Shown here: one piece after another, positions 1 through 64,000 of the stretch
How the letters are laid out: every line of letters begins with the position of its first letter
Numbering within the stretch: position 1 is the first letter of the stretch
DNA from: Vicinamibacteria bacterium
Lineage (GTDB): Bacteria > Acidobacteriota > Vicinamibacteria > Marinacidobacterales > Marinacidobacteraceae
Reading direction: 5' to 3'
DNA length: 64,000 nucleotides
NCBI GenBank assembly: GCA_964291235.2
Contig: OZ219816.1
Span: 544,001-608,000, forward strand
Made by a program: the position numbers and the translations under genes
Notes under the pieces: generated by a model
What the model saw: only the letters and a program-made list of their open reading frames with translations
Database searches by the model: none
What the model was told of the DNA's origin: nothing

Positions 1-682
1 ACATCGCCTCGACCAGGAAGGGCCACTCGCGGGCCTTCCGGTCGAGGGTGTAGGGGAACTCGATCCGGAGCGGGTAGGCCGCCCGGTAGGCGTCGATCTC
101 CTCGGCGGCGGCCTCCCGGGCCGCGTGCACCTGCTCGTCGGCCGCGGTCCGGATGGCCTGGAGTTCGGCGCGGGCCTGGGTGGCCATGGCCTGGTAGGAC
201 TGGACCCGGGAGCGGGCGACGAAGGCCGGCTGGTGCGCGCCGCGCGCGCTCGGGGCCGGCAGGCCCGTGGAGTCGTCGATGGGCGCGGAGCTGTCGAAAC
301 GGACCACGAGATGGGGCTCCTCGGCGCCGGACTCGGCGACGAGGAACGAGTAGATCCGGCCGGACTCGCAGACAAGGGCGATGTTCGTCGCGGCGTCGTC
401 GGCGATGGGCTTCAGGAACGCGACGTTGGCGCTGCCGGACAGGTGCCAGTACTCGGCGTCGCCCACCACGAAGTCGAGGATGGTCTCGTGCGCCGGGAGG
501 GTGATGACGGTGGTGTGGCGGACGCGCGTCCGGAGCTGCCAGACGGTGTCCTCGGGCGTGTCGTCGAGCCGGAGGATGTGCCCGTCCTGGGGCGCGGCGA
601 GTGGCGCGAGCCCCTGGCAGAGCAGGAAGACGAGCAGGAAGAGGAGAAGGCGGGGCGGGACCTGGGGGAAGCCGGGGATCAT
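1..682 (-). CDS. virB9: TrbG/VirB9-family conjugal transfer protein (3' part outside window)
   Basis: Manual translation MIPGFPQVPPRLLLFLLVFLLCQG...TRVRHTTVITLPAHETILDFVVGDAEYWHLSGSANVAFLKP...TNIALVCESGRIYSF; signal peptide; ATGA overlap with virB4 stop. Confidence 0.75.
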   Translation of the reverse strand, partial: MIPGFPQVPPRLLLFLLVFLLCQGLAPLAAPQDGHILRLDDTPEDTVWQLRTRVRHTTVITLPAHETILDFVVGDAEYWHLSGSANVAFLKPIADDAATNIALVCESGRIYSFLVAESGAEEPHLVVRFDSSAPIDDSTGLPAPSARGAHQPAFVARSRVQSYQAMATQARAELQAIRTAADEQVHAAREAAAEEIDAYRAAYPLRIEFPYTLDRKAREWPFLVEAM

Positions 683-3114
683 GCGGGGCGCTCCATCTGG
701 CGGGCGAGGGCGGCGAGGCCGCCGGTGAGGCCGTGCGCCGCGACCGCTTCGGCGCGCCGCTCGGCGTCGGTGGGGGAGGACGTGTAGAGCCAGTAGCTCT
801 CGGGGTCCACGTGGAGCCGGAGCACGCCGGCGGCCTGCGAGCGCCGCAGGTAGAGCTCCTGCTTGGGGACGAGCTGGCGGATGGTGGCCATCTCCGTCTC
901 GTTGAGGCGGAAGATCTCGCCGACCTGGTCGGGCAGGTCGGGGTTGGCCAGGAACAGTTTCGTCGGCATGGACTCGAGGAGCCCCTTGGCCGCCGGGGTG
1001 GCGGTCACGTCGATCGCCGACTGGGTGGCGAGGACGAGGGCGGCGTTGCGCTTGCGCCAGGTCTTCGCGGCCTCCGCGAGGTAGGCGAGGATGGCGGGGT
1101 CCTTGAGGTACCGCCAGGCCTCGTCGACGACCATCAGCTTGACGCGGGCGGCCTCGGCCGGGTTGTCGAGGGCGAGGCGCATGCGCTCGAGGAGGTAGAA
1201 GAGCGCGGCCTCGCAGAGATCCTCGTGCTCGGCGGCGCCCGCGAGGTCGATGACCTGCCAGTCCTGGAGCTGGAGTTCGTCGGCGCCGGGGTTGTCGAAA
1301 TAGGCGGCCCAGGCCCCGTTGCCGTGCCAGCGGCTCATCGCGGGCCACATCGCTTTCGGAAGCGAGGAGACGAAGGCGGAGAGCGAGCGCTGGGACTCCG
1401 GGAAGGCGTAGAGGTCCTCGACGCGGCTCCGGAGCTCCGACGGATCCCGTCCGCTGAGCTGGTAGCCGCCGATCTTGAGCAGGCGGGTGATCCAGCCGGT
1501 GAGGAACTGGAAGGTGCGCTCACCGGGCGGCAGGGAGAAGGGCTTGAGGGCGAGCGCGCCGTCGGCGCGCTCGGGCGCGAGCTGCAGGTAGCCGCCGCCC
1601 AGGAACTGGGTGAGCCACCGGTAGCTGCCGCCGAGGTCCAGGATGAGGACCCGCGGCTGGTACTGGAGGGCCTGGACGAGCAGGAAGTTGAGCGTGAAGC
1701 TCTTGCCCGCGCCGGTGGCCCCGAGGATGAGCGTGTGGCCGACGTCGGCCCCCGCGAAGAGGTCGTAGTGGTACGAGGTCTTCCAGGGCGTCTCGAAGGT
1801 GGCGAGCGCCGGCCGGGAGAGGTGCTTGCTGGTCCGGTGGCCGCGCGGAGGCCCGAAGAGCGGGGCGAGGCAGGCCGCGACGCCGGCGCTCGCGAAGACG
1901 GAGCGGATCTGGCGCTTCCGCGGCATCGCGGGCATGCGGGCGAACCAGCTGGCGAGCTGCCCGTAGCCCTCGCGGATGAGCTTCGCGTCGCACCCGGCGA
2001 AGATCCGGCGCAGTTCGGCGTCCAGCCGCTCGGTCTCCGCCAGCGGGCCGTGCAGCGCGACGGTCAGCGACACGTCGCCGTAGCCGACGCCGTCGGCCTC
2101 CAGTTCGACCAGGGCGCCCCCGAGACGGTCCGCCTCGGCGTCGGCGGCCGCATCGACCATGGCGGAGGCCGTGCCTTCGGTGTCCTGCATGTGCGCCGAC
2201 ATCGAGTAGCGCTTCGAGAAGTAGTGGCGCTGCGCGCTCCGGATCTTCCGCCGGGCGGCCTCGAGGGCGTAGGGACGCCACTCGAGCGAGAGCGTGAACC
2301 GCGCCTCCATGCGGGCGAGTTCGTAGAGGAGGTTGGCGCGGGCGGTCGCCGGCGGCGAGAGCAGCGAGTAGAGGATGACGGGCTCGCCGTCCAGCCGGAG
2401 GTGCCGGCGCTCGGCCTCGAGTTCGGAGAGCGGCAGCCGCCAGTTCAGGGCGCTGGGGGCGGCGTTGCCCTGCCACTCCAGGCCGGGGCGGTTGACGAGT
2501 TCGCTGAGGAAGGGGGTGGCCTCCGCCGCCGGCAGCAGCCGGAGCGGCGTGACCTCGTTGGTGAGCGCGGCCGAGGCCTCGACGAGCTGGCGGAAGCGGG
2601 TGGCGGCCTGGCGCACCTCGGCGAGCAGGTAGACGGACTCGTGGGGGTTGCGGCGGGCGCGGAGCCAGTTGCGCGCCGACTCGACGAGCCAGTGGCCGCC
2701 CCGGGGGCCGGTGCGGCCCGCCGGCTCGAGCCGGGGGTTGTGGCTCCAGACGACGAACGTCCGGAGGTCGTGGATCCGGGAGAGGAGGAAGTCGCGCCGG
2801 TTGCTCTGGGACAGGGCGGCGACGCCGTCAAGGCCGTTGACCTCCGGCAGGACGCCGGGCCGCCGGAGCAGGTAGAAGTAGAGGCGGGTATCGGTATCGA
2901 GGGAGGAGAGCAGGCGCTGCCAGCGGTTGAGGATCCGGTCGAGCTGCTCGGGGGTGCGGCCGTCCAGGACGGCGGGCTCCAGTTCGGCGGCCGCCAGGAG
3001 CTCGCCGGCGCGGGTGATGCAGAAGGGGTGCTCCTTCAGCCAGCCCCAGTAGGGCAGCTCGTCGGCGAGCGCGCCCGCCGCGGCGAAGTCCTGCTGCTCG
3101 GCCTTGAGGTTCAT
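679..3114 (-). CDS. virB4: VirB4-family T4SS ATPase (811 aa from MNLKAEQ)
   Basis: Walker A GATGAGKS, Walker B VVDEAW, WRKRNAALVLATQS; TAATG overlap with virB3. Confidence 0.92.
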   Translation of the reverse strand: MNLKAEQQDFAAAGALADELPYWGWLKEHPFCITRAGELLAAAELEPAVLDGRTPEQLDRILNRWQRLLSSLDTDTRLYFYLLRRPGVLPEVNGLDGVAALSQSNRRDFLLSRIHDLRTFVVWSHNPRLEPAGRTGPRGGHWLVESARNWLRARRNPHESVYLLAEVRQAATRFRQLVEASAALTNEVTPLRLLPAAEATPFLSELVNRPGLEWQGNAAPSALNWRLPLSELEAERRHLRLDGEPVILYSLLSPPATARANLLYELARMEARFTLSLEWRPYALEAARRKIRSAQRHYFSKRYSMSAHMQDTEGTASAMVDAAADAEADRLGGALVELEADGVGYGDVSLTVALHGPLAETERLDAELRRIFAGCDAKLIREGYGQLASWFARMPAMPRKRQIRSVFASAGVAACLAPLFGPPRGHRTSKHLSRPALATFETPWKTSYHYDLFAGADVGHTLILGATGAGKSFTLNFLLVQALQYQPRVLILDLGGSYRWLTQFLGGGYLQLAPERADGALALKPFSLPPGERTFQFLTGWITRLLKIGGYQLSGRDPSELRSRVEDLYAFPESQRSLSAFVSSLPKAMWPAMSRWHGNGAWAAYFDNPGADELQLQDWQVIDLAGAAEHEDLCEAALFYLLERMRLALDNPAEAARVKLMVVDEAWRYLKDPAILAYLAEAAKTWRKRNAALVLATQSAIDVTATPAAKGLLESMPTKLFLANPDLPDQVGEIFRLNETEMATIRQLVPKQELYLRRSQAAGVLRLHVDPESYWLYTSSPTDAERRAEAVAAHGLTGGLAALARQMERPA

Positions 3115-3404
3115 TACTCGAGGAGGTCGAGGTGCCAACGGGCCGGCTTGCCGGCGTCGTAGCGGGTGTGCGTCTCGGCGCTCGCCTTGACGATGGAGAG
3201 CATGTTGGGGTCCTCGCGCCAGGCGAGCAGACCGAGGCCGTAGAGGACGAGGAAGATCACGCCGCCGGTGAGGAGCGAGTTGATGGCGTTCCACATCGCC
3301 ATGCCCAGGGTGCCGGCGAGCAGGAACCACCGCCTCTCGACGCCCATGATGGTGAGCGGCCGGCTCAGGGCGGGGTGGCCGTGCCAGGCGCGCCTGCCGG
3401 TCAC
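3114..3404 (-). CDS. virB3: VirB3-family T4SS protein
   Basis: ALSRPLTIMGVERR motif, two TM segments, immediately upstream of virB4. Confidence 0.85.
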   Translation of the reverse strand: MTGRRAWHGHPALSRPLTIMGVERRWFLLAGTLGMAMWNAINSLLTGGVIFLVLYGLGLLAWREDPNMLSIVKASAETHTRYDAGKPARWHLDLLE

Positions 3405-3490
3405 GGCTCAGCGCCGACCGTATGCACGGTCAATACCGGATGTCGTCATACGATGCATACGAGCACTAGTCCCTGTTGGCGGTGGGCGCT

Positions 3491-3787
3491 CTAGGTGAAC
3501 CAGTCCAGGAAGTTGCCCGCGGCCATCGTCATGCCGAGGCCGAAGATGATCCCGGCGATCGCCTTCTTGGAGCCGCCCTCCCCGAAGGCGAACATCAGCC
3601 CGCCGATCACGATCGCGATGAGCGACAGGCCGCGCGCGATCGGGCCGGTGAAGGCGGTCTGGATGACGTTGACCGCGTTTTCCCAGGGGCTGGTGCCCGC
3701 CTTCCCGGCAAACGCCGTGCCCGGGACGAGCATGGCGGCAGCCGCCAGGGTCAGGAAAACGAAGAGACGTGAGGGGATGCGCTTCAT
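3491..3787 (-). CDS. virB2: TrbC/VirB2 pilin
   Basis: Signal peptide, PWE..V..I..AFTGPIA, GGLMFAFGEGG, two hydrophobic helices. Confidence 0.88.
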   Translation of the reverse strand: MKRIPSRLFVFLTLAAAAMLVPGTAFAGKAGTSPWENAVNVIQTAFTGPIARGLSLIAIVIGGLMFAFGEGGSKKAIAGIIFGLGMTMAAGNFLDWFT

Positions 3788-3809
3788 GGCAGGGACCTCC
3801 TGGTCTGGA

Positions 3810-4127
3810 CTATTCGGTGAAGTCGCCCTGCTCCTGTTCGGCAAGGCGGCGGGAAAGCTCGGGATCGCCGTCGCCGCGGCGCACCGAGCGCTCCGCGAGG
3901 TCGACCTTCCGGCCGATGTCGTAGAGGCCCAGGCTCCGCAGGATCCCCGCGGCGGCGACGACGGCGGCGAGGAACGCGCTCCCCGCGTAGGCGGTGACCG
4001 GCCACCAGTACTCGGTGACGATGACCCGCCGGTAGGGGGCCAGATAATCAAAGTGCGACGCCGCGAAGAAGACGACGGCGGCCGTGAGGGCGACGCCGAC
4101 GCCGAGGCTGATCTTCCAGGGATGCAC
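3810..4127 (-). CDS. Small 2-TM conjugation-associated hypothetical protein
   Basis: 105-aa ORF with two hydrophobic segments, tightly packed between the relaxase-like gene and virB2. Confidence 0.7.
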   Translation of the reverse strand: MHPWKISLGVGVALTAAVVFFAASHFDYLAPYRRVIVTEYWWPVTAYAGSAFLAAVVAAAGILRSLGLYDIGRKVDLAERSVRRGDGDPELSRRLAEQEQGDFTE

Positions 4128-4128
4128 G

Positions 4129-5031
4129 TCAGATCTCCATGAGTTCCGGCGGCCGCGGGTCGCGCCCGCTGCCCCCCCGCTGTGGTCTTGCCGCCTCCCG
4201 GAACGCCTTCGCGACCTTCGCGATCATCCGCCCGGCCTTGCCGTTCGCGCCGTGGAGCGCGAACCCGGCGGCGGCCTTGGCCGCGACCGCGCCCGCGTTG
4301 TAGTGCTAGGTGGTGACCTCGATGTTCACCCGCCCGAACGTGTCGCGGCCGCCGGCATCGGCGGCGGCGTATTCGAGCTGCGCGTCCGGGAAGGACACCG
4401 CCCCCTCCGGAGTGTGGGGGAGTCCGAGTTCGGCGGCCGCGCGACGCCGTTCCTGGTCCGCGGCCTCGCGCCCCGCCCGGGCGCGGGCCCGTTCGCTCCG
4501 CCGCACCACGGCGCTCCGCAGCTCGGCGTCGAGCCGGACGCGGACCGCCGTGACGCCCTTCGCGGCGAGTTCCTCCCGGGCGGCCAGGACCGCGCGGTAG
4601 ACGGCGACGTCGTGCGCGAGGTTCTTGCGGCGTTCGATCCCGCTCCAGAAGCGCTGGTCCTCGGCGTAGCCGCGGTCGGCCGCGGCGTCCCCGGCCTCCC
4701 TCGCGCCTTTCGGGGTGGCGGCCAACACGGTGAAGGAGCCACCGTTGGGGCCGTCGGCCTGGTGCTCCGTCACGAGGCCCTCGCGCTTGAGCCGGTTGAT
4801 GCCGGCGCGCGCGGCGAAGGGGTGGCCGTCGAAGTGCACGTCCGCGATGTCCCGGTAGGCCACGGCGCGGTGCGCGCTGATGTCCGCGAGCGCGCCTTTC
4901 TCGCGCCGGACGCGGCCGCGGGACCCGCCCTCCCGGGTCCCCTGTTCCCGGCGGTGGCCCGAGCGCCGCAGTTCGCGGTCGCGGAGGACTTCCGGCCGGT
5001 CGGGGCGGCGGGGTTCGGGACGACGGCTCAT
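4129..5031 (-). pseudogene. Replication-relaxation (Replic_Relax-like) putative relaxase interrupted by in-frame TAG at 4306-4308
   Basis: HTH-like N-terminal half, LAHDVAVY, FPDAQLEY...VNIEVTT; frame continues past TAG as HYNAGAVAAKAAAGF...ELMEI to TGA at 4129, 1 bp before the next gene. Confidence 0.6.
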
Positions 5032-5040
5032 CGACGGGGA

Positions 5041-6036
5041 TCAGCGCCCGGGCGTCATCGCCGGCGCCTGGCGCTGGGCCACGGGGGGCGGAGGAGTCTG
5101 GGGAGCACGCTCGGGCGTCGCCCCATCGCGCGCGGCGCGCGCCTCGCGGGCGATGTCCCGTAGCTCGCCGCGGGCTGGCTTGATGAGGTTCCGCGCGATG
5201 CGGTGCCCCTCGGAGGCCGCCCGGTGCATCTCCCGCGGGTCCTCCCTAAGCGCCTTGAGCCAGGCCTGTTTGTGTTCGTCGCCGTGGTCGGGTTGATAAC
5301 CGATCCCCAGGCGGTCGCCAGCGGTCATGGTGGCGATCTCGACGCGGAGTTTTTCGCGGATGTGCCCGTCGCCGTCGAGACCCTCGCTGTGGGTCTGCTT
5401 GAAGGTCTCGCGGGCCATCCGGCTCTCATGTCCGGAGGCGTGCGCCATGTTCCGGAGCGCGGTGCTGTAGTAGTGCTCCGGGCTCCGGAACTGCTTCCGC
5501 TCGGGCAGGACCACCTGGTCGTGGTCCTTGCTGTAGTAGTTCTGGTCGCCGGGGGAGTGCTTGATCTCGACGGCGGAGGCGGCGATCACGGCGTCGGCGC
5601 CGCGGTGCGCCTGCCAGTCCGGACGCCGCGGCCGCCGGTCGAGCTTCAGGCCGCGCACCTGCTCCACGTTGTAGACGATGGAGGTGCGCCAGAGCGGCTT
5701 CTGCCCGTTGCGGTCGTCGCGGAAGAGGATCCGTTCGCCCGGGCCCTTCGGCGGCTGGCCGCCCGCCTTCTTGATCTGGGCGTTCGTGATCCAGCGGTTG
5801 TCGGTGAACCCGCGGTCCTGGCCGCGGCTGGCCAGGTAGAGCGCGTTGCCGCCGGTATAGGCGCGGCCGGTGACGGCGTTCCGGGGCAGGACGGGCTCAC
5901 CGGCCTTCGCTGCGCGCTGCCAGGGCGCGGTGCCGGCCTCCATCTGCCGGATGGCGGTCTCGGCGAACTTCCCGTAGTAGCGGCTGGGCGAGTCGATCGC
6001 GGGCTTCGGGGAGGGAGAGGTTTTGGCTTCAGCCAT
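5041..6036 (-). CDS. ardC: ArdC-like protein with degenerate zincin motif
   Basis: APWQR, PRNAVTGRAYTGGNALYL, DNRWIT, YNVEQV; RNMAHASGH where HExxH is expected. Confidence 0.85.
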   Translation of the reverse strand: MAEAKTSPSPKPAIDSPSRYYGKFAETAIRQMEAGTAPWQRAAKAGEPVLPRNAVTGRAYTGGNALYLASRGQDRGFTDNRWITNAQIKKAGGQPPKGPGERILFRDDRNGQKPLWRTSIVYNVEQVRGLKLDRRPRRPDWQAHRGADAVIAASAVEIKHSPGDQNYYSKDHDQVVLPERKQFRSPEHYYSTALRNMAHASGHESRMARETFKQTHSEGLDGDGHIREKLRVEIATMTAGDRLGIGYQPDHGDEHKQAWLKALREDPREMHRAASEGHRIARNLIKPARGELRDIAREARAARDGATPERAPQTPPPPVAQRQAPAMTPGR

Positions 6037-6081
6037 GTTGGTTGCTCCTGGTTTGGGGATTCGGGGTTCGGTGTTGACTCT

Positions 6082-7155
6082 TCATCGTCCGGGCGTCAGG
6101 GCCGGCTGCTGGCGCGCGGGCGTGGGAGGCGTGATGCCCGGCACGCGCATCTCAGTTGCATCCGGAGGAGTCGGACCGTCGCGCCCGATCTGCTGGATGC
6201 GCTCCCTGGCGGGCTCCAGCAGATAACGGGAGATGCGTTCCGCTTCGGCAGCCGCGCGGTAGATCTCGCGAGGTTCGTCGGAAAGAGCCTTGATCCAGCT
6301 CTTGACGTACGCGGCGCTGTTGCCGTGCCCGTCACGGGGGAGGTGGCCAACGCCGATCCGCGCACCGGTCATCATGGCGCTGATCTCGGCGCGGAGTTCC
6401 TCGCGGGCGTAGGCGGGGCTGCCGAAACCGGCCTTGACGCCCTTGTGGAACGTCTGGCGGTCCAGCCGGCTTGCGTGGCCGGACGCGTGCGACAGCTCGT
6501 GGAGGGCGGTGGCGTAGTACTGCTCGGCACTCGGGAACTGGGCGCGCTCCGGAAGCACGATCTGGTCGGGCTTCGGGGCGTAGTAGGCGCGGTCGCCGGG
6601 CGAGTGCTTGATCGGGACGCTCGCGGCGTCGATTACGGCTTCGGCGGACTTGTGGGCCTGCCAGTCGGCCCCCGGGGCGTCGCGCGCCGGCAGGTCGAGG
6701 CCGCGCGCCTGCTCCACGTTGAACACCGTGTAGGTGCGGACGAACGCGCGGCCCTTGTCGTGGCGCTCGTAGACGGGCCGGCCGTCGCCATCGAGGACCT
6801 GGCGGCCTTGGCCGTCCTTCTTCGGCGAGATCTTCTTGGTGTCGAAGTACAGGATCTTTTCGCCGTGCTCGCCCTTCCTGACGTGGCCGCCGGCCTGGGC
6901 GATCTGGCGGAAGGTGGCCCACCGGTTGTCGGTGAACCCGCGCTCCTGCCCGGCGAGTGCGAGATATAGCGCGTTGCCGCCCGTGTACGGCTTGCCGCTG
7001 AAAGCGTTTTCGGGCATGAAACGCTCGCCGGGCTTCCACGGCTTCTGCCACGGGGCGGTTCCGGCCTCGATCTGCCGGACGATCGAGTCGGCGAACTGGC
7101 GGTGGTACTCGCCTACGCGGTCCTTGCTGGGAGCCTCGGTGCTGCCTAGGGCCAT
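6082..7155 (-). CDS. ardC: ArdC antirestriction protein (ssDNA-binding + zincin-like domains)
   Basis: APWQKPW, YTGGNALYL, RWATFRQI, VRKGEHG, VFNVEQ, HELSHASGH, YAREELRAEI. Confidence 0.92.
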   Translation of the reverse strand: MALGSTEAPSKDRVGEYHRQFADSIVRQIEAGTAPWQKPWKPGERFMPENAFSGKPYTGGNALYLALAGQERGFTDNRWATFRQIAQAGGHVRKGEHGEKILYFDTKKISPKKDGQGRQVLDGDGRPVYERHDKGRAFVRTYTVFNVEQARGLDLPARDAPGADWQAHKSAEAVIDAASVPIKHSPGDRAYYAPKPDQIVLPERAQFPSAEQYYATALHELSHASGHASRLDRQTFHKGVKAGFGSPAYAREELRAEISAMMTGARIGVGHLPRDGHGNSAAYVKSWIKALSDEPREIYRAAAEAERISRYLLEPARERIQQIGRDGPTPPDATEMRVPGITPPTPARQQPALTPGR

Positions 7156-7172
7156 GTGGGTCTCTCCGCCCG

Positions 7173-7388
7173 TCAGGCACCGCCGCCGGGGGCGTGGTGA
7201 CCCGGTTCGGCGGCGAAGTCGTCGTTGGATGCCTGGCCGTCCTGATGCGCGGGATAGCCGAACGCCGCCGCGATCTCTTCGGGCGCGACAATGGGAAGGC
7301 TGCCGTCGAGGGAGCGCGCGAACTCCTCTTCGGTTTCGACGGAGAGGGCGCGTTCGCCGCCTTCGAGCGTGATTTCAGTGATGGCCAT
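7173..7388 (-). CDS. Small acidic hypothetical protein (71 aa, MAITEITLEGG)
   Basis: GGAGG RBS upstream; fills the gap between primase and ardC in the operon. Confidence 0.55.
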   Translation of the reverse strand: MAITEITLEGGERALSVETEEEFARSLDGSLPIVAPEEIAAAFGYPAHQDGQASNDDFAAEPGHHAPGGGA

Positions 7389-7402
7389 GGGTGGTCCTCC
7401 GG

Positions 7403-8359
7403 TCAGCGCGCCGGGACGGCGCGCGTTTGGGTGAGGCCGAGGGCCGCGCGTGCCTTGCGGACGGTGCGCTCGGCGTAGTCGCGGGGGTTGTGCTTGTCCT
7501 GGCGCGTCTTCTCGAGGTGAGCGACGAGGCACCGGGGCGAGGTCCCGCGACGGAGTTGGTCTTTGACGTAGGCCCAGTCCCGGTCGGATTGGGAGAGTCC
7601 GCGCCGGGCGGTGTTCCTGGCGCGGCGGACGGGCGCGGTTTTCTCCGGTGGCGGCAGGTGCGCGAACAGTTCCGGCCGGACCGGGCCGCCGTCGTGCGGG
7701 GTCCAGACGACCGCGGCGTCGTCGCGTTCGGGCTTCTTGTTGCGGAAGCCCGGGAGTCGCATCACGCGGGCCACGTCGGCGACCGAGGAATCGCCGCCGT
7801 AGTGGCCAGCGAGTCTCCGCATGGCGTTCTCGGCGGCGTCGGGGGTCCAGGCCCCCGGGTCGGTGTGCCAGACGATCTGGTAGTTCTGGCGGGAAGAGCG
7901 AATGACGGCTGCCGGAGAGGGAAGCTGGCCGGCGTTCACGTCCGCGAGTACCCGCCGGAGGGAGTCGGGGCCGGTCTTGTCCAGGTCGAGCTGGAGGCGG
8001 CGCACTTCGAGCACGTCGGCCTTTTCGCGCGACTGGGTTTTCGGCCGAATGGGATTCATGGACACGAAGATGTCGTGCCCTGTCGCATTCCGGTGGCGCA
8101 GGAACCGCTGATAGCCGGGACGTGTGGCCGCGCGCGCCGTCACGACGCGCTGTTCTACTTTCGGGTCCGGCCCGTGCCGGCCGACCGCGACGATGGCCAG
8201 CCGGTCGTCGGGCTGGTAGAGGGCGTTGAGGTAATCCACCGCAGGATTCGCCCTACGAGGGGACACGGGCGGACCCTTGGGGATTCCGTCGGCGGCGTCT
8301 GCTGGCATGACTCGCGTGCGATGGCGAACTCGAACCCGAAAGGAAGCGGTGCCGGTCAT
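7403..8359 (-). CDS. RepB'-type DNA primase domain protein
   Basis: FVSMNP, LQLDLD, SSRQNYQIVW, DVARVMRLPGFRNKKP, SQSDRDW; ATGA overlap with alpA. Confidence 0.82.
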   Translation of the reverse strand: MTGTASFRVRVRHRTRVMPADAADGIPKGPPVSPRRANPAVDYLNALYQPDDRLAIVAVGRHGPDPKVEQRVVTARAATRPGYQRFLRHRNATGHDIFVSMNPIRPKTQSREKADVLEVRRLQLDLDKTGPDSLRRVLADVNAGQLPSPAAVIRSSRQNYQIVWHTDPGAWTPDAAENAMRRLAGHYGGDSSVADVARVMRLPGFRNKKPERDDAAVVWTPHDGGPVRPELFAHLPPPEKTAPVRRARNTARRGLSQSDRDWAYVKDQLRRGTSPRCLVAHLEKTRQDKHNPRDYAERTVRKARAALGLTQTRAVPAR

Positions 8360-8610
8360 TCGCGAGGCCGACCTGGGACGGGCGGCGATACGTGAGCGGT
8401 GTCGGCGGACCGGCCGATCTCTCCTCTCGCCCGCGGGCGCCCGGCCAGCCAGGCGGCGAGTTCGTGTTCAGGCCAGCGGACGGCCCGCGGCCCGACGCGG
8501 ATTGGGACGGGAAACAGTCCCTTGCGCATCAGGCGATAGATCGTTGAGCGGCCGATCTGGCAGTAGCGCTCCACGTCAACGCGGCGAAGCAAGCGTTCGT
8601 GTGTGGTCAT
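8356..8610 (-). CDS. alpA: AlpA-family regulator / excisionase
   Basis: LLRRVDVE..CQIGRSTIYRLM..GLFPVPIRVGPRAVRW. Confidence 0.9.
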   Translation of the reverse strand: MTTHERLLRRVDVERYCQIGRSTIYRLMRKGLFPVPIRVGPRAVRWPEHELAAWLAGRPRARGEIGRSADTAHVSPPVPGRPRE

Positions 8611-8678
8611 CTCGGGCACTTCCCCCTGCTGGAGAGAGCCCGAACGATGCTGAGTGGCCCCAGGCGAGCGTTACCAGC

Positions 8679-9359
8679 CTATCCGTGGATAGACTGGCAA
8701 TTGACGGTTGAGTGCGCTTTCGGCGGCCAGCACTCCCATGGGGCCGGGAGTTGCGGGTCCTGCGTTTTCGCCGAGTGGATCGCGTCCTTCACAGCGTTCT
8801 CGCTCTTGTCGAGTTCGTCCGCGATCACGTAGTAGGCCGCCATCCTCCCCAGCCCAAGATTGACGAGGACGCCGAACGTGTATGCGATCCACAGGTTTCG
8901 GGCGTCCTTCGCGTAGTGGGGTTGCCCCCGGTTGCCGCGCATCTGGACCGGCTTGGACCATGTTCCCCGGCGCACCGCGATGTCCCAGTCCGCGAGCATG
9001 GCGGGCCACCAGCGGCGCTCTTCCTGAATCCGGATCGCGATTTCGTTCAGGGCTGTCCAGTAGTCGAGGTCGTGTTGGCTGGCGCCGATCATATTGCGGA
9101 GCTTCTCCGTCTGGCGCGCCGCGCCCCACTCCTCACGCATCGCGAACCAGTTCCGAGCCTCCCGCGGACCCCGTGGGGGAATGTCCGATAGGTCCTCCCC
9201 GGAGAGCAGGTACCGCACGACATAGCGGGCCTCTTCCTCGGCGTCTACCCTGTCCAGCCCCTCGCAGAGGAGGGCATTGTGCTCGTGCGGCGTTACTGGT
9301 TTTCCCCGGAGCGACTGCCGGATTGCGCGCATCCATCGGGCCCTGCGTTCTTCGTTCAT
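8679..9359 (-). CDS. Hypothetical protein with possible C-terminal HTH
   Basis: 226-aa ORF with GGGAAG RBS, upstream of alpA; AAYYVIADELDKSENAVKDAIH resembles an HTH. Confidence 0.6.
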   Translation of the reverse strand: MNEERRARWMRAIRQSLRGKPVTPHEHNALLCEGLDRVDAEEEARYVVRYLLSGEDLSDIPPRGPREARNWFAMREEWGAARQTEKLRNMIGASQHDLDYWTALNEIAIRIQEERRWWPAMLADWDIAVRRGTWSKPVQMRGNRGQPHYAKDARNLWIAYTFGVLVNLGLGRMAAYYVIADELDKSENAVKDAIHSAKTQDPQLPAPWECWPPKAHSTVNCQSIHG

Positions 9360-10672
9360 GGCGCTTCCCGTCCTTGCCCTCGGGTGCCGTGAGCCAGCTG
9401 GGGCGCTCGGGACCAAGAAGTTGACGAGCGCGGTCGCCCCGACTAGGCTCGGAGAGCGTAGTCGGGGCGGTAGGGCAGATCTGCTCTGCGCTAGGCTTGG
9501 GTGCCGGAGGGACGGTGAGCGGAATCGAAGGCACGACGTTTTGGTGGCATCGGAGTGTCCTCAAGAAGGCCCACCGGAAGACCACTGGCTTCTAGCCCGA
9601 GGGCAAGCTATCGAGGTCTATACGACGTTCAAGGAAGAGCTCAAGTGGCCGTCAGCCGCTACGGGAAGGAGCCGTACATGGTCCGGCATGTCAGGCAGAC
9701 TCCTACCGTGCTTCCAAGCAGCAGCAGGATGCCCTACGAACAAGCGGTTCGGTTGGGCTATTACTCACGCGGTGAACTGCAGGCCAAGGCTGCTACCGTT
9801 GTTGTGTCGGTAGGGCTTCAGGATCTGACCTTCTCCGACTACGCGGCCGTGGAGAAGGAGGGCGTCTAGTCATAAGCCAACATCAGGCAATTAGTGCATC
9901 GAGCGTGCCGATGGTTGGCATCTTGGCAACACCCGCGATACCCGACTTCAGGCTGCACGGGTTAGTGTTTTTCGTCGACGCGCAACTTGAAGCTGGCCTC
10001 CCGTACACGGCAATGGTCGCTAACGTCTGCCTCGCTGATCCGACGGTCCGCTACCGTGGCAGATCTCGCCGCGTGGCGCTGGAGGCTAAGTTGAATTGCC
10101 TAGGTGTGCACGCAGCAGTTGTTGATCCGAGCCCTCTTTCCGAGGTTTGTTCGTGTAGGCAACCAATCAAGTTCGCGGGGGATCCGCGTGAGAATCGACA
10201 GCTATTCCAGCCTCATGCCGGGAAATCGGAGCACCGGGCTCGCCGCGTCCCGAAGGAAGGGCTTCCGGTTGTGGCAGCGCCCAACGTGACGGCGGTCAGG
10301 CTGTCCGGAGGCATCAAGCTAACGTCTTGGACCATCCTGCAGCACATCTGATGTGGCTTCCGACCACTGAGCGTTGCGGTTCTTGGTTGCCAAGATGATG
10401 AACAGTTGGCCATGGCACGCCGATCTGTCATAGAGCAGTGGGTGACGTCCCGGATCGGAGCCGAGATCGACCGACCGAACGGTGCTCACCGGATGAACTG
10501 GTGAAGGATCGTGTGGTTCGGAACCCCGGGAGGAGCCGTTCCATTGTTTGGAGGTGTGCCGGTAGTCGGGGCGCTATCCCAGTCGATCCACTGACAGCCC
10601 GTCGAGTGCGTAGCTGAAGGCGTACTCGCGAACTTCTCTCCTGTTAGCAGCGGGTACGACCCGCGGTGCCGG

Positions 10673-12814
10673 TCACCGGTCCGCAGTGTCGAGTCGTCTG
10701 AAGTGACGAACGTACGCCTGGTACCGATCCCGAATCTGATGCACGTATTTCTTTACCTCCGAGCCGCGTACGTAACCATACACGGACCGATTGGAATACC
10801 GGGACTCGCTAAGCTTGACCATTGCCTCCTCGACGTTGCCGAACCACTTTGACGGGTCGAGCCCTAACGAGCTAGCCAGACGCCCGGCGTCCCGTACGTG
10901 GCCGTACCCTGCGTTATAGGCGGCCAGCGCGAACCAAAGTTGTTCGCCCGGCGGAAGGTTGGCGAAGCGTGCACGGCACCAGGCGAGATACCGCACCCCC
11001 GCTTCAATCCCCACCCGGGGGTCCGCGAGCTGCGTCGGGTCCATTCCCAAGTCACGGGCTGTGCGGGGCAGAACCTGTAGTAAGCCTAGCGCTCCTGCAA
11101 AGCTGACAACTCCGGGATCGAACCCGCTTTCCTGGTACATCTGGGCCACGAGCAGACGCCAGTCGAAGCCTTCCGCCTCGGCTATTGTCCTGACGAGGCC
11201 ATCGAACTGCGAAAGCTGGCGCCCGATAACGCGATGCGCGCGCCTGGTCTGCTCAGCGCGACGGTCTGCGAAATACTTGTTGTAGAGAAGGTTGAATTCC
11301 CGCCCGCGGTAGCCGGCATCGAGGAAGGCATCCAACTGCCGTTTCAGGTCATTCCTCTCGGGACCGACCGCCCAAACGAGTGGCACCGGGGCCCCAAGGC
11401 CAAAACCTAGGATCAGCCTCGGATCGAAGCCCGCCTCCAGTTGAGCCCGGTGGCGCTCGATGAGAGTCACCTCCAGGTCGCCGTCTGCCACTCCTCCCAG
11501 AATCCTTTCGCTGGACAGATCCGCTTCCTCGACGATGAAGGCTCCGTCCAACGCGGACAGCGCCGTGGCGTAACCCGCCCCTCGGGGAACAGTCACGGTT
11601 CGGCCCGCCAAGTCAGCCGGCGTCTTGATCGACTCTCCGGTCGACACGAAGATCTCAGAAGCCTCAAGATACGGGCGGGTGAAGAGCACGCCTTGATCGG
11701 ATCGCTGGGCGGTGGCAACCCACTCGGCAGCGACCAGATCTCCTCGCCCGGCGACAAGTTCATCGATCAGTTCCGTGTGATTTCCCGCGACGACCACAGA
11801 AAGGTCTAATCCGTGGGCACTTGCGAACATCCTCACCAACTCGTACTGGAACCCAAGCTGTTCTCCACGCCATAGGTAGTACGTCGACGGCGAACTGAGC
11901 GTCAGCATTCGCAATTGGCCGGAGGCGCGGATGGCGTCCCAGTCACGCGGGCCGTCGCCGACGTCGTAAACGGTGTGGCGTTCCGTCAGAAAGCGGTCGA
12001 GAGCGAACCGCAGATCGGGGTTTTCCGGGCGCACCGCCCAGGCGAGCTGGCGCAACTCGGGTAGTTCGCGCAGCTTGTGGATCTCCGGACTGCTTCGGAC
12101 CACGATGCGCGCGGCGGCCTCGTCCATGATCGTGGCCTCGAACGCGCCTGCCTCTATGAGTTCTTGGATGCCCTGATGGTCCGCGTCAACGGGAACGGCT
12201 GCGCGGGGCGCGTCTGGATAGTGCGTGGCGAGACTCGCCTCGTAGGCCGACCCCGGGATGACCCCGAAGCGCCCTAGCGAGCGCCCGATCACCCATTCGC
12301 GGGAGATCGTGAGCGGGATGGTGAAGGCGACCCGCGTCCGGCGCGGCTCGGTGACCGTCAGCGTTGCCGTTGCAACGTCGGCGCGGCCCGCTTCCAGGGC
12401 GGTGATTAGGCCCTCAATAGTCGGTAGCACGGTCCATTCCGCCCGCAGTCCTTGGCGCTCAGCGAATTGCTGTGCGAGAAGGAGATAGTTCTCTTCCGGC
12501 AGGCCCTGCGATGGCAAGGTTGTGAACTCCTCGGGACCCAAGCGAGCGAAACGAATGATCCCGCGCTCACGGATTGTCGGCCAATCGTCCCGCGTGCCCG
12601 TTGACACGTCGAAAGGGGTCACATCCGAATCCATGGGCCGACACCCGACAAGCAATAGCAGCGTCACAGCGGCGAACGCTGCGGGGCGGCGGCTATTGGA
12701 AAGTGGAACTGCGGCGCGCTCCGAACTCGGCTCGACGGATGCGGTCCCTAGGCAACAGGAACGGAATCGGTGTATCACGTCCCGTAACGATAGGTGTTCG
12801 CCGCAACAGGGCAC
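10673..12814 (-). CDS. mltF: MltF-like lytic transglycosylase lipoprotein with two family-3 SBP domains + SLT domain (start uncertain)
   Basis: Lipobox LLVGC, duplicated SBP repeats, SLT motifs QES, GLLQV, AAYNAGYG. Confidence 0.85.
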   Translation of the reverse strand: MPCCGEHLSLRDVIHRFRSCCLGTASVEPSSERAAVPLSNSRRPAAFAAVTLLLLVGCRPMDSDVTPFDVSTGTRDDWPTIRERGIIRFARLGPEEFTTLPSQGLPEENYLLLAQQFAERQGLRAEWTVLPTIEGLITALEAGRADVATATLTVTEPRRTRVAFTIPLTISREWVIGRSLGRFGVIPGSAYEASLATHYPDAPRAAVPVDADHQGIQELIEAGAFEATIMDEAAARIVVRSSPEIHKLRELPELRQLAWAVRPENPDLRFALDRFLTERHTVYDVGDGPRDWDAIRASGQLRMLTLSSPSTYYLWRGEQLGFQYELVRMFASAHGLDLSVVVAGNHTELIDELVAGRGDLVAAEWVATAQRSDQGVLFTRPYLEASEIFVSTGESIKTPADLAGRTVTVPRGAGYATALSALDGAFIVEEADLSSERILGGVADGDLEVTLIERHRAQLEAGFDPRLILGFGLGAPVPLVWAVGPERNDLKRQLDAFLDAGYRGREFNLLYNKYFADRRAEQTRRAHRVIGRQLSQFDGLVRTIAEAEGFDWRLLVAQMYQESGFDPGVVSFAGALGLLQVLPRTARDLGMDPTQLADPRVGIEAGVRYLAWCRARFANLPPGEQLWFALAAYNAGYGHVRDAGRLASSLGLDPSKWFGNVEEAMVKLSESRYSNRSVYGYVRGSEVKKYVHQIRDRYQAYVRHFRRLDTADR

Positions 12815-13114
12815 ATGGGCCAGCCGCCAGTCTAAACCGTCAGCATACGACTGAACAACGTGCCGAGTTTACACATCCAGTGTCGGTGGTGCGTCAGTTT
12901 AGCTGACGCACCACCCGCGAAGGCGTTCCTCAATCCAGGCCGCGTATTCCCCGCGAAGAGGGGCAGAGCTTCAGAAATCCGTCTCTCCGAGATCGAACCC
13001 TCGCCACGGCATCCCGCTTGCGCCGCCCGATGTTTACAAACGCGACGCAGAGATGTCAAATGCAGACGTAGCAACCTCGCAGCCCGGCTAGGGCGGCTCT
13101 GCCCTCTTCGCTCT

Positions 13115-13220
13115 CCCAACCAGGTACGTGGCTCACTGCTCCATGAGCGTCCAGCGCCGCTCGAACAGATCCGTCCGCCGGTAGGCCGCCTCGATGCTTG
13201 TCTTGTGGTCACATGAGTTA
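13115..13220 (-). pseudogene. Tyrosine-integrase C-terminal remnant 1
   Basis: SIEAAYRRTDLFERRWTLMEQ*ATYL. Confidence 0.8.
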
Positions 13221-13277
13221 GGGATCTTGATTGGTACTGTCATTTTGGCTGCCGAGTTCGGGTCGGTGCAGGGCTCC

Positions 13278-13800
13278 ATGAGCACCGGGACCTCGTGGTG
13301 TCGGCATGCGGTCGCCTGCATGTCGTTCGCCACAGCGCTGTTGTTCCCTTCCTCCGCGTGCGAGCCGGCCGGAGATAACGGCGCGAGTGTTGCGGTGGCA
13401 CGGCGTGAGACTGCCCCGGACGACGGCGCTCCCCCGGGAAGTGTTCCCGCAACAGGTCCGGTCATCGCCGTGTCGGCGGACAGGAGTCCGGGAGGGTTGC
13501 TGGTGGAGGCCGGCGCGCAGCTTGCGGCGCTGGACCAGAACGGAAACTCCGGCCTGACCAACGCCGCTCTCTTTGGAAACGCCGAGGCGGTAACGCTCCT
13601 GGTGAGCGAGGGCACCGACCCGAACGCCCATTCGGAACCGAATAGCCTCACACCGCTGCAAGCCATCTGTCGGGGTGAGCGATGGGCCTTTCGGGCCGGA
13701 ACCGAGGTTCGTTGCGAAGGAAGAGGAACGGTACACGGCAGCCTGGGTGCTCATCCACGCCGGAGGCGATCCGCACTTCTCTCCCGAGGGTCCTGCCATG
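13278..13800 (+). pseudogene. Degenerate secreted ankyrin-repeat protein
   Basis: LLVEAGAQLAALDQNGNSGLTNAALFGNAEAVTLLVSEGTDPNA..LTPL; continues in another frame (VLIHAGGDP). Confidence 0.6.
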
Positions 13801-14024
13801 CGTCGTGCTCGCGGAAGGCATCGGCGGTGCAATTGGGCGGTTGTACGCCGGGAAATCGACCAATCGCCGAACAGGGGCGGCGCTAGCTCTCTGCTGTCCG
13901 AGTCCTCTCGAAGCCCGTCAAAACGGAACCCCGATCCTGCCGGGAGACGAGCTTGTGCCGCGTTGCCGGTCGCGACCTGAGCCCCCGACCGAGTCCGCCT
14001 TAGCGGCTCAAGAACAATCCCTAG

Positions 14025-14218
14025 AACTCCAAGAGAGCCCGCCGCCGCTCGAACAGATCCGTGCTGCGTTAGGCCGCATCGGTGGCGTTCGTGCTCATGT
14101 GCGCCAGCGCCAGTTTACAGACCTCGCGCGGCGCGCCGGAACACTCTGCCGCCCAATCCCGAAAGCTCGAACGGAACCCGTGCGGGACCGCCCCGATCCC
14201 CAGATCTCGGACCAGCTT
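14025..14218 (-). pseudogene. Tyrosine-integrase C-terminal remnant 2
   Basis: KLVRDLGIGAVPHGFRSSFRDWAAECSGAPREVCKLALAH...DAA*RSTDLFERRR. Confidence 0.85.
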
Positions 14219-14658
14219 GGCGCGAGTCCCCCGACGAACGTAAAGCAGCCTATCGGGCGATAGGCGATAAACTTGGGGCTCTCCGGCCGTCTAGCGAGCG
14301 ACCTGCCTTCCGAGTCCCCAACCCCGGTGAGGAATGCGGCTAGCCACCTGATCCCGGAAGGAGGAAAGGAGACATGACGAAGGAGTGCGGGTCCCCGCTC
14401 TTTCGCGAGACTCAAAGACCCTTGGGGGAAACGGATCGCCAAAGGGACTACGGCAGGCAAGCCGTGCTCTCGCCCACGCCGCGTCGCTAACATGCGCCAC
14501 CCGGGGCCTCAGCGGCACTTCTTGCGCGCACGGTGCCCGTCCCGGCTTGAGATAATCGACGGTTATGAGGATGCCGTTCGCGGAATCGGGACGGCAACTC
14601 GCGGGAGACTAGCGCCAGCGATGCCGCACTCGTGGAACGATGTGGAGGCCAGTCCGTG

Positions 14659-15765
14659 ATGTCGGTTGGGCGACGGTCGCTCGCTGCAACCTTTATCCTC
14701 GCGACCCTTTCCCCGTCCGGATTTACCGGCTGTTGGTATCCCGAAGCCCCGAAGGAGTTGACGGCGGTCTCGTGGGGTGGCTATTACACCGAGGCGAGTG
14801 CGGAGGCGTACTACCGGCCGTTCGAAGAGAGCACTGGATTCACGGTTCGGCAGTTGACGTACAGCGGCGGGCTCGACGAGATTCGGGAACAGGTCACCTC
14901 CGGCGACATCGAGTGGGATGTCGTGGACCTAGAGATCTTCGACGCGGTCCGTGGCTGCAACGAAGGATTGCTGGAGCCGATCCCCTGGGTGATGTTGGCG
15001 CCCGCCGCGAACGGCACGCTGCCGGAGGAAGACTTCCTGGAGGACACGACGACGGAGTGCGGTGTAGGCGCTTCGGTGTACTCGACGATCTACGCATACG
15101 ACGGGGAGCGTTTCCCCCGTGAGAAGCCCACCACAGTTGCCGACTTCTTCGACGTTACGCGCTTCCCGGGGCGGCGCGGCATGCGACGCTCGCCTCAGGT
15201 AAATCTGGAGTTTGCCCTGATGGCTGACGACGTCCCGCCAGCGCGGGTGTACGATGCGCTCCGGACGCCAGCCGGTCAGGAGAGGGCATTTCGCAAGCTG
15301 GACGGCCTGCGCGATCACATCCGCTGGTGGGTGGAAGCGGACGATCCGGTTGAGATGCTCGCCGCCGGAGAGGTCGCGATGACGACCTCGTTCAACGGCC
15401 GGATGTTTCACGCCCGGTTTGTGCAGGGACACCAATTCACCATCGTCTGGCGCGGCCAGGTGGTGGACATCGGCCAGCAGGGGATTGTTCGCGGCACGCC
15501 GCGGCTCGCACAGGCGTTCCGGTTCGTGCGCCTCGGCTCCTCGGCTGAGGCCATCGCGACGCTCTCGCGCCACACGGCGTACAGCCCTTCGCGTAAGTCG
15601 GCGCTGCCGCTGGTAACCACGCACGTCGAGTCGGGGGTGGAGCTCGGGCCGCACCTGCCGGGCGCGCCCGAGAACATGGAGCACGCGCTTCGCAGCGACT
15701 GGCGCTGGTGGAGCGACAACTTCGACGAGATGAACGACCGGTTCCAAAGGTGGCTCGATAGGTAG
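14659..15765 (+). CDS. Orphan ABC-transporter substrate-binding lipoprotein (polyamine/PotD-like)
   Basis: Lipobox FTGC, LTAVSWGGYY, WDVVD, DFFDVTRFPGRRG, NLEFALMAD; no permease or ATPase nearby. Confidence 0.88.
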   Translation: MSVGRRSLAATFILATLSPSGFTGCWYPEAPKELTAVSWGGYYTEASAEAYYRPFEESTGFTVRQLTYSGGLDEIREQVTSGDIEWDVVDLEIFDAVRGCNEGLLEPIPWVMLAPAANGTLPEEDFLEDTTTECGVGASVYSTIYAYDGERFPREKPTTVADFFDVTRFPGRRGMRRSPQVNLEFALMADDVPPARVYDALRTPAGQERAFRKLDGLRDHIRWWVEADDPVEMLAAGEVAMTTSFNGRMFHARFVQGHQFTIVWRGQVVDIGQQGIVRGTPRLAQAFRFVRLGSSAEAIATLSRHTAYSPSRKSALPLVTTHVESGVELGPHLPGAPENMEHALRSDWRWWSDNFDEMNDRFQRWLDR

Positions 15766-15855
15766 CGAGATCCGTATCGAAGCCGAACGGTTCGCGCCGC
15801 GCTCGCGTCCGTTCTGACGCTCCCACCTCGATAGAGTCCTCAAGAAGGCGTCTCG

Positions 15856-16031
15856 GCAAGGAACGCAGCCCACTGCTCCATGAGCGCCCGCCGCCGCGCG
15901 AACAGGTCTGTCCGCCGATAGACGGCCTCGATGGCGTTCGCGTGCATGTGGGCCAGCGCCAGCTCGCACCCCTCCCGCGGGGCGTCGGACCACTCCGCCG
16001 CCCAGTCACGGAAGCTCGACCGGAACCCGTT
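15856..16031 (-). pseudogene. Tyrosine-integrase C-terminal remnant 3
   Basis: GFRSSFRDWAAEWSDAPREGCELALAHMHANAIEAVYRRTDLFARRRALMEQWAAFL. Confidence 0.85.
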
Positions 16032-16296
16032 TCACGGACCCCTCAGCACGACTCGTCGGAAGGAGCCGCAGCCGCTCGAAGCGCGCGGGGCGGACCCTGC
16101 CGCCGAGCCCGATCGGCTCCATACGGCCATGTGGCCACCTGTTCCCCTAAATCACCGCGATGTGGCAAATCAAAGTATGATATGATGCTACTCTGGTGCC
16201 TATGCATCGCCCACTCCCAAAGTCCACGACGGCCCGAGCGAGATCGTGCGCACCGTAGTCCCGAAGGCCATGGGGGGCCGCCCAGGCAGCATCTCC

Positions 16297-16635
16297 ATGA
16301 CAACGCTGGTCGTCCCCCACCGCTGCGACGGCGGCCCGGATCGCGTGGCCTTGGCGCTCGGGCTCAAGCAGTCTGGTTCGGAGTGGATTGGCGACTGTCC
16401 CGCGTGCGAGGGCTCTGAGGCGTTGGCAATCCGGGCGTCCCGCGAAGACCACCCCGAGCATTGCGTTTGCGTCTGCCAAGGAGCGTGCGTGGAGCCGACT
16501 GCCCTCCGCAACGCCCTTTCCCAAGCCCTCGGTCCGGATTCTCCCGCCCTCCCGGAGAGCAACAACGAGAGCAACAACGGAATCGCTGCCGAACACGTGA
16601 ATTTCGGCGGAGCGCTTCCCCGCAAACGCGACTGA
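16297..16635 (+). pseudogene. Isolated primase-type zinc-binding N-terminal domain (truncated)
   Basis: LGLKQSGSEWIGDCPACEG...CVCVCQGAC resembles Zn-binding domains of mobile-element primases; no catalytic domain follows. Confidence 0.5.
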
Positions 16636-16726
16636 GCCGAATCCCGGGAGGGCGTGCGTTCCACGCTTGGGTTGAGTCCGTGCGATCATCGAGTCTGAAC
16701 GCGCGGACGACGCCTCGGGGTCAGCC

Positions 16727-17765
16727 TCACGCCCCGACGTATTCCCCCCAAGCGTCCATCACCGGCCTGCGCTCATCGAACAGATCGGTCCGCCGATAAG
16801 CGCCTTCGGCGCCCTGGACGGCATGGGCCAGCGCGGCCTCCGCCAGCATCGGCGCGTTCCCCTGCTCGGCGCTCCAATCGCTGAACGTCGAGCGGAACCC
16901 GTGAACCGTCGCACGCTCGCCCACGCCCGCCGACCACAGCGCGTTCGTCAGCGCCATGTCCTTCAACTCCCGATCCCCCGAATGCCCGGGGAACACCAGT
17001 TCGCACCCCTTCCGGCTCCGCAACCGGCGGGCGCGCTCCAGGACCGCGACCGCCTCCGGACTCAGGGGAACGCGATGCTCCTTCCCGGCCTTCATACGCT
17101 CGCCGGGAAGCGTCCAGGTGCGGTTCTCCAAATCGACCTCCGACCAGCGCGCCTCCCGGGCCTCGCCGCTGCCCGCCGCCGTCAGGATCAGGAACCGGAG
17201 GCAGAGGCGGACCGCCGCCCGCGATCGCGACCCCTCCACCTTCGCCAGCAGTTCGCGCACCTCGGCGTGCGGCAGGGCGCGATGGCTCTTCGGACGGCGC
17301 CGCCGTTGCGGGAGGGCTCCCTCGATCGCCTCGCCCGCCACGTTCCGCTCGACGAACTCCCGCGCCTGCGCCCAGCCCAGCACGGTACGGATCTGCTGGC
17401 GCACCCGCTGGGCGGTGGTCGGCTTCCGATTCCACAGGTCGTCCTGGAAGAGCACCCGGAGCACGTCATCCCCGCGGATGGCGTCCACGCGCATCGGTCC
17501 GAGCGCGGGGAAGACATACCGCGCAAGCGTCCTCTCCCACACCCGGGCGTGCCCGTCGCCCCGCCAGTTCGCCCTCCGCTCCGCCAGCGTCCGCTCCGCC
17601 GCCTCCGAAAACGTGGGGGCGGCCCCGCGGCGGCGCTCCGCGATGGGGTCCTTCCCTTCCCACAGGGCGCGGCGGTTCTGGAGCGCGGCCATGCGGGCCT
17701 CGGCGAGCGGCACCAGGTCGAGGGGTCCGATGGTGATGTCCCGGCGGACCCCGTTGACAGTCAAG
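16727..17765 (-). pseudogene. 5'-truncated P4-like integrase, near-identical to 24631-25779, catalytic Arg changed to Gly
   Basis: Identity to the intact copy ends at ~17765; LTAAGSGEA versus LTAARSGEA. Confidence 0.88.
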
Positions 17766-18143
17766 GGGGTCCGCGCCGGTCGCACTCGTGACCCATTGAC
17801 TCCCTTGCGTTTACGGAGATCGATCCGCTGCGCCGGCCCCCGCCGCGGCCCCCCGCGCGGATGGGGGCTTACGGGGAGTTTTCAGCCTGCGCGGGAACTC
17901 TGACGCACTCTACGGGTAGGCGGACAGGGCCGAGCATTCAGCACCCGCGTCCAACGCCCACGACCGAGAGCTGGCCCCGGCTCACGTGAACACGAAGCGC
18001 ATCAAAGGTGGCTCTTCGGCGGGCGGACCAGGCCGCCACCGGCTTCACGGAGGCCCTCCACCTCCCCAACGCCGGGGGAGGCCAATGAGGTCCTGACCGG
18101 CCTGGGTGAGGTGTCGGCTGTGCAGTGCAGGACGGTCGCGCCC

Positions 18144-18968
18144 TCAATCGAGTCCCATCGCGCTGACCTTACGGAACACGCGGTCTGGAAGAAGCCGCTT
18201 CAGGACGCCAATGATCTTGCCGTCCCGGGTCGGATGGTAGCGGACGGGCTTCCGCTTCATGTGCACCAGCCGGTACACGGACGACGCCACCTCGACCGGG
18301 TCGACTGCGTTCGCCTGGAACTTCTTCGTAGCCGTTTCGATCGCGGGGATCATCCGGCGCATATAGGCGTCGTAGTCGCCGATCGGCACTTCCCGCGAGT
18401 TCGTCATGTGTGCGGCGAACTCCGTCTTCATCCCGCCCACCTCAAACACCGTCGCATCGATCCCCTGGCTCGCAAGCTCCCACTTGACCGTCTCGGTGAA
18501 CCCGGTCATCGCGAACTTGCTCGCGCAATAGGCGCTCTGCAGCGGAATGCCGAACAGCCCGGCCAGCGACGTGACGTTGACGATGAACCCCGAGCGCTGG
18601 GCGCGCATCACCGGCAGCACCGCACGCATCACCTCCAAGTGGCCGAAGAAGTTCGTCTCAAAGGCTCGGCGGAAGCTCTCGTCCGCGGTCTCCTCAAATG
18701 CCACCAGCCCGCCATAGCCGACATTGTTGAACAGCACGTCGATCCGGCCGAACGTCGCCACCGTCTCCTCGACTGCCGCCCGAACCGTCTCCGGGCGGGT
18801 AACATCCAGCTCGAAGACGCCGACGTTGTGCATGTCGGAAAACACGCCACCCTTGGTGGTATCACGCATCGTGGCGGCGACATTCCAGCCGTCGCGCCCT
18901 GCGAAATACTCGGCGACGGCCCTGCCGAGCCCTGCCGAACCGCCCGTCACGAGAATGGTCTTGCTCAT
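18144..18968 (-). CDS. Short-chain dehydrogenase/reductase
   Basis: TGGSAGLG, NNVG, YCASK. Confidence 0.92.
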   Translation of the reverse strand: MSKTILVTGGSAGLGRAVAEYFAGRDGWNVAATMRDTTKGGVFSDMHNVGVFELDVTRPETVRAAVEETVATFGRIDVLFNNVGYGGLVAFEETADESFRRAFETNFFGHLEVMRAVLPVMRAQRSGFIVNVTSLAGLFGIPLQSAYCASKFAMTGFTETVKWELASQGIDATVFEVGGMKTEFAAHMTNSREVPIGDYDAYMRRMIPAIETATKKFQANAVDPVEVASSVYRLVHMKRKPVRYHPTRDGKIIGVLKRLLPDRVFRKVSAMGLD

Positions 18969-19200
18969 CCGCCTTTGTCCCCCACTTCGGGCCGTGTTCG
19001 AGTTCATTGAAGGATGGTGCAACAACTCGGCGGGGTCACTCCGCGCTGCGCGCGGACTCCACACCGCCCATAGGAGAGTCGCATCGCTGGACCCGAGTGC
19101 CCTCGATCTGCGAGAACTGCCTGGACCGCATCAATCAGCTCACGTCACCATCGGAACGGCCTAAAGAAGGCGCAGTCCGGCGCGATGATATGGCCGGGAA

Positions 19201-20161
19201 TCAGTTGCGGACTCGGTCCCCGACCTGGATGCCGGCCCCGATGGTCACGGTGCCGACGGACGAAACGTCGTCCACTTCGTCAATGCGTACCTGACCCAGA
19301 TCCTCCGTGACCTCACGGAGGACCGCGCCGGTCGCCGGATCGGTGACTGTTCGCGTAACCCGCATGACCCTCAGCGTGTCGCCGACCTCAACGCCCGCCG
19401 CCGAACCCACGTTGAGGATCAGGGTGGCGCCATCCACATCGGCCACCAGGCCGTTCACCGGGACGACCGGGGCGACCCGCGCGGTGATCCGGTTGGAGGA
19501 CCGAACGAGCTGTCCCGACAACTGGTTGATGGCGGCCTCGGTCGCTTCGCCGAGGATGGTTTCGCGATAGCCGCTGCTGTTCATGGAGATCCGAGCCCAG
19601 CCGAGCGGCGTGCCTCCTCCGGCCGCGAGCAGCATCCCGGAGCGGTCCGAGCTGCCTTCACCCTCGCCGGCCGCCAGGATTTCGGCGGTGTCCGTGTTCA
19701 CCATCCGCGCGGTCAACTGGACCGCCGCCTTGCCGCTCTGCCGACCGACCCGGTCCACGAGTCCTCGCGTCAGCCGCCTCAGGCCACCGACGCTCCGGCC
19801 TTCCCGTTCCGTGCCGAACTGCGTGACGCTGCCGATGATGATGGCGTCCACACCCAGAATCCTGCCGATCGCCGCCGCCGACATCGGGTCGGCCCGGTCG
19901 CTGTTGGAAAAGTTCTGTTCGCGCAGGATCGCGTCGAGTCGGGTCCGTTCGATCACGCTATAGGTGCCGTCCCTCACCAGCTCTTCGACCAGCATGTCCG
20001 CGATCCCCCCCCCCAATGTCCCACTCTCCCTCCCACCATCTCGAGATGCTCGCGAACTCGAAATCGAGCACCGCCACCCGACTCCGGTTCTGAGCGAGGC
20101 TCACTGCGGAACCGAGCGTGAGCGCCAACAGGATGCATCCAATCGTCTTCGTTCGCTTCAT
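19201..20161 (-). pseudogene. CsgG/HfaB-family protein with FlgT-like C-terminus, frameshifted in a G10 tract (20005-20014)
   Basis: Signal peptide MKRTKTIGCILLAL, VAVLDFEF, then frame change to GIADMLVEELV..YSVIER, GRILGVDAIIIGSVTQFG. Confidence 0.85.
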
Positions 20162-20364
20162 CAGGCTACCTCCGTGGGCGCCTCCGACCGCGTGCCGAAT
20201 CTGCGCGAGCCCGAGCGGGCCGCGCCCGCGCACCGAACGCGCCGGAGCCAACATTGAGGATACGACAAGTCCGCAGGCAATGCACACGGCGCTCCGGCCG
20301 CGGGCGGCGGGGCGCCACGTCAGTCCCGGATCGTATCCCTCCCGCACACCCCGCCGGGCATGAA

Positions 20365-20854
20365 CGGCGGCCCGGAGCGCCCGTTCGGAGCGGCGAGGTT
20401 GGCGGGGCGCGATGGAACGAGATGGACCTTGCGGGACGGGAATGGCGCATTCCGCCCGAGCAGATGAAGACGGGACGGTAGCACCGGGTTCCGCTGTCCT
20501 GGAGGGCGCTGACGGTCCTGCAGGAGTCTCAGGCGCTCGCGGACGGCTCCGGGGTGGTGTTTCCCCTCGGCCCGCGGCGGGCCGCTCCACGAGGGGGCGA
20601 TCTCGAAGCTGGTCCGGAGGCTGAAGATCGGTGCGGTGCCGCACGGGTTCCGTTCGAGCTTCCGTGACTGGGCGGCGGAGTGCTCGGATGCGCCGCGTGA
20701 AGTGTGCGAACTGGCGCTGGCTCACGTGAACATCAACGCCGTCGAGGCGGCCTGCCGGCGCACGGATCTGTTCGAGCGACGGCGGGCGCTCATGGAACAA
20801 TGGGCCGCGTTCCTGGCTGGGACCGAAGGCGCGGAACCGAGGCTCGCCGGATGA
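20365..20854 (+). pseudogene. Tyrosine-integrase C-terminal remnant 4
   Basis: TAARS..GEV.GARWNEMDL..WRIP..MKTGR*HRVPL, HGFRSSFRDWAAE...EAACRRTDLFERRRALMEQW (catalytic Tyr to Cys). Confidence 0.88.
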
Positions 20855-20949
20855 CCACAGCAGCGCCTCCGTGTGCCCTGCTGACGACTGTCATCAGGGC
20901 CACTTCGGCCGCGGGAACAGCCTTCGCGCCGGAAGGCCACTTGGGGTTA

Positions 20950-21113
20950 GGCCAGCCTACACAGTGTGAAACACTGGGCTCTGGCGAGGGGATGCTGCGC
21001 CCCCCTTCGAACCCCCGGCCTCTCGCGCCGCTGCCGTGGCAACGGCCGGACGGGGGCTCCGCCCCCGGACCCCCGCGGCGGTGCGCTCCTGGCAGAGCGG
21101 CGCACCGTTGTGG
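20950..21113 (+). repeat. Left copy of ~163-bp inverted repeat, hairpin-rich, oriT-like
   Basis: Aligns end to end with the reverse complement of 24186-24348; contains CAGTGTGAAACACTG and GGGGGCTCCGCCCCC hairpins. Confidence 0.85.
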
Positions 21114-21426
21114 TCCCCGCCCACCTCACACCGGCGGACCAGCTCGCCTCCGGCGAGGCGGAGGCCCTCCGGCTCCCCAACATCGAGGAGCCAGCCAACG
21201 AGGTCGAGAGCGGCGTCGTGGCCCCTTCCGCGGCCGGCGGGCATTACGGCGCTGCCGCGGGGACATAGGCGGCCCAAATTGCCGCGAATCGCGCGAGCCC
21301 GGAGCGATCGGAGCTTGCTATCCGACCGTCTGCGTGCCGCGTTTCACTCTCCTTCCCTCCGCCAGGTCAAGGAAGCCGACATTTGCCCCTTGAAAGATGT
21401 GCTCCGGCGTGTTGAACGTAATTGAC

Positions 21427-21825
21427 ATGAGACTACGACCCATCCACCTGACCGTGATTCCCCTGGCCGCGGTCGCAATTGCGCTGGCCTGTGACACTCC
21501 GGTGATCCCTCCGGCGGCTGGCCCCACGGGGGATGCTCCTACTGCTCCCGCTCCGGCACCAAACCACGCATCGCTGGAACTCGTCGGACCGGCCGGCCAG
21601 TCCGTGGCCGGCCATTCCGCACTCGGCCTCAAGGAGCACGTCGCTCTTCACGTTGGGCAGGCTCGTCGCATCGAGGAGGACTCCGACGCGCGCCTGCTCG
21701 CCGCGTTTCGCGGTGCCGGCGCCTCCGAGGAACAGCTCAAGCGGTGGCGCCTCGAAATGGAGGAGAGCCGGAGTCGGGACGCCAAGCACCTGCAGGCGCT
21801 GCTGACGGACATCCTGGAGCGTTGA
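21427..21825 (+). CDS. Hypothetical lipoprotein
   Basis: Lipobox IALAC after a hydrophobic leader; Pro/Ala linker; helical C-terminus. Confidence 0.7.
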   Translation: MRLRPIHLTVIPLAAVAIALACDTPVIPPAAGPTGDAPTAPAPAPNHASLELVGPAGQSVAGHSALGLKEHVALHVGQARRIEEDSDARLLAAFRGAGASEEQLKRWRLEMEESRSRDAKHLQALLTDILER

Positions 21826-21871
21826 GGTGCCAAGTCCCGTGTTTCGAGGATCGACGGCGAAGGCAAGACAG

Positions 21872-22141
21872 ATGAACGCCGGTTCCCGACTTCTCCTCGC
21901 CATCACCTTCGTCATCATGCACGCGGTCATCGGGCTCGCCGGCGCGACCTGCTGCCTTGACCGCGTGCTGGAGAGGTACGACTACTGCATCGACAAGGCG
22001 GAATACGATGCCATCGTTGAAGCTCAGCGGTGCGGAATTACTGACAACGCGTGTCGGCAAAGAGCGCTCGACAGGCTAAACGAGCGGAAGGCGGAGTGCC
22101 GCCAGATTCGAGATCGAGAGATGAGAGAATGCAACATCTAG
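21872..22141 (+). CDS. Secreted Cys-ladder miniprotein 1 (89 aa)
   Basis: Signal peptide ending AGA; 7 Cys; paralogue of the next gene. Confidence 0.8.
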   Translation: MNAGSRLLLAITFVIMHAVIGLAGATCCLDRVLERYDYCIDKAEYDAIVEAQRCGITDNACRQRALDRLNERKAECRQIRDREMRECNI

Positions 22142-22464
22142 TCCGTTTGCCCGATCGGCGTCGCGCGACGACGCCTCTTGCTTCGAGAGGTCTCGGCGTC
22201 TTCATCGTTTTCACCTTTGCCTTCATGCACGCTGTGGTCGTCTCTGCCGGTGCCACCTGTTGCATTGATGAGGCAATCGAGAGGGCCGACGCCTGCGAAG
22301 ATCAGGCGCAGGCGGACTCCCTTGCGGAGGCCGCGCGCTGCAAGCGGCGCATCCTTCCGCGCCGCATCGAACAATGCCTCCTGGAAGTGCACGCCCGGCA
22401 CCAGGAACGGAAGGACGAGTGCCGCCGGATTCGGGACGAGGAGATCTCCCAGTGCAATATCTAG
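22129..22464 (+). CDS. Secreted Cys-ladder miniprotein 2 (start approximate)
   Basis: Shares MHAV...AGATCC, ERK.ECR.IRD.E and terminal CNI* with paralogue 1. Confidence 0.8.
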   Translation: MQHLVRLPDRRRATTPLASRGLGVFIVFTFAFMHAVVVSAGATCCIDEAIERADACEDQAQADSLAEAARCKRRILPRRIEQCLLEVHARHQERKDECRRIRDEEISQCNI

Positions 22465-22895
22465 GGTCACAACGGAAGGTTGCAGCGTTTAGCGGCGGGA
22501 TGGCTGTCGGCGTCTTCGCCTTCGTGCTCTTCGAAGGCGCTTCGGAAATCAGTGGAGTCCTTCCCGACGCCGTTGTTGCGGCGATTACGATGTTTGCGGG
22601 CACTCTGGTCGGCACCCTGGTTTGGTCGTCGATCGGCGGGTGGCTGAAGACACGGCCAGAGCCCCCCGTCCTCGTGAGCGCCGGCATCGGAGCCGTTCTC
22701 GCCGTTGGTTTGGCCGGCGCTTTTGCCATCGTCGTCCACAACTACTGGGGCGTTCTGTTAGGTGAACCGCTCGGGATTCTCCACGACGTTGGCTTTTGGC
22801 TCGCGATTTCCCTGTGGAACTCCATCGGCTACGGGTTGGCCGTCAGCCCGGCCGTGCGCGCCGAGACCACCTCTGTCTCGAAGCAGCCGAGCTGA
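22452..22895 (+). CDS. Hypothetical ~4-TM membrane protein (GTG 22452 or ATG 22500)
   Basis: Four hydrophobic segments; GAGGAG upstream of the GTG. Confidence 0.7.
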   Translation: MQYLGSQRKVAAFSGGMAVGVFAFVLFEGASEISGVLPDAVVAAITMFAGTLVGTLVWSSIGGWLKTRPEPPVLVSAGIGAVLAVGLAGAFAIVVHNYWGVLLGEPLGILHDVGFWLAISLWNSIGYGLAVSPAVRAETTSVSKQPS

Positions 22896-22970
22896 GTGCA
22901 TTCGGGCACAAAACATCCTTGTCTGATCCAGGGAAGGCGTTCCGGCCGGACGCTCCACGAAGAGGCTGTC

Positions 22971-23990
22971 ATGGCGACTCCGAACTCTGAGTGGGAACAC
23001 CCGGACCTCGCGTATGACGCGGAGGAACCCGGAGAAGAGCGTCTCTCGTCCGAAGCACGCGCACCGAGCGAAACGGACGCGGAGGCGCACGGGCAAGCCG
23101 ATCTGGATTTGATAGCGCTCTACGTCCGGGACGGGCGCCGGCATCGCCAGTTCCGCGGGAGTGAGCCCCGGCGGTGCCGACGCGCCCCGCGACCGGACGG
23201 GGCAACCGATCCGGATGGCATTTGCGCCGCCCCCCGCAAACAGTTCAACGGCGAGTTCGGCCGTGAGCGGATGGTCGAGAGCAACCTGGGCCTCGTCGTC
23301 ACTATCGCGAAGAGCTACCGGAACCTCGGACTGCCACTCGGCGACCTCATCCAGGAGGGCAACCTCGGACTCCTGCACGCGGCCCGTCGGTTCGAACCGA
23401 AGCCGGGCCGCAGTTTCTGCGCCTACGCCGCTGGGTGGATTCGCCAGACGATCTGCCGGGCGCTCTCCCAACAGTCGAGGACGATTCGTATTCCCTTACG
23501 CCGCCTTGAGCTCCGGCGGCACGCCTGCGAGGTGGAGGCACACGAGGAACAACGGTCTGGCAACGCGTGTTGCACGGGGGATAGACGCCCGCCCCACACG
23601 ACCGAATACGCAGCTCGAGAGCTGGGAGTCAGCGTCGAGCAACTGCGCTCCACGATCGTTCTGGTATCCGACATCGAGTCGCTCGACACGTCCCCCGCTA
23701 CGAACGGCCTCCCGTGGGTTCTGTCGCTTCCGGATCCCGGGTCCCCGGATCCGTGCGAGACCGCGGCCGGTACCGAGCAGTGGCGGCGTCTGCGCGTCGC
23801 CCTCTCTCACTTGCCGGAGCGCCTCCGACACCTCCTGGAGATGCGATTCGGCCTTGCGGACGGCCAAGAATCCAGCCTTGCCGAAATCGGACGGGCCCTC
23901 CACGTCAGCACGGAGCGGGCGCGGCAATTGCAGCAGCAGGCGCTCGACCGCCTCCGCCGCGACCCCGGGCTCCGGGGACCGCGCGTCTGA
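22971..23990 (+). CDS. Divergent RpoD/RpoS-like sigma-70 factor
   Basis: MVESNLGLVVTIAKSY, DLIQEGNLGL, WIRQ, RTIRIP, region 4 SLAEIGRALHVSTERARQL. Confidence 0.9.
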   Translation: MATPNSEWEHPDLAYDAEEPGEERLSSEARAPSETDAEAHGQADLDLIALYVRDGRRHRQFRGSEPRRCRRAPRPDGATDPDGICAAPRKQFNGEFGRERMVESNLGLVVTIAKSYRNLGLPLGDLIQEGNLGLLHAARRFEPKPGRSFCAYAAGWIRQTICRALSQQSRTIRIPLRRLELRRHACEVEAHEEQRSGNACCTGDRRPPHTTEYAARELGVSVEQLRSTIVLVSDIESLDTSPATNGLPWVLSLPDPGSPDPCETAAGTEQWRRLRVALSHLPERLRHLLEMRFGLADGQESSLAEIGRALHVSTERARQLQQQALDRLRRDPGLRGPRV

Positions 23991-24185
23991 CTCGCAGCCG
24001 GTCGTACTTCGAGGACTCCCCGTGCAAGAAAGACAGCGGTATCGCCGGATTGTGTGCGGCGGAGTAGTCCGGCCCCGCTCCCAGTTGTTGCCGATCATGT
24101 GGTGGACCCGGAACGGGTTCGCCGGGTCGCGGTACACCGGGGTGATCAGAGGGGGCCCGGTCCGCCCGCGCGAGGCGGTCAGCAG

Positions 24186-24348
24186 CCACAACGGTGCGCC
24201 GCTCCGCCAGGAGCGTACCGGTGCGGGGATCCGGGGGCGGAGCCCCCGTCCGCCCGGTGCTCCCGCAGCGGCTCGAAGGGCCGGGGGTTCGAAGGGGGGC
24301 GCGGCACCCCCTCGCCAGTCCCAGTGTTTAACACTGGGTATGCTGGCC
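24186..24348 (-). repeat. Right copy of ~163-bp inverted repeat, oriT-like
   Basis: Reverse complement of 20950-21113; CCCAGTGTTTAACACTGGG hairpin. Confidence 0.85.
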
Positions 24349-24630
24349 CTCGTGCATAAGCACGTTAGCCAGCCTCTGGGATGGGGACCATCCCGGGACC
24401 TCGACAGCGCCGATGGCTCCTCACCGAGAAGCTGGCAGCTCGACGCGGCACCTCACCGATCCCGAGCTGACGAACCGGCCTCGAGATCGCCCCGTCAAAC
24501 AGCGGGCCGGTCTGCGCCGAGAGGGAATGCCGTCTCCGAGCCGGTGGCGAACGCTCTCGGCTCGCGGAGCACCGCGAGCGCCGCTGTGGACACTGGTAGC
24601 CGGTGGTCCCCGTAGCCTCCGGGTCGGTGT

Positions 24631-25779
24631 TTACGCCCCGATGTATTCCCCCCAAGCGTCCATCACCGACCTTCGCTCGTCGAACAGGTCGGTCCGCCGA
24701 TACGCGCCTTCGACGCCCTGGACCGTATGGGCCAGCGCCGCCTCCGCCAGCATCGGCGCGTTCCCCCGCTCGGCGCTCCAGTCGCTGAACGTCGAGCGGA
24801 ACCCGTGAACCGTCGCACGCTCGCCCACGCCCGCCGCCCACAGCGCGTTCGTCAGCGCCATGTCCTTCAACGCCCGATCCCCCGAACGTCCGGGGAACAC
24901 CAGCTCGCACCCCTTCCGGCTCCGCAACCGGCGGGCGCGCTCCAGGACCGCCACCGCCTCCGGACTCAGGGGAACGCGGTGCTCCTTCCCGGCCTTCATG
25001 CGCTCGCCGGGAAGCGTCCAGGTGCGCCTGTCCACGTCGATCTCCGACCAGCGCGCGCCCCGCGCCTCGCCGCTGCGCGCCGCCGTCAGGATCAGGAACC
25101 GGAGGCAGAGGCGCACCGCCGCCCGCGACCGCGACCCCTCCACCTTCGCCAGCAGTTCGCGCACCTCGGCGTGCGGCAGGGCGCGATGGCTCCTCGGACG
25201 GCGCCGCCGCTTCGGGAGGGCTCCCTCGATCGCCTCGCCCGCCACGTTCCGCTCGACGAACTCCCGCGCCTGCGCCCAGCCCAGCACGGTACGGATCTGC
25301 TGGCGCACCCGCTGGGCGGTGGTCGGCTTCCGATTCCACAGGTCGTCCTGGAAGAGCACCCGGAGCACGTCATCCCCGCGGATCGCGTCCACGCGCATCG
25401 GTCCGAGCGCGGGGAAGACATACCGCGCCAGCGTCCGCTCCCACGCCCGCGCGTACCCGTCGCCCCGCCAGTTCGCCCGGCGCTCCGCCAGCGTCCGCTC
25501 CGCCGCCTCCGAAAACGTCGGGACCGCCCCGCGGCGGCGCTCGGCGATGGGGTCCTTCCCCTCCCACAGGGCGCGGCGGTTCTGGAGGGCGACCATGCGG
25601 GCCTCGGCGAGCGGCACCAGGTCGAAGGGTCCGATGGTGATGTCGCGGCGGACGCCGTTGACGGTCAAGCGCTGGACCCACACTTTGGTGGCCCGAATCC
25701 GCAGGTAGAGGCCGCCGCCGGCGCAGTAGCGCCCGGGTTCCTTGAGGGCCTTGGCTCTCGCCGCCGTCATGTTCGCCAT
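24631..25779 (-). CDS. int: P4-like tyrosine integrase with arm-binding domain (intact, 382 aa)
   Basis: PGRY..GGGLYLRI, TAARSGE, MKAGKEHRVPL, HGFRSTF, LAH, AYRRTDL. Confidence 0.93.
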   Translation of the reverse strand: MANMTAARAKALKEPGRYCAGGGLYLRIRATKVWVQRLTVNGVRRDITIGPFDLVPLAEARMVALQNRRALWEGKDPIAERRRGAVPTFSEAAERTLAERRANWRGDGYARAWERTLARYVFPALGPMRVDAIRGDDVLRVLFQDDLWNRKPTTAQRVRQQIRTVLGWAQAREFVERNVAGEAIEGALPKRRRRPRSHRALPHAEVRELLAKVEGSRSRAAVRLCLRFLILTAARSGEARGARWSEIDVDRRTWTLPGERMKAGKEHRVPLSPEAVAVLERARRLRSRKGCELVFPGRSGDRALKDMALTNALWAAGVGERATVHGFRSTFSDWSAERGNAPMLAEAALAHTVQGVEGAYRRTDLFDERRSVMDAWGEYIGA

Positions 25780-25962
25780 ATTGCCGCCTCCGAGGTGACG
25801 AGGCCCCCCTATTGGCCCTCGCGATCGGCGGGAAGTGTAGCGCTTCGGCAGGACGGAAGCGGGCGGCACGGGAATCGGTATCAGGCTCTAATCCATTGGT
25901 GTTCTTGCACTATAGGCCCGTATATGGCCTTCTGGGAACATGCAGGAGCCATTCACTATGGA

Positions 25963-26166
25963 TGAAAGGGGGGCACCCCCCCTTTCACAAAAAGAAGGCG
26001 CTGATCGATCGGAACTCGCCGTAGCGCGCGCTGGGCGCGCAAGGGAGTTTCGATCCCGGCGCGAAGCGCCGGGCGGCCCCGGGAGGGGGCTTTCCCGAAT
26101 GTCCGCGCGACTCTTCCCGAACACGTCGGCGCGGCGGCCCCCTCCCGGGACCGCTCAGTGCGAGCC
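25963..26166 (-). repeat. Family A ~230-bp palindromic intergenic repeat (truncated at island edge)
   Basis: Reverse-orientation homologue of 30209-30439. Confidence 0.85.
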
Positions 26167-26190
26167 CGGTGGGGCCGGACGGCCCCACCG
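26167..26190 (-). terminator. GC hairpin after the TBDR stop, possible terminator
   Basis: CGGTGGGGCC-GGAC-GGCCCCACCG perfect 10-bp stem; no clear U tract. Confidence 0.45.
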
Positions 26191-26209
26191 CCTCGCTTCG
26201 TGAGGGAGC

Positions 26210-29083
26210 TTAGAACTGGTAGCGCGCGCCGAGCTTGAAGGTGCGTGGCTCCAGGAAACCGATGACCCGGTTGTACGCGGAACCGGCGCGGATGATCTGG
26301 TTCAGGACCGGGTTGGAGTTCGTGACGTTGTAGGCGTCGAAGAACAACGACAGCTTGTCGCGATCCCAGAAGGACAGGTCCTTCTCGGCGCGGATGTCGA
26401 GGATGAGCACGTTGTCCGACCGCTCCGTCATGTCGGAAAGAGGGACCTGGTTCGTTCCCGCGGCGCCCGGAATCGAGACCGGCAGGATGGGTGCGTAGGC
26501 CCAGCCGCTCTGCGCCCGGTACTGGAAGGAGAGCGCCGCCCCGATATTGGGGATCTGGTAGCGGCCGATCGCCTTGAGGTTCCAGTTGGTGTGTTGCTGC
26601 TTGGTGCTCACGGCGGAGTTCCAGTTCAACCCGCTGCCCTGGATGCCGAGCGTCCAGGGGTCCGCCTGCGTGTCGGCGCTACCGCTGCTGCCGCAGCAGA
26701 CGAGCTCGTTCCGCCACTGGTAGTGGAAGCTGCCCTGCAGGAACAGCCCGCTGCGGAAGCGGCGACTGAGTCCCATCTCGATGTTGTCGTAGTCGTTCGA
26801 ATCGAGGCCCGCCGGACCGGCCTTGATCTGGTTGGCGGTCCCGGTGCCCTCCGGCGGCCGGGACAAGCTGGTCACCGACTGGCCGTTGATCGGGTTGACG
26901 GGGCAGGGGAAGATGCTGTCGCCGCAAAGGATCGCGTTGTTCAGCAGCGCGTCGAGGAGATCCACCCGGTAGGTGTCGAAGACATTCCGGTCCATCTTGC
27001 GCACAAAGGAAAGGCGCAGGCTGGTCTCCGGCATGATCTCGCTCTCGAGAGAGGCGGTGATCTCGTCGTAGTAGCGCTTCTTGCTGAAGTCTGTCGGGAC
27101 GCCGCCCTCGACCCGCCCCACGGGCAGTCCGGTGCCGGACGACTGACTCAGCAGATCTCCGAGTTCGTTCTGGCCGTCGTAGATCCCGTTCCCGTTAGGG
27201 TCTAGGAACTGGAAGATGACCTGCTGACGGGAGGCCGGGTTCGCGCTCTGGAAGCCGTCCGGGCCCACGTTGTGGGTATAACGGCTCGCCGAGGCCTTGA
27301 CGACCGTCCGCCCCTCGCCGGTCACGTCGTAGGTGACGGCGAAACGGGGGTAGAAATCGGTCCAGGTGAAGATGTCCTTTTCCGGAATGGAAACCCCGCT
27401 CAGGAAGAACTCGGGAAACGCGGGCGCAAGATCCGCCGAGTTGTAGTAGCCGAACTGGTGGGCGACGCGGACCCCGGCGGTGATCGTCACTCGTGGATTG
27501 AGCTGCCAGGTGTCCTGGGCGAAGAAGTGCAGGTTGGCGTCCCGGGTGTCTGACACGGCCGTCGGGGTGTTGACGAAGAGAATCTCCGAGGTCCCCATCG
27601 GATTGGTTGCCGAGACGAGGCTCGAACGGTCCCGGTACTGGATGGATCCCGAGGCGTCGTTCGAGAAAAAGAGCCGCGCGTCCTCCATGTAGTCCACCCC
27701 GAACTTGAGGTCATGGCTGCCGCCCGCGTCCGGGACGTAGTAGTTCAGGATGCCGACGAACTGCGGCCGCTCCTTGTCGTAGGTGAACGGCCACACGCCC
27801 GCTCCCGTACGCCGGGAGGTGTCCACGTCGAACCGTGGTGGGCTGGTGCCCGGGTCCACCGCCGGCACCATCGGCCAGGTGACCCCGTAGTACATGGCCT
27901 TGACGTTCGAGAAGGCCCGGTCGGACCAGACCCGCTGCCACTCGGCCTTGTGGACCCACGTCCAGGAATCCTGGGCAAGCCGCACGTCGGTGGAGTTCAA
28001 CGCGTTGATACCGCGGTTGGGCCGGTTCTTGAGCCCCCACTGGCTGTAGCCGATCAGCTCGTCCTTCTCGGAGAGGGCCATGTTGACCTTGGTGTAGTAG
28101 TTCCGAAGGACCGCCTCTTCCTGGATCACCTCGGGGTCGAGGCCGGAGATCGCCCGGTGGGTCAGGTTGTTGTTGTAGGCGAGGAAGAACCAGGCCTTGT
28201 CCCTCCATAGCGGGCCGCCCACGTCGGCGTGCGCCTCCCAGTAGGTGAGCATGTGGTTCGTGCCGGCGCCCCGGCCCTCGAGCTCGGAGGTCAGGTTGTC
28301 GCCCACGAAGCCTTCGCCGAGGAAGTCCCCGTAAAGCAGCGCCGAGACGTCGTTACCGCCCGTCTTGATGTCCATCACGATCGTGTTTCCGGCCCAGGCG
28401 TTTTCGACGTCGGCGCCGGCGTTCGAGATGTTGAACTGGTTGACGGTCAGGCTGTCCATGTAGAAGCCGAAACCGCCGGTGCTGAAGTTGGAATCCACGC
28501 CGTCAATGATGATGCGGTTCTGGTTCCGGAGCCCGAAGGCGTCGAACCCGGACTGCTGGGCCTTGTGGGAGCCCGCCACGTCGAAGCCGCGCATCCGGAT
28601 GCCCGGCGTGAGCGCCAGCATGGCGTGCGGATCGGTGGAGTTCGGAACCTCCAGGATCGCGGTGTCGTCGAAGGTGCCCCCGAAACGGCTGGACTTCACG
28701 TCCACCACCGGGGATTCGCCGGTAACGGTCACCGTCTCGGCGACCGCGGCCACGGAGAGCGTCTGGTTCACCGTAAACGTCTGACCGGTGACGACGGTCA
28801 CGTCTTCGCGAACCACCGTGCCGAACCCGCCCAGTTCGAAGGTCATGGTGTAGCTGCCCGCCGGCAGCCCCTGGAATCGGAAGGAGCCGTCCACGTCGGT
28901 AACCGCAACGCGGCTTCCGAGCAATGCGTCCGATTCGAGGGTCACGGTGACCCCCGGAAGGACGAGTCCCTGTTCGTCCTGGGCGGCTCCGTCGAGACGC
29001 CCGGCGGTGATCTGCGCCGCGAGCGACGCCGGAATCACCAGCAGTGCGGCGACCGTCAGCGATCGCAGCAGAATCCGTGTCAT
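26210..29083 (-). CDS. TonB-dependent receptor (Oar-like, carboxypeptidase-regulatory N-domain)
   Basis: Signal peptide, LPGVTVT, ETVTVTGESPVVD, GGPLWRDKAWFF, C-terminal GARYQF. Confidence 0.93.
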   Translation of the reverse strand: MTRILLRSLTVAALLVIPASLAAQITAGRLDGAAQDEQGLVLPGVTVTLESDALLGSRVAVTDVDGSFRFQGLPAGSYTMTFELGGFGTVVREDVTVVTGQTFTVNQTLSVAAVAETVTVTGESPVVDVKSSRFGGTFDDTAILEVPNSTDPHAMLALTPGIRMRGFDVAGSHKAQQSGFDAFGLRNQNRIIIDGVDSNFSTGGFGFYMDSLTVNQFNISNAGADVENAWAGNTIVMDIKTGGNDVSALLYGDFLGEGFVGDNLTSELEGRGAGTNHMLTYWEAHADVGGPLWRDKAWFFLAYNNNLTHRAISGLDPEVIQEEAVLRNYYTKVNMALSEKDELIGYSQWGLKNRPNRGINALNSTDVRLAQDSWTWVHKAEWQRVWSDRAFSNVKAMYYGVTWPMVPAVDPGTSPPRFDVDTSRRTGAGVWPFTYDKERPQFVGILNYYVPDAGGSHDLKFGVDYMEDARLFFSNDASGSIQYRDRSSLVSATNPMGTSEILFVNTPTAVSDTRDANLHFFAQDTWQLNPRVTITAGVRVAHQFGYYNSADLAPAFPEFFLSGVSIPEKDIFTWTDFYPRFAVTYDVTGEGRTVVKASASRYTHNVGPDGFQSANPASRQQVIFQFLDPNGNGIYDGQNELGDLLSQSSGTGLPVGRVEGGVPTDFSKKRYYDEITASLESEIMPETSLRLSFVRKMDRNVFDTYRVDLLDALLNNAILCGDSIFPCPVNPINGQSVTSLSRPPEGTGTANQIKAGPAGLDSNDYDNIEMGLSRRFRSGLFLQGSFHYQWRNELVCCGSSGSADTQADPWTLGIQGSGLNWNSAVSTKQQHTNWNLKAIGRYQIPNIGAALSFQYRAQSGWAYAPILPVSIPGAAGTNQVPLSDMTERSDNVLILDIRAEKDLSFWDRDKLSLFFDAYNVTNSNPVLNQIIRAGSAYNRVIGFLEPRTFKLGARYQF

Positions 29084-29332
29084 GGGCAAGACCCTCCTTG
29101 ACGAGAGGCGATTTGGTTCGGGACTCTATGGGAGAACCCGAACCTAGGTTGAACCGCAAGTCCCGCACCAGCTTGCCTTGGCTGGAGTGATGGTCCAACT
29201 CATTGAAAAAACAGACTTTTCCTGTCAGCTTGACGATGTAAGGCTTCTTTTCTCCAAGAAGCCGAATTTCAATTCGGGTTCCCGTACCCGGATTGGCGGC
29301 GCCCGAGCGCGCGAACCCACATAATTCCCGCC

Positions 29333-30172
29333 ATGAGAGAGCGCAGCGCGTCCCTCGAACTTCGAAGCCGTCTCGCTGTCGCTCGACGCATCGATCCGGA
29401 CGGTGAGATACGGGCGCGGGTCGGATTCTTGAGGGCCTATCTGGTCGCCAGCGGGCAACGGGCGTTGTGGCTCGCCGTCTCCGGTGGGGTGGACTCGGCG
29501 CTCACCGGGAAGCTGTGCTCGCTCGCGGTCGCCGCCGCCAACCGCGACGGTGGGGCCTATCGTTTCCTGGCGGTGCGGCTCCCCTTCGGAAGGCAGCGCG
29601 ACGCCGCCGACGCAAACCGGGTCCTGCATTGGATCGAACCCTCGGAAGCGGTGAGGGTGAACGTCGAAAAAGCCGTGCGGGCCCTTGAGTCATCGCTCCC
29701 CAGAGCCTCGCTGGCAGCGGCCTCGGAAGCCTCCCGGGACTACGCACGGGGGAACACCAAGGCCCGGATGCGGATGGCGGTGCAGTACCACCTCGCGAAT
29801 CTGGCCGGCGGATTGGTCGTGGGCACGGATCACTCGGCCGAGGCGCTGGTCGGATTCTTCACCAAGTACGGAGACGGGGGGGTGGATGTCTGCCCCCTGT
29901 TCGGCCTCAGCAAACGCCAGGTGCGCGAGCTGGCAAGCCATCTCGGAGCGCCGGAGAAGATCGTCAACAAGGTGCCGACCGCCGATCTCGAGGATTTGCG
30001 GCCGGGGCTCCCCGACGAAGACGCGCTGGGGATCTCCTACCAGCAGATCGACGACTATCTGGAGGGGCTTCCGATCCCCGTCGAAGTCGCGGATCGGATC
30101 GACGCGCTCTACCGCGCCACCGAGCACAAGCGGCGCTCTCCGGTGGTCCCGCTCGACACCTGGTGGAAATAA
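29333..30172 (+). CDS. nadE: NH3-dependent NAD+ synthetase
   Basis: SGGVDS, GNTKARMRM, GFFTKYGDGG, PTADLED, EHKR. Confidence 0.95.
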   Translation: MRERSASLELRSRLAVARRIDPDGEIRARVGFLRAYLVASGQRALWLAVSGGVDSALTGKLCSLAVAAANRDGGAYRFLAVRLPFGRQRDAADANRVLHWIEPSEAVRVNVEKAVRALESSLPRASLAAASEASRDYARGNTKARMRMAVQYHLANLAGGLVVGTDHSAEALVGFFTKYGDGGVDVCPLFGLSKRQVRELASHLGAPEKIVNKVPTADLEDLRPGLPDEDALGISYQQIDDYLEGLPIPVEVADRIDALYRATEHKRRSPVVPLDTWWK

Positions 30173-30208
30173 GCGACGGAGGCCCTTCCCCAGTTCACCG
30201 CACCAATA

Positions 30209-30688
30209 GGAGCGCCGGCCTCGCACTGAGCGGCCCCGGGGGGGGGCCGCCGTGTGGATGTTGAGAGGGAGAGTCGTGGAGGCATCGGGGAAGGCCCCCT
30301 CCCGGGACCGCCCGGCGCTTCGCGCCGGGATCGCAACTCCCTTGCGCGCCGGGGGCGCGCGGCGGCGAGTTCCGATCCATCAGCGCCTTCTTCTTGTGAA
30401 AGGGGGGGCTGCCCCCCCTTTCACACTTTCCCCCCCGGACCGAGGAGTAGGAGCGCCGGCCAGGAGCGCCGGCCTCGCACTGAGCGGCCCCGGGGGGGGC
30501 CGCCGTGTGGATGTTGAGAGGGAGAGTCGTGGAGGCATCGGGGAAGGCCCCCTCCCGGGACCGCCCGGCGCTTCGCGCCGGGATCGCAACTCCCTTGCGC
30601 GCCGGAGGCGCGCTGCGGCGAGTTCCGATCCATCAGCGCCTTTTTCTTGTGAAAGGGGGGGCAGCCCCCCTTTCACACTTTCCCCCCG
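30209..30688 (+). repeat. Two tandem family A repeats (period ~254 bp), each led by a REP half-site GGAGCGCCGGCC
   Basis: 30209-30439 and 30462-30688 are nearly identical. Confidence 0.92.
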
Positions 30689-30831
30689 CGTGGGGTGGCG
30701 CACAGGCAAGGGAACGCCGATCTCCAGATCGGCACCCGCCCGCGCAGCGGGCGGAACCGCGCCTCGCTCCCCAGCCCCACAGCCCGCCGGCAAGGGAGCG
30801 CCGGCCGGCATCGCGGCCGCGGGCTCAGCTC

Positions 30832-31437
30832 TTACGCCTGCTGGAGCAGGTAGGTCCCCAAGCCCGCCGCGACCACGCGGTCGTTGTCCTCGACCACCTC
30901 GATGCGGCAGGAAACCAGGGTGCGCCCCTTGCGCACGACCTCGCCGATCGCCAGGAGATCGCCCTGGACGACGCCCAGGATGTTCACCTTGTATTCCACC
31001 AGGCGAATCCCCACGCCCGGGGCAACGGATGCCGCCGCCAGATGCCCGGCCGCGACGCAGAGCGTGCCGATCACGCCCCCCTCGAGCGGCCCGGGCTCGG
31101 TGTTTCGGGTTTCGCCCGGAAGATGGACCCGCGAGACGCCGTTGTCGGCGTAGTCCACCCGCAGCCCGGTCTGGCCGGCCAGGGGGGCACTGTCCAGTTC
31201 CTTCTGCAGGCGCCGGCGCAGCGTCATGCGTTCTCGTCCGTAACCACTGTCAGCCGGTTCGGCTTCGTTCAGGGCGACCGGCTCGAACTCCCGGACCGGA
31301 TCGGGTCCGCTGGTTGGAGCCGCTGCCTCGACTGCGCCGCGCCGGCGGGCATGAAAGGACTCGGAGGGCGTCCGCGTCGCCCGACGGGGAGAACTTTCCG
31401 CTGGCGGGGCGGGTGACGCGGTGCCGGAATCGCTCAC
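30832..31437 (-). CDS. PaaI-family hotdog thioesterase (start may be 31227)
   Basis: EGGVIGTL, VEYKVNIL, GEVVRKGRTL. Confidence 0.8.
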   Translation of the reverse strand: MSDSGTASPAPPAESSPRRATRTPSESFHARRRGAVEAAAPTSGPDPVREFEPVALNEAEPADSGYGRERMTLRRRLQKELDSAPLAGQTGLRVDYADNGVSRVHLPGETRNTEPGPLEGGVIGTLCVAAGHLAAASVAPGVGIRLVEYKVNILGVVQGDLLAIGEVVRKGRTLVSCRIEVVEDNDRVVAAGLGTYLLQQA

Positions 31438-31637
31438 CGGATGCGTTCCTCTCGATGTGAGGTCCGAATCCTCGCGGTCTCCGAATCGGCAATGGCAACG
31501 CCGAGCGAGTCACGGGAACGGAATACAACCGGAAGCCGAAGCCGCCGACCGGCGACGAGTATCACCTAACCGGCCATGTTACCACCGGGATACCGTTCCG
31601 ACGCGTAACATTCCGGTTTCTCGACCGGGAAGAGTCC

Positions 31638-33053
31638 ATGAAGCAGAACACCAGCGCCGCGTTCGATGTCGTGGTCATCGGGAGTGGCCCGGGGGGCTAC
31701 GTAGCCGCCCTCAAGGCCCGGAGTGCGGGATTGCGGACGGCGATCGTGGAGAAGGACGCGCGTTTCGGCGGCACCTGCCTTCACGTCGGCTGCATTCCGA
31801 GCAAGGTGTTCCTGCACACCGCCGAACTCCTCGACGAAATCCGCTCAGCCGGCAAATTCGGAGTGAACGTCGCGGAACCGGCACTGGACTGGAAGGGACT
31901 CACCCGGCGCAGCCGCCGGGTGATCGCCAAACTGGCGGGCGGGGTGTCCCTCCTGCTGAAGCGTGCCGGGGTCGAGACCGTTCGGGGGTTCGGCAGGCTC
32001 GCCGGTCCCGGCCGGGTGGAGGTCGTGTCTCCGGGGGAGTCCGAGGTCAGCCGGCTCGAGGCGCGGAACGTCATCGTCGCCACCGGGTCCGAAGCCCGCA
32101 CCCTTCCCTTCCTGCCGGTGGACGGGGACCGGATCCTCACCAACCGGGAGATGTTTTCCCTCGAGGAACCGCCCGCGCGGCTCGGCATCATCGGCGCCGG
32201 GGCAGTGGGCGCCGAGTTTGCGTCGATGTTCCGTAGCTACGGCTCCCGCGTGGAACTCTTCGAAGTGCTGCCGCGGGTGTTGCCGCTCGAGGACGCCGAA
32301 GTGTCCGAAGTGGTGGGCAAGGCGTTCCGGAAACGCAAGATTCAGGTGCGGACCGAGGCCCGGGTGGAGGCCGCCGACGTTGTGGAAACGGGAGTGCAGG
32401 TGCGTTACCAGGTCGGGGATGAGACGGAAACGGCCGAGTACGACCGGCTGCTGGTGGCGGTGGGCCGGGCGCCGCGGACGGCGAACATCGGGCTCGACAC
32501 CGTCGGGATCGAGGTCGAGAGGGGCGGTTTCATCCCCGTGGATGGGGTGTGCCGGACCCGGGCAGCTGGTGTCTATGCGATCGGCGATGTCGTCCGAAGC
32601 GCCCAGCTCGCGCACGTGGCGTCCGCCGAGGCGGACGTGGCGGTGGCGACCATTGCCGGACAGAAGGCGCAACCGCTTCGCCGGGAGCGGATGCCGGCGG
32701 CTACCTACTGCGTGCCCGAGGTGGGTTCGGTGGGGCTGACCGAGGAGGCGGCCGCGGCGGCCGGCCACGAAGTCCAGATCGGCCGTTTTCCGTTTGCCGC
32801 AAACAGCAAGGCGAACATCCTCGGCGACCCGACCGGCTTCGTGAAGGTCGTCGCGGATGCCCGCTACGGCGAGGTGCTCGGGGTGCACATCGTGGGACCG
32901 CACGCCACCGACCTGATCGCCGAAGCGGTGGTTGCGCTGGAACACGAAGCGACCCTGGAATCACTCGCGCGCAGCGTGCACCCACATCCCACGCTCTCCG
33001 AGGCGGTGGCGGAAGCGGCGCTCGCCGCTTCCGGCGCCCCGCTTCACGCGTGA
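31638..33053 (+). CDS. lpdA: Dihydrolipoamide dehydrogenase
   Basis: GSGPGGY, GGTCLHVGCIPSK, HPHPTLSE. Confidence 0.96.
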   Translation: MKQNTSAAFDVVVIGSGPGGYVAALKARSAGLRTAIVEKDARFGGTCLHVGCIPSKVFLHTAELLDEIRSAGKFGVNVAEPALDWKGLTRRSRRVIAKLAGGVSLLLKRAGVETVRGFGRLAGPGRVEVVSPGESEVSRLEARNVIVATGSEARTLPFLPVDGDRILTNREMFSLEEPPARLGIIGAGAVGAEFASMFRSYGSRVELFEVLPRVLPLEDAEVSEVVGKAFRKRKIQVRTEARVEAADVVETGVQVRYQVGDETETAEYDRLLVAVGRAPRTANIGLDTVGIEVERGGFIPVDGVCRTRAAGVYAIGDVVRSAQLAHVASAEADVAVATIAGQKAQPLRRERMPAATYCVPEVGSVGLTEEAAAAAGHEVQIGRFPFAANSKANILGDPTGFVKVVADARYGEVLGVHIVGPHATDLIAEAVVALEHEATLESLARSVHPHPTLSEAVAEAALAASGAPLHA

Positions 33054-33793
33054 GCCGCCTCGTGCACGGGGCTTCGGCGGCGACCGCGTCCGCGCCGCCG
33101 CTCTGGCGGCTCGACCTGAGGCCGCTGAGCTACCGGCACGCCTGGGACCTGCAGCGCGATCTCGTGGAGCGCCGCCAACGCGACGAGATTCCGGACGTCC
33201 TCTTGCTCACGGAGCACCCGCCCGTCTTCACCCTCGGCAAGAGCGCCCACCGCGAGCACCTGCTGGAGCCGCCCGCGCAGCTCGCCGGACGCGGCGCCGA
33301 GGTGATTGAGACGGATCGTGGCGGAGACGTGACGTTCCACGGTCCCGGCCAACTGGTGGCCTATCCGATCGTGCACCTCGGGGGCTGGAAGAAGGACGTC
33401 CATGCCTACCTCCGGGCGCTCGAGGGAGCGGCTATCGAAACCGCCGCGTGGTTCGGGACGACGGCTTCCCGCCGCACCGGGTTGACCGGCGTCTGGTGCG
33501 GTGGCGGCGGAGCGCCCCGCAAGCTGGCCTCCATCGGGGTCCGGGTTTCCCGCTGGGTGGCTTCGCACGGCCTGGCGTTCAACGTGACTACCGATCTCGG
33601 CTGGTTCTCCCACATCGTGCCGTGCGGCATCCGCGACTCGGGGACCACCTCGCTCGAGATCGAGACCGGCCGCTCCCCGTCTCTCGACGCGGTCGCCGAC
33701 CGGCTGGCGTCGTCCTTCGCGGACATCTTCGGGCGGCAGATCATTCCGGCTCCGGATTCCCTGACCGCCGGGCTCCGGCTGCGAACCCCGTAG
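33050..33793 (+). CDS. lipB: Lipoyl(octanoyl) transferase
   Basis: EHPPVFTLG, DRGGDVTFHGPGQLVAYP, KLASIG, IVPCG. Confidence 0.95.
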   Translation: MSRLVHGASAATASAPPLWRLDLRPLSYRHAWDLQRDLVERRQRDEIPDVLLLTEHPPVFTLGKSAHREHLLEPPAQLAGRGAEVIETDRGGDVTFHGPGQLVAYPIVHLGGWKKDVHAYLRALEGAAIETAAWFGTTASRRTGLTGVWCGGGGAPRKLASIGVRVSRWVASHGLAFNVTTDLGWFSHIVPCGIRDSGTTSLEIETGRSPSLDAVADRLASSFADIFGRQIIPAPDSLTAGLRLRTP

Positions 33794-33811
33794 GAGGGCT
33801 GCGCCGACGCC

Positions 33812-34792
33812 GTGCCGGTCACCTACTTCGAGGCCATTCGGCGGGCGCTCCGCTCGGAGATGGAGCGCGACCCCCGGGTGATCCTGCTCGGGGAGGACAT
33901 CGGGCTGTACGGCGGGGCCTTCCGGCTGACGGACGGATTTCTGGATGACTTCGGTCCCGATCGGGTGCTCGACACCCCAATCAGCGAAGAGGGATTTACC
34001 GGAATGGCGGTTGGCGCGGCGCTCGCCGGTTTCCGTCCCGTGGTGGAGTTCCAGTTCATGGACTTCATCGCGAGCGCGTTCAACATGGTGACGAACTTCG
34101 CCGCCAAGAGCCACTACCGGGCCGGCGCCGCGGTTCCCATCGTGCTCCGGGGCCCCTCCGGCGCCGGCGTCCGCGCGGGACCGTTTCATTCCCAGAATCC
34201 GGAAGCCCACTTCGCGCACACTCCGGGAATCAAGGTCGCGGCGCCCGCCACGGCGCCGGACGCCGCCGGTCTCCTGCGGGCCGCGATCCGCGACGACGAT
34301 CCGGTGCTCTTCCTCGAGCACAAGCGCCTCTACCGGAGCCTGCGGGTCCCGGACGACGAGTTCGAGCGCGCGCCCGAGGTTGTTCCGCTGGGGAAGGCGG
34401 CGATCCGGCGGGCAGGCGACGCACTCACGATTGCCACCTACGGTGCGGCGGTGTGGGTGGCGCTCGAGGCCGCCGAAGAACTGGCCGCCGACGGGATCGA
34501 AGCGGAGGTTCTGGACCTCCGGTGTCTGGTTCCGCTCGACCGGGAGGCGCTGTTCGATTCCGTCCGCCGCACGAGCCGGTTGCTGGTGCTCCACGAGGAC
34601 AACCTGACCGGCGGTTTCGGCGGCGAGATCGCGGCGCTCGCCGCCGAGCACGTCTTCAGCGATCTGGACGCCCCGGTGATCCGGATCGCGGCCGCCGACA
34701 CCCCGGTCCCCTACGCGGCCGAACTCGAGGACGCAGTGCTGCCGAACGCCGCCCGGGTGGTGGCGGCGGCGCGCCGCCTGCTGCGCTACTGA
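33812..34792 (+). CDS. 2-oxoacid dehydrogenase E1 beta subunit
   Basis: GEDIG..GGAF, DTPISE, EFQFMDF, GPFHSQ, FLEHK. Confidence 0.93.
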   Translation: MPVTYFEAIRRALRSEMERDPRVILLGEDIGLYGGAFRLTDGFLDDFGPDRVLDTPISEEGFTGMAVGAALAGFRPVVEFQFMDFIASAFNMVTNFAAKSHYRAGAAVPIVLRGPSGAGVRAGPFHSQNPEAHFAHTPGIKVAAPATAPDAAGLLRAAIRDDDPVLFLEHKRLYRSLRVPDDEFERAPEVVPLGKAAIRRAGDALTIATYGAAVWVALEAAEELAADGIEAEVLDLRCLVPLDREALFDSVRRTSRLLVLHEDNLTGGFGGEIAALAAEHVFSDLDAPVIRIAAADTPVPYAAELEDAVLPNAARVVAAARRLLRY

Positions 34793-34795
34793 GCG

Positions 34796-35620
34796 TAGGA
34801 GCGCCGGCCTCTGGCCGGCATCGCTTCGCATAGGGGAGCGAGTTCGCGCGTCGCCTTCTAGCCGGACGGTGCAACCTGCACGCGGGCGATTGCGCCGTCT
34901 CCACGCTTCCTCTCTGGTGGCCCACCCCTGCTCGGCCATACGTCGCGCCGGCACGGGAACGCCGGCCTCCAGGCCGGCACAGCGGCCCGCAGGGCCGCGT
35001 CGGCACAAACGCCACCCGTCGGCATGGCTCCCGTCTCGACCCCTACCCCACTGAGGCCGACGGGGAAGGAGGGACATCGGTGAACGCTCTGGCCGCCCTC
35101 CGGGCTCCCGCCGCTCTCCCCAACGTCCCTCATTCCCTGCCGAAACAGGCTCCCCAGGGTGACAAAGTTCGTGTCGTTTGACAGGTCCCCGCCGAGAGGG
35201 GAACCGTTCGGACGCTGGGGAGCCGTCCCGCCGCCCCGCTTTGCGGGGCTGTGCCGGCCTGGAGCACGGCGTTCCCGTGCCGGTGCGTTGTGGGGCTGGA
35301 GGGCGATGTGCTGTCCGCGGGCCTGCGGCCCGCTGTGCCGGCCTGGAGGCCGGCGTTCCCGTGCCGGCGTCACGGGTGGCTGGGGAGGAGTACGCGCTGG
35401 CGGGTGCCGGCCCCACCGAGCGCGAAAAAAATGGCAGCGAACCTTGTTCGCTGCCGGCGTGACCGGGGGGAAAGTGTGAAAGGGGGGCACCCCCCCTTTC
35501 ACAAGAAGGTAACGACGAACCGGAACTCGCCGAAGCGCGCGTCAGCGCGCGAGGGAGTTGCGGTTCGCGGCGCGCAGCGCCGGGGGACCGGAAGGGGGGC
35601 GTGACTCTGAACGGGATCGC
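34796..35620. repeat. BIME-like cluster of REP palindromes plus a partial family A repeat
   Basis: GG(A/G)ACGCCGGCCTCCAGGCCGGCA-type copies in both orientations; 35190-35620 is homologous to the reverse of 52975-53550. Confidence 0.85.
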
Positions 35621-35665
35621 GTTTCTCCGCCGGCCGGCCCAGCGCCCCCCTTCCGGTCCCCCGGC

Positions 35666-36586
35666 CTAAGGAATCTGGTTGGCCGCGTGGTACGAGCTGC
35701 GGACGAGCGGCCCCGCTTCGACGTGGCGAAGCCCGATGGACTTGCCCCGCTCGGCGAGCGCCCGGAATTCCTCCGGCGGCACGAACCGTTCGACCGCCAG
35801 GTGAGCCGGGGTGGGCTGGAGGTACTGGCCGGCGGTCAGGATGTCCACGGAGTTCCGGACGAGGTCTTCCATGAGGCCGTCCAGTTCCTCGCCGGTCTCT
35901 CCGAGGCCGAGCATCACTCCGGTCTTGGTCAGAGCATTCGGCCGCAGTTCCTTGGCGCGGCGAAGCAGATCCAGCGAACGCTGGTAGCGCGCGCCAGGCC
36001 GCACGGCCTTGTAGAGGCGCGGCACCGTTTCCACATTGTGGTTGAGGATCTCCGGGTCTTCCTCCATCACGGTCGCGAGCGCCGCCCAGTCGCCCTGGAA
36101 ATCCGGGATCAACACCTCGACCGTGGTGTCCGGGCACCGGCGGCGGACGGCGCGGATGGTCTCCCGGAAAATGCCCGCCCCCCCGTCGGCGAGATCGTCG
36201 CGGTTGACCGAAGTGATCACCGCGTGCCGCAGTTCCATCACTTCGACGGCGTCGGCGACCCGTTCGGGCTCTTCGAGATCGAGACCCACCGGGCGTCCGG
36301 TGGTCACCGCGCAGAACCGGCAGGCCCGCGTGCAGATGTCACCCAGGATCATGAACGTCGCGGTTCCCTGACCCCAGCATTCGGCGACGTTGGGGCAGCG
36401 CGCCTCTTCGCACACGGTGTGGAGGTTCTTCTCGCGAAGCAGTTTCCGCAGGTGCGCCCAGGTGGGGCCGGAGGGAACCCGTACCTTCAGCCACTCCGGC
36501 CGGCGTTGTCGCGCGGGCCGCGGCCCGGGAGGGACGGCGGGGGCCGGCCCCGAGGCGATGACGGGGAGGGGAACGGCGCCGGTCAA
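35666..36586 (-). CDS. lipA: Lipoyl synthase
   Basis: CEEARCPNVAEC, CTRACRFC, VRSSYHA. Confidence 0.96.
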   Translation of the reverse strand: MTGAVPLPVIASGPAPAVPPGPRPARQRRPEWLKVRVPSGPTWAHLRKLLREKNLHTVCEEARCPNVAECWGQGTATFMILGDICTRACRFCAVTTGRPVGLDLEEPERVADAVEVMELRHAVITSVNRDDLADGGAGIFRETIRAVRRRCPDTTVEVLIPDFQGDWAALATVMEEDPEILNHNVETVPRLYKAVRPGARYQRSLDLLRRAKELRPNALTKTGVMLGLGETGEELDGLMEDLVRNSVDILTAGQYLQPTPAHLAVERFVPPEEFRALAERGKSIGLRHVEAGPLVRSSYHAANQIP

Positions 36587-37956
36587 GGACGGAGGTCGCC
36601 CTCGGGCCAGTCCTCGAGGCGCGACTTCACCGAGGCCATGAACTGGTCCGCAACCGCTCCGTCGATCAGGCGGTGGTCGAAGGACAGGGCCAGGAACACC
36701 ATCGAACGGACCGCAATGGCGTCCCCGTCCACCACCACCGGCCGCTTGTGGACACCCCCGACGCCCAGGATGGCGACTTGCGGCTGGGCAATGATGGGAG
36801 TGCCGAAGAGGGCGCCGTAGGGACCGGGGTTCGTGATCGTGAAGGTGCCGCCCTGCACCTCGTCCGGGGTCAGGGCGCCGCCGCGGGCGCGTTGGGCAAG
36901 GTCCGCGATCCCCCGGGCCAGCCCCATGAAGTTCCGCTCGTCGGCCCGCTCCAGCACCGGAACGATGAGCCCGTCCGGGAGGGCAACGGCGATTCCCAGG
37001 TTGACGCTCCGGTGGTACACGACGTGATCCTCGCCGAGCGACGCGTTCAGGACCGGGAATTCACCGAGCGCGTCGATCGCCGCCTGGGCGAAGAAGGGCA
37101 TCAGGGTGAGGCGGACCCCGACCCGGTTTTCGAAGGCGGGTCCGTTGGCGGCCCGCACCGCGACCACCCGCGAGACATCGACTTCGAACACCGTCGTGAC
37201 GTGCGCCGACGTCTGCCGGGAACGCACCATGTGCTCGGCGATGGAGCGCCGCATGTGGGACAGCGGTTCGGCCCGGCCCCCACCTGCCACTTCGGGAACC
37301 GCGGGAGCTGGTTCGGAGGGAACGGCGGCGCCGGCGGGAAGTTCGGCTTGCGGCTCCGGGGGCGCGGGCAGCGGCTCGGCCGCTGCGGGTTCGGGAGCGG
37401 CGGCCGGGACCGGCGTTTCGACCTCGGCCGATTCCCGGCTGTCGAGGAAGGCCACCATGTCGCGCTTCGTGACCCGGCCGCCTTCGCCGGTTCCCGGGAC
37501 GTCGGCCAGGTCCACGTCGTTTTCCCGCGCCATCCGTCGCACGAGCGGGGAACTGCGGGGCTGGCGGCGGGTGCCCGCCTGACGGCCGTCCTCCGGATCG
37601 GTGGCAGGCGCTCCTGCCTGTGGTTCCGCCGGGACGGGTCCGCTGTCCGGCTCCGGGACGTCGGAAAGCGCCGCCTCGCCGTCCGCCGCTGCCGGCTCCC
37701 CGGGAGACCAGACCTCGCCTTCGGCCGCTATCCGGCCGACGATGGTGTTCACCGTGACGGTTTCGCCCTCCGGGACCAGGATCTCGACGAGCCGGCCGGT
37801 GAGGGCCGCGGGTACCTCGGTGTCAACCTTGTCGGTGGCGATATCGAAGAGCGGATCGTCCCGCTCGATGGTGTCACCGACGGCGACCCGCCACTTGGTG
37901 ATCGTTCCCTCGGTGATGCTCTCGCCCATCTGGGGCATGATGATGTCGCTGGGCAC
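36583..37956 (-). CDS. Dihydrolipoamide acyltransferase E2
   Basis: Lipoyl domain TDKVDTEVP, E3-binding GTGEGGRVTK, FDHRLIDG. Confidence 0.95.
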   Translation of the reverse strand: MPSDIIMPQMGESITEGTITKWRVAVGDTIERDDPLFDIATDKVDTEVPAALTGRLVEILVPEGETVTVNTIVGRIAAEGEVWSPGEPAAADGEAALSDVPEPDSGPVPAEPQAGAPATDPEDGRQAGTRRQPRSSPLVRRMARENDVDLADVPGTGEGGRVTKRDMVAFLDSRESAEVETPVPAAAPEPAAAEPLPAPPEPQAELPAGAAVPSEPAPAVPEVAGGGRAEPLSHMRRSIAEHMVRSRQTSAHVTTVFEVDVSRVVAVRAANGPAFENRVGVRLTLMPFFAQAAIDALGEFPVLNASLGEDHVVYHRSVNLGIAVALPDGLIVPVLERADERNFMGLARGIADLAQRARGGALTPDEVQGGTFTITNPGPYGALFGTPIIAQPQVAILGVGGVHKRPVVVDGDAIAVRSMVFLALSFDHRLIDGAVADQFMASVKSRLEDWPEGDLRP

Positions 37957-38006
37957 GGGCCGGGAATTCTAGTGTGGAGAGGTCGGGACGCCGTATCCAC
38001 AGGCCG

Positions 38007-40004
38007 CTAGGGCGGCGCGAGGTGGAGGGACAGGAACTCCAGAACCCGGGTGTAGAACGCGTAGCTGGCGCCCCGGTCGGTCTCCCAACGGAAGATGGAA
38101 CGGCCGATGTCGGCGCGGAAGTAGCGCTCCACCAGGGGGAAGTCGGAGCGGGACCGGAGTTCGGTAAGAAAATCGCTTTTGGCCTCGAGCGGCACCTCCG
38201 GCACCTCCTCGCCGTGAAAGGACATGAGCGGCGCCCGAACCGCATCGCCCTCCCCGTTCAGCGACAGCCGCCGGTAGTTCTCGAGATTCCCGCGGTCCGG
38301 TCCGAGCTCTCCTTCCACGAAGGCCCGCCGCTCCGGATCAAGCGACCGAAACAGCGCGCGTGGATCCGCGAACCCCATGGCCTCGACGCCGCAGGTGAAG
38401 AGTTCGGGATGGCGCGCCAGCGCGGCCAGCGCCAGGAAGCCGCCGTACTCGATCCCGAAGATGCAGGCGTCCTCCGGTGAGATGTCCGGGAGCGCCTGCG
38501 CGGCCCGGGCGAGCGCCACCAGGTCGTCGAGGTCGGAGGCGCCCCAGTCGCCGTCGTTGAGCGCCGCGAAGGCTGCCCCGCGACCGGAGGAGCCCCGCAC
38601 GTTGGGCGCCAGGATGGCGTAGCCCTGTCCGGTGAGCAGCTGCACGATGGGATCGAACCCGTTCCTCCACCCATCGCCCGCTGGTCCGCGAACGTGCACC
38701 AGGAGGGGCGCCGGCGTTTCTTCCGGAGGCGGAACCGGCCGATAGAGGAAGGCGCCCACGGTGACGCCGTCCTCCCGTTCCACCTCGATCCGCTCGGGCC
38801 GGGAAAAGGTGCGCACGTCGATCTCGGGGAACAGGGTGTCGGTGATCCGGGCGCGTCCGCCCCGGAGAGGAAACGACCAGACATCGCGGGGAAACGCGGG
38901 CGCCTCGTGCAGAGCAAGGATCTGGGTTCCGTCCCGGCTCCAGCGGAGGTTGCGCGCGACTCCGGCGCCCCGCGTCACGATCCGGCTCCGGCCGGCCGGG
39001 ATCCAGCGTCCGTGCTCGTCGCGCTGCAGCCGCGAACGGTGGATGCGCCGGCTGCCGCGGTCGGCCTCGATCCAGGCGATCTCGAGTTCGTCGGCGGCGC
39101 TCCCCAACGGGCGAAAGCGAGGCTCGGCAAGGTCGCGCTCGGCGGTCAGGAGTGGGTAGGGCGGGGCCGTGCCGTCCGCGGCGCCAAAGTAAACCGTGTC
39201 GAAGCCGCCGTCCGGGCATCCGGAGGCGCACGAGACACCGCTCGACCAGGCGAGGCCGGCGCCACCGGGCGCCCAGCCGGGGCCCCCGCGCACCGAACGG
39301 TCGTTGCCGGCGGCGAGGATGAGGGGTTCGCCTCTCGTTTCGACCGCGACCACCGCCAGGCCGCGTCCGGCCCCCGAAGCGAAGCTGTAGGCGAGCCGGG
39401 TTCCGTCCGGGGACCAGACCGGTGCTCCCTCGTCCCCGGGGTGGTCGGTGAGCCGTTCGGCCGGCCCCCCGCTGGCGGACACCAGCCAGATGTCCTCGCC
39501 GCTCCCGGGGCCGCCATCCGCTTCCTCGGGCGACGGCCGCCCGAGGAAGGCGATCCGTTCTCCCGCCGGGTCCACGGCCGGGGCGCGTGCTTCGAGTCCC
39601 GGTTCGGTCAGGGGTTGGGGCTCGCCGCCGAGGGAAAGACGAAAGAGGCGGCCGGTTTCGGGTTCGCGGCCCCGGGGCCGGCGCCCGGAAACGAAGACCA
39701 CCGTCATTCCGTCGCCGAGGAACCGCGGCGCCGAGTCCCAGCGCCGGCCCTCGGTGAGCATTCCCGGCTGAGCCCCGGCAGCGGTCAGGAACAGGGTCGA
39801 GCGATTTCGGGTGGATGCGGCCAGCACCACCCGGCGCCCGTCCGGCGAGACGTCGAAGCCGAGCGCCTGCGGCAGCCCGAAAACGGTGTCCAGCGCGAGC
39901 TGCTGGTCCGGCTCGATGAGCTGCCCGCGCTGGCCCGCGGCCGCTGTGGGCAGGAGCGTGAGCAGCGCCACCCCCGCGCCGACCAGGATCGCGGGAAGCC
40001 TCAT
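38007..40004 (-). CDS. S9-family peptidase homologue with TolB-like propeller, catalytic triad absent
   Basis: Signal peptide, repeated SPDG/WSPDG motifs, APNVRGSSG; GIEYGG at the nucleophile elbow. Confidence 0.85.
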   Translation of the reverse strand: MRLPAILVGAGVALLTLLPTAAAGQRGQLIEPDQQLALDTVFGLPQALGFDVSPDGRRVVLAASTRNRSTLFLTAAGAQPGMLTEGRRWDSAPRFLGDGMTVVFVSGRRPRGREPETGRLFRLSLGGEPQPLTEPGLEARAPAVDPAGERIAFLGRPSPEEADGGPGSGEDIWLVSASGGPAERLTDHPGDEGAPVWSPDGTRLAYSFASGAGRGLAVVAVETRGEPLILAAGNDRSVRGGPGWAPGGAGLAWSSGVSCASGCPDGGFDTVYFGAADGTAPPYPLLTAERDLAEPRFRPLGSAADELEIAWIEADRGSRRIHRSRLQRDEHGRWIPAGRSRIVTRGAGVARNLRWSRDGTQILALHEAPAFPRDVWSFPLRGGRARITDTLFPEIDVRTFSRPERIEVEREDGVTVGAFLYRPVPPPEETPAPLLVHVRGPAGDGWRNGFDPIVQLLTGQGYAILAPNVRGSSGRGAAFAALNDGDWGASDLDDLVALARAAQALPDISPEDACIFGIEYGGFLALAALARHPELFTCGVEAMGFADPRALFRSLDPERRAFVEGELGPDRGNLENYRRLSLNGEGDAVRAPLMSFHGEEVPEVPLEAKSDFLTELRSRSDFPLVERYFRADIGRSIFRWETDRGASYAFYTRVLEFLSLHLAPP

Positions 40005-40066
40005 TCCGGAAGCGTAGTCTTCCGGCCGCTCGCGGAACGTGTCCCGGCGCCCGGCCGGAGGCGATA

Positions 40067-41740
40067 ATGCCGGTACGCCTTCCGGTGAATCCCACTTCCG
40101 TGATCTCTCCTCCTCCGATCCGCTTCGAGTCGCACCCGTCCCGCTATCGGCACTGGGACCTGGAAACCGGCGGGGAGGTCGCCACCCTGACCCTACGGGT
40201 GGATGAGACGGGTGGTCTCCGGCCGGGGTACGCGCTCAAGCTCAACAGCTACGACCTGGGGGTGGACATCGAACTCGCGGACGCCGTGGAGCGGCTGCGG
40301 TTCGAACACCCCGAGGCCGGAGCGGTGGTGATCCGCAGCGCCCTCGACCGGGTGTTTTGCTCCGGCGCCAACATTTTCATGCTGGCCGGCTCTTCCCACG
40401 GGTTCAAGGTCAACTTCTGCAAGTTCACGAACGAGACCCGGCTCGCCATCGAGGATGCGAGTCGCGGGAGCGGCCAGCGGTATCTGGCCGCGCTTGCCGG
40501 GACCACCGCCGGCGGCGGCTACGAACTCGCACTTGCCTGCGACGAAATCCTCCTGGTGGACGATGGCAGTTCCGCGGTTTCGCTGCCGGAGGTGCCGCTC
40601 CTCGGGGTGCTCCCGGGGACCGGCGGGCTGACCCGGGTCATCGACAAGCGCGGGGTCCGGCGGGACCGCGCCGATGTGTTCTCCACGCTCGCGGAAGGAA
40701 TCCGGGGCCGCCGGGCGCTCGAATGGGGCCTCGTGGACGGACTCGCACCGCGCAGCCGCTTCGAAGAGCACGTTCGGGAGCGCACGGCGGCGCTTGCCGC
40801 TTCTTCGCACGGCCGCAAGAAGCGGGGCGTGGTCCTGGAGCCCCTGGAGCCCGAGGAGGGTCCCGACTCAATCCGCTACCGCCATGTCGACTTGTGTTTT
40901 GACCGCAGCGCTCGTACCGCGACCCTCACCGTACGGGCCCCGGAAGACCCGTTCCCGGAAGACGACGCGGCGCTTCGCGCGGCCGGATCCTCGCTCTGGC
41001 ACCTGCGGATGGCGCGGGAACTCGACGACGCGCTCTGCCGGCTCCGCTTCAACGAGCCGGAGACCGGCGTGGTCCTGCTGCGCACGGCGGGCGATCCCGA
41101 CGCCGTGAAGGAAGCGGACCGCCGGCTTGAGAAGTTCGGCATGATCTGGCTCGCCTCCCAGACCCGCTTCCGGGTGGGCCGGATGCTCCGCCGGCTCGAC
41201 CAGACCGCGCGGAGCTTTTTCGCGGTGGCGGAACCCGGCGAACGGTTCGTGGGGACCCTCGCCGAACTCGCGTTCGCCGCCGACCGCTCCTACCTCTGCG
41301 ACGATCCGGACCGCCCCGCGGGGATCGAGGTCACCGCGCTGAACCTCGGCGCCTACCCGATGGGGAACGGCCTCTCGCGGCTCGAGACCCGGTTCTACGG
41401 GAAGGCCGATTGGATCGAGGGCCTCCGGTGGCAAGGCCGGTTCGGCGCCGCCGAGGCGGAGAAGCTGGGTCTCGCCACCTTCGCTCCCGACGACCTCGAC
41501 TGGGAGGACGAGCTGCGGGTCGCGATCGAGGAACGCGCCGGGTTCTCGCCCGATGCGCTCACCGGGATGGAGGCGTCACTGCGCTTCGCCGGTCCCGAGA
41601 CCATGGAAACCCGGATCTTCGGGCGCCTCTCCGCCTGGCAGAACTGGATCTTCCAGCGGCCCAACGCGATGGGGGAGCGCGGCGCCCTCACCACCTACGG
41701 CAAGCCTGAACGCCCCGCCTTCGACTGGGAAAGAACCTGA
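40067..41740 (+). CDS. boxC: 2,3-epoxybenzoyl-CoA dihydrolase
   Basis: LKLNSYDLGVDIELADA, KVNFCKFTNETR, SAWQNWIFQRPNA. Confidence 0.95.
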   Translation: MPVRLPVNPTSVISPPPIRFESHPSRYRHWDLETGGEVATLTLRVDETGGLRPGYALKLNSYDLGVDIELADAVERLRFEHPEAGAVVIRSALDRVFCSGANIFMLAGSSHGFKVNFCKFTNETRLAIEDASRGSGQRYLAALAGTTAGGGYELALACDEILLVDDGSSAVSLPEVPLLGVLPGTGGLTRVIDKRGVRRDRADVFSTLAEGIRGRRALEWGLVDGLAPRSRFEEHVRERTAALAASSHGRKKRGVVLEPLEPEEGPDSIRYRHVDLCFDRSARTATLTVRAPEDPFPEDDAALRAAGSSLWHLRMARELDDALCRLRFNEPETGVVLLRTAGDPDAVKEADRRLEKFGMIWLASQTRFRVGRMLRRLDQTARSFFAVAEPGERFVGTLAELAFAADRSYLCDDPDRPAGIEVTALNLGAYPMGNGLSRLETRFYGKADWIEGLRWQGRFGAAEAEKLGLATFAPDDLDWEDELRVAIEERAGFSPDALTGMEASLRFAGPETMETRIFGRLSAWQNWIFQRPNAMGERGALTTYGKPERPAFDWERT

Positions 41741-41743
41741 TCC

Positions 41744-43150
41744 ATGTCCGAACTCGACGCCCGTATCCCCAACAACGTGGCGCTGTCCCAGGATCCGCGC
41801 CTCCAGCGGGCGCTGCTGCGCTGGCAGCCCGCGTTCCTCCAGTGGTGGAACGAGATGGGGCCGGAGGGTTTCCAGGGCGACGACGTGCTCCTGCGCACCG
41901 CGGTCTCGGTGGAGCCGTCGGGCTGGTCGCACTTCGACTACGTGCGCATGCCGGACTACCGCTGGGGCATCTTCCTGACGCCGCCGGAGGAGGATCGGCG
42001 CATCGGCTTCGGGGATCTGGCGGGCCGACCGGTGTGGCAGGAGGTTCCGGGAGAGTTCCGGACCGACCTGCGGCGGCTCATCGTCACCCAGGGCGACACG
42101 GAGCCGGCGAGCGTGGAACAGCAACGCCAGTTGGGAAAGACCGCCCCCAGCCTCTACGACCTCCGGAATCTCTTCCAGGTGAACGTCGAGGAGGGGCGGC
42201 ATCTTTGGGCGATGGTGTACCTGCTGCACTCCTACTTTGGCCGCGACGGCCGGGAGGAAGCGGACGCCCTGCTCGAGCGCCACAGCGGAGACGTGGACCG
42301 GCCGCGCATCCTGCAGGCGTTCAACGAGCCCTGCGATGACTGGTTGAACTTCTACCTGTTCACCATGTTCACCGATCGGGACGGCAAGTACCAGCTTCTC
42401 GCGCTCGCGGAGAGCGCCTTCGATCCCCTCGCGCGCACCACCCGGTTCATGCTCACCGAGGAGGCGTTCCACATGTCGGTCGGCGAGACCGGGGTGGGCC
42501 GGATCGTCGAGCGAACCGCCGAGGTCATGGCGGCCGGGCACGACGATCCCCGGGAAGTGGGCGTGTTCGATCTGCCTCTCATCCAGCGCCACATCAACTT
42601 CTGGTTCAGCGCTTCGCTCGACCTGTTCGGCGGCGAGGTCTCCTCGAACGCTGCCCACTACTTCGCGAACGGGCTGAAGGGCAGGGCGCGGGAAACGCGC
42701 CGGAAGGACCACGCGGCGCTCGACGGCGTGTACCGGATGCGGTTGCCCGAAGCGGGTGCACTCGGCGAGCGGGAGGTGCCGCTCCGGAACGCCATGAACG
42801 AGATCCTTCGCGACGACTACGTTCGCGACTGCGAGCGTGGCCTGGCGCGCTGGAACAGGATCCTGGAGAACGCCGGGCTCGGGGACCGCCTGAGTCTGCC
42901 CAGCCGCCGCTTTCACCGGCAGATCGGGGCCTACTCCGGTCACCGGTTCGACCCCGAGGGGAACCTCGTCGAGGAAGAGGTCTGGCAGCGGGAGTGCGGG
43001 CAGTGGCTGCCGACCGCGAACGACCGCGAGTATGTGCGGCGCCTGATGGCGCCGGTGTACGAGCCGGGCAAGATGGCGTACTGGATCGCGCCGCCGAAGA
43101 GCGGGGTGGACGGCAAGCCGATCGGCTACGAGTACGTCCGGCGTCCGTGA
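41744..43150 (+). CDS. boxB: Benzoyl-CoA 2,3-epoxidase subunit B
   Basis: IPNNV, QGDTEPASVEQQ, VNVEEGRH, MLTEEAFH. Confidence 0.95.
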   Translation: MSELDARIPNNVALSQDPRLQRALLRWQPAFLQWWNEMGPEGFQGDDVLLRTAVSVEPSGWSHFDYVRMPDYRWGIFLTPPEEDRRIGFGDLAGRPVWQEVPGEFRTDLRRLIVTQGDTEPASVEQQRQLGKTAPSLYDLRNLFQVNVEEGRHLWAMVYLLHSYFGRDGREEADALLERHSGDVDRPRILQAFNEPCDDWLNFYLFTMFTDRDGKYQLLALAESAFDPLARTTRFMLTEEAFHMSVGETGVGRIVERTAEVMAAGHDDPREVGVFDLPLIQRHINFWFSASLDLFGGEVSSNAAHYFANGLKGRARETRRKDHAALDGVYRMRLPEAGALGEREVPLRNAMNEILRDDYVRDCERGLARWNRILENAGLGDRLSLPSRRFHRQIGAYSGHRFDPEGNLVEEEVWQRECGQWLPTANDREYVRRLMAPVYEPGKMAYWIAPPKSGVDGKPIGYEYVRRP

Positions 43151-44337
43151 GCGACGGTTTGCCGATGGACATCGTGCTCGCCGGAGCGCGACGCACTCCC
43201 ATCGGGCGTTTCGGCGGCGCGTTCGCCTCCCTGACGGCGCCCGCCCTGGGGGCCGCCGCCGCGCGCGCCTCGCTCGCCGCCGCCGGTGTTCCGCCCGAGG
43301 CGGTGGACGAGGTGGTCTTCGGGAACGCTCGGCAGGCGGGTGTCGGCCCGAATCCCGCGCGGCAGATCGGACGGCGGGCCGGTCTCGGCGACCGCGTGCC
43401 GGCGCGGACGGTGAACCAGGCGTGCGCTTCCGGACTCCGGGCGATTCTGGACGCCGCCGCCTCCGTCCGCCTCGGAGATGCCGAGGTGGTACTCGCCGGG
43501 GGCACCGAGAGCATGAGCAACACCCCGTTTCTCCTGCCCTCCGTGCGCTGGGGACAGCGATTCGGCGATGGATCGCTCGACGACGGGATGTACCGCGACG
43601 GGTTTCACTGCCCGCTGGCGGATCAGCTCATGGGAGACACCGCGGAGACCCTGGCCGACCGGTACGGCCTCTCCCGCGCCGAGTGCGATGGCTACGCGGC
43701 GACGAGTCAGAACCGTGCCGAGGCGGCGCGCGCCGCGGGTCGTTTCGATCAGGAGATCGCCCCGGTCCGGGTCGCCACCCGCAAGGGCGAGGTCGAAGTG
43801 GCGCGTGACGAGCACCCCCGCGCCGGGGTGACTCGGGATTCGCTAGCGAAACTCCCGCCGGTTTTCCGGGAAGACGGAGTGGTCCACGCCGGGAATTCGT
43901 CCGGGATTACCGACGGCGCCGCGGCAGTCGTGGTGCTCTCCGCGAGCCGAGCTCGGGAACTCGGCGTCCGACCGCTGGCCCGCCTCGCGGGCCATGCGAC
44001 CGCCGGGGTGGACCCTCGCGTGATGGGCATCGGGCCGGTGCCGGCGGTACGCGATCTGCTGGACCGCACCGGGATGCGCCTTGCGGACGTGGCGCTCGTG
44101 GAACTGAACGAGGCGTTCGCTCCGCAGGTGCTCGCCTGCGTCCGCGATCTGGATCTCGATCCCGGGCGGCTGAACGTGAACGGAGGCGCCATCGCGCTCG
44201 GCCATCCCATTGGCGCCACCGGAGCCCGGATCGTCGTCACGCTGCTGCACGAGATGGAGCGACGCGATGTCCGCCACGGGATCGCCACCCTCTGCGTGAG
44301 CGGCGGGATGGGGGTAGCCGTCCTGCTCGAGCGTTAG
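43147..44337 (+). CDS. Thiolase (acetyl-CoA acyltransferase)
   Basis: [31 protein letters not shown]. Confidence 0.95.
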
Positions 44338-44757
44338 GAGCGCCCTGGGGCTGGAGGGGGACGGCGCCGCGGGCAGGCACCGGGGCGTTGCGCCGTCCCC
44401 GTTTGGGTGAGTGTCATCAAGGCTGATTGAGTCAGGGAGTTTCGCGGCCAGGAACCCCCACCGGGAGAACTGGGCCAGCCTCCGGCTGGCATCGCCCGCG
44501 TAGCGGGCGAAACTCCCAAACCTGATCCGCCCGGATGACGCCGCCGCCCAACAGTACGGCGGAGCGGCACCCCGGAGGGCGAACAGAGTGGCGCCGTCCT
44601 CGTTTAGGTCGCCGTCATCAAGGCTGATTGAGTCAGGGAGTTTCGCGGCCTGCGGCCGCGATGCCGGCCGGAGGCCGGCGCTCCTTTTTCTGAGCGCCGT
44701 GGGGCTGGAGAGGGGCGGCGCCGCGGGCAGGCACGGGGGCAATATGCCGTTCCCGTT
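44338..44757. repeat. Mosaic intergenic repeat region with an exact 37-bp direct repeat and a REP
   Basis: GTCATCAAGGCTGATTGAGTCAGGGAGTTTCGCGGCC at ~44413 and ~44614; duplicated flanks at ~44338 and ~44693. Confidence 0.8.
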
Positions 44758-44763
44758 CCGGAA

Positions 44764-45822
44764 TTAGCGCCTGAAGTATTCGACTTGCCACTTGCGGACG
44801 GCGCGGTTGTGCTCGCGCAGCGACCGGCTGAACTCGTGGGTGCCGTCGTTCCGGGAGACGAAATAGAGGAAATCGCTGTCGGCGGGGTTCAACACGGCGT
44901 CGAGCGCCGCGATCCCGAACGAGCTGATGGGCCCCGGCGGTATTCCCCCGGCCTGGTAGGTGTTGTACGGGGAATCGATCTGGAGGTCTCGTCTCCTGAT
45001 GTTGTTCCCGGTGTCACCCGCCTCGCGCATCGCGAAGAGGACGGTCGGGTCGGACTGCAGCGGCATCCCCCGTTCGAGCCGATTCCAGAACACCGAAGCG
45101 ATCAGGGGGCGTTCTCCGCTGCTCCCCGTCTCTTTTTCGACGATCGAAGCCAGGGTGGCGATCTCGCGCAGCGAGCGGCCGAGTTCCTCCGCGCGGCGGC
45201 GGCGGCGGTCGGTCCACAGTGCCCGGAACTGGCGCACCAGCACTCCGGCGAGCCGTTCGGGACCGGCTTCGGGAGGCAGGCGATAGGTGCTCGGAAAGAG
45301 ATAGCCCTCGAGATCCTTCGCCTCCGGGTCGAGGTCGCCGACGAGGTTGGCCGCGGTTTCCGGATCCTGGAACACCGCGAGCAGCGCGTCCCGATCCCCG
45401 GCCCCCTGTTCCGCGAGCGCCGCCGCGGTGGCGGCCTGGTCGAGACCCTCGGGGAGGGTCACCGCCAGGGTCGCCACTTCGCCGCTGACCAGCCTGCCGA
45501 TCACGTCGGTGGGGGTGAGCGGGCCCTCAAACCGGTAAAGACCTGCCTGCAGGCGACTTCCGAGATCCGCCCTCCTCACCCCGCGGAGGAAAACGTCGCG
45601 GTCCGCGACGATTCCCGAAGCCTCCAGGCGGTTTGCGATCGTCTCGGCGGTCGAGCCGCGCCCCACCCGGAACAGGACAGCTCCGCGATGCTCGGCGTAG
45701 GGACGGCCGAGCGCGTCTTCCAGCGGCTTCAGGTAGAAGGACTGGTAGGCCAAGGCCCCGGCGGCCGCGACGGCCGCAATCCCCGTCAACCCGAGGGCGA
45801 GCCGCCGAACGCGGCGGGACAC
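44764..45822 (-). CDS. mltG: Endolytic transglycosylase MltG
   Basis: LEGYLFPSTY, ASIVEKE, LQSDPT, SPYNTY, LYFVS. Confidence 0.95.
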   Translation of the reverse strand: MSRRVRRLALGLTGIAAVAAAGALAYQSFYLKPLEDALGRPYAEHRGAVLFRVGRGSTAETIANRLEASGIVADRDVFLRGVRRADLGSRLQAGLYRFEGPLTPTDVIGRLVSGEVATLAVTLPEGLDQAATAAALAEQGAGDRDALLAVFQDPETAANLVGDLDPEAKDLEGYLFPSTYRLPPEAGPERLAGVLVRQFRALWTDRRRRRAEELGRSLREIATLASIVEKETGSSGERPLIASVFWNRLERGMPLQSDPTVLFAMREAGDTGNNIRRRDLQIDSPYNTYQAGGIPPGPISSFGIAALDAVLNPADSDFLYFVSRNDGTHEFSRSLREHNRAVRKWQVEYFRR

Positions 45823-45851
45823 TGGTTGGCTCCCGAGCGCGCTCCGGTCCT

Positions 45852-47186
45852 TCAGGAAGGACCTTGCGCGGCCGCCCGGCGCCGCTTCAGGGCCCGGATC
45901 GCCAGGTCCACTTCCGGATCCTCGTCGTCGAGATCCTCGGGTTCGATGTCCAGATCCGCGGGACTCGCACTCGGCGCCACCCCGACCCCCAGGATGTCTT
46001 CACCGTCCGTATCCTGGATGTGGGCGGTGGAAAGGAGGATTGCGTCCCCTTCCGGAAGCTCGATGAGTTCGGGACGTCCGGTGCGGCCGGCGGTGCGCCG
46101 TCCGACGATGTCCGTCTCCTCGCGGGACTTGAGGGCCGCCGCGAGCACTTCTCCAGCACACACCGTGCTCTGGTTGATGGCCACCGCCACTGGGCCGTCG
46201 AAGACGGGTTCCCCGACCGGGGTGGCGAGCGGCGCCGACGATTCATCGCCGTTCGGCTGGCGCTCGAAGAACCGGGCCACTTCGCCCTCCATGAAGGCGC
46301 CGGCAGCCTCGACCCCCGCGTCGCAGGCGCCGCTCGCACCGCGGCTTCCCCTCAGATCGAGCACGAGGCCCGTCGCCCCGCCGGCTGCCAGTGACTCCAC
46401 GGCGGCCTCGAGTTGGCCGCTCGTCGCGTCGTGGAAGCGCCGGATCCGGACGAGCCCGATTCCCTCGCCGAGCGTGCGGTGCTCCACCGGTGGGGCAGGG
46501 AGCACGGCCCGCTCGACGGTGACGTTCCGGGACTCCGCGTCGGTGGCGTCGCGAAGCGACAGCTGCACCGAGGTGCCGGGCTCGCCGGCGAGCAACAGGA
46601 GGGCGACGGGAATCCGGAGTTCGCGGGTGTTTTGACCGTCGATCGCGGTAATCGCGACGCCGCGCTCGATACCGGCCTCGGCGGCGGGTGATCCCGGAAG
46701 CACGTCGTCCACGTGCAGGTAGTACCGCTTCTGCAGGCCGATCCCGACGCTCGCGTTCAACGACGTGCGATTCCGGTAGCGGGCGAGATCAGCGGCGCTG
46801 AGATAGGCGCTGTCCGCGTCGAGCGCTTCAAAGATGCCGCGGACCGCCCCGTCCATCAGGAACGCCGCGTCCACCGGCTCCAGGTACTGGTCCCGGATGA
46901 GCATCAACGCTCCGCTGAACACCTCGATGGCGTCGTAAACCGACTCCTGAACGGGCGCCGGCGCCGCGGAGCCGTTCCCGGCCGAAAGCCCGGCCCGGGC
47001 CAATAATGGCGCTGCCCGATCGGCGGCTTCCGGACCGAGCCGATCCGCGGCGGCCACCGCCGCCGCCGCCAGCAGGATGCCGGCGAACGCCCTCCGTCCC
47101 CAACTGGGCTTCCAACGGAGCCCCCGACTGGGCCGCCCCCCGGCGTCCGGGGGGCGGCCGGAGACGGCCGGATTCGAGGAGATCAG
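45852..47186 (-). CDS. S41/CtpA-like PDZ peptidase homologue with substituted dyad (start uncertain)
   Basis: ALDADSAY, PGSPAAEAGI, VLDLRG, STVCAGEV, RTAGRTG, GVGVAP. Confidence 0.8.
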   Translation of the reverse strand: MISSNPAVSGRPPDAGGRPSRGLRWKPSWGRRAFAGILLAAAAVAAADRLGPEAADRAAPLLARAGLSAGNGSAAPAPVQESVYDAIEVFSGALMLIRDQYLEPVDAAFLMDGAVRGIFEALDADSAYLSAADLARYRNRTSLNASVGIGLQKRYYLHVDDVLPGSPAAEAGIERGVAITAIDGQNTRELRIPVALLLLAGEPGTSVQLSLRDATDAESRNVTVERAVLPAPPVEHRTLGEGIGLVRIRRFHDATSGQLEAAVESLAAGGATGLVLDLRGSRGASGACDAGVEAAGAFMEGEVARFFERQPNGDESSAPLATPVGEPVFDGPVAVAINQSTVCAGEVLAAALKSREETDIVGRRTAGRTGRPELIELPEGDAILLSTAHIQDTDGEDILGVGVAPSASPADLDIEPEDLDDEDPEVDLAIRALKRRRAAAQGPS

Positions 47187-48802
47187 GATCCGGCTACCTG
47201 GAACTCGACGACCTCGGTGACCGAGCCTCCGCCGACCATGTCCTTCACGGTGATCTCGGCGGTGTAGTCGCCGGCCTCGAAGACCTCCCGGCGGCCGTCC
47301 TGGAAGAGCCGCGCCAGCGGAACGTCCACGATGGCGATCGCCAGTTCCTCGGAGGCGAGATTGAAGGCCGTCGGGTTGTAGCGGAGGAGCTGCTCGCCAT
47401 CCTTCGTGAAGGCGATCTGCCACGTCAGGTTCGGCTGACCAGCCCCCCCGTAGCCGTAGGCGTTGAACACGAGGCGCAGCTGGTCTCCGGGCGCGTACAC
47501 CGGGGAGACCTTCGGTACGAAGTGGAAACCACCGACCAGCAGGGCGCGGCCGGGCTCCGGAGTGAAGTCTTCGACACGGGTGCCGTCGGAAAAACGCGCC
47601 ACCGAGGACAACATGAACTCGCCGCTCCCGAAGTTGGGGCTCTCGATTTCCCGGGTGATCGTTCCGTGCGTCTGCGTGGAGGGATCCAGGATCCCGGCAT
47701 AGATCGAGTAGGCGCCGGGCGCCATTTGCATCGGCATCTCCAGGACCGTCGGACCACCCGCAGATCCCTTCTGAATTTCCACCGTGCGCTCGTCGTAGCC
47801 AATCACGGTCCCCAGCGCATCCACCACGTTGTAAAAGACCGAGAGGGACGCTTGGTCGCCGCTCCAGGTGATGGCGTCCGAATCCAGTTCGAAGACGGCG
47901 GCCACGTAGGTGTCACCGACGTTCGAGCGGAAGAACGAGAAACTGGCGTCAAGACCGATGCCGGTGCCGGGCTCGCCACCGGCCCGCAGCGCGTTCAGGA
48001 TGGTCTTGCCGGGGCTGTTGGGATCGAGGAGCGCCCGCGTCTCCGCGCCGAAGAGATCCTCGACGTCCGGTAGCTCGCCGTCGGCGTTCAGGCTGAAGTT
48101 GATCTGGCTGGGCCAGACGATCTGCCGCGCCCGCGCCCGATCGATAGCGGCCTCGATCTCATCGGTGCGGACCAGCCGCGTGCCGAGATTCGTGCGCCGG
48201 AACTCGAGTTCGAGCCCGTCGGGGAGGCCGCGGTCGGGGTTCGGAACGTAGCTGAACTTCATCCCGCTGCCCGGGCCGCCGCCCATGCCGCCGCCACCGC
48301 GGCCGCCGCCCCCGCCGGCGCCCATACCGCCGCCGCTTTCCCCGAGGGGGTTCTCGCCCGTCGCGCCACCCGGTGGCCGTCCGCCGCCGGGACCGGCCGC
48401 GCGGCCCCCGGTCGCCTCCCGGTTGTCCGGGGGACCGAAGAGCAGCATCACGAGCGCCATGTCGGTTCGCGATCCCTTGATGCCGCGCTGCCCGAACTGG
48501 TCGTCAGCCTGCTTCCTCCAGTTGTCGAACTGGTCTTCGGCGCGATCCGGATCGTGCGGGTTCTGGCTGCGACGCGACCAGAAGTGCTCCTTGAACTTGT
48601 TTCGCTCGCCCCGTGGCAGCGACTCGAACGCCTGCCGCTCCTGGGCGGTCATGATCGGCTCCACCTCTTCCAGCCAGCGCCGGTCGCCCCGGCTCAGGCT
48701 GTCCTGGGCAAGCGCCGGGAGAGCGAGGGCGAGGATCGCGAGGGCGGCAAAACCCGCCTTGAAATGGGAAAAGCGGGGGGCAACCCGCGTCTGCTCAGGC
48801 AT
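47183..48802 (-). CDS. GWxTD domain-containing protein
   Basis: WLEEV.PIMT, FWSRR, GSRTDMALVMLLFGPPD; Gly-rich linker. Confidence 0.8.
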   Translation of the reverse strand: MPEQTRVAPRFSHFKAGFAALAILALALPALAQDSLSRGDRRWLEEVEPIMTAQERQAFESLPRGERNKFKEHFWSRRSQNPHDPDRAEDQFDNWRKQADDQFGQRGIKGSRTDMALVMLLFGPPDNREATGGRAAGPGGGRPPGGATGENPLGESGGGMGAGGGGGRGGGGMGGGPGSGMKFSYVPNPDRGLPDGLELEFRRTNLGTRLVRTDEIEAAIDRARARQIVWPSQINFSLNADGELPDVEDLFGAETRALLDPNSPGKTILNALRAGGEPGTGIGLDASFSFFRSNVGDTYVAAVFELDSDAITWSGDQASLSVFYNVVDALGTVIGYDERTVEIQKGSAGGPTVLEMPMQMAPGAYSIYAGILDPSTQTHGTITREIESPNFGSGEFMLSSVARFSDGTRVEDFTPEPGRALLVGGFHFVPKVSPVYAPGDQLRLVFNAYGYGGAGQPNLTWQIAFTKDGEQLLRYNPTAFNLASEELAIAIVDVPLARLFQDGRREVFEAGDYTAEITVKDMVGGGSVTEVVEFQVAGS

Positions 48803-48943
48803 GAGGCCTCCTGATGCTGAAGCGGCCACAAAGCCGAGGCTCCACCTCGGACCGGACACGCGATAGCCGTGAAATTGCCGTGAAAGAATACGTCCGGAGG
48901 GGGTTCCCCGCAAGCCTTGGAACCCACGCTATACTCGATTTCG

Positions 48944-50173
48944 ATGTCGTCTTCAATACCCCCGCCACGGCGCTCCCTGCGCCGGACCACGCTCGGGTTC
49001 CTCCTTTCCGGGCTGCTGCTCGGGTCCTGGGCCTGCGGAACCGCTCCCAAGCGGACCTGGACGGTGGAGGAGATTCGGGCGGACCTGAATCACCGGATCA
49101 CCCCCGACGTGCTCGCCCGCGTCGAGATCCCGTTCGAAATCGACGATGAAATCCGGGAACTCGCGTTTCGGGTCACAGAAAACCTGAGGACCGACAAGGA
49201 GAAGATGCGGGCCATCATCCGGGCGATCCGTCACCACACCGGCGGCACCATCTCCTACGACTGGCTTTCCAACAAGACCGCGAAGAACGTGTACCGGGAG
49301 GGCCGCGGCAACTGTCTCGCCTATACGAACCTCTTCGTCGGCATGTCCCGGGCGGTGGGGGTGGACGCGGTCTACGTGGATGTCACCACCATCGAGAAGG
49401 TCACCAAGGAAGCCGAAGTCATCGTCAACAGCGGTCACATCACCGGCGGCATCAAGGACGGCCCCGACCTGATCTTCGTGGACTTCACCTCGAACCCCGA
49501 GCGCGAGTACGCCGGGGCGAAGATCATCGACGACTTCGAGGCCATTTCGAACTTCTACAACAACGAGGGCTTCCTCTACGGCTATTTCGCCGAAGCGCTG
49601 GCGGACCAGGGAGGCTTCGACCCGCTGGCCCGGGAGATCGAGATGTACCAGCTGGCGCTCTCGATCCGTCCCAACTTCAACCGCGCGCGGAACAACCTCG
49701 GGGTCGCCTACAAGCGGCGCGGCCACGTGGACGCCGCGATCGAGCAGTATCAACTGGCCCTCGACATCGAACCGGATTTCACCGAAGCCCGCTCCAACCT
49801 GGCGAGCGCCTACTACTCCCAGGGGGACACGGACAAGGCGATCCAGGAGTTCCAGCTCGCGGCGCGAAACGACGGGTCCAACGCCTACGTCGTCTATCAC
49901 CTCGGGGTGCTGCACTACCACGAGGGCAAATACCGGCAGGCCGCCGACTTTTTCCGCAAGGCGATTTCCCGGGACCGGCAGATGGCGGACGCCCGGTTCT
50001 TCCTCGGGGAAGCGCTCCTGAAGCTCGGTGACGAGGACAAGGCGATGCGGGAATACGAGCGGGCCATCGAGATCGATCCGAACTACATCTCGGCGCGCGC
50101 CAAGCTCGATCTGCTGCGGGACGCGCAGCGGTCGCGTCCCCCCAGCGGGGAATCGCCCGACGCTTCGCGCTAG
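48944..50173 (+). CDS. Transglutaminase-like + TPR lipoprotein
   Basis: GNCLAYTNLFVGMSRAVG, GHI, VDF; multiple TPRs (ARNNLGVAY, ARSNLASAY). Confidence 0.85.
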   Translation: MSSSIPPPRRSLRRTTLGFLLSGLLLGSWACGTAPKRTWTVEEIRADLNHRITPDVLARVEIPFEIDDEIRELAFRVTENLRTDKEKMRAIIRAIRHHTGGTISYDWLSNKTAKNVYREGRGNCLAYTNLFVGMSRAVGVDAVYVDVTTIEKVTKEAEVIVNSGHITGGIKDGPDLIFVDFTSNPEREYAGAKIIDDFEAISNFYNNEGFLYGYFAEALADQGGFDPLAREIEMYQLALSIRPNFNRARNNLGVAYKRRGHVDAAIEQYQLALDIEPDFTEARSNLASAYYSQGDTDKAIQEFQLAARNDGSNAYVVYHLGVLHYHEGKYRQAADFFRKAISRDRQMADARFFLGEALLKLGDEDKAMREYERAIEIDPNYISARAKLDLLRDAQRSRPPSGESPDASR

Positions 50174-50215
50174 CGGCTCCTCGCCCGCTGGCCACCGACT
50201 GTTAGTCTCTTTCCC

Positions 50216-51925
50216 TTGCGGGTCGAAGGAGACACGGCGGGCCTCAAGTCCCGTGACCGGAAGGTCCTGGAGCGCCTCAGCCAGCGGCGCTTGCCTCCGG
50301 CCGCGCTACTGACCCAGGAGTTCGCCCGGCAGCTCGCGGGGATTTCCCGCACGATCCGCCGTCAGGTGGGCGCCCTCGTGGACCGGCGCGGGACGATTAC
50401 CTGGGTTGGAGTGGGCGACGCGCACCGCATCGAACTGCCGGACCTGAAACGGCAGCGCGCCGCCGGCCGGCGACTCCGCGGGCTCCGCTTCGTCCACACC
50501 CACCTGGCGGGAGAGGCGCTGACCCGCGATGACCTTGCGGACCTGGTGCTCCTGAGGCTCGATCTCATTGCGGCCGTCACGGTGGGCGAGGACGGGTTGC
50601 CCGGCGTCGTTCATGCGGCCCACCTGAAGCCGCCGGGGCGCCCCGAGGGAAGGTCCGAAGACGAAACGCCGTGGGAACTTCTGCCGCCCGTCGCCCCGAG
50701 CCAGTTGGACCTCGACTGCACCTCGCTGCTGGCGGATCTCGAACGGGCCTTCGCGCGCTTTGCCCCGGAGCGTCCCGGACGGAGGTACTCGGGACGCGCG
50801 ATTCTGGTCGGGGTGGGGGAGACGGCGCTCGGGTTCGAAAACGTCATGGAGGAGCTGGGAGAACTGGCGCGGGATGCGGGCCTCGAGGTCGTGGACTCGA
50901 TCGTGCAGCGCCGCACCCGCCTCGATCCCCGCACTCTGGTCGGACGGGGCAAACTGGAAGCGCTTGTGATCCGGGCCCTCGACCGGGGCGCCGATCTCAT
51001 TCTGTTCGCGTGTGACCTGAGCCCCTCGCAGACCCGCAACATTTCCCAGGCCACCGATCTCAAGGTGCTGGACCGGACGCAGTTGATCCTCGACATCTTT
51101 GCCCGGAGGGCAACGAGCCGCGAGGGAAAACTGCAGGTCGAACTCGCCCAGTTGCGCTATCGGCTGCCGCGCCTCGTCCAGCGCGATACCTCGCTCTCCC
51201 GGCTGGGTGGCGGTATCGGCGGCAGGGGGCCGGGTGAGACTCGACTCGAAGTCGATCGGCGACGTACCCGCGAGCGCATCGCCCGCCTCCAACGCGACCT
51301 GGCCCAGGTTGCGGTGAAGCGCGACGTGCGCCGGAAACGGCGCGACGCCCGCGGGCTGCCGGTGGTGTCGCTCGTCGGCTACACGAATGCCGGGAAATCC
51401 ACCCTGCTCAACCGGTTGACCCGCAGCGAGGTGGCTGCGGGGAACCGCATGTTCGAAACGCTCGATCCGACCAACCGGCGGCTGCGGGTACCGGTGGAGC
51501 GGGAGGTGCTGCTCGCGGACACGGTGGGTTTCATCCACGACCTGCCCGAGGACCTCATCGAGGCGTTTCGCGGCACCCTCGAGGAAATCTCGGCGGCATC
51601 CCTGCTGTTGCAGGTGGTGGACGCATCGAGTCCCCGACTCGATTCCCGCGCCGGCGCGGTGGAAGCCCTGCTGGGTGAACTCGGCTTCCTCGACATCCCC
51701 CGGATCGTGCTGTTCAACAAGGTGGACCAACTCGACGAGGCCGCGCGGTCGGCGCTGCCCCAGCGGTTGGCGGGCGCGGAGACCTGGCGGGTTTCCGGGG
51801 TCACCGGCGAGGGGCTCGAGGAGCTGGTTGGCGAGATCGCCCGGCTTATTCCGATGAAGCGGGTGGGTGTCGTCCCGGCGTCTCCGCTGCGAGACCGGCC
51901 TCCGACAGATCTGCTTCTTCGCTGA
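50216..51925 (+). CDS. hflX: GTPase HflX (long form)
   Basis: ILDIFARRA, GYTNAGKS, DTVGFI, NKVD. Confidence 0.95.
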   Translation: MRVEGDTAGLKSRDRKVLERLSQRRLPPAALLTQEFARQLAGISRTIRRQVGALVDRRGTITWVGVGDAHRIELPDLKRQRAAGRRLRGLRFVHTHLAGEALTRDDLADLVLLRLDLIAAVTVGEDGLPGVVHAAHLKPPGRPEGRSEDETPWELLPPVAPSQLDLDCTSLLADLERAFARFAPERPGRRYSGRAILVGVGETALGFENVMEELGELARDAGLEVVDSIVQRRTRLDPRTLVGRGKLEALVIRALDRGADLILFACDLSPSQTRNISQATDLKVLDRTQLILDIFARRATSREGKLQVELAQLRYRLPRLVQRDTSLSRLGGGIGGRGPGETRLEVDRRRTRERIARLQRDLAQVAVKRDVRRKRRDARGLPVVSLVGYTNAGKSTLLNRLTRSEVAAGNRMFETLDPTNRRLRVPVEREVLLADTVGFIHDLPEDLIEAFRGTLEEISAASLLLQVVDASSPRLDSRAGAVEALLGELGFLDIPRIVLFNKVDQLDEAARSALPQRLAGAETWRVSGVTGEGLEELVGEIARLIPMKRVGVVPASPLRDRPPTDLLLR

Positions 51926-52892
51926 GCCCGGCGGCTTCCCGCGAGAGGCGGATCAGGCTTTCGTAGCGGGCCGGATCCGCTCTGCCGGCGGCGACGGCCG
52001 CCTGGACCGCGCAATCGGGCTCCGCCCGGTGGGAACAATCGGGGAACCGGCAGTCATCGGCGTAGTGGGCCAGATCGGGATGGGCGGCCCGGATGCCGGC
52101 TTCGGTCAGGCCGTCGAGACCGAGAGCCCGAATCCCCGGAGTGTCCACAATCTCCCCGCCGCCGGGAAGCCGGATCAGTTCCGCCGCCGTCGTCGTGTGG
52201 CGGCCCCTTCCCCTCCGATCGAGTCCGCCGCTACGGCGTCCGGGGACGCCGAGCGCCGCCAGCAGTTCCGTTTTTCCGACTCCCGAATGGCCGAACAGGA
52301 CGGCCCGGCCGCGGGCGACGCTCTCTCGGAAGGCGTCGAGGCCCTCCCCGGAACGCGTGCTGGTCCGGTGGACTTCGAGTTCGAGCCCGCGATACGGAGC
52401 GAGATCCTCTTCGAGTCCGGGGAGATCACCGGTTTTCGCCAGATCGAGCTTGTTGAAGACGAGGACTGGCGTCACGCCGGCATCGAAGGCAACCACGAGG
52501 GACCGGTCCAGGAAACCGGTGCGATACGGCGGGTCAACCAGGGCAGAGACGATGTAGCAGCGGTCGAGATTCGCCGCAAACACCCGCATCTCCCGGCGTT
52601 CCGGAGGCCCCACGGCTCGACGCAGCGCGTTCTTGCGGGGAAGGACGGCGGTAATGCGCCCGCCGGAGTTCCGGGGCCCGCTACCGTCTCGCCGGCCCGA
52701 CTCGGTCTTTTCGACGGTGACCTCGTCCCCGACCACCGCGGTAGCTCCGCCCGAGCGGACGGCGCCGCGGCCGAAGAGGCGTCCGGAGAGGGAGCAGCGC
52801 CAAAGGGAATCCGCTTCGCGGGCGGTATCGGAGTGGAGCCGGACCACGGCCGCCTTCCGGCCGATCCGGACCACGGTTCCGCTTCGCTCCAT
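51846..52892 (-). CDS. rsgA: Ribosome small subunit-dependent GTPase A
   Basis: NKLD, GHSGVGK, GRHTTT, DTPG, CRFPDCSHRAEPDC. Confidence 0.93.
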   Translation of the reverse strand: MERSGTVVRIGRKAAVVRLHSDTAREADSLWRCSLSGRLFGRGAVRSGGATAVVGDEVTVEKTESGRRDGSGPRNSGGRITAVLPRKNALRRAVGPPERREMRVFAANLDRCYIVSALVDPPYRTGFLDRSLVVAFDAGVTPVLVFNKLDLAKTGDLPGLEEDLAPYRGLELEVHRTSTRSGEGLDAFRESVARGRAVLFGHSGVGKTELLAALGVPGRRSGGLDRRGRGRHTTTAAELIRLPGGGEIVDTPGIRALGLDGLTEAGIRAAHPDLAHYADDCRFPDCSHRAEPDCAVQAAVAAGRADPARYESLIRLSREAAGLSEEADLSEAGLAAETPGRHPPASSE

Positions 52893-52974
52893 CGGCCGGA
52901 TGCTACGTCGAGCGCTCCGGGGGTGGGGGCGGCACGCCAGGCTCCGTTCCAGTTATTCACGACGGAGCGGGCGA

Positions 52975-53550
52975 AAGGAGCCCCCACCCCCGGACCGCCC
53001 GGCGCTTCGCGCCGCGAACCGCAACTCCCTCACGCGCTGGCGCGCGCTTCGGCGAGTTCCGGTTCGTCGTTACCTTTTTGTGAAAGGGGGGGTGCCCCCC
53101 TTTCACACTTTCCCCCCGGTCACGCCGGCAGCGAACAAAGTTCGCTGCCATTTTTTCTCTGCTGCAAACCCCGCAGCCCCACCGCACACACGCAAGGGAA
53201 CGCCGGTCTCCAGGCCGGCACAGCCCCGCCGGAGGCGGGACGGCGGGACAGCCTCCCGCGAGCCAAGAAACGCGGGCGACCGCAAGGGAACGCCGGTCTC
53301 CAGACCGGCACAGCCCCGCGCAGCGGGGCGTCGGGACAGCCTCCCGCGAGCCAAGAAACGCGGGCGACCGCAAGGGAACGCCGGCCTCCAGGCCGGCACA
53401 GCCGCGCGCAGCGGGGCGGCGGGACAGCCTCCCGCGAGCCAAGAAACGCGGGCGACCGCAAGGGAACGCCGGCCTCCAGGCCGGCACAGCCCCGCGCAGC
53501 GGGGCGGCGGGACACCCTCCCAGCGTCAGGATGGTTCCCCTCTCGGCGCC
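52975..53550 (+). repeat. Partial family A repeat followed by ~3.7 tandem 88-90-bp REP-containing units
   Basis: Units start at 53191, 53281, 53369 and 53457 with CGCAAGGGAACGCCGG. Confidence 0.9.
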
Positions 53551-53686
53551 GACCCCGGTAGCCCCAGCGTCGCACAAGCGAGAGAGGCACCCTCCAGCCC
53601 CACGCCCCACGACAGCGTCGCGCTCCTGCTCGGCCGGGTCCGCATGCTAACTTTCTGAGGCTGTCCGGGAGCCGCTGGGGAGCCTT

Positions 53687-54256
53687 GTGTCCGTGTCCTC
53701 AAAAACTGCGCAACTCGCCGTCCGCCGGTGGCTTTGCTGGTCACTCCTGGTGGTCGCCGGGAGCCTCGAGGCGTCCACCATTCGCTACCTGCCACTCGAC
53801 CAGATGGCGGTGCGGGCCGACCAGATCTTCACGGGCGAGGTGGTGGGCATCGCCAGTCAGTTGAACGCCCGGCGGACCGGCATCCATACCTTCGTCACCA
53901 TCGAGGTTGACGAGTACCTGAAGGGCGGCCGGCGCCGCCTGTTGACCCTCAGAATTCTGGGAGGAGAGGCCGAGGGCTACCGGCTGGTGGTGCCGGGTTC
54001 TCCGGTGTTCCACCTGGGCGAAGAGGTCCTGGTGTTCAGCGACGGCGGGGCGGGGAGAATTCCGGCCGTACTGGGGATGGCCGCGGGCAAATTCACGGTG
54101 AGCCGGGACCCGGAAACCGGGGAACGCGGCCTGGAACGGTCGCTGGCCGGCCTGACACTCGAGTCCGACGAGGGGGTTCCGGTCGCGGCCCCGCGCGGGG
54201 ATCCGGCGACGCTTGACGAAGTGCGCGACATCGTGCGCCAGGCCCTCGCCCGGTGA
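53687..54256 (+). CDS. Secreted hypothetical protein (matrixin-associated)
   Basis: Signal peptide, ADQIFTGEV, IHTFVTIEVDEYLKG, GEEVLVF; overlaps the next gene. Confidence 0.75.
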   Translation: MSVSSKTAQLAVRRWLCWSLLVVAGSLEASTIRYLPLDQMAVRADQIFTGEVVGIASQLNARRTGIHTFVTIEVDEYLKGGRRRLLTLRILGGEAEGYRLVVPGSPVFHLGEEVLVFSDGGAGRIPAVLGMAAGKFTVSRDPETGERGLERSLAGLTLESDEGVPVAAPRGDPATLDEVRDIVRQALAR

Positions 54257-55263
54257 CCGTTCGTCGGCTCCCCGGGCGCCTGCCCCGCTGGGCGGCGGCG
54301 GCGATTGTGCTGGCGCTCGGAGTCTCCGTCGGGACCACGACCGCGCTCGGGTATCAGTTGTTCCGGGGTCAGAGCTTCGTGTGGGCCACCGGGCTCCGCC
54401 CGGTGAGCTACTGGGTCGCCAACATGGAGGACAACTGGATGACCGTGGACGAGGTGGTGGAGGAGACCCGCGCCGCTTTCGATACCTGGTCCGCTCCGGA
54501 GGAGGTCGGCCTCGGGTTCTCCTACCGCGGCAAGACCAACCAGCGCCCCTTCGAGTTCTTCGACCGGACCAACACGGTGGGCTTCACCACCCGCGAACAC
54601 ATGGGCGAGCTGGGACTCTCCGAACTCACGCTGGCGGTGACGAGTTGGCTCACCATCATCGAAACCGGGGCCATCGCGGAGTCCGACATCCTCGTCAACC
54701 CGGCCTACAACTGGACGGACACGCCGGAACGGGGTGGATGGGACTACCGGTCAACGCTGGTCCATGAAGTTGGCCACTTCGTGGGGCTCGGACACTCGGG
54801 CGTCGGCCGGCAGTCCGAAGGCGCGCTGCTGGCGGGTTCCTCCGTGATGTGGCCGTACGGATTCGGAAGCGGCACCGCCCTCGGCCGGGCACTGACCGCG
54901 GATGACATAACCGGGGCCGCGGTCCTCTACCCGGGTCCGGCCGCGAAGAGCGGCGCCATCCAGGGCGTCGTCCGGCGTACCTCGGGAGAAACCGTCCGCT
55001 ATCCGCACGTCGTCGCCTACGAGCCGCTCCTCGACCACACGGTGGGCGGCTGGGGTGATGCAGAGGGGCAATACGAGATCGCCGGCCTGCCGAACGGGAA
55101 CTACGTGTTGCGCGTGAACCCGATCCCCGAGAGCCATGGCGCGCGGGCCTACTTCTTCCCCTTCGGTCGCGCGGACACCAATTTCAGCGTCTCCGTCCAT
55201 CCCCGGCTCGTGGGGGTAACCGACGGGCAGGCCACCGAGGTCAATCTCGAGGTCAGTCCGTGA
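54253..55263 (+). CDS. Matrixin (M10-like) metalloprotease with carboxypeptidase-regulatory-like domain
   Basis: HEVGHFVGLGHS, Met-turn SVMWP, LTADDITG. Confidence 0.9.
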   Translation: MTVRRLPGRLPRWAAAAIVLALGVSVGTTTALGYQLFRGQSFVWATGLRPVSYWVANMEDNWMTVDEVVEETRAAFDTWSAPEEVGLGFSYRGKTNQRPFEFFDRTNTVGFTTREHMGELGLSELTLAVTSWLTIIETGAIAESDILVNPAYNWTDTPERGGWDYRSTLVHEVGHFVGLGHSGVGRQSEGALLAGSSVMWPYGFGSGTALGRALTADDITGAAVLYPGPAAKSGAIQGVVRRTSGETVRYPHVVAYEPLLDHTVGGWGDAEGQYEIAGLPNGNYVLRVNPIPESHGARAYFFPFGRADTNFSVSVHPRLVGVTDGQATEVNLEVSP

Positions 55264-56063
55264 GGATTCGGCGGCTCGGGTCTGCCGCGCTGCTTGTCGT
55301 AGCCACAGCCGGTCCAGCCGCCGCGGCCCCCGCCGGGACGGGCTGGGACCGGGCGGTTCCGAGTCGCGATTCCGGCAGGCTCCGAGACCTGCTCGAGAGT
55401 CTTCGGGAAGCCTCCCGGAACGCCTCCAGCGTCGCCCAGACGGACGCGAACCGCCAGGGGCCGGTCTTCTCGCGGCCCGGCGACTGGACGCACGCCGAAG
55501 CGGCCGTCGTTATTGGCAGCCAACTGGTGAACCAGGATCTCGGCTTTTCCCAAAACGTCTTTCAGACCGTCTCCGGAGAGGCCGAGGACGTGGGCTTCGG
55601 ACGACACCTGGGCGCCCGCGGCTCCTTTTTCGTGAACCGCTACCTGGGGGCGGAGGCCGGTTTCGCGCGCACGACGACCGAGTTCGAGTTCTCGGTCACC
55701 GACACGGAGGCCGGAGTCACCGTCCTTGCGGAGCCTCTCGAACAGATCAGCCAGGAGGCTTCCGTATCTGCGGTCGCGCAGTGGCCGCGCGCCGCCGTGA
55801 CGCCGTATGCGGTCGTCGGTTACGCGTGGAGAACCTCGGAGGTACAAGGGACGGACGCGTTCGAGTCGGGAGCCATCGTCCTGGGGGTCGGGATCAAGGT
55901 GCCCTTCCCGCGAATTCCGATCTCCCTGGCCTTCGACTACCGCTATGTCCAGTTTCGGGACGAGGAGGGCGATGTCCTCCGGCTCGCCGAGGGCGGTTTG
56001 GGGAGTCCCACGGTGTCCGCGCTGACGCTGGGCGTCGTCGTTCGACTCAACGTCAACCGTTAG
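55260..56063 (+). CDS. Outer-membrane beta-barrel protein
   Basis: Signal peptide, amphipathic strands, TPYAVVG, FDYRY. Confidence 0.65.
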   Translation: MRIRRLGSAALLVVATAGPAAAAPAGTGWDRAVPSRDSGRLRDLLESLREASRNASSVAQTDANRQGPVFSRPGDWTHAEAAVVIGSQLVNQDLGFSQNVFQTVSGEAEDVGFGRHLGARGSFFVNRYLGAEAGFARTTTEFEFSVTDTEAGVTVLAEPLEQISQEASVSAVAQWPRAAVTPYAVVGYAWRTSEVQGTDAFESGAIVLGVGIKVPFPRIPISLAFDYRYVQFRDEEGDVLRLAEGGLGSPTVSALTLGVVVRLNVNR

Positions 56064-56153
56064 CGATAGCCGGGTCCGGGCACCGGCAAGCGCCGGGCCG
56101 GGTGCCCGCCGGCGTGGGCGGAGTCTTTTCGCGCCTGGCGCGCGGAGCGGGAA

Positions 56154-57197
56154 TCAGCGGGTCGCGGCGGCGCCCGGGAGGCCGCGGGTCAACAGCTTGA
56201 AGAGCAGTTTCAGGGCGAGATTCGAGCAGGCGAAGAGGTTGCTGACGACAACCACCGCGCCTACGGCGCGTCGGGACACCTTGACGTCCCGGCCACTTCG
56301 AAAGGCCGGCCGGCGGCGAATCCGGCGGAGGGTAAGCAGCGCGATGCCCAGGGGCCAGAGGCAGGACCGGCGAATGCCCGTTTCCCCCGCGGGAATCAGC
56401 AAGACGTAGCGAAGCGCGTCCTCAAGGTGCCCGCGCGCATATCCGACCAGTTCGGTCAGGCCGGCGGCGAAGCCGGGATCCGAGGCTCCGGGGGCGAGGG
56501 AGCCGAGGTTCACGCCGGCCGCCTGGAACAGATCCCGGGGCAGCCAGCACGCCCCGCGCCGGCGATCTTCCCAGATGTCCTTGAGGACGTTGATCATCTG
56601 CAGACCCTTGCCGAAAGAAACCGACAGCGCGAGCAGGTCGCTCCGCCGCCGGGCGATCTCGGCGGAGTAGTCGCAAAAGAACATGGTGAGGGTTTCTCCC
56701 ACGACGCCGGCAACGTGGTAGCAGTAGCGGTCCAGTTGCGCCAGGTCCCGGAGTCCGTCGGGGGTCGCGCTCCGCTGGAACTCCACCATGCCTCGCGTCA
56801 TGACCTCGACGCAGCGCCGGGTCGCGGCGCGCTGCGCGTCACTGAGCCGTGCGGTCACCCGGAGCACCCGTTCGGTGTTCGCCACCAGCGCGCGCTCGCT
56901 CCCGGAGGCGGCCGGGGAGAGGTTCGCTCCCAGTTCCCGGGCGAACCGGTCCGGATCACCCTGGCCCGCGACAAGTTCGACGAAGCGGTCCGAGAACGCC
57001 GCCTTCTCGTCCGCAGAGAGGGCCGGCTCGTCTTCGATGGTGTCCGCGATCCGGCAGAGGAGATAGAGATTGCCGGTAGCGTCGTAGAGGGTCCCCGGCA
57101 GCGGACGCAGGGTGAGAGCGAAGGTGCGGGCCACGCCCTCCAGGATTTCCCGCTGGTAGGCGAGATCGTCGCTCTCCGAACGGGTCCGGGACGTCAT
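56154..57197 (-). CDS. Squalene/phytoene synthase family (SQS-like)
   Basis: [37 protein letters not shown]. Confidence 0.92.
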
Positions 57198-57210
57198 CGC
57201 GAAGTCGGCT

Positions 57211-58911
57211 TCACCGTTCGAGCTGGTCCAGCGCCGCCAGGAAGTCGCTCCAGGGCACCGGCTCGCCGTGCACCGGGGCGAGCGTCTCCACGTCGAGCTG
57301 CATGCGTTCCACCTGCGCCCGCAGGGAGCGCATGGACGGCAGCTGCGCCGCTTTCGGAGGCTCGTGGGTGTCGAACAGATCGGCCTGAAACGCGATGCGC
57401 TCGTCCGGCAAATAGGCCATCAGCATCCCGGCGGCGTGCCGCAGCGGTTGCACGTAATAAACGCGCAGGATTCGGGAGTTGTCGGTGATGACGTAGTTCT
57501 CCTGGACCGCCTCGTAGGTGTAGCCCTCGGCCAGCTCGGTCGGGGGCCATTTCGAGACGATATCGGGCCTGACCGTCCTCGGCTCGTAGGTCAGCACGTC
57601 GTGGTTCAGGAAGTCCAGGTTGAGGATGTGGGTCACGACGGTCGATCCGACGTGCAGGTAGGTGCGCAGCCCCCCGATGTGGTCGAAGTGCGGGTGGGAG
57701 GTGATCACCCAGCGGATCGGCTTGTCCGGAGCCAGCTGCGCGATCCGGTCGATGACCTTCAGGCTCCGCTCCTCGTCGCCGGGGGCTTCAAAGACCGCGA
57801 CGAAGTCGCGGAACTCCACCAGGTAGCTGTTCGCCGGACCGCCGCCGAGCCGATACACGCCGCCGGTGATCTCGTCCACCGTCACCTCGGCGGACCAGTC
57901 CGCCGCGGCCACCGACTCCGGCACCGGCACCGGGCTCCCGCACTCGTTGGGGCGGATGTCCGCGAAGGTGCCGCCGTAGGCGTTGTGCCCGGTGCTCTGC
58001 CGGTAGAACTGCCAGTTGTCGTCCCAGCCCTGGTGCGAGTGCCAGTCGGCCGGCCACCTGACGTTGCCGAACGAGAGGTGATTCGTGGACTCGTGCTCGA
58101 TGTTGAAGTCGCCCAGGGCGGGGATGTTCACCGTCGTCTTGATCCGTTGAATCCGGTTTCGGGAGTTGATGGTGGCGTCCACCCGGTACTTGCCGAACAT
58201 GGTGATTGCGACGACGTGCATCTTCTCGGGTGCGACGACGTTGCCGTCGCGGCCCTTCTCGATCTGCTCCCAGCGCCAGAAGGCCACCGGGTCGGCTCCC
58301 GGCAGGCGCGCGGCCTTGAGGAACCCGTGCGGGTTCAGCCACATGTCGAGCCGGTACACCTCGGCGATTTCGGGCGGCACCGCGACCGGCGGGCCGTCGC
58401 CGTCCATGTGCCAGGAGAACTCGCCGTTCGTGACGTGGGTCTGCCGCCTCTGCCGCTGGGTCGGCGTGCCACCGCGCCAGCCGAGGCCGTACTTCCACGA
58501 CGCCGGCGCCAGGCCCGGCTGCCGTTCGAAGGTCTCCACGCTCGTGCCCGCTTCCCAGTTGATCACGCGCGTGTAGTTCGCCAGGGCGTCGATGCGTGGC
58601 CAGTCAACATTCACCGCGTTTTCGAACGTCTGGCCCACGGCGCCGGCGTAGCCGCTGCCGGAGAAGGTGATGCAGCGGAGGTCGGCCTCGCCGATCTCCT
58701 CGCCGACGGCGGCGAGCAGGGGAGCCGGATCGACGAAGCCGGGCGGAAACTCCTGGGCGGCCAGTGGATGCGCCCCCAGCACGAGCACCGCGAGGCTGCC
58801 GGCGAGACGCTTCGCCACGACGCCCGCACCCGGTCGCGCGCGGCGATCCGCCGGCTGCCGGTCGTTGCCGAGCGGTGATGGCGAGGTCCTCGCGGGTGGC
58901 GGACGGGGCAT
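57211..58911 (-). CDS. Secreted MBL-fold metallo-hydrolase (start uncertain)
   Basis: [19 protein letters not shown]. Confidence 0.85.
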
Positions 58912-58939
58912 CGGGAACGGCCTACAATGGAGTCGGCTA

Positions 58940-59011
58940 GCCGGTGTAGCTCAGGGGTAGAGCAGCTGATTCGTAATCAGCAGGTCGGTGGTTCAAATCC
59001 ACTCGCCGGCT
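58940..59011 (+). tRNA. tRNA-Thr(CGT)
   Basis: Cloverleaf: anticodon stem GCTGA/TCAGC, loop TTCGTAA, T arm GGTTCAAATCC; CCA not encoded. Confidence 0.95.
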
Positions 59012-59427
59012 CAGCCGCCCGTTTCCCTGGTCCGCCACCGTGTCCAGATGCCCTGGACGGCGAAGGCCAATCCGAGGGCAGCCAGGATGGGGATTCCTCC
59101 CAGGAGCAGGATGCCGGGCGGGCCGAGCAGGCCTCCGAACACGCTGCCGAGGGCCGAGAGGGGAACGGCGACGATCCAGAGAACGATCGGCACCCTGGGG
59201 TTCATCCGGAAGCGACGCAGCGTCCAGATGAGTGGCAAGGCGAAGATGCAGCCGGCCGCGTAGGCGAAGAGCAATCCCGGGATCACCGCGGACGCGTCCA
59301 CGAGCGAGAGCGGCCCCGCGTCCTACATCAGCAACAGGCGGCCCAGCGCGACTACCAGGAATACGCTGGTGTAGGCGGCCCCGTACCAGAGGCTGGCGCG
59401 GTAGCCGGGTTGCTGCGGGATGGGCAT
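59011..59427 (-). pseudogene. Small ~4-TM membrane protein with in-frame TAG at 59323-59325
   Basis: MPIPQQPGYRASLWYGAAYTSVFLVVALGRLLLM*DAGPLSLVDASAVIPGLLF... stays in one frame. Confidence 0.55.
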
Positions 59428-59486
59428 CCGGGATTGTGGGGTGAAACGCCACCTTAGCGCGACGAGGCCCGCTCCCCCGCGGCCCC

Positions 59487-60518
59487 TCAGGGCGCCTCCA
59501 CCGAGAACGCTTCGAGGGTGGCTCCCAGCTTCCTCAGGTCTTCCGTATCTCCGAGGAGCATGAGCTTGTCGCCGCGCTCGATCCGCTGATCGCCCCTTGG
59601 CGCGATCAGCAGGTTCTGGCCGTCCCGCCGAATCGCCAGGACGAGGACGTTGGCTTCCCGGCCCAGGGAGGAATCGGCGATCGTCTTCTCGGAGAGTGCG
59701 GACCCGGCGGTCACGACGAGCTCGCCGGACCCGAATCCCGGATGCGTCATTTCGGAGATGCCGTGCAGCAGGTGATGGGTGTCCGAACCGCAGAGATTGC
59801 GGAGCACCACGCGGCTGGCGGTGAGGTGCGGCGAGATGACATCGTGGGTGGCGGCGCCCGCCCGCTCCAGATTCGCGCGGGAACGATCCTCTTCGGATCG
59901 TGCGAGGACCCGGATCCTGGGACGAAGCGCCGTGGCGGTCATGGTGATCGACAGGTTGTCGCCGTCGTTCGGGAGCAGGGCGACGATGGTCGAAGCCCGC
60001 CGCACACCGGCCCGCTCCAGCGTCTCTTCAGCGGTGGAATCTCCTTGGATGATGTCCACTCCCTGCCGGGTCGCTTCTTCGACGGCTTCCGAGGAGTCCT
60101 CGATCACGCACACCTCGTTCCCGTGCCGCCGGAGGCCGGCCGTGACCCGCCGGCCCATCCTCCCGAAGCCGCAGACAATGATGTGATCCTTCATGCGTCG
60201 GATTCTCCTTTCCTGCCGCTGCACCGGCGCTTCGGTGATCCATTGGGCCAGCGCCCCGAACGAGTAACCCAGGGTCGCCACGCCGCCACCGATGAGAAAC
60301 ACTGTGAATAGCCGGCCGGTTGGCGACAGTGGCTGAACCTCGCCGTAACCCACGGTCGAGAGGGTGATGACCGTCATGTAGAACGCGTCCAGGGGACTCC
60401 AGGACTCGATCCACATGAAGCCGAGGGTGCCGGTGATGACAACGCCGGCGGCGGCGGTGGCCGCGGCCCCGAAGCCGAAGCGCCACCGGGCGCCCAGCCA
60501 GGGCCGGAAAACAGTCAC
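59487..60518 (-). CDS. Potassium channel (2-TM pore + RCK-N/RCK-C)
   Basis: TLSTVGYGE filter, CGFGRMG. Confidence 0.93.
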   Translation of the reverse strand: MTVFRPWLGARWRFGFGAAATAAAGVVITGTLGFMWIESWSPLDAFYMTVITLSTVGYGEVQPLSPTGRLFTVFLIGGGVATLGYSFGALAQWITEAPVQRQERRIRRMKDHIIVCGFGRMGRRVTAGLRRHGNEVCVIEDSSEAVEEATRQGVDIIQGDSTAEETLERAGVRRASTIVALLPNDGDNLSITMTATALRPRIRVLARSEEDRSRANLERAGAATHDVISPHLTASRVVLRNLCGSDTHHLLHGISEMTHPGFGSGELVVTAGSALSEKTIADSSLGREANVLVLAIRRDGQNLLIAPRGDQRIERGDKLMLLGDTEDLRKLGATLEAFSVEAP

Positions 60519-60632
60519 CGGAGGCTCCCGTCGGAAGGTTTCAGGGGGCCGCCCGAGGCGCGGATGGCGATGCGATTCATCCGTCGGCCAGACTCAAGCC
60601 TTTACAGCCCGTGGCCAAACCCGCGCGGCCCG

Positions 60633-60820
60633 GTTCTCCCGGTGGGGGCTTGAGCGGCGATGCCCAGTTCTCCCGGTGGGGGCCCCGCCTGGTTCCCACC
60701 GGGAGGACTGGCCGCCCCCCCACCCGGAGAACTGGCGCCTAGCGGCGCTCATCGTTGCGTTTCGGTCGCAATACACCCGGTATTCCTTCCGCACGCGCCG
60801 CCCCCACCGGGAGAACTGGG
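60633..60820. repeat. Five copies of a ~20-bp motif CCCCCACCGGGAGAACTGGG in both orientations
   Basis: Reverse copies at 60633 and 60663; forward copies at 60695, 60715 and 60801; one more exact copy at 44455-44474. Confidence 0.8.
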
Positions 60821-60880
60821 TCACCCGGGCGCCTCGCCACTCTCGGCGCTCACGGGGGTTTCACCACAGGCTGTCCATCC

Positions 60881-60957
<77 letters not shown>

Positions 60958-61148
60958 TCCGGATGAGGGGCGCCACTCTACATCCGGGGATGGGAATCTG
61001 TCAAAGATCCGGAACGGGTGTCCGCGGCGGGCGGGAGGCCGGAAGAAGCCGGACCGCGAGTTACTATGAAAAAAGAGTTTCGGCGGGCTCCCGGCAGTGT
61101 CGCCGGCGCTCCGTCGCCCGCCAACCCGCCTGCCTCCCGAGTGCGTTC

Positions 61149-62156
61149 GTGACCGTGCCCAATCCGGATTCCCTGCTTTCTGCGGAGGAGGTCCAGGCGG
61201 CGATCCAGTCGCTTTCCGGGCTCGCCGAGGAGCGGGCGATCGAGTTGTGGCGGACCGAACACCTCGGGCGCAAGTCGAAACTCATGCTCTCGCTGCGCTC
61301 GCTGGGACGGCTTGATCCTGCCGCTCGAGCCGCCGCCGGCCGGTTGCTGAACGACGCGAAGTCCCGTCTCGGGGAAGCGTTGAAGGCAAAACAGGCCGAG
61401 GTGAAGGCGCGCCGAACCAGGGACCTGGCGGCCCTCGACGTGAGCCTTCCCGGACGGCCGCTGCCCGCCGGTGGACTCCACCCGATCGCCCGCACTGAGC
61501 GGGCGATCGTCGCCGCCTTCGCTTCCATGGGATTTCACGTGATCGAGGGACCCGAGGTCGAGCTCGAGTACTACAACTTCGAGGCCCTCCGGATCCCGGC
61601 CGATCACCCCGCGCGGGACGCGATGGACACGTTCTATCTCGATGGTCCCGATGACGGGCAGCCGCTTCTCCTGCGGACCCACACCTCACCGAACCAGATC
61701 CGCCACATGGAACAGCACGAGCCGCCGATCCGGCTGATCGCTCCCGGCCGGACCTACCGGAACGAGGCCACGGACGCCACCCATGAGTGGATGATCACCC
61801 AGACCGAGTTGCTGGCGGTGGACCGCGGCCTCACCCTCGCGCATCTCAAGGGAACGCTCTACGAGTTCGCGCGGCATCTGTTCGGAGAAGAGCGGGAGAT
61901 CCGTTTCCGCTGCGACTACTTTCCGTTCGTGGAACCGGGAGTCGAGGTGTCGATCAGCAGTCCCGACGGCTGGATCGAGATCCTCGGCGCGGGGATGGTG
62001 CATCCCGAGATCCTCGCCAACATGGGCTACGACCCGGAGGAGTACACCGGATTCGCGGCGGGACTCGGCGTCGAGCGGATCGCGATGCTCCGGCACGGGA
62101 TCCGGGACATCCGCCGCTTTTACGAAAACGACCTCCGTTTCCTACGCCAGTTCTAG
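61149..62156 (+). CDS. pheS: Phenylalanine-tRNA ligase alpha subunit
   Basis: HPARD..DTFY, LRTHTS, FPFVEP, GAGMVHP, GLGVER, NDLRFLRQF. Confidence 0.96.
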   Translation: MTVPNPDSLLSAEEVQAAIQSLSGLAEERAIELWRTEHLGRKSKLMLSLRSLGRLDPAARAAAGRLLNDAKSRLGEALKAKQAEVKARRTRDLAALDVSLPGRPLPAGGLHPIARTERAIVAAFASMGFHVIEGPEVELEYYNFEALRIPADHPARDAMDTFYLDGPDDGQPLLLRTHTSPNQIRHMEQHEPPIRLIAPGRTYRNEATDATHEWMITQTELLAVDRGLTLAHLKGTLYEFARHLFGEEREIRFRCDYFPFVEPGVEVSISSPDGWIEILGAGMVHPEILANMGYDPEEYTGFAAGLGVERIAMLRHGIRDIRRFYENDLRFLRQF

Positions 62157-62168
62157 GTTCAAACTCCA

Positions 62169-64000
62169 GTGCGCGTTCCGCTCCGGTGGCTCCAGACCAT
62201 GGTTCCCCTGCCGGAGGACATCGAATCCCTCGCCCATCGGCTCACGCTGGCCGGCCTGGAGGTCACCGGCATCGAACAGGTCGGCGGCGACTGGGACCGG
62301 GTGGTCGTGGGGCGGGTTCGCGAAGTGCAGCCGCATCCCGATGCCGACCGGCTCCGTCTCGTGACGGTGGACAAGGGAGGGGAGAACCAGACGGTCGTCT
62401 GCGGCGCGTCGAACGTCGCCGCCGGACAGGACATCGCGTTCGCGCCGGAGGGAGCCATGCTCACCGACCCGCGAACCGGGAATCTGCGCAAGCTCAAGAA
62501 ATCGCGCATCCGGGGGGTGGTCTCGGGCGGCATGGTCTGCTCCGAAGCCGAGCTGGGACTCTCCACGGAACACGAGGGCATTCTGGTGCTCGCTACCGAC
62601 CGGCCCGCCGGCACACCGCTCCGCGAGGTGCTGGGGGACCGCGTGCTCGTGTTCGACCTGACCCCGAACCGGGCTGACGCGCTCTCGGTCCTGGGCGTCG
62701 CCCGCGAGGTGTCGGCGCTGACCGGGGCGCCGCTGACACCTCCCGAAGTCAGCGCCCCGCGGCCCGGTCCGGGCATTGACGGACGCGCCTCGGTCGAGAT
62801 TGCGGCTCCCGATCTCTGCCGCCGGTTCACGCTGGCTCTCATCGAAGGCGTCGAGATCGCGTCCTCCCCCCAGTGGATGCAGGAACGGCTGACCGCTGCC
62901 GGGATGCGTCCCATCAACAACCTGGTGGACATCACGAACTACGTGATGCTCGAGCTGGGTCAGCCGGTCCACGCCTTCGACTACGACACGGTGCGCGACC
63001 ATCACATCATCGTGCGTCGGGCGGCGGCGGGCGAGACCCTGACCACCCTGGACGGGAACACGCTTCCACTCGACCCCAGCCGGCTGGTCATCGCCGATCC
63101 TGGCGGGGCTATCGCGCTGGCCGGGGTCATGGGCGGACTCGAGACCGAGATCACCGATTCCACCCGGAATGTCCTGCTCGAAGTCGCCAACTTCGAGCCG
63201 GCCGGCGTCCGCCGCACCGCCCGGGCGTTTGACCTGCTTTCGGACGCCGCGCGGCGGTTCGCCTGGGGCCTTCCCGCCGAGATGCCGCCCGTCGCTTCCG
63301 CTCGCGTCTGCCGCTTGCTCGCCGAGCACGCCGGTGGACGGGTGGCGGACGGAATGGTGGATTCCTGGCCGGTACGGGAGCCCGCCGCCCACATCCGGAT
63401 GCGCCGCTCCCGCATCCCTCAGGTTCTCGGTATGGAGGTTCCGCGGGCAGCGGTACGCGCCGCGCTCGACGGCCTCGGCTTCGAGGTGGAGGAGACCGAA
63501 GAGACGCTCTCGGTCGGCGTTCCCTATTGGCGCCGCGACGTGCGGGTGCCCGATGACGTGGTGGAGGAAGTGGCGCGGATCGCGGGGTATGACGATCTCC
63601 CGGCGACTCCGCTCGGCGGCGCGATACCCCATCATCCACCCGTTCGCGCGCGTTGGCTGCGGGAACGGGTGCGGGATCTGGGAGTGGAAGCCGCCCTCTA
63701 CGAGGTCCAGACCTATTCGCTCGTCTCGGCGGCAGATCTCGCCGCCGTGACGCCACCGGAGACGCGTGACTCCCCCCCGCTGAAAGTCAAGAATCCTCTC
63801 GGCGAGGCCCGGGACACCCTGCGAACCTCGCTTCGCCCGGGAATCCTGCGCGCCGCGGCCCACAATCTGGCGCGCGGCGCCAAGACCGTGCGCCTTTTCG
63901 AGGTGGGCAGGTCCTATCACCCGGCGCCGGACCGCGGCGACGGCCGCCCGGAGGAACGGGAGCAGGCCGTCGGGCTGGTTGTGGGTGTCCGGGTGGATCG
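62169..64000 (+). CDS. pheT: Phenylalanine-tRNA ligase beta subunit (runs off window)
   Basis: Manual translation MRVPLRWL..HPDADRL..VVCGASNV..GMVCSEAELG..DLTPNRADALS..PINNLVDITNYVMLELGQPVHAFD. Confidence 0.95.
   Translation, partial: MRVPLRWLQTMVPLPEDIESLAHRLTLAGLEVTGIEQVGGDWDRVVVGRVREVQPHPDADRLRLVTVDKGGENQTVVCGASNVAAGQDIAFAPEGAMLTDPRTGNLRKLKKSRIRGVVSGGMVCSEAELGLSTEHEGILVLATDRPAGTPLREVLGDRVLVFDLTPNRADALSVLGVAREVSALTGAPLTPPEVSAPRPGPGIDGRASVEIAAPDLCRRFTLALIEGVEIASSPQWMQERLTAAGMRPINNLVDITNYVMLELGQPVHAFDYDTVRDHHIIVRRAAAGETLTTLDGNTLPLDPSRLVIADPGGAIALAGVMGGLETEITDSTRNVLLEVANFEPAGVRRTARAFDLLSDAARRFAWGLPAEMPPVASARVCRLLAEHAGGRVADGMVDSWPVREPAAHIRMRRSRIPQVLGMEVPRAAVRAALDGLGFEVEETEETLSVGVPYWRRDVRVPDDVVEEVARIAGYDDLPATPLGGAIPHHPPVRARWLRERVRDLGVEAALYEVQTYSLVSAADLAAVTPPETRDSPPLKVKNPLGEARDTLRTSLRPGILRAAAHNLARGAKTVRLFEVGRSYHPAPDRGDGRPEEREQAVGLVVGVRVD

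Follow-up and report, generated by a model that had tools for sequence, protein, structure and literature searches.

A rare pair of cysteine-patterned small proteins, predicted to form stapled helical hairpins, in a mobile cassette of a marine Acidobacteriota bacterium

The stretch of DNA analysed here, referred to as the window, spans 64,000 nucleotides of a Vicinamibacteria genome (contig OZ219816.1, positions 544,001 to 608,000). It contains two neighbouring small genes, A and B, whose products share seven cysteines in a mirror-symmetric arrangement around a short loop. In a sequence-only reading they had been described as secreted miniproteins, folded into hairpins stapled by three nested disulfides, with a variable apex loop. 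The question raised by this locus is what such proteins are, how they are built and what they do for the organism that carries them. The two genes and their loops are as follows.

21872..22141, forward strand: gene A, an 89-residue precursor in which hydrophobic residues 7-25 lead to an AGA motif, followed by a 64-residue domain of pattern TCC-x10-C-x14-C-GITDNA-C-x14-C-x10-C-NI.
22034..22051, forward strand: apex loop of A, GITDNA at residues 55-60; the loop is conserved in A-type members.
22129..22464, forward strand: gene B, a 111-residue paralogue of A with a basic n-region and hydrophobic residues 22-40 leading to AGA, followed by a 69-residue domain with the cysteine spacing of A; its ATG start lies within the final codons of A (ATGCAACATCTAG).
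22342..22374, forward strand: apex segment of B, residues 72-82 (KRRILPRRIEQ), basic and containing a proline.

The translations of A and B agree exactly with the cysteine pattern and the AGA site first noticed; the arms are equally spaced while the loops differ (6 residues in A, 11 in B), and the arms are indeed rich in Glu, Arg, Ala and Asp (a share of 0.60 in A and 0.65 in B). The net charges of the two arms are -3 and +3 in A, -6 and -1 in B, and the loop of B carries +4. The two proteins are paralogous, with 46% identity (BLASTP E 9e-24). The cysteine pattern is not a product of chance: a six-frame scan of the 3.45 Mb genome with the expression C-x10-C-x14-C-x3-16-C-x14-C-x10-C returns 4 matches, against 0.006 expected from the cysteine frequency, and all four correspond to A, B and their second genomic copy.

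Comparison with the orthologous locus L005 gives pS/pN values of 0.529/0.184 for A and 0.546/0.202 for B, which indicates that both genes are under purifying selection, with pN/pS around 0.35. The differences fall in excess on third codon positions (19/18/33 over the three positions in A, 9/6/18 in the arms of B), and both frames are unbroken in the two genomic copies. The sequence comparison thus points clearly to A and B being coding.

The seven cysteines and the unchanged arm spacing are found in 17 of the 18 full-length members of the family, a table from which P0016 (a fragment ending at a contig end) and P0022 (a spurious repeat protein) were omitted. The exception, P0019, has a glycine in place of the third cysteine but retains C6, so that a C3-C6 staple, if it forms elsewhere, is not universal. 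The seven cysteines are invariant across 13 aligned sequences, and so are D37 and R77 of A and their equivalents D54 and R99 of B; many charged residues are invariant although the paralogues are only about 45% identical.

The family appears to be very rare. A profile search of 1.84 billion representatives yields six true clusters; one locus (L005) was found among genome contigs, one (L013) among metagenome contigs, and none in the viral contig collection. Neither A nor B has a match in Pfam or NCBIfam at E ≤ 1, no PADLOC or PHROGs family matches the four small proteins of the surrounding gene cassette at E ≤ 0.1, and the sequence profile search of the PDB returns a single row at chance level (E 0.93). 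The structure comparison with Foldseek, a check proposed along with the first description, gives no match in the PDB at E ≤ 0.001. In the wide VIA-align search the best Z is 9.4, and every row is a generic helical hairpin that scores below what counts as meaningful with helical models. The best ESM Atlas scores, 0.79 for A and 0.89 for the membrane protein encoded next to B, both concern unnamed clusters and serve as leads only. Our literature search found no description of such a cysteine-stapled bacterial hairpin family; the spacings CX14C and CX10C brought up mitochondrial, TLR or sand-fly proteins only.

The idea of a diversifying loop finds no support in these comparisons. Loop lengths across the 18 members are 4, 6, 8, 9, 10 and 11 residues, with 8 to 11 in the apex segment of B-type members. 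The A loop is conserved, since six of the eight A-type members have the motif G-[IVM]-T-D-x-[AE], and the B loop differs between species, as is usual for loops. No loop variants of A or B were seen in the contigs of the near-identical runs X1, X3 and X4 of one study (the A and B genes are not covered in its fourth run, X5), and comparing DNA contigs revealed only two genomic variants, both already known. Nor did A and B match any toxin, inhibitor or binder family, which leaves the proposed binder, inhibitor or toxin scaffold without a counterpart among known families.

The antiparallel helical hairpins, on the other hand, are the part of that interpretation that stands, in so far as both proteins are modelled in this way. 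AlphaFold2 predicts a helical hairpin for A (mean pLDDT 87, helices 3-53 and 59-86) and for B (pLDDT 79.5, helices 16-71 and 77-108, only residues 72-76 of the apex being non-helical), it being understood that the models draw on shallow alignments (13, 10 and 8-9 rows) and that long helical hairpins are an easy output for structure predictors. Because the cysteines are spaced by 11 and 15 residues, those of each arm line up in one stripe along the helix, within 14 degrees when 26/7 residues per turn are assumed. These stripes are compatible with a nested ladder C2-C7, C3-C6 and C4-C5, and we infer this pairing from the spacing. Regarding the formation of disulfides, the genome encodes a VKOR fused to a thioredoxin-fold domain, which is likely to be the oxidase that acts in the periplasm.

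A and B are predicted to pair with each other. A complex predictor gives the A+B pair a score of 0.73 (0.73, 0.77 and 0.73 in separate runs), the best of three controls reaching 0.10; the mark that the pair reaches is attained by 116 of 157 solved complexes against 2 of 215 mismatched pairs. The score covers A+B only, and since near relatives of a genuine partner are known to do well in this test, A or B may also form homodimers. The runs have at least 93% of their contacts in common and the partners have pLDDT values of at least 87. The predicted contacts (A29-B46, A29-B106, A33-B102/103, A37-B99, A77-B54 and A84-B46/50) define a parallel bundle, in which A and B are predicted to lie side by side as four helices with both CC ends adjacent. 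This proximity makes a bond between the spare cysteines of the two paralogues, as had been proposed, geometrically plausible; no cysteine is among the residues of the confident inter-chain interface. The two genes also occur together, at both copies in this genome, at L005 in its congener G008 and at L013, and the most divergent A-like and B-like members (P0021 and P0020) are each found on a contig of 4506 bp. Last, the N-termini of B-type members (…ER[MVL]QHL) bear the imprint of the overlap with an upstream ...ECNI stop.

It may be that the cysteines are thiolate ligands and not disulfides, and that the A-B bundle is a periplasmic protein that binds or stores Cu(I), Zn or Cd, like the copper storage proteins. 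The predicted four-helix bundle, with fourteen cysteines per heterodimer in stripes on helices, has the right general appearance, and metal-handling genes are frequently accessory and mobile. We consider this improbable: the cysteines are sparse (one every 11 to 15 residues), they are absent from the confident inter-chain interface, as one would expect if they faced the partner arm of their own hairpin and not a common core, they are not accompanied by conserved His or Met apart from the His of the N-terminal segment, and the cassette contains no metal transporter or metal regulator. No Pfam family matches, Cys-rich four-helix-bundle families included, and the predicted location is an oxidising periplasm in a genome that has a VKOR/DsbA-type oxidase. 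The Csp copper storage proteins are exported single-chain bundles in which 13-18 cysteines point into the core at i, i+3/4. A and B differ from them in having two chains and cysteines at i+11/i+15.

The closest parallels to the ladder that we favour are eukaryotic. On the twin CXnC proteins of the mitochondrial intermembrane space, PMC3518125 describes small helix-loop-helix proteins of an oxidising compartment with nested inter-helix disulfides, and lists variants (CX9C+CX10C in Cox12/Coa6, CX13C+CX14C in Mic23) in which spacings of 10, 13 and 14 occur. As in the Cox17-like CHCH proteins, the cysteines of each arm of A and B are spaced by whole helical turns. The differences are many: CHCH proteins are eukaryotic, imported post-translationally by Mia40, devoid of N-terminal signal and CC doublet, and held by two staples between two CX9C motifs, whereas A and B have a Sec-type N-terminus, a CC doublet with a seventh cysteine, and mirrored CX10C+CX14C arms with three cysteines per stripe, for which three staples are proposed and no Pfam match exists at E ≤ 1. 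Plant alpha-hairpinins and the kappa-type toxins of scorpions are secreted hairpins with nested disulfides that serve as inhibitor or toxin scaffolds. They are eukaryotic, roughly 25-40 residues long and have two staples in a CX3C...CX3C arrangement; we know of no heterodimers of adjacent paralogues among them. The difference in spacing from alpha-hairpinins and twin-CX9C proteins was noted at the outset: A and B use CX10C and CX14C, and CX3C occurs in none of the 18 members.

A bacterial comparison is offered by the WXG100 proteins EsxA and EsxB, adjacent paralogues of about 100 residues that form hairpins and leave the cytoplasm as a heterodimeric four-helix bundle. They have neither a Cys ladder nor an N-terminal signal, turn at a W-x-G motif, leave by type VII secretion in their folded state and have an antiparallel packing. 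A and B resemble them as overlapping neighbour paralogues for which a heterodimeric four-helix bundle is predicted, but they have no Pfam WXG100 match, the 18 loops all lack W-x-G, and a parallel packing is predicted. In our reading, A and B exemplify the stapled helical-hairpin principle in a bacterial, orphan variant.

A and B are the second and third genes of a five-gene cassette, in the order lipoprotein-like gene, A, B, membrane protein with 3-4 transmembrane segments, and sigma-70-family factor; the order is identical in L005. The other elements of the cassette are these.

21389..21416, forward strand: promoter-like element, CTTGAAA-N8-CCGGCGTGTTGAA, about 10 nt ahead of the likely start of the first gene.
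21427..21825, forward strand: first cassette gene (P0003 family), with a lipoprotein-like signal (…AIALAC-D) and a C-terminal part that is charged and helical; orthologues suggest ATG 21427 as the start of the gene.
22452..22895, forward strand: fourth cassette gene (P0004/P0023 family), a membrane protein of 131-147 residues in which 3-4 segments are hydrophobic; the gene starts at a GTG within the final codons of B (GTGCAATATCTAG).
22896..23990, forward strand: fifth cassette gene, a sigma-70-family factor with regions 2 and 4, directly 3' of the stop of the membrane-protein gene; its true start may be ATG 22971.

Starts and stops overlap by 13 nt between A and B and again between B and the membrane-protein gene, an arrangement which indicates that A, B and their cassette neighbours are translationally coupled. 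The promoter-like element is conserved in three genomes and, in the present one, occurs only at the two copies of the cassette. A scan of 20800-24700 for sigma-70-type promoters found 0 promoter-like sites, and terminator-like sites in the same region are not above shuffled sequences. The best NCBIfam rows of the sigma factor are of the RpoS and RpoD types, every one of them below cut-off; its paralogues at other places in the genome (48% and 44% identity) are not surrounded by similar cassettes. In Pfam and NCBIfam, the lipoprotein-like and membrane proteins each have one row at chance level (E 0.28 and 0.11, far under the curated cut-offs), and P0003 and P0023 give only chance rows against the PDB.

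The surroundings of the cassette contain the following elements.

20386..20854, forward strand: remnant of another tyrosine integrase gene, of which C-terminal pieces survive in two frames, at the left boundary of the duplicated segment.
20851..26090: duplicated segment of 5.2 kb comprising the cassette and an integrase; its second copy is inverted.
24631..25869, reverse strand: tyrosine integrase (Arm-DNA-bind_3, Phage_int_M, Phage_integrase) within the duplicated segment.

The second copy of the 5.2 kb segment lies at G000:C2:1672724-1677889 and is 94-96% identical at the nucleotide level. Positions 21403-23956 of the window are homologous to positions 5534-8142 of L005. Only one of the 15 other genomes of the genus, G008, has A and B; the cassette was not found in the 14 others. 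In G008 it accounts for 2,915 nt at a site which, in the present genome, is empty and measures 51 nt, and the flanks of this site are 76-244 bp apart in 14 of the 16 genomes of the genus. In G021, the cysteine genes have been deleted down to a tail of 16 residues; the sigma factor is kept, and so is the membrane protein, which is present in two diverged copies (45% and 37% identity). All three genomes with the cassette or its remnant have the sigma gene next to it. This distribution indicates that the cassette is a horizontally mobile unit. The ends of the L005 insert match each other in inverted orientation over 11 nt. This match was considered as a terminal repeat, but it has no counterpart in the window and was taken as chance.

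One could argue from this very narrow and patchy distribution, from surroundings rich in integrases and repeats, and from the loss of genes seen in G021, that a selfish element associated with an integrase carries A and B as passengers which are decaying or have no function, or that they are untranslated. Such a view is very hard to reconcile with the selection measured above, with seven invariant cysteines and invariant charged residues between paralogues of 45% identity, with a gene order and start/stop overlaps that are conserved at independent genomic sites, and with the intact frames of both copies; we give it very little credit.

Whether A and B are secreted, as had been assumed, is uncertain, since the N-terminal segment may be either a cleaved signal or a membrane anchor. 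Each protein has a single hydrophobic segment (KD 2.33 in A, 2.25 in B) of 19-23 uncharged residues. In most members the residue preceding CC follows A-G-A, A-D-A or A-G-S, and an alternative A-G site is present in all members; two members have a proline at -1 of the proposed cleavage site. The segment contains a His in 17 of the 18 members and has a conserved helical face. Nine of 14 positions are identical between A and B (TFVIMHAVIGLAGA and TFAFMHAVVVSAGA), against 46% overall; being better conserved between the paralogues than the mature domain, the segment resembles a functional transmembrane helix more than a disposable signal peptide. Two other types of signal were considered and set aside: a Tat signal in B (the RR pair is RK or HR in orthologues, and the consensus motif is absent) and a lipobox in A and B (the residue preceding the first cysteine is T, N, Q, G or A, whereas a lipobox needs Gly, Ala or Ser at -1).

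These observations can be taken further. If A and B stay uncleaved and cross the membrane once, their stapled periplasmic hairpins could constitute, together with the lipoprotein-like and 3-4-TM proteins, an envelope sensor (of periplasmic redox or disulfide stress, for example) that holds or releases the sigma factor of the cassette. The hydrophobic segment has a length sufficient for crossing a membrane, its conserved face (F/M-H/A-G) and near-invariant His suggest intramembrane packing of helices, and AlphaFold2 continues its helix directly into the first arm. The constant proximity of the sigma gene in the three genomes, and the overlaps that link A, B and the membrane-protein gene to an abutting sigma gene, which should keep the products in a fixed ratio, also speak for a sensor. 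Yet very little of these proteins would lie in the cytoplasm: A has 6 residues there and B about 20, and the membrane protein has two tails of about 16 residues plus a 7-residue loop. Known anti-sigma domains are far larger, and no Pfam or NCBIfam anti-sigma profile matches P0001-P0004. Recognisable copies of the promoter-like element are confined to the cassette, so that no wider regulon is visible, and in G021 the sigma factor and membrane proteins persist without A and B. We therefore regard a sensor as doubtful, though worth keeping in mind.

We propose instead the following structural and cell-biological account, to which, as a whole, we assign a probability of roughly one half. The N-terminal hydrophobic segment would take A and B into or through the cytoplasmic membrane, as the positive-inside n-region and the small residues at -3/-1 ahead of CC suggest. 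The 64- and 69-residue domains would then fold in the oxidising periplasm into antiparallel helical hairpins, the first arm acidic and the second more basic, and their striped cysteines would be oxidised to the three nested staples, C2-C7, C3-C6 and C4-C5, probably by the VKOR/DsbA-type system of the genome. One A and one B hairpin would pack in parallel, so that the loops share one end and the termini the opposite one, and give a four-helix bundle with pseudo-symmetry. Asp-Arg pairs, invariant and reciprocal, would hold this bundle together along with a small number of aliphatic residues. Since this packing would bring the CC doublets together, the seventh cysteine of each chain could form a bond across the chains. 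The A-B pair would be the cargo of a self-contained, five-gene mobile cassette that has its own promoter-like element.

As to function, our leading guess is a tentative one, drawn by analogy: A and B may be an exported two-chain effector and the downstream polytopic membrane protein its cognate partner, in a toxin/immunity-like relationship, with their own sigma factor and promoter. This would account for two neighbouring small proteins of exported type followed by a small polytopic membrane protein, for the patchy and mobile distribution, and for the retention of membrane proteins in G021 after the loss of the cysteine genes. Against it, the cassette has no dedicated exporter for passing the outer membrane, and Pfam, NCBIfam, PADLOC and PHROGs connect none of the four small proteins with toxins, defence or immunity. 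A regulatory module would explain the tight coupling with a sigma factor just as well.

In loci of two-peptide bacteriocins, two adjacent peptide genes precede an immunity gene for a small membrane protein, and pore-forming colicins come with small polytopic immunity proteins and lipoprotein release factors. The A/B locus has a similar layout (A, B and a 3-4-TM gene in the window, in the second copy and in L005, plus a lipoprotein gene), and the likeness concerns the layout alone: there is no double-glycine leader, no ABC exporter/peptidase and no transporter gene in the cassette, the mature parts have no GxxxG-type membrane helices, and no bacteriocin, colicin or immunity family is matched. 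A fully specified version, in which A and B would represent a type of exported bacterial effector not described before, a Sec-dependent, seven-disulfide heterodimeric bundle acting as a toxin or competition factor, with the polytopic protein as immunity, the lipoprotein as release aid and a private sigma factor and promoter in a 2.6-2.9 kb cassette that moves as a unit, is in our opinion unlikely.

Disulfide-stapled helical hairpins are well known in eukaryotes, from the mitochondrial twin-CXnC proteins to the hairpin peptides of plants and venoms. What distinguishes A and B is the combination of three proposed staples at hendecad/pentadecad spacing, an odd seventh cysteine, a predicted obligate heterodimer of adjacent paralogues and a loop of 4-11 residues. 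If the fold and the pairing hold, they would provide a compact and very stable natural two-chain scaffold with a permissive apex. The carrier is unusual too: five genes in less than 3 kb that bring along a sigma factor and what looks like a private promoter, forming a clean insertion between two conserved genes in one species and lying beside integrases in another. The function of this cassette, once worked out, would add a type of module from the little-studied marine Acidobacteriota.

Genes A and B, two paralogous genes for small cysteine-rich proteins predicted to be hairpins, overlap on the same strand and span 21872–22464 of the window. They belong to a five-gene cassette, which is listed here with its upstream element and the neighboring integrase:

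21389–21416: promoter-like element
Likely start 21427, + strand: lipoprotein-like gene, first in the cassette, with an IALAC lipobox-like motif
21872–22141, + strand: gene A, second, translated to 89 aa
22129–22464, + strand: gene B, third, translated to 111 aa; its ATG lies within the last codons of A, in ATGCAACATCTAG
GTG start overlapping the end of B, in GTGCAATATCTAG: membrane-protein gene, fourth, 131–147 aa with 3–4 hydrophobic segments
Directly after the membrane-protein stop: sigma-70-family gene, fifth
24631–25869, − strand: tyrosine integrase, inside a duplicated segment

The translations of A and B, which are 46% identical, match the cysteine spacing and the loops that had been read from the sequence alone: after a hydrophobic N-terminal segment ending in AGA, both follow T-CC-x10-C-x14-C-loop-C-x14-C-x10-C-NI, with GITDNA as the loop of A and KRRILPRRIEQ as that of B. 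Searching all six reading frames of the complete 3.45 Mb genome for C-x10-C-x14-C-x3-16-C-x14-C-x10-C gives 4 matches (0.006 expected), all of which are A, B and their second genomic copy. A comparison with the orthologous locus L005 of the related genome G008 gives pS/pN values of 0.529/0.184 (A) and 0.546/0.202 (B), and the differences by codon position are in excess at the third (19/18/33 in A, 9/6/18 in the arms of B). Judged from sequence, A and B are real genes. Aligning 13 sequences of the A and B types shows the seven cysteines (C1 to C7) to be invariant, along with the charged residues R35, D37, D41, D46, R68, E71, R72, K73, R77, R80, D81 and E83.

The family is small. Word-indexed searches of 5.8 billion proteins returned 5 relatives for A and 7 for B, all lacking Pfam domains and meaningful names, and a profile run against 1.84 billion representatives matched 7 of them at E ≤ 0.001, of which 6 are true and one is spurious (the repeat protein P0022). 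The clusters that were looked up are all unnamed singletons or near-singletons, and Pfam, NCBIfam, PADLOC, PHROGs, PDB sequences and the ESM Atlas gave no usable match. The seven cysteines and identical arm spacing are found in 17 of the 18 full-length members, the exception being P0019, which has Gly at the third cysteine. Loops measure 4, 6, 8, 9, 10 or 11 residues; the A-type loop G-[IVM]-T-D-x-[AE] is kept in 6/8, and the loops of the B type, which are basic and Pro-containing, differ in length. Since entropy peaks in the loop columns (1.31 bits, vs 0.75–0.86 in the arms) but in three runs of a single study the contigs covering the genes contain no variants within either loop, the variable apex that had been proposed is real between species, without any sign of active diversification.

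The AlphaFold2 models agree with the predicted helical hairpin: A consists of helix 3–53, turn 54–58 and helix 59–86 (mean pLDDT 87, above 90 across the cysteine domain), and B of helix 16–71, turn 72–76 and helix 77–108 (pLDDT 79.5). Arm 1 is acidic; arm 2 is more basic, like the loop of B. With steps of 11 and 15 residues, C2, C3 and C4 form a stripe along one helix and C5, C6 and C7 a stripe along the other; taking 26/7 residues per turn, as in hendecad/pentadecad helices that are nearly straight, each stripe stays within 14 degrees. Because the cysteines of each arm share a stripe, the mirror spacing fits a disulfide ladder C4–C5, C3–C6, C2–C7. These nested staples, part of the sequence-only reading, would however not occur in every member, since P0019 lacks C3 yet keeps C6, so that the C3–C6 staple, and hence the ladder, is not universal. 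That the cysteines of A and B instead bind a metal as thiolates seems improbable to us.

We propose that A and B form a pair. A complex prediction using mature A (26–89) and mature B (43–111), each with its own shallow alignment, scored 0.73 (runs 0.73, 0.77, 0.73), against 0.10 for the best of 3 controls; the 0.73 mark is attained by 116/157 solved complexes and 2/215 mismatched pairs. Contacts common to the runs are at least 93%, and partner pLDDT is at least 87. The hairpins are predicted to lie parallel, with loops at the same end and termini at the same end, and contacts are A29–B46, A29–B106, A33–B102/103, A37–B99, A40–B57/95, A77–B54, A80–B50 and A84–B46/50, the invariant Asp and Arg of each chain facing their counterparts in the other. 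The confident interface contains no cysteine. In the predicted complex the CC doublets of the two chains are side by side, which makes the suggested link through the spare cysteine geometrically reasonable. The pair modelled is A+B, and A–A or B–B homodimers could pass the same test. Independent hints of an A+B unit are that A adjoins B at every locus seen, that the A-like and B-like members that diverge most lie on contigs of equal size, and that B-type N-termini bear the imprint of an upstream ...ECNI stop.

The cassette order is identical in L005, whose genome is labelled Candidatus Marinacidobacterium sp. (Acidobacteriota, Vicinamibacteria). Three genomes conserve the upstream element CTTGAAA-N8-CCGG[CT]GTGTTGAA (about 5520–5547 in L005; upstream of 1791, − strand, in locus L021 of the related genome G021), and the genome of the window has it only at the two cassette copies; it may be the own promoter of the cassette sigma factor. 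The leader would be very short, since about 10 nt separate the end of the element from the probable start codon of the first gene. In L005 (7137–8176), the acidic N-terminal part of the sigma factor (METPNSEWE...) is out of frame with the sigma domains, vs a single frame in the window, a difference that a frameshift or faulty assembly in the record could explain.

A 13-nt stop/start overlap, [AG]TGCAA[CT]ATCTAG, recurs at the A|B and B|membrane-gene junctions (window 22129–22141, 22452–22464; L005 6258–6270, 6575–6587), so that B and the membrane protein both start with MQ[HY]L; in G021 it joins two membrane-protein copies (L021 1045–1057, − strand). This points to tandem duplication, or else unequal crossing-over, at the junction as the origin of the units.

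The segment 20851–26090, cassette and integrase included, has a second, inverted genomic copy (94–96% identity). The genome contains about nine integrase-like stretches, three of them, tyrosine-integrase genes or their remnants, within 9 kb (16727–17785, −; a remnant at 20386–20854, +; 24631–25869, −), two of these three being 95% identical across about 1 kb; the surroundings of the cassette are an island-rich region. Short GC-rich repeats (50–250 nt; 25963–26169, 30208–30690, 34790–35000 in the window) recur dozens of times across both contigs, often arrayed at 85–121 bp spacing, with a 253-bp unit tandemly duplicated at 30208–30687; they look like REP- or MITE-like elements. No integrase lies near the L005 cassette, whose 2,915 nt sit between peptidase-like and TRAP transporter genes; the empty site measures 51 nt in the own genome, and the flanks are 76–244 bp apart in 14 of the 16 genomes from the genus, the remaining ones being G008, with the insert, and G002 (66% complete), which lacks one flank. 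A/B profiles match in 3/61 related genomes including the own one: G000 (own), G008 and, as a remnant, G021. In this last genome, of a different genus of the same family, the degenerate cassette (L021, contig C36, 605–1791, − strand) has lost A and most of B: the lipoprotein-like gene runs directly into the 16-residue ...AECRRIRDRETRECDI tail of a cysteine protein, whose TAG is now TGG, and two diverged membrane-protein copies share a 298-codon frame, followed by the sigma gene.

Function is argued from this layout because no known family is linked to the small cassette proteins; the family of the membrane protein, with 12 clusters and no Pfam domain, matches A/B in rarity. A and B may be exported as a two-chain effector whose cognate partner or immunity protein would be the membrane protein (probability roughly 0.3): two small exported products precede a polytopic protein, also small, the cassette is mobile, patchily distributed and under a seemingly private promoter, and membrane-protein copies persist without A/B, but there is neither an exporter nor a family match. 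An envelope sensor gating the sigma factor is a somewhat less probable role: translational coupling with the sigma gene would suit it, as would the membrane helix, which is conserved, but the cytoplasmic mass to hold that factor is almost nil. A single hydrophobic segment of 19–23 uncharged residues is present in both proteins (A 7–25, B 22–40), with a basic n-region before it and, in most members, small residues at −3/−1 after it. Its length, its conservation between paralogues (9/14 positions identical, vs 46% overall) and a mid-segment His are unusual for a plain signal peptide; it could be a cleaved signal or a retained anchor. The His, found in 17/18 members, belongs to a helical face (F, M-H, A-G) that is conserved within A 13–25 and B 30–42 (window 21908–21946 and 22216–22254). 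Outside the window, VKOR and thioredoxin-fold (DsbA-like) domains share one 504-codon frame (G000:C2:1891422–1892588) and DsbB was not found in this 90% complete genome, so that the organism probably uses a VKOR-type periplasmic oxidase.

Foldseek with the hairpin model gave no match at E ≤ 0.001, and a VIA structure search returned generic helical hairpins only (best Z 9.4). Plant alpha-hairpinins and venom hairpin peptides use the stapled-hairpin principle proposed here for A/B, which however lack their defining sequence features. WXG100 pairs are adjacent paralogous hairpins that form a four-helix heterodimer, as predicted for A and B, whose sequences again lack the defining features. Nested disulfides also staple the helical hairpins of mitochondrial twin-CXnC proteins, CX9C/CX10C and CX13C/CX14C variants included (PMC3518125); A/B would share this principle without the defining sequence features. 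No bacterial counterpart was found in the literature searched. The structural account of A and B is testable by ordinary expression and mass spectrometry.
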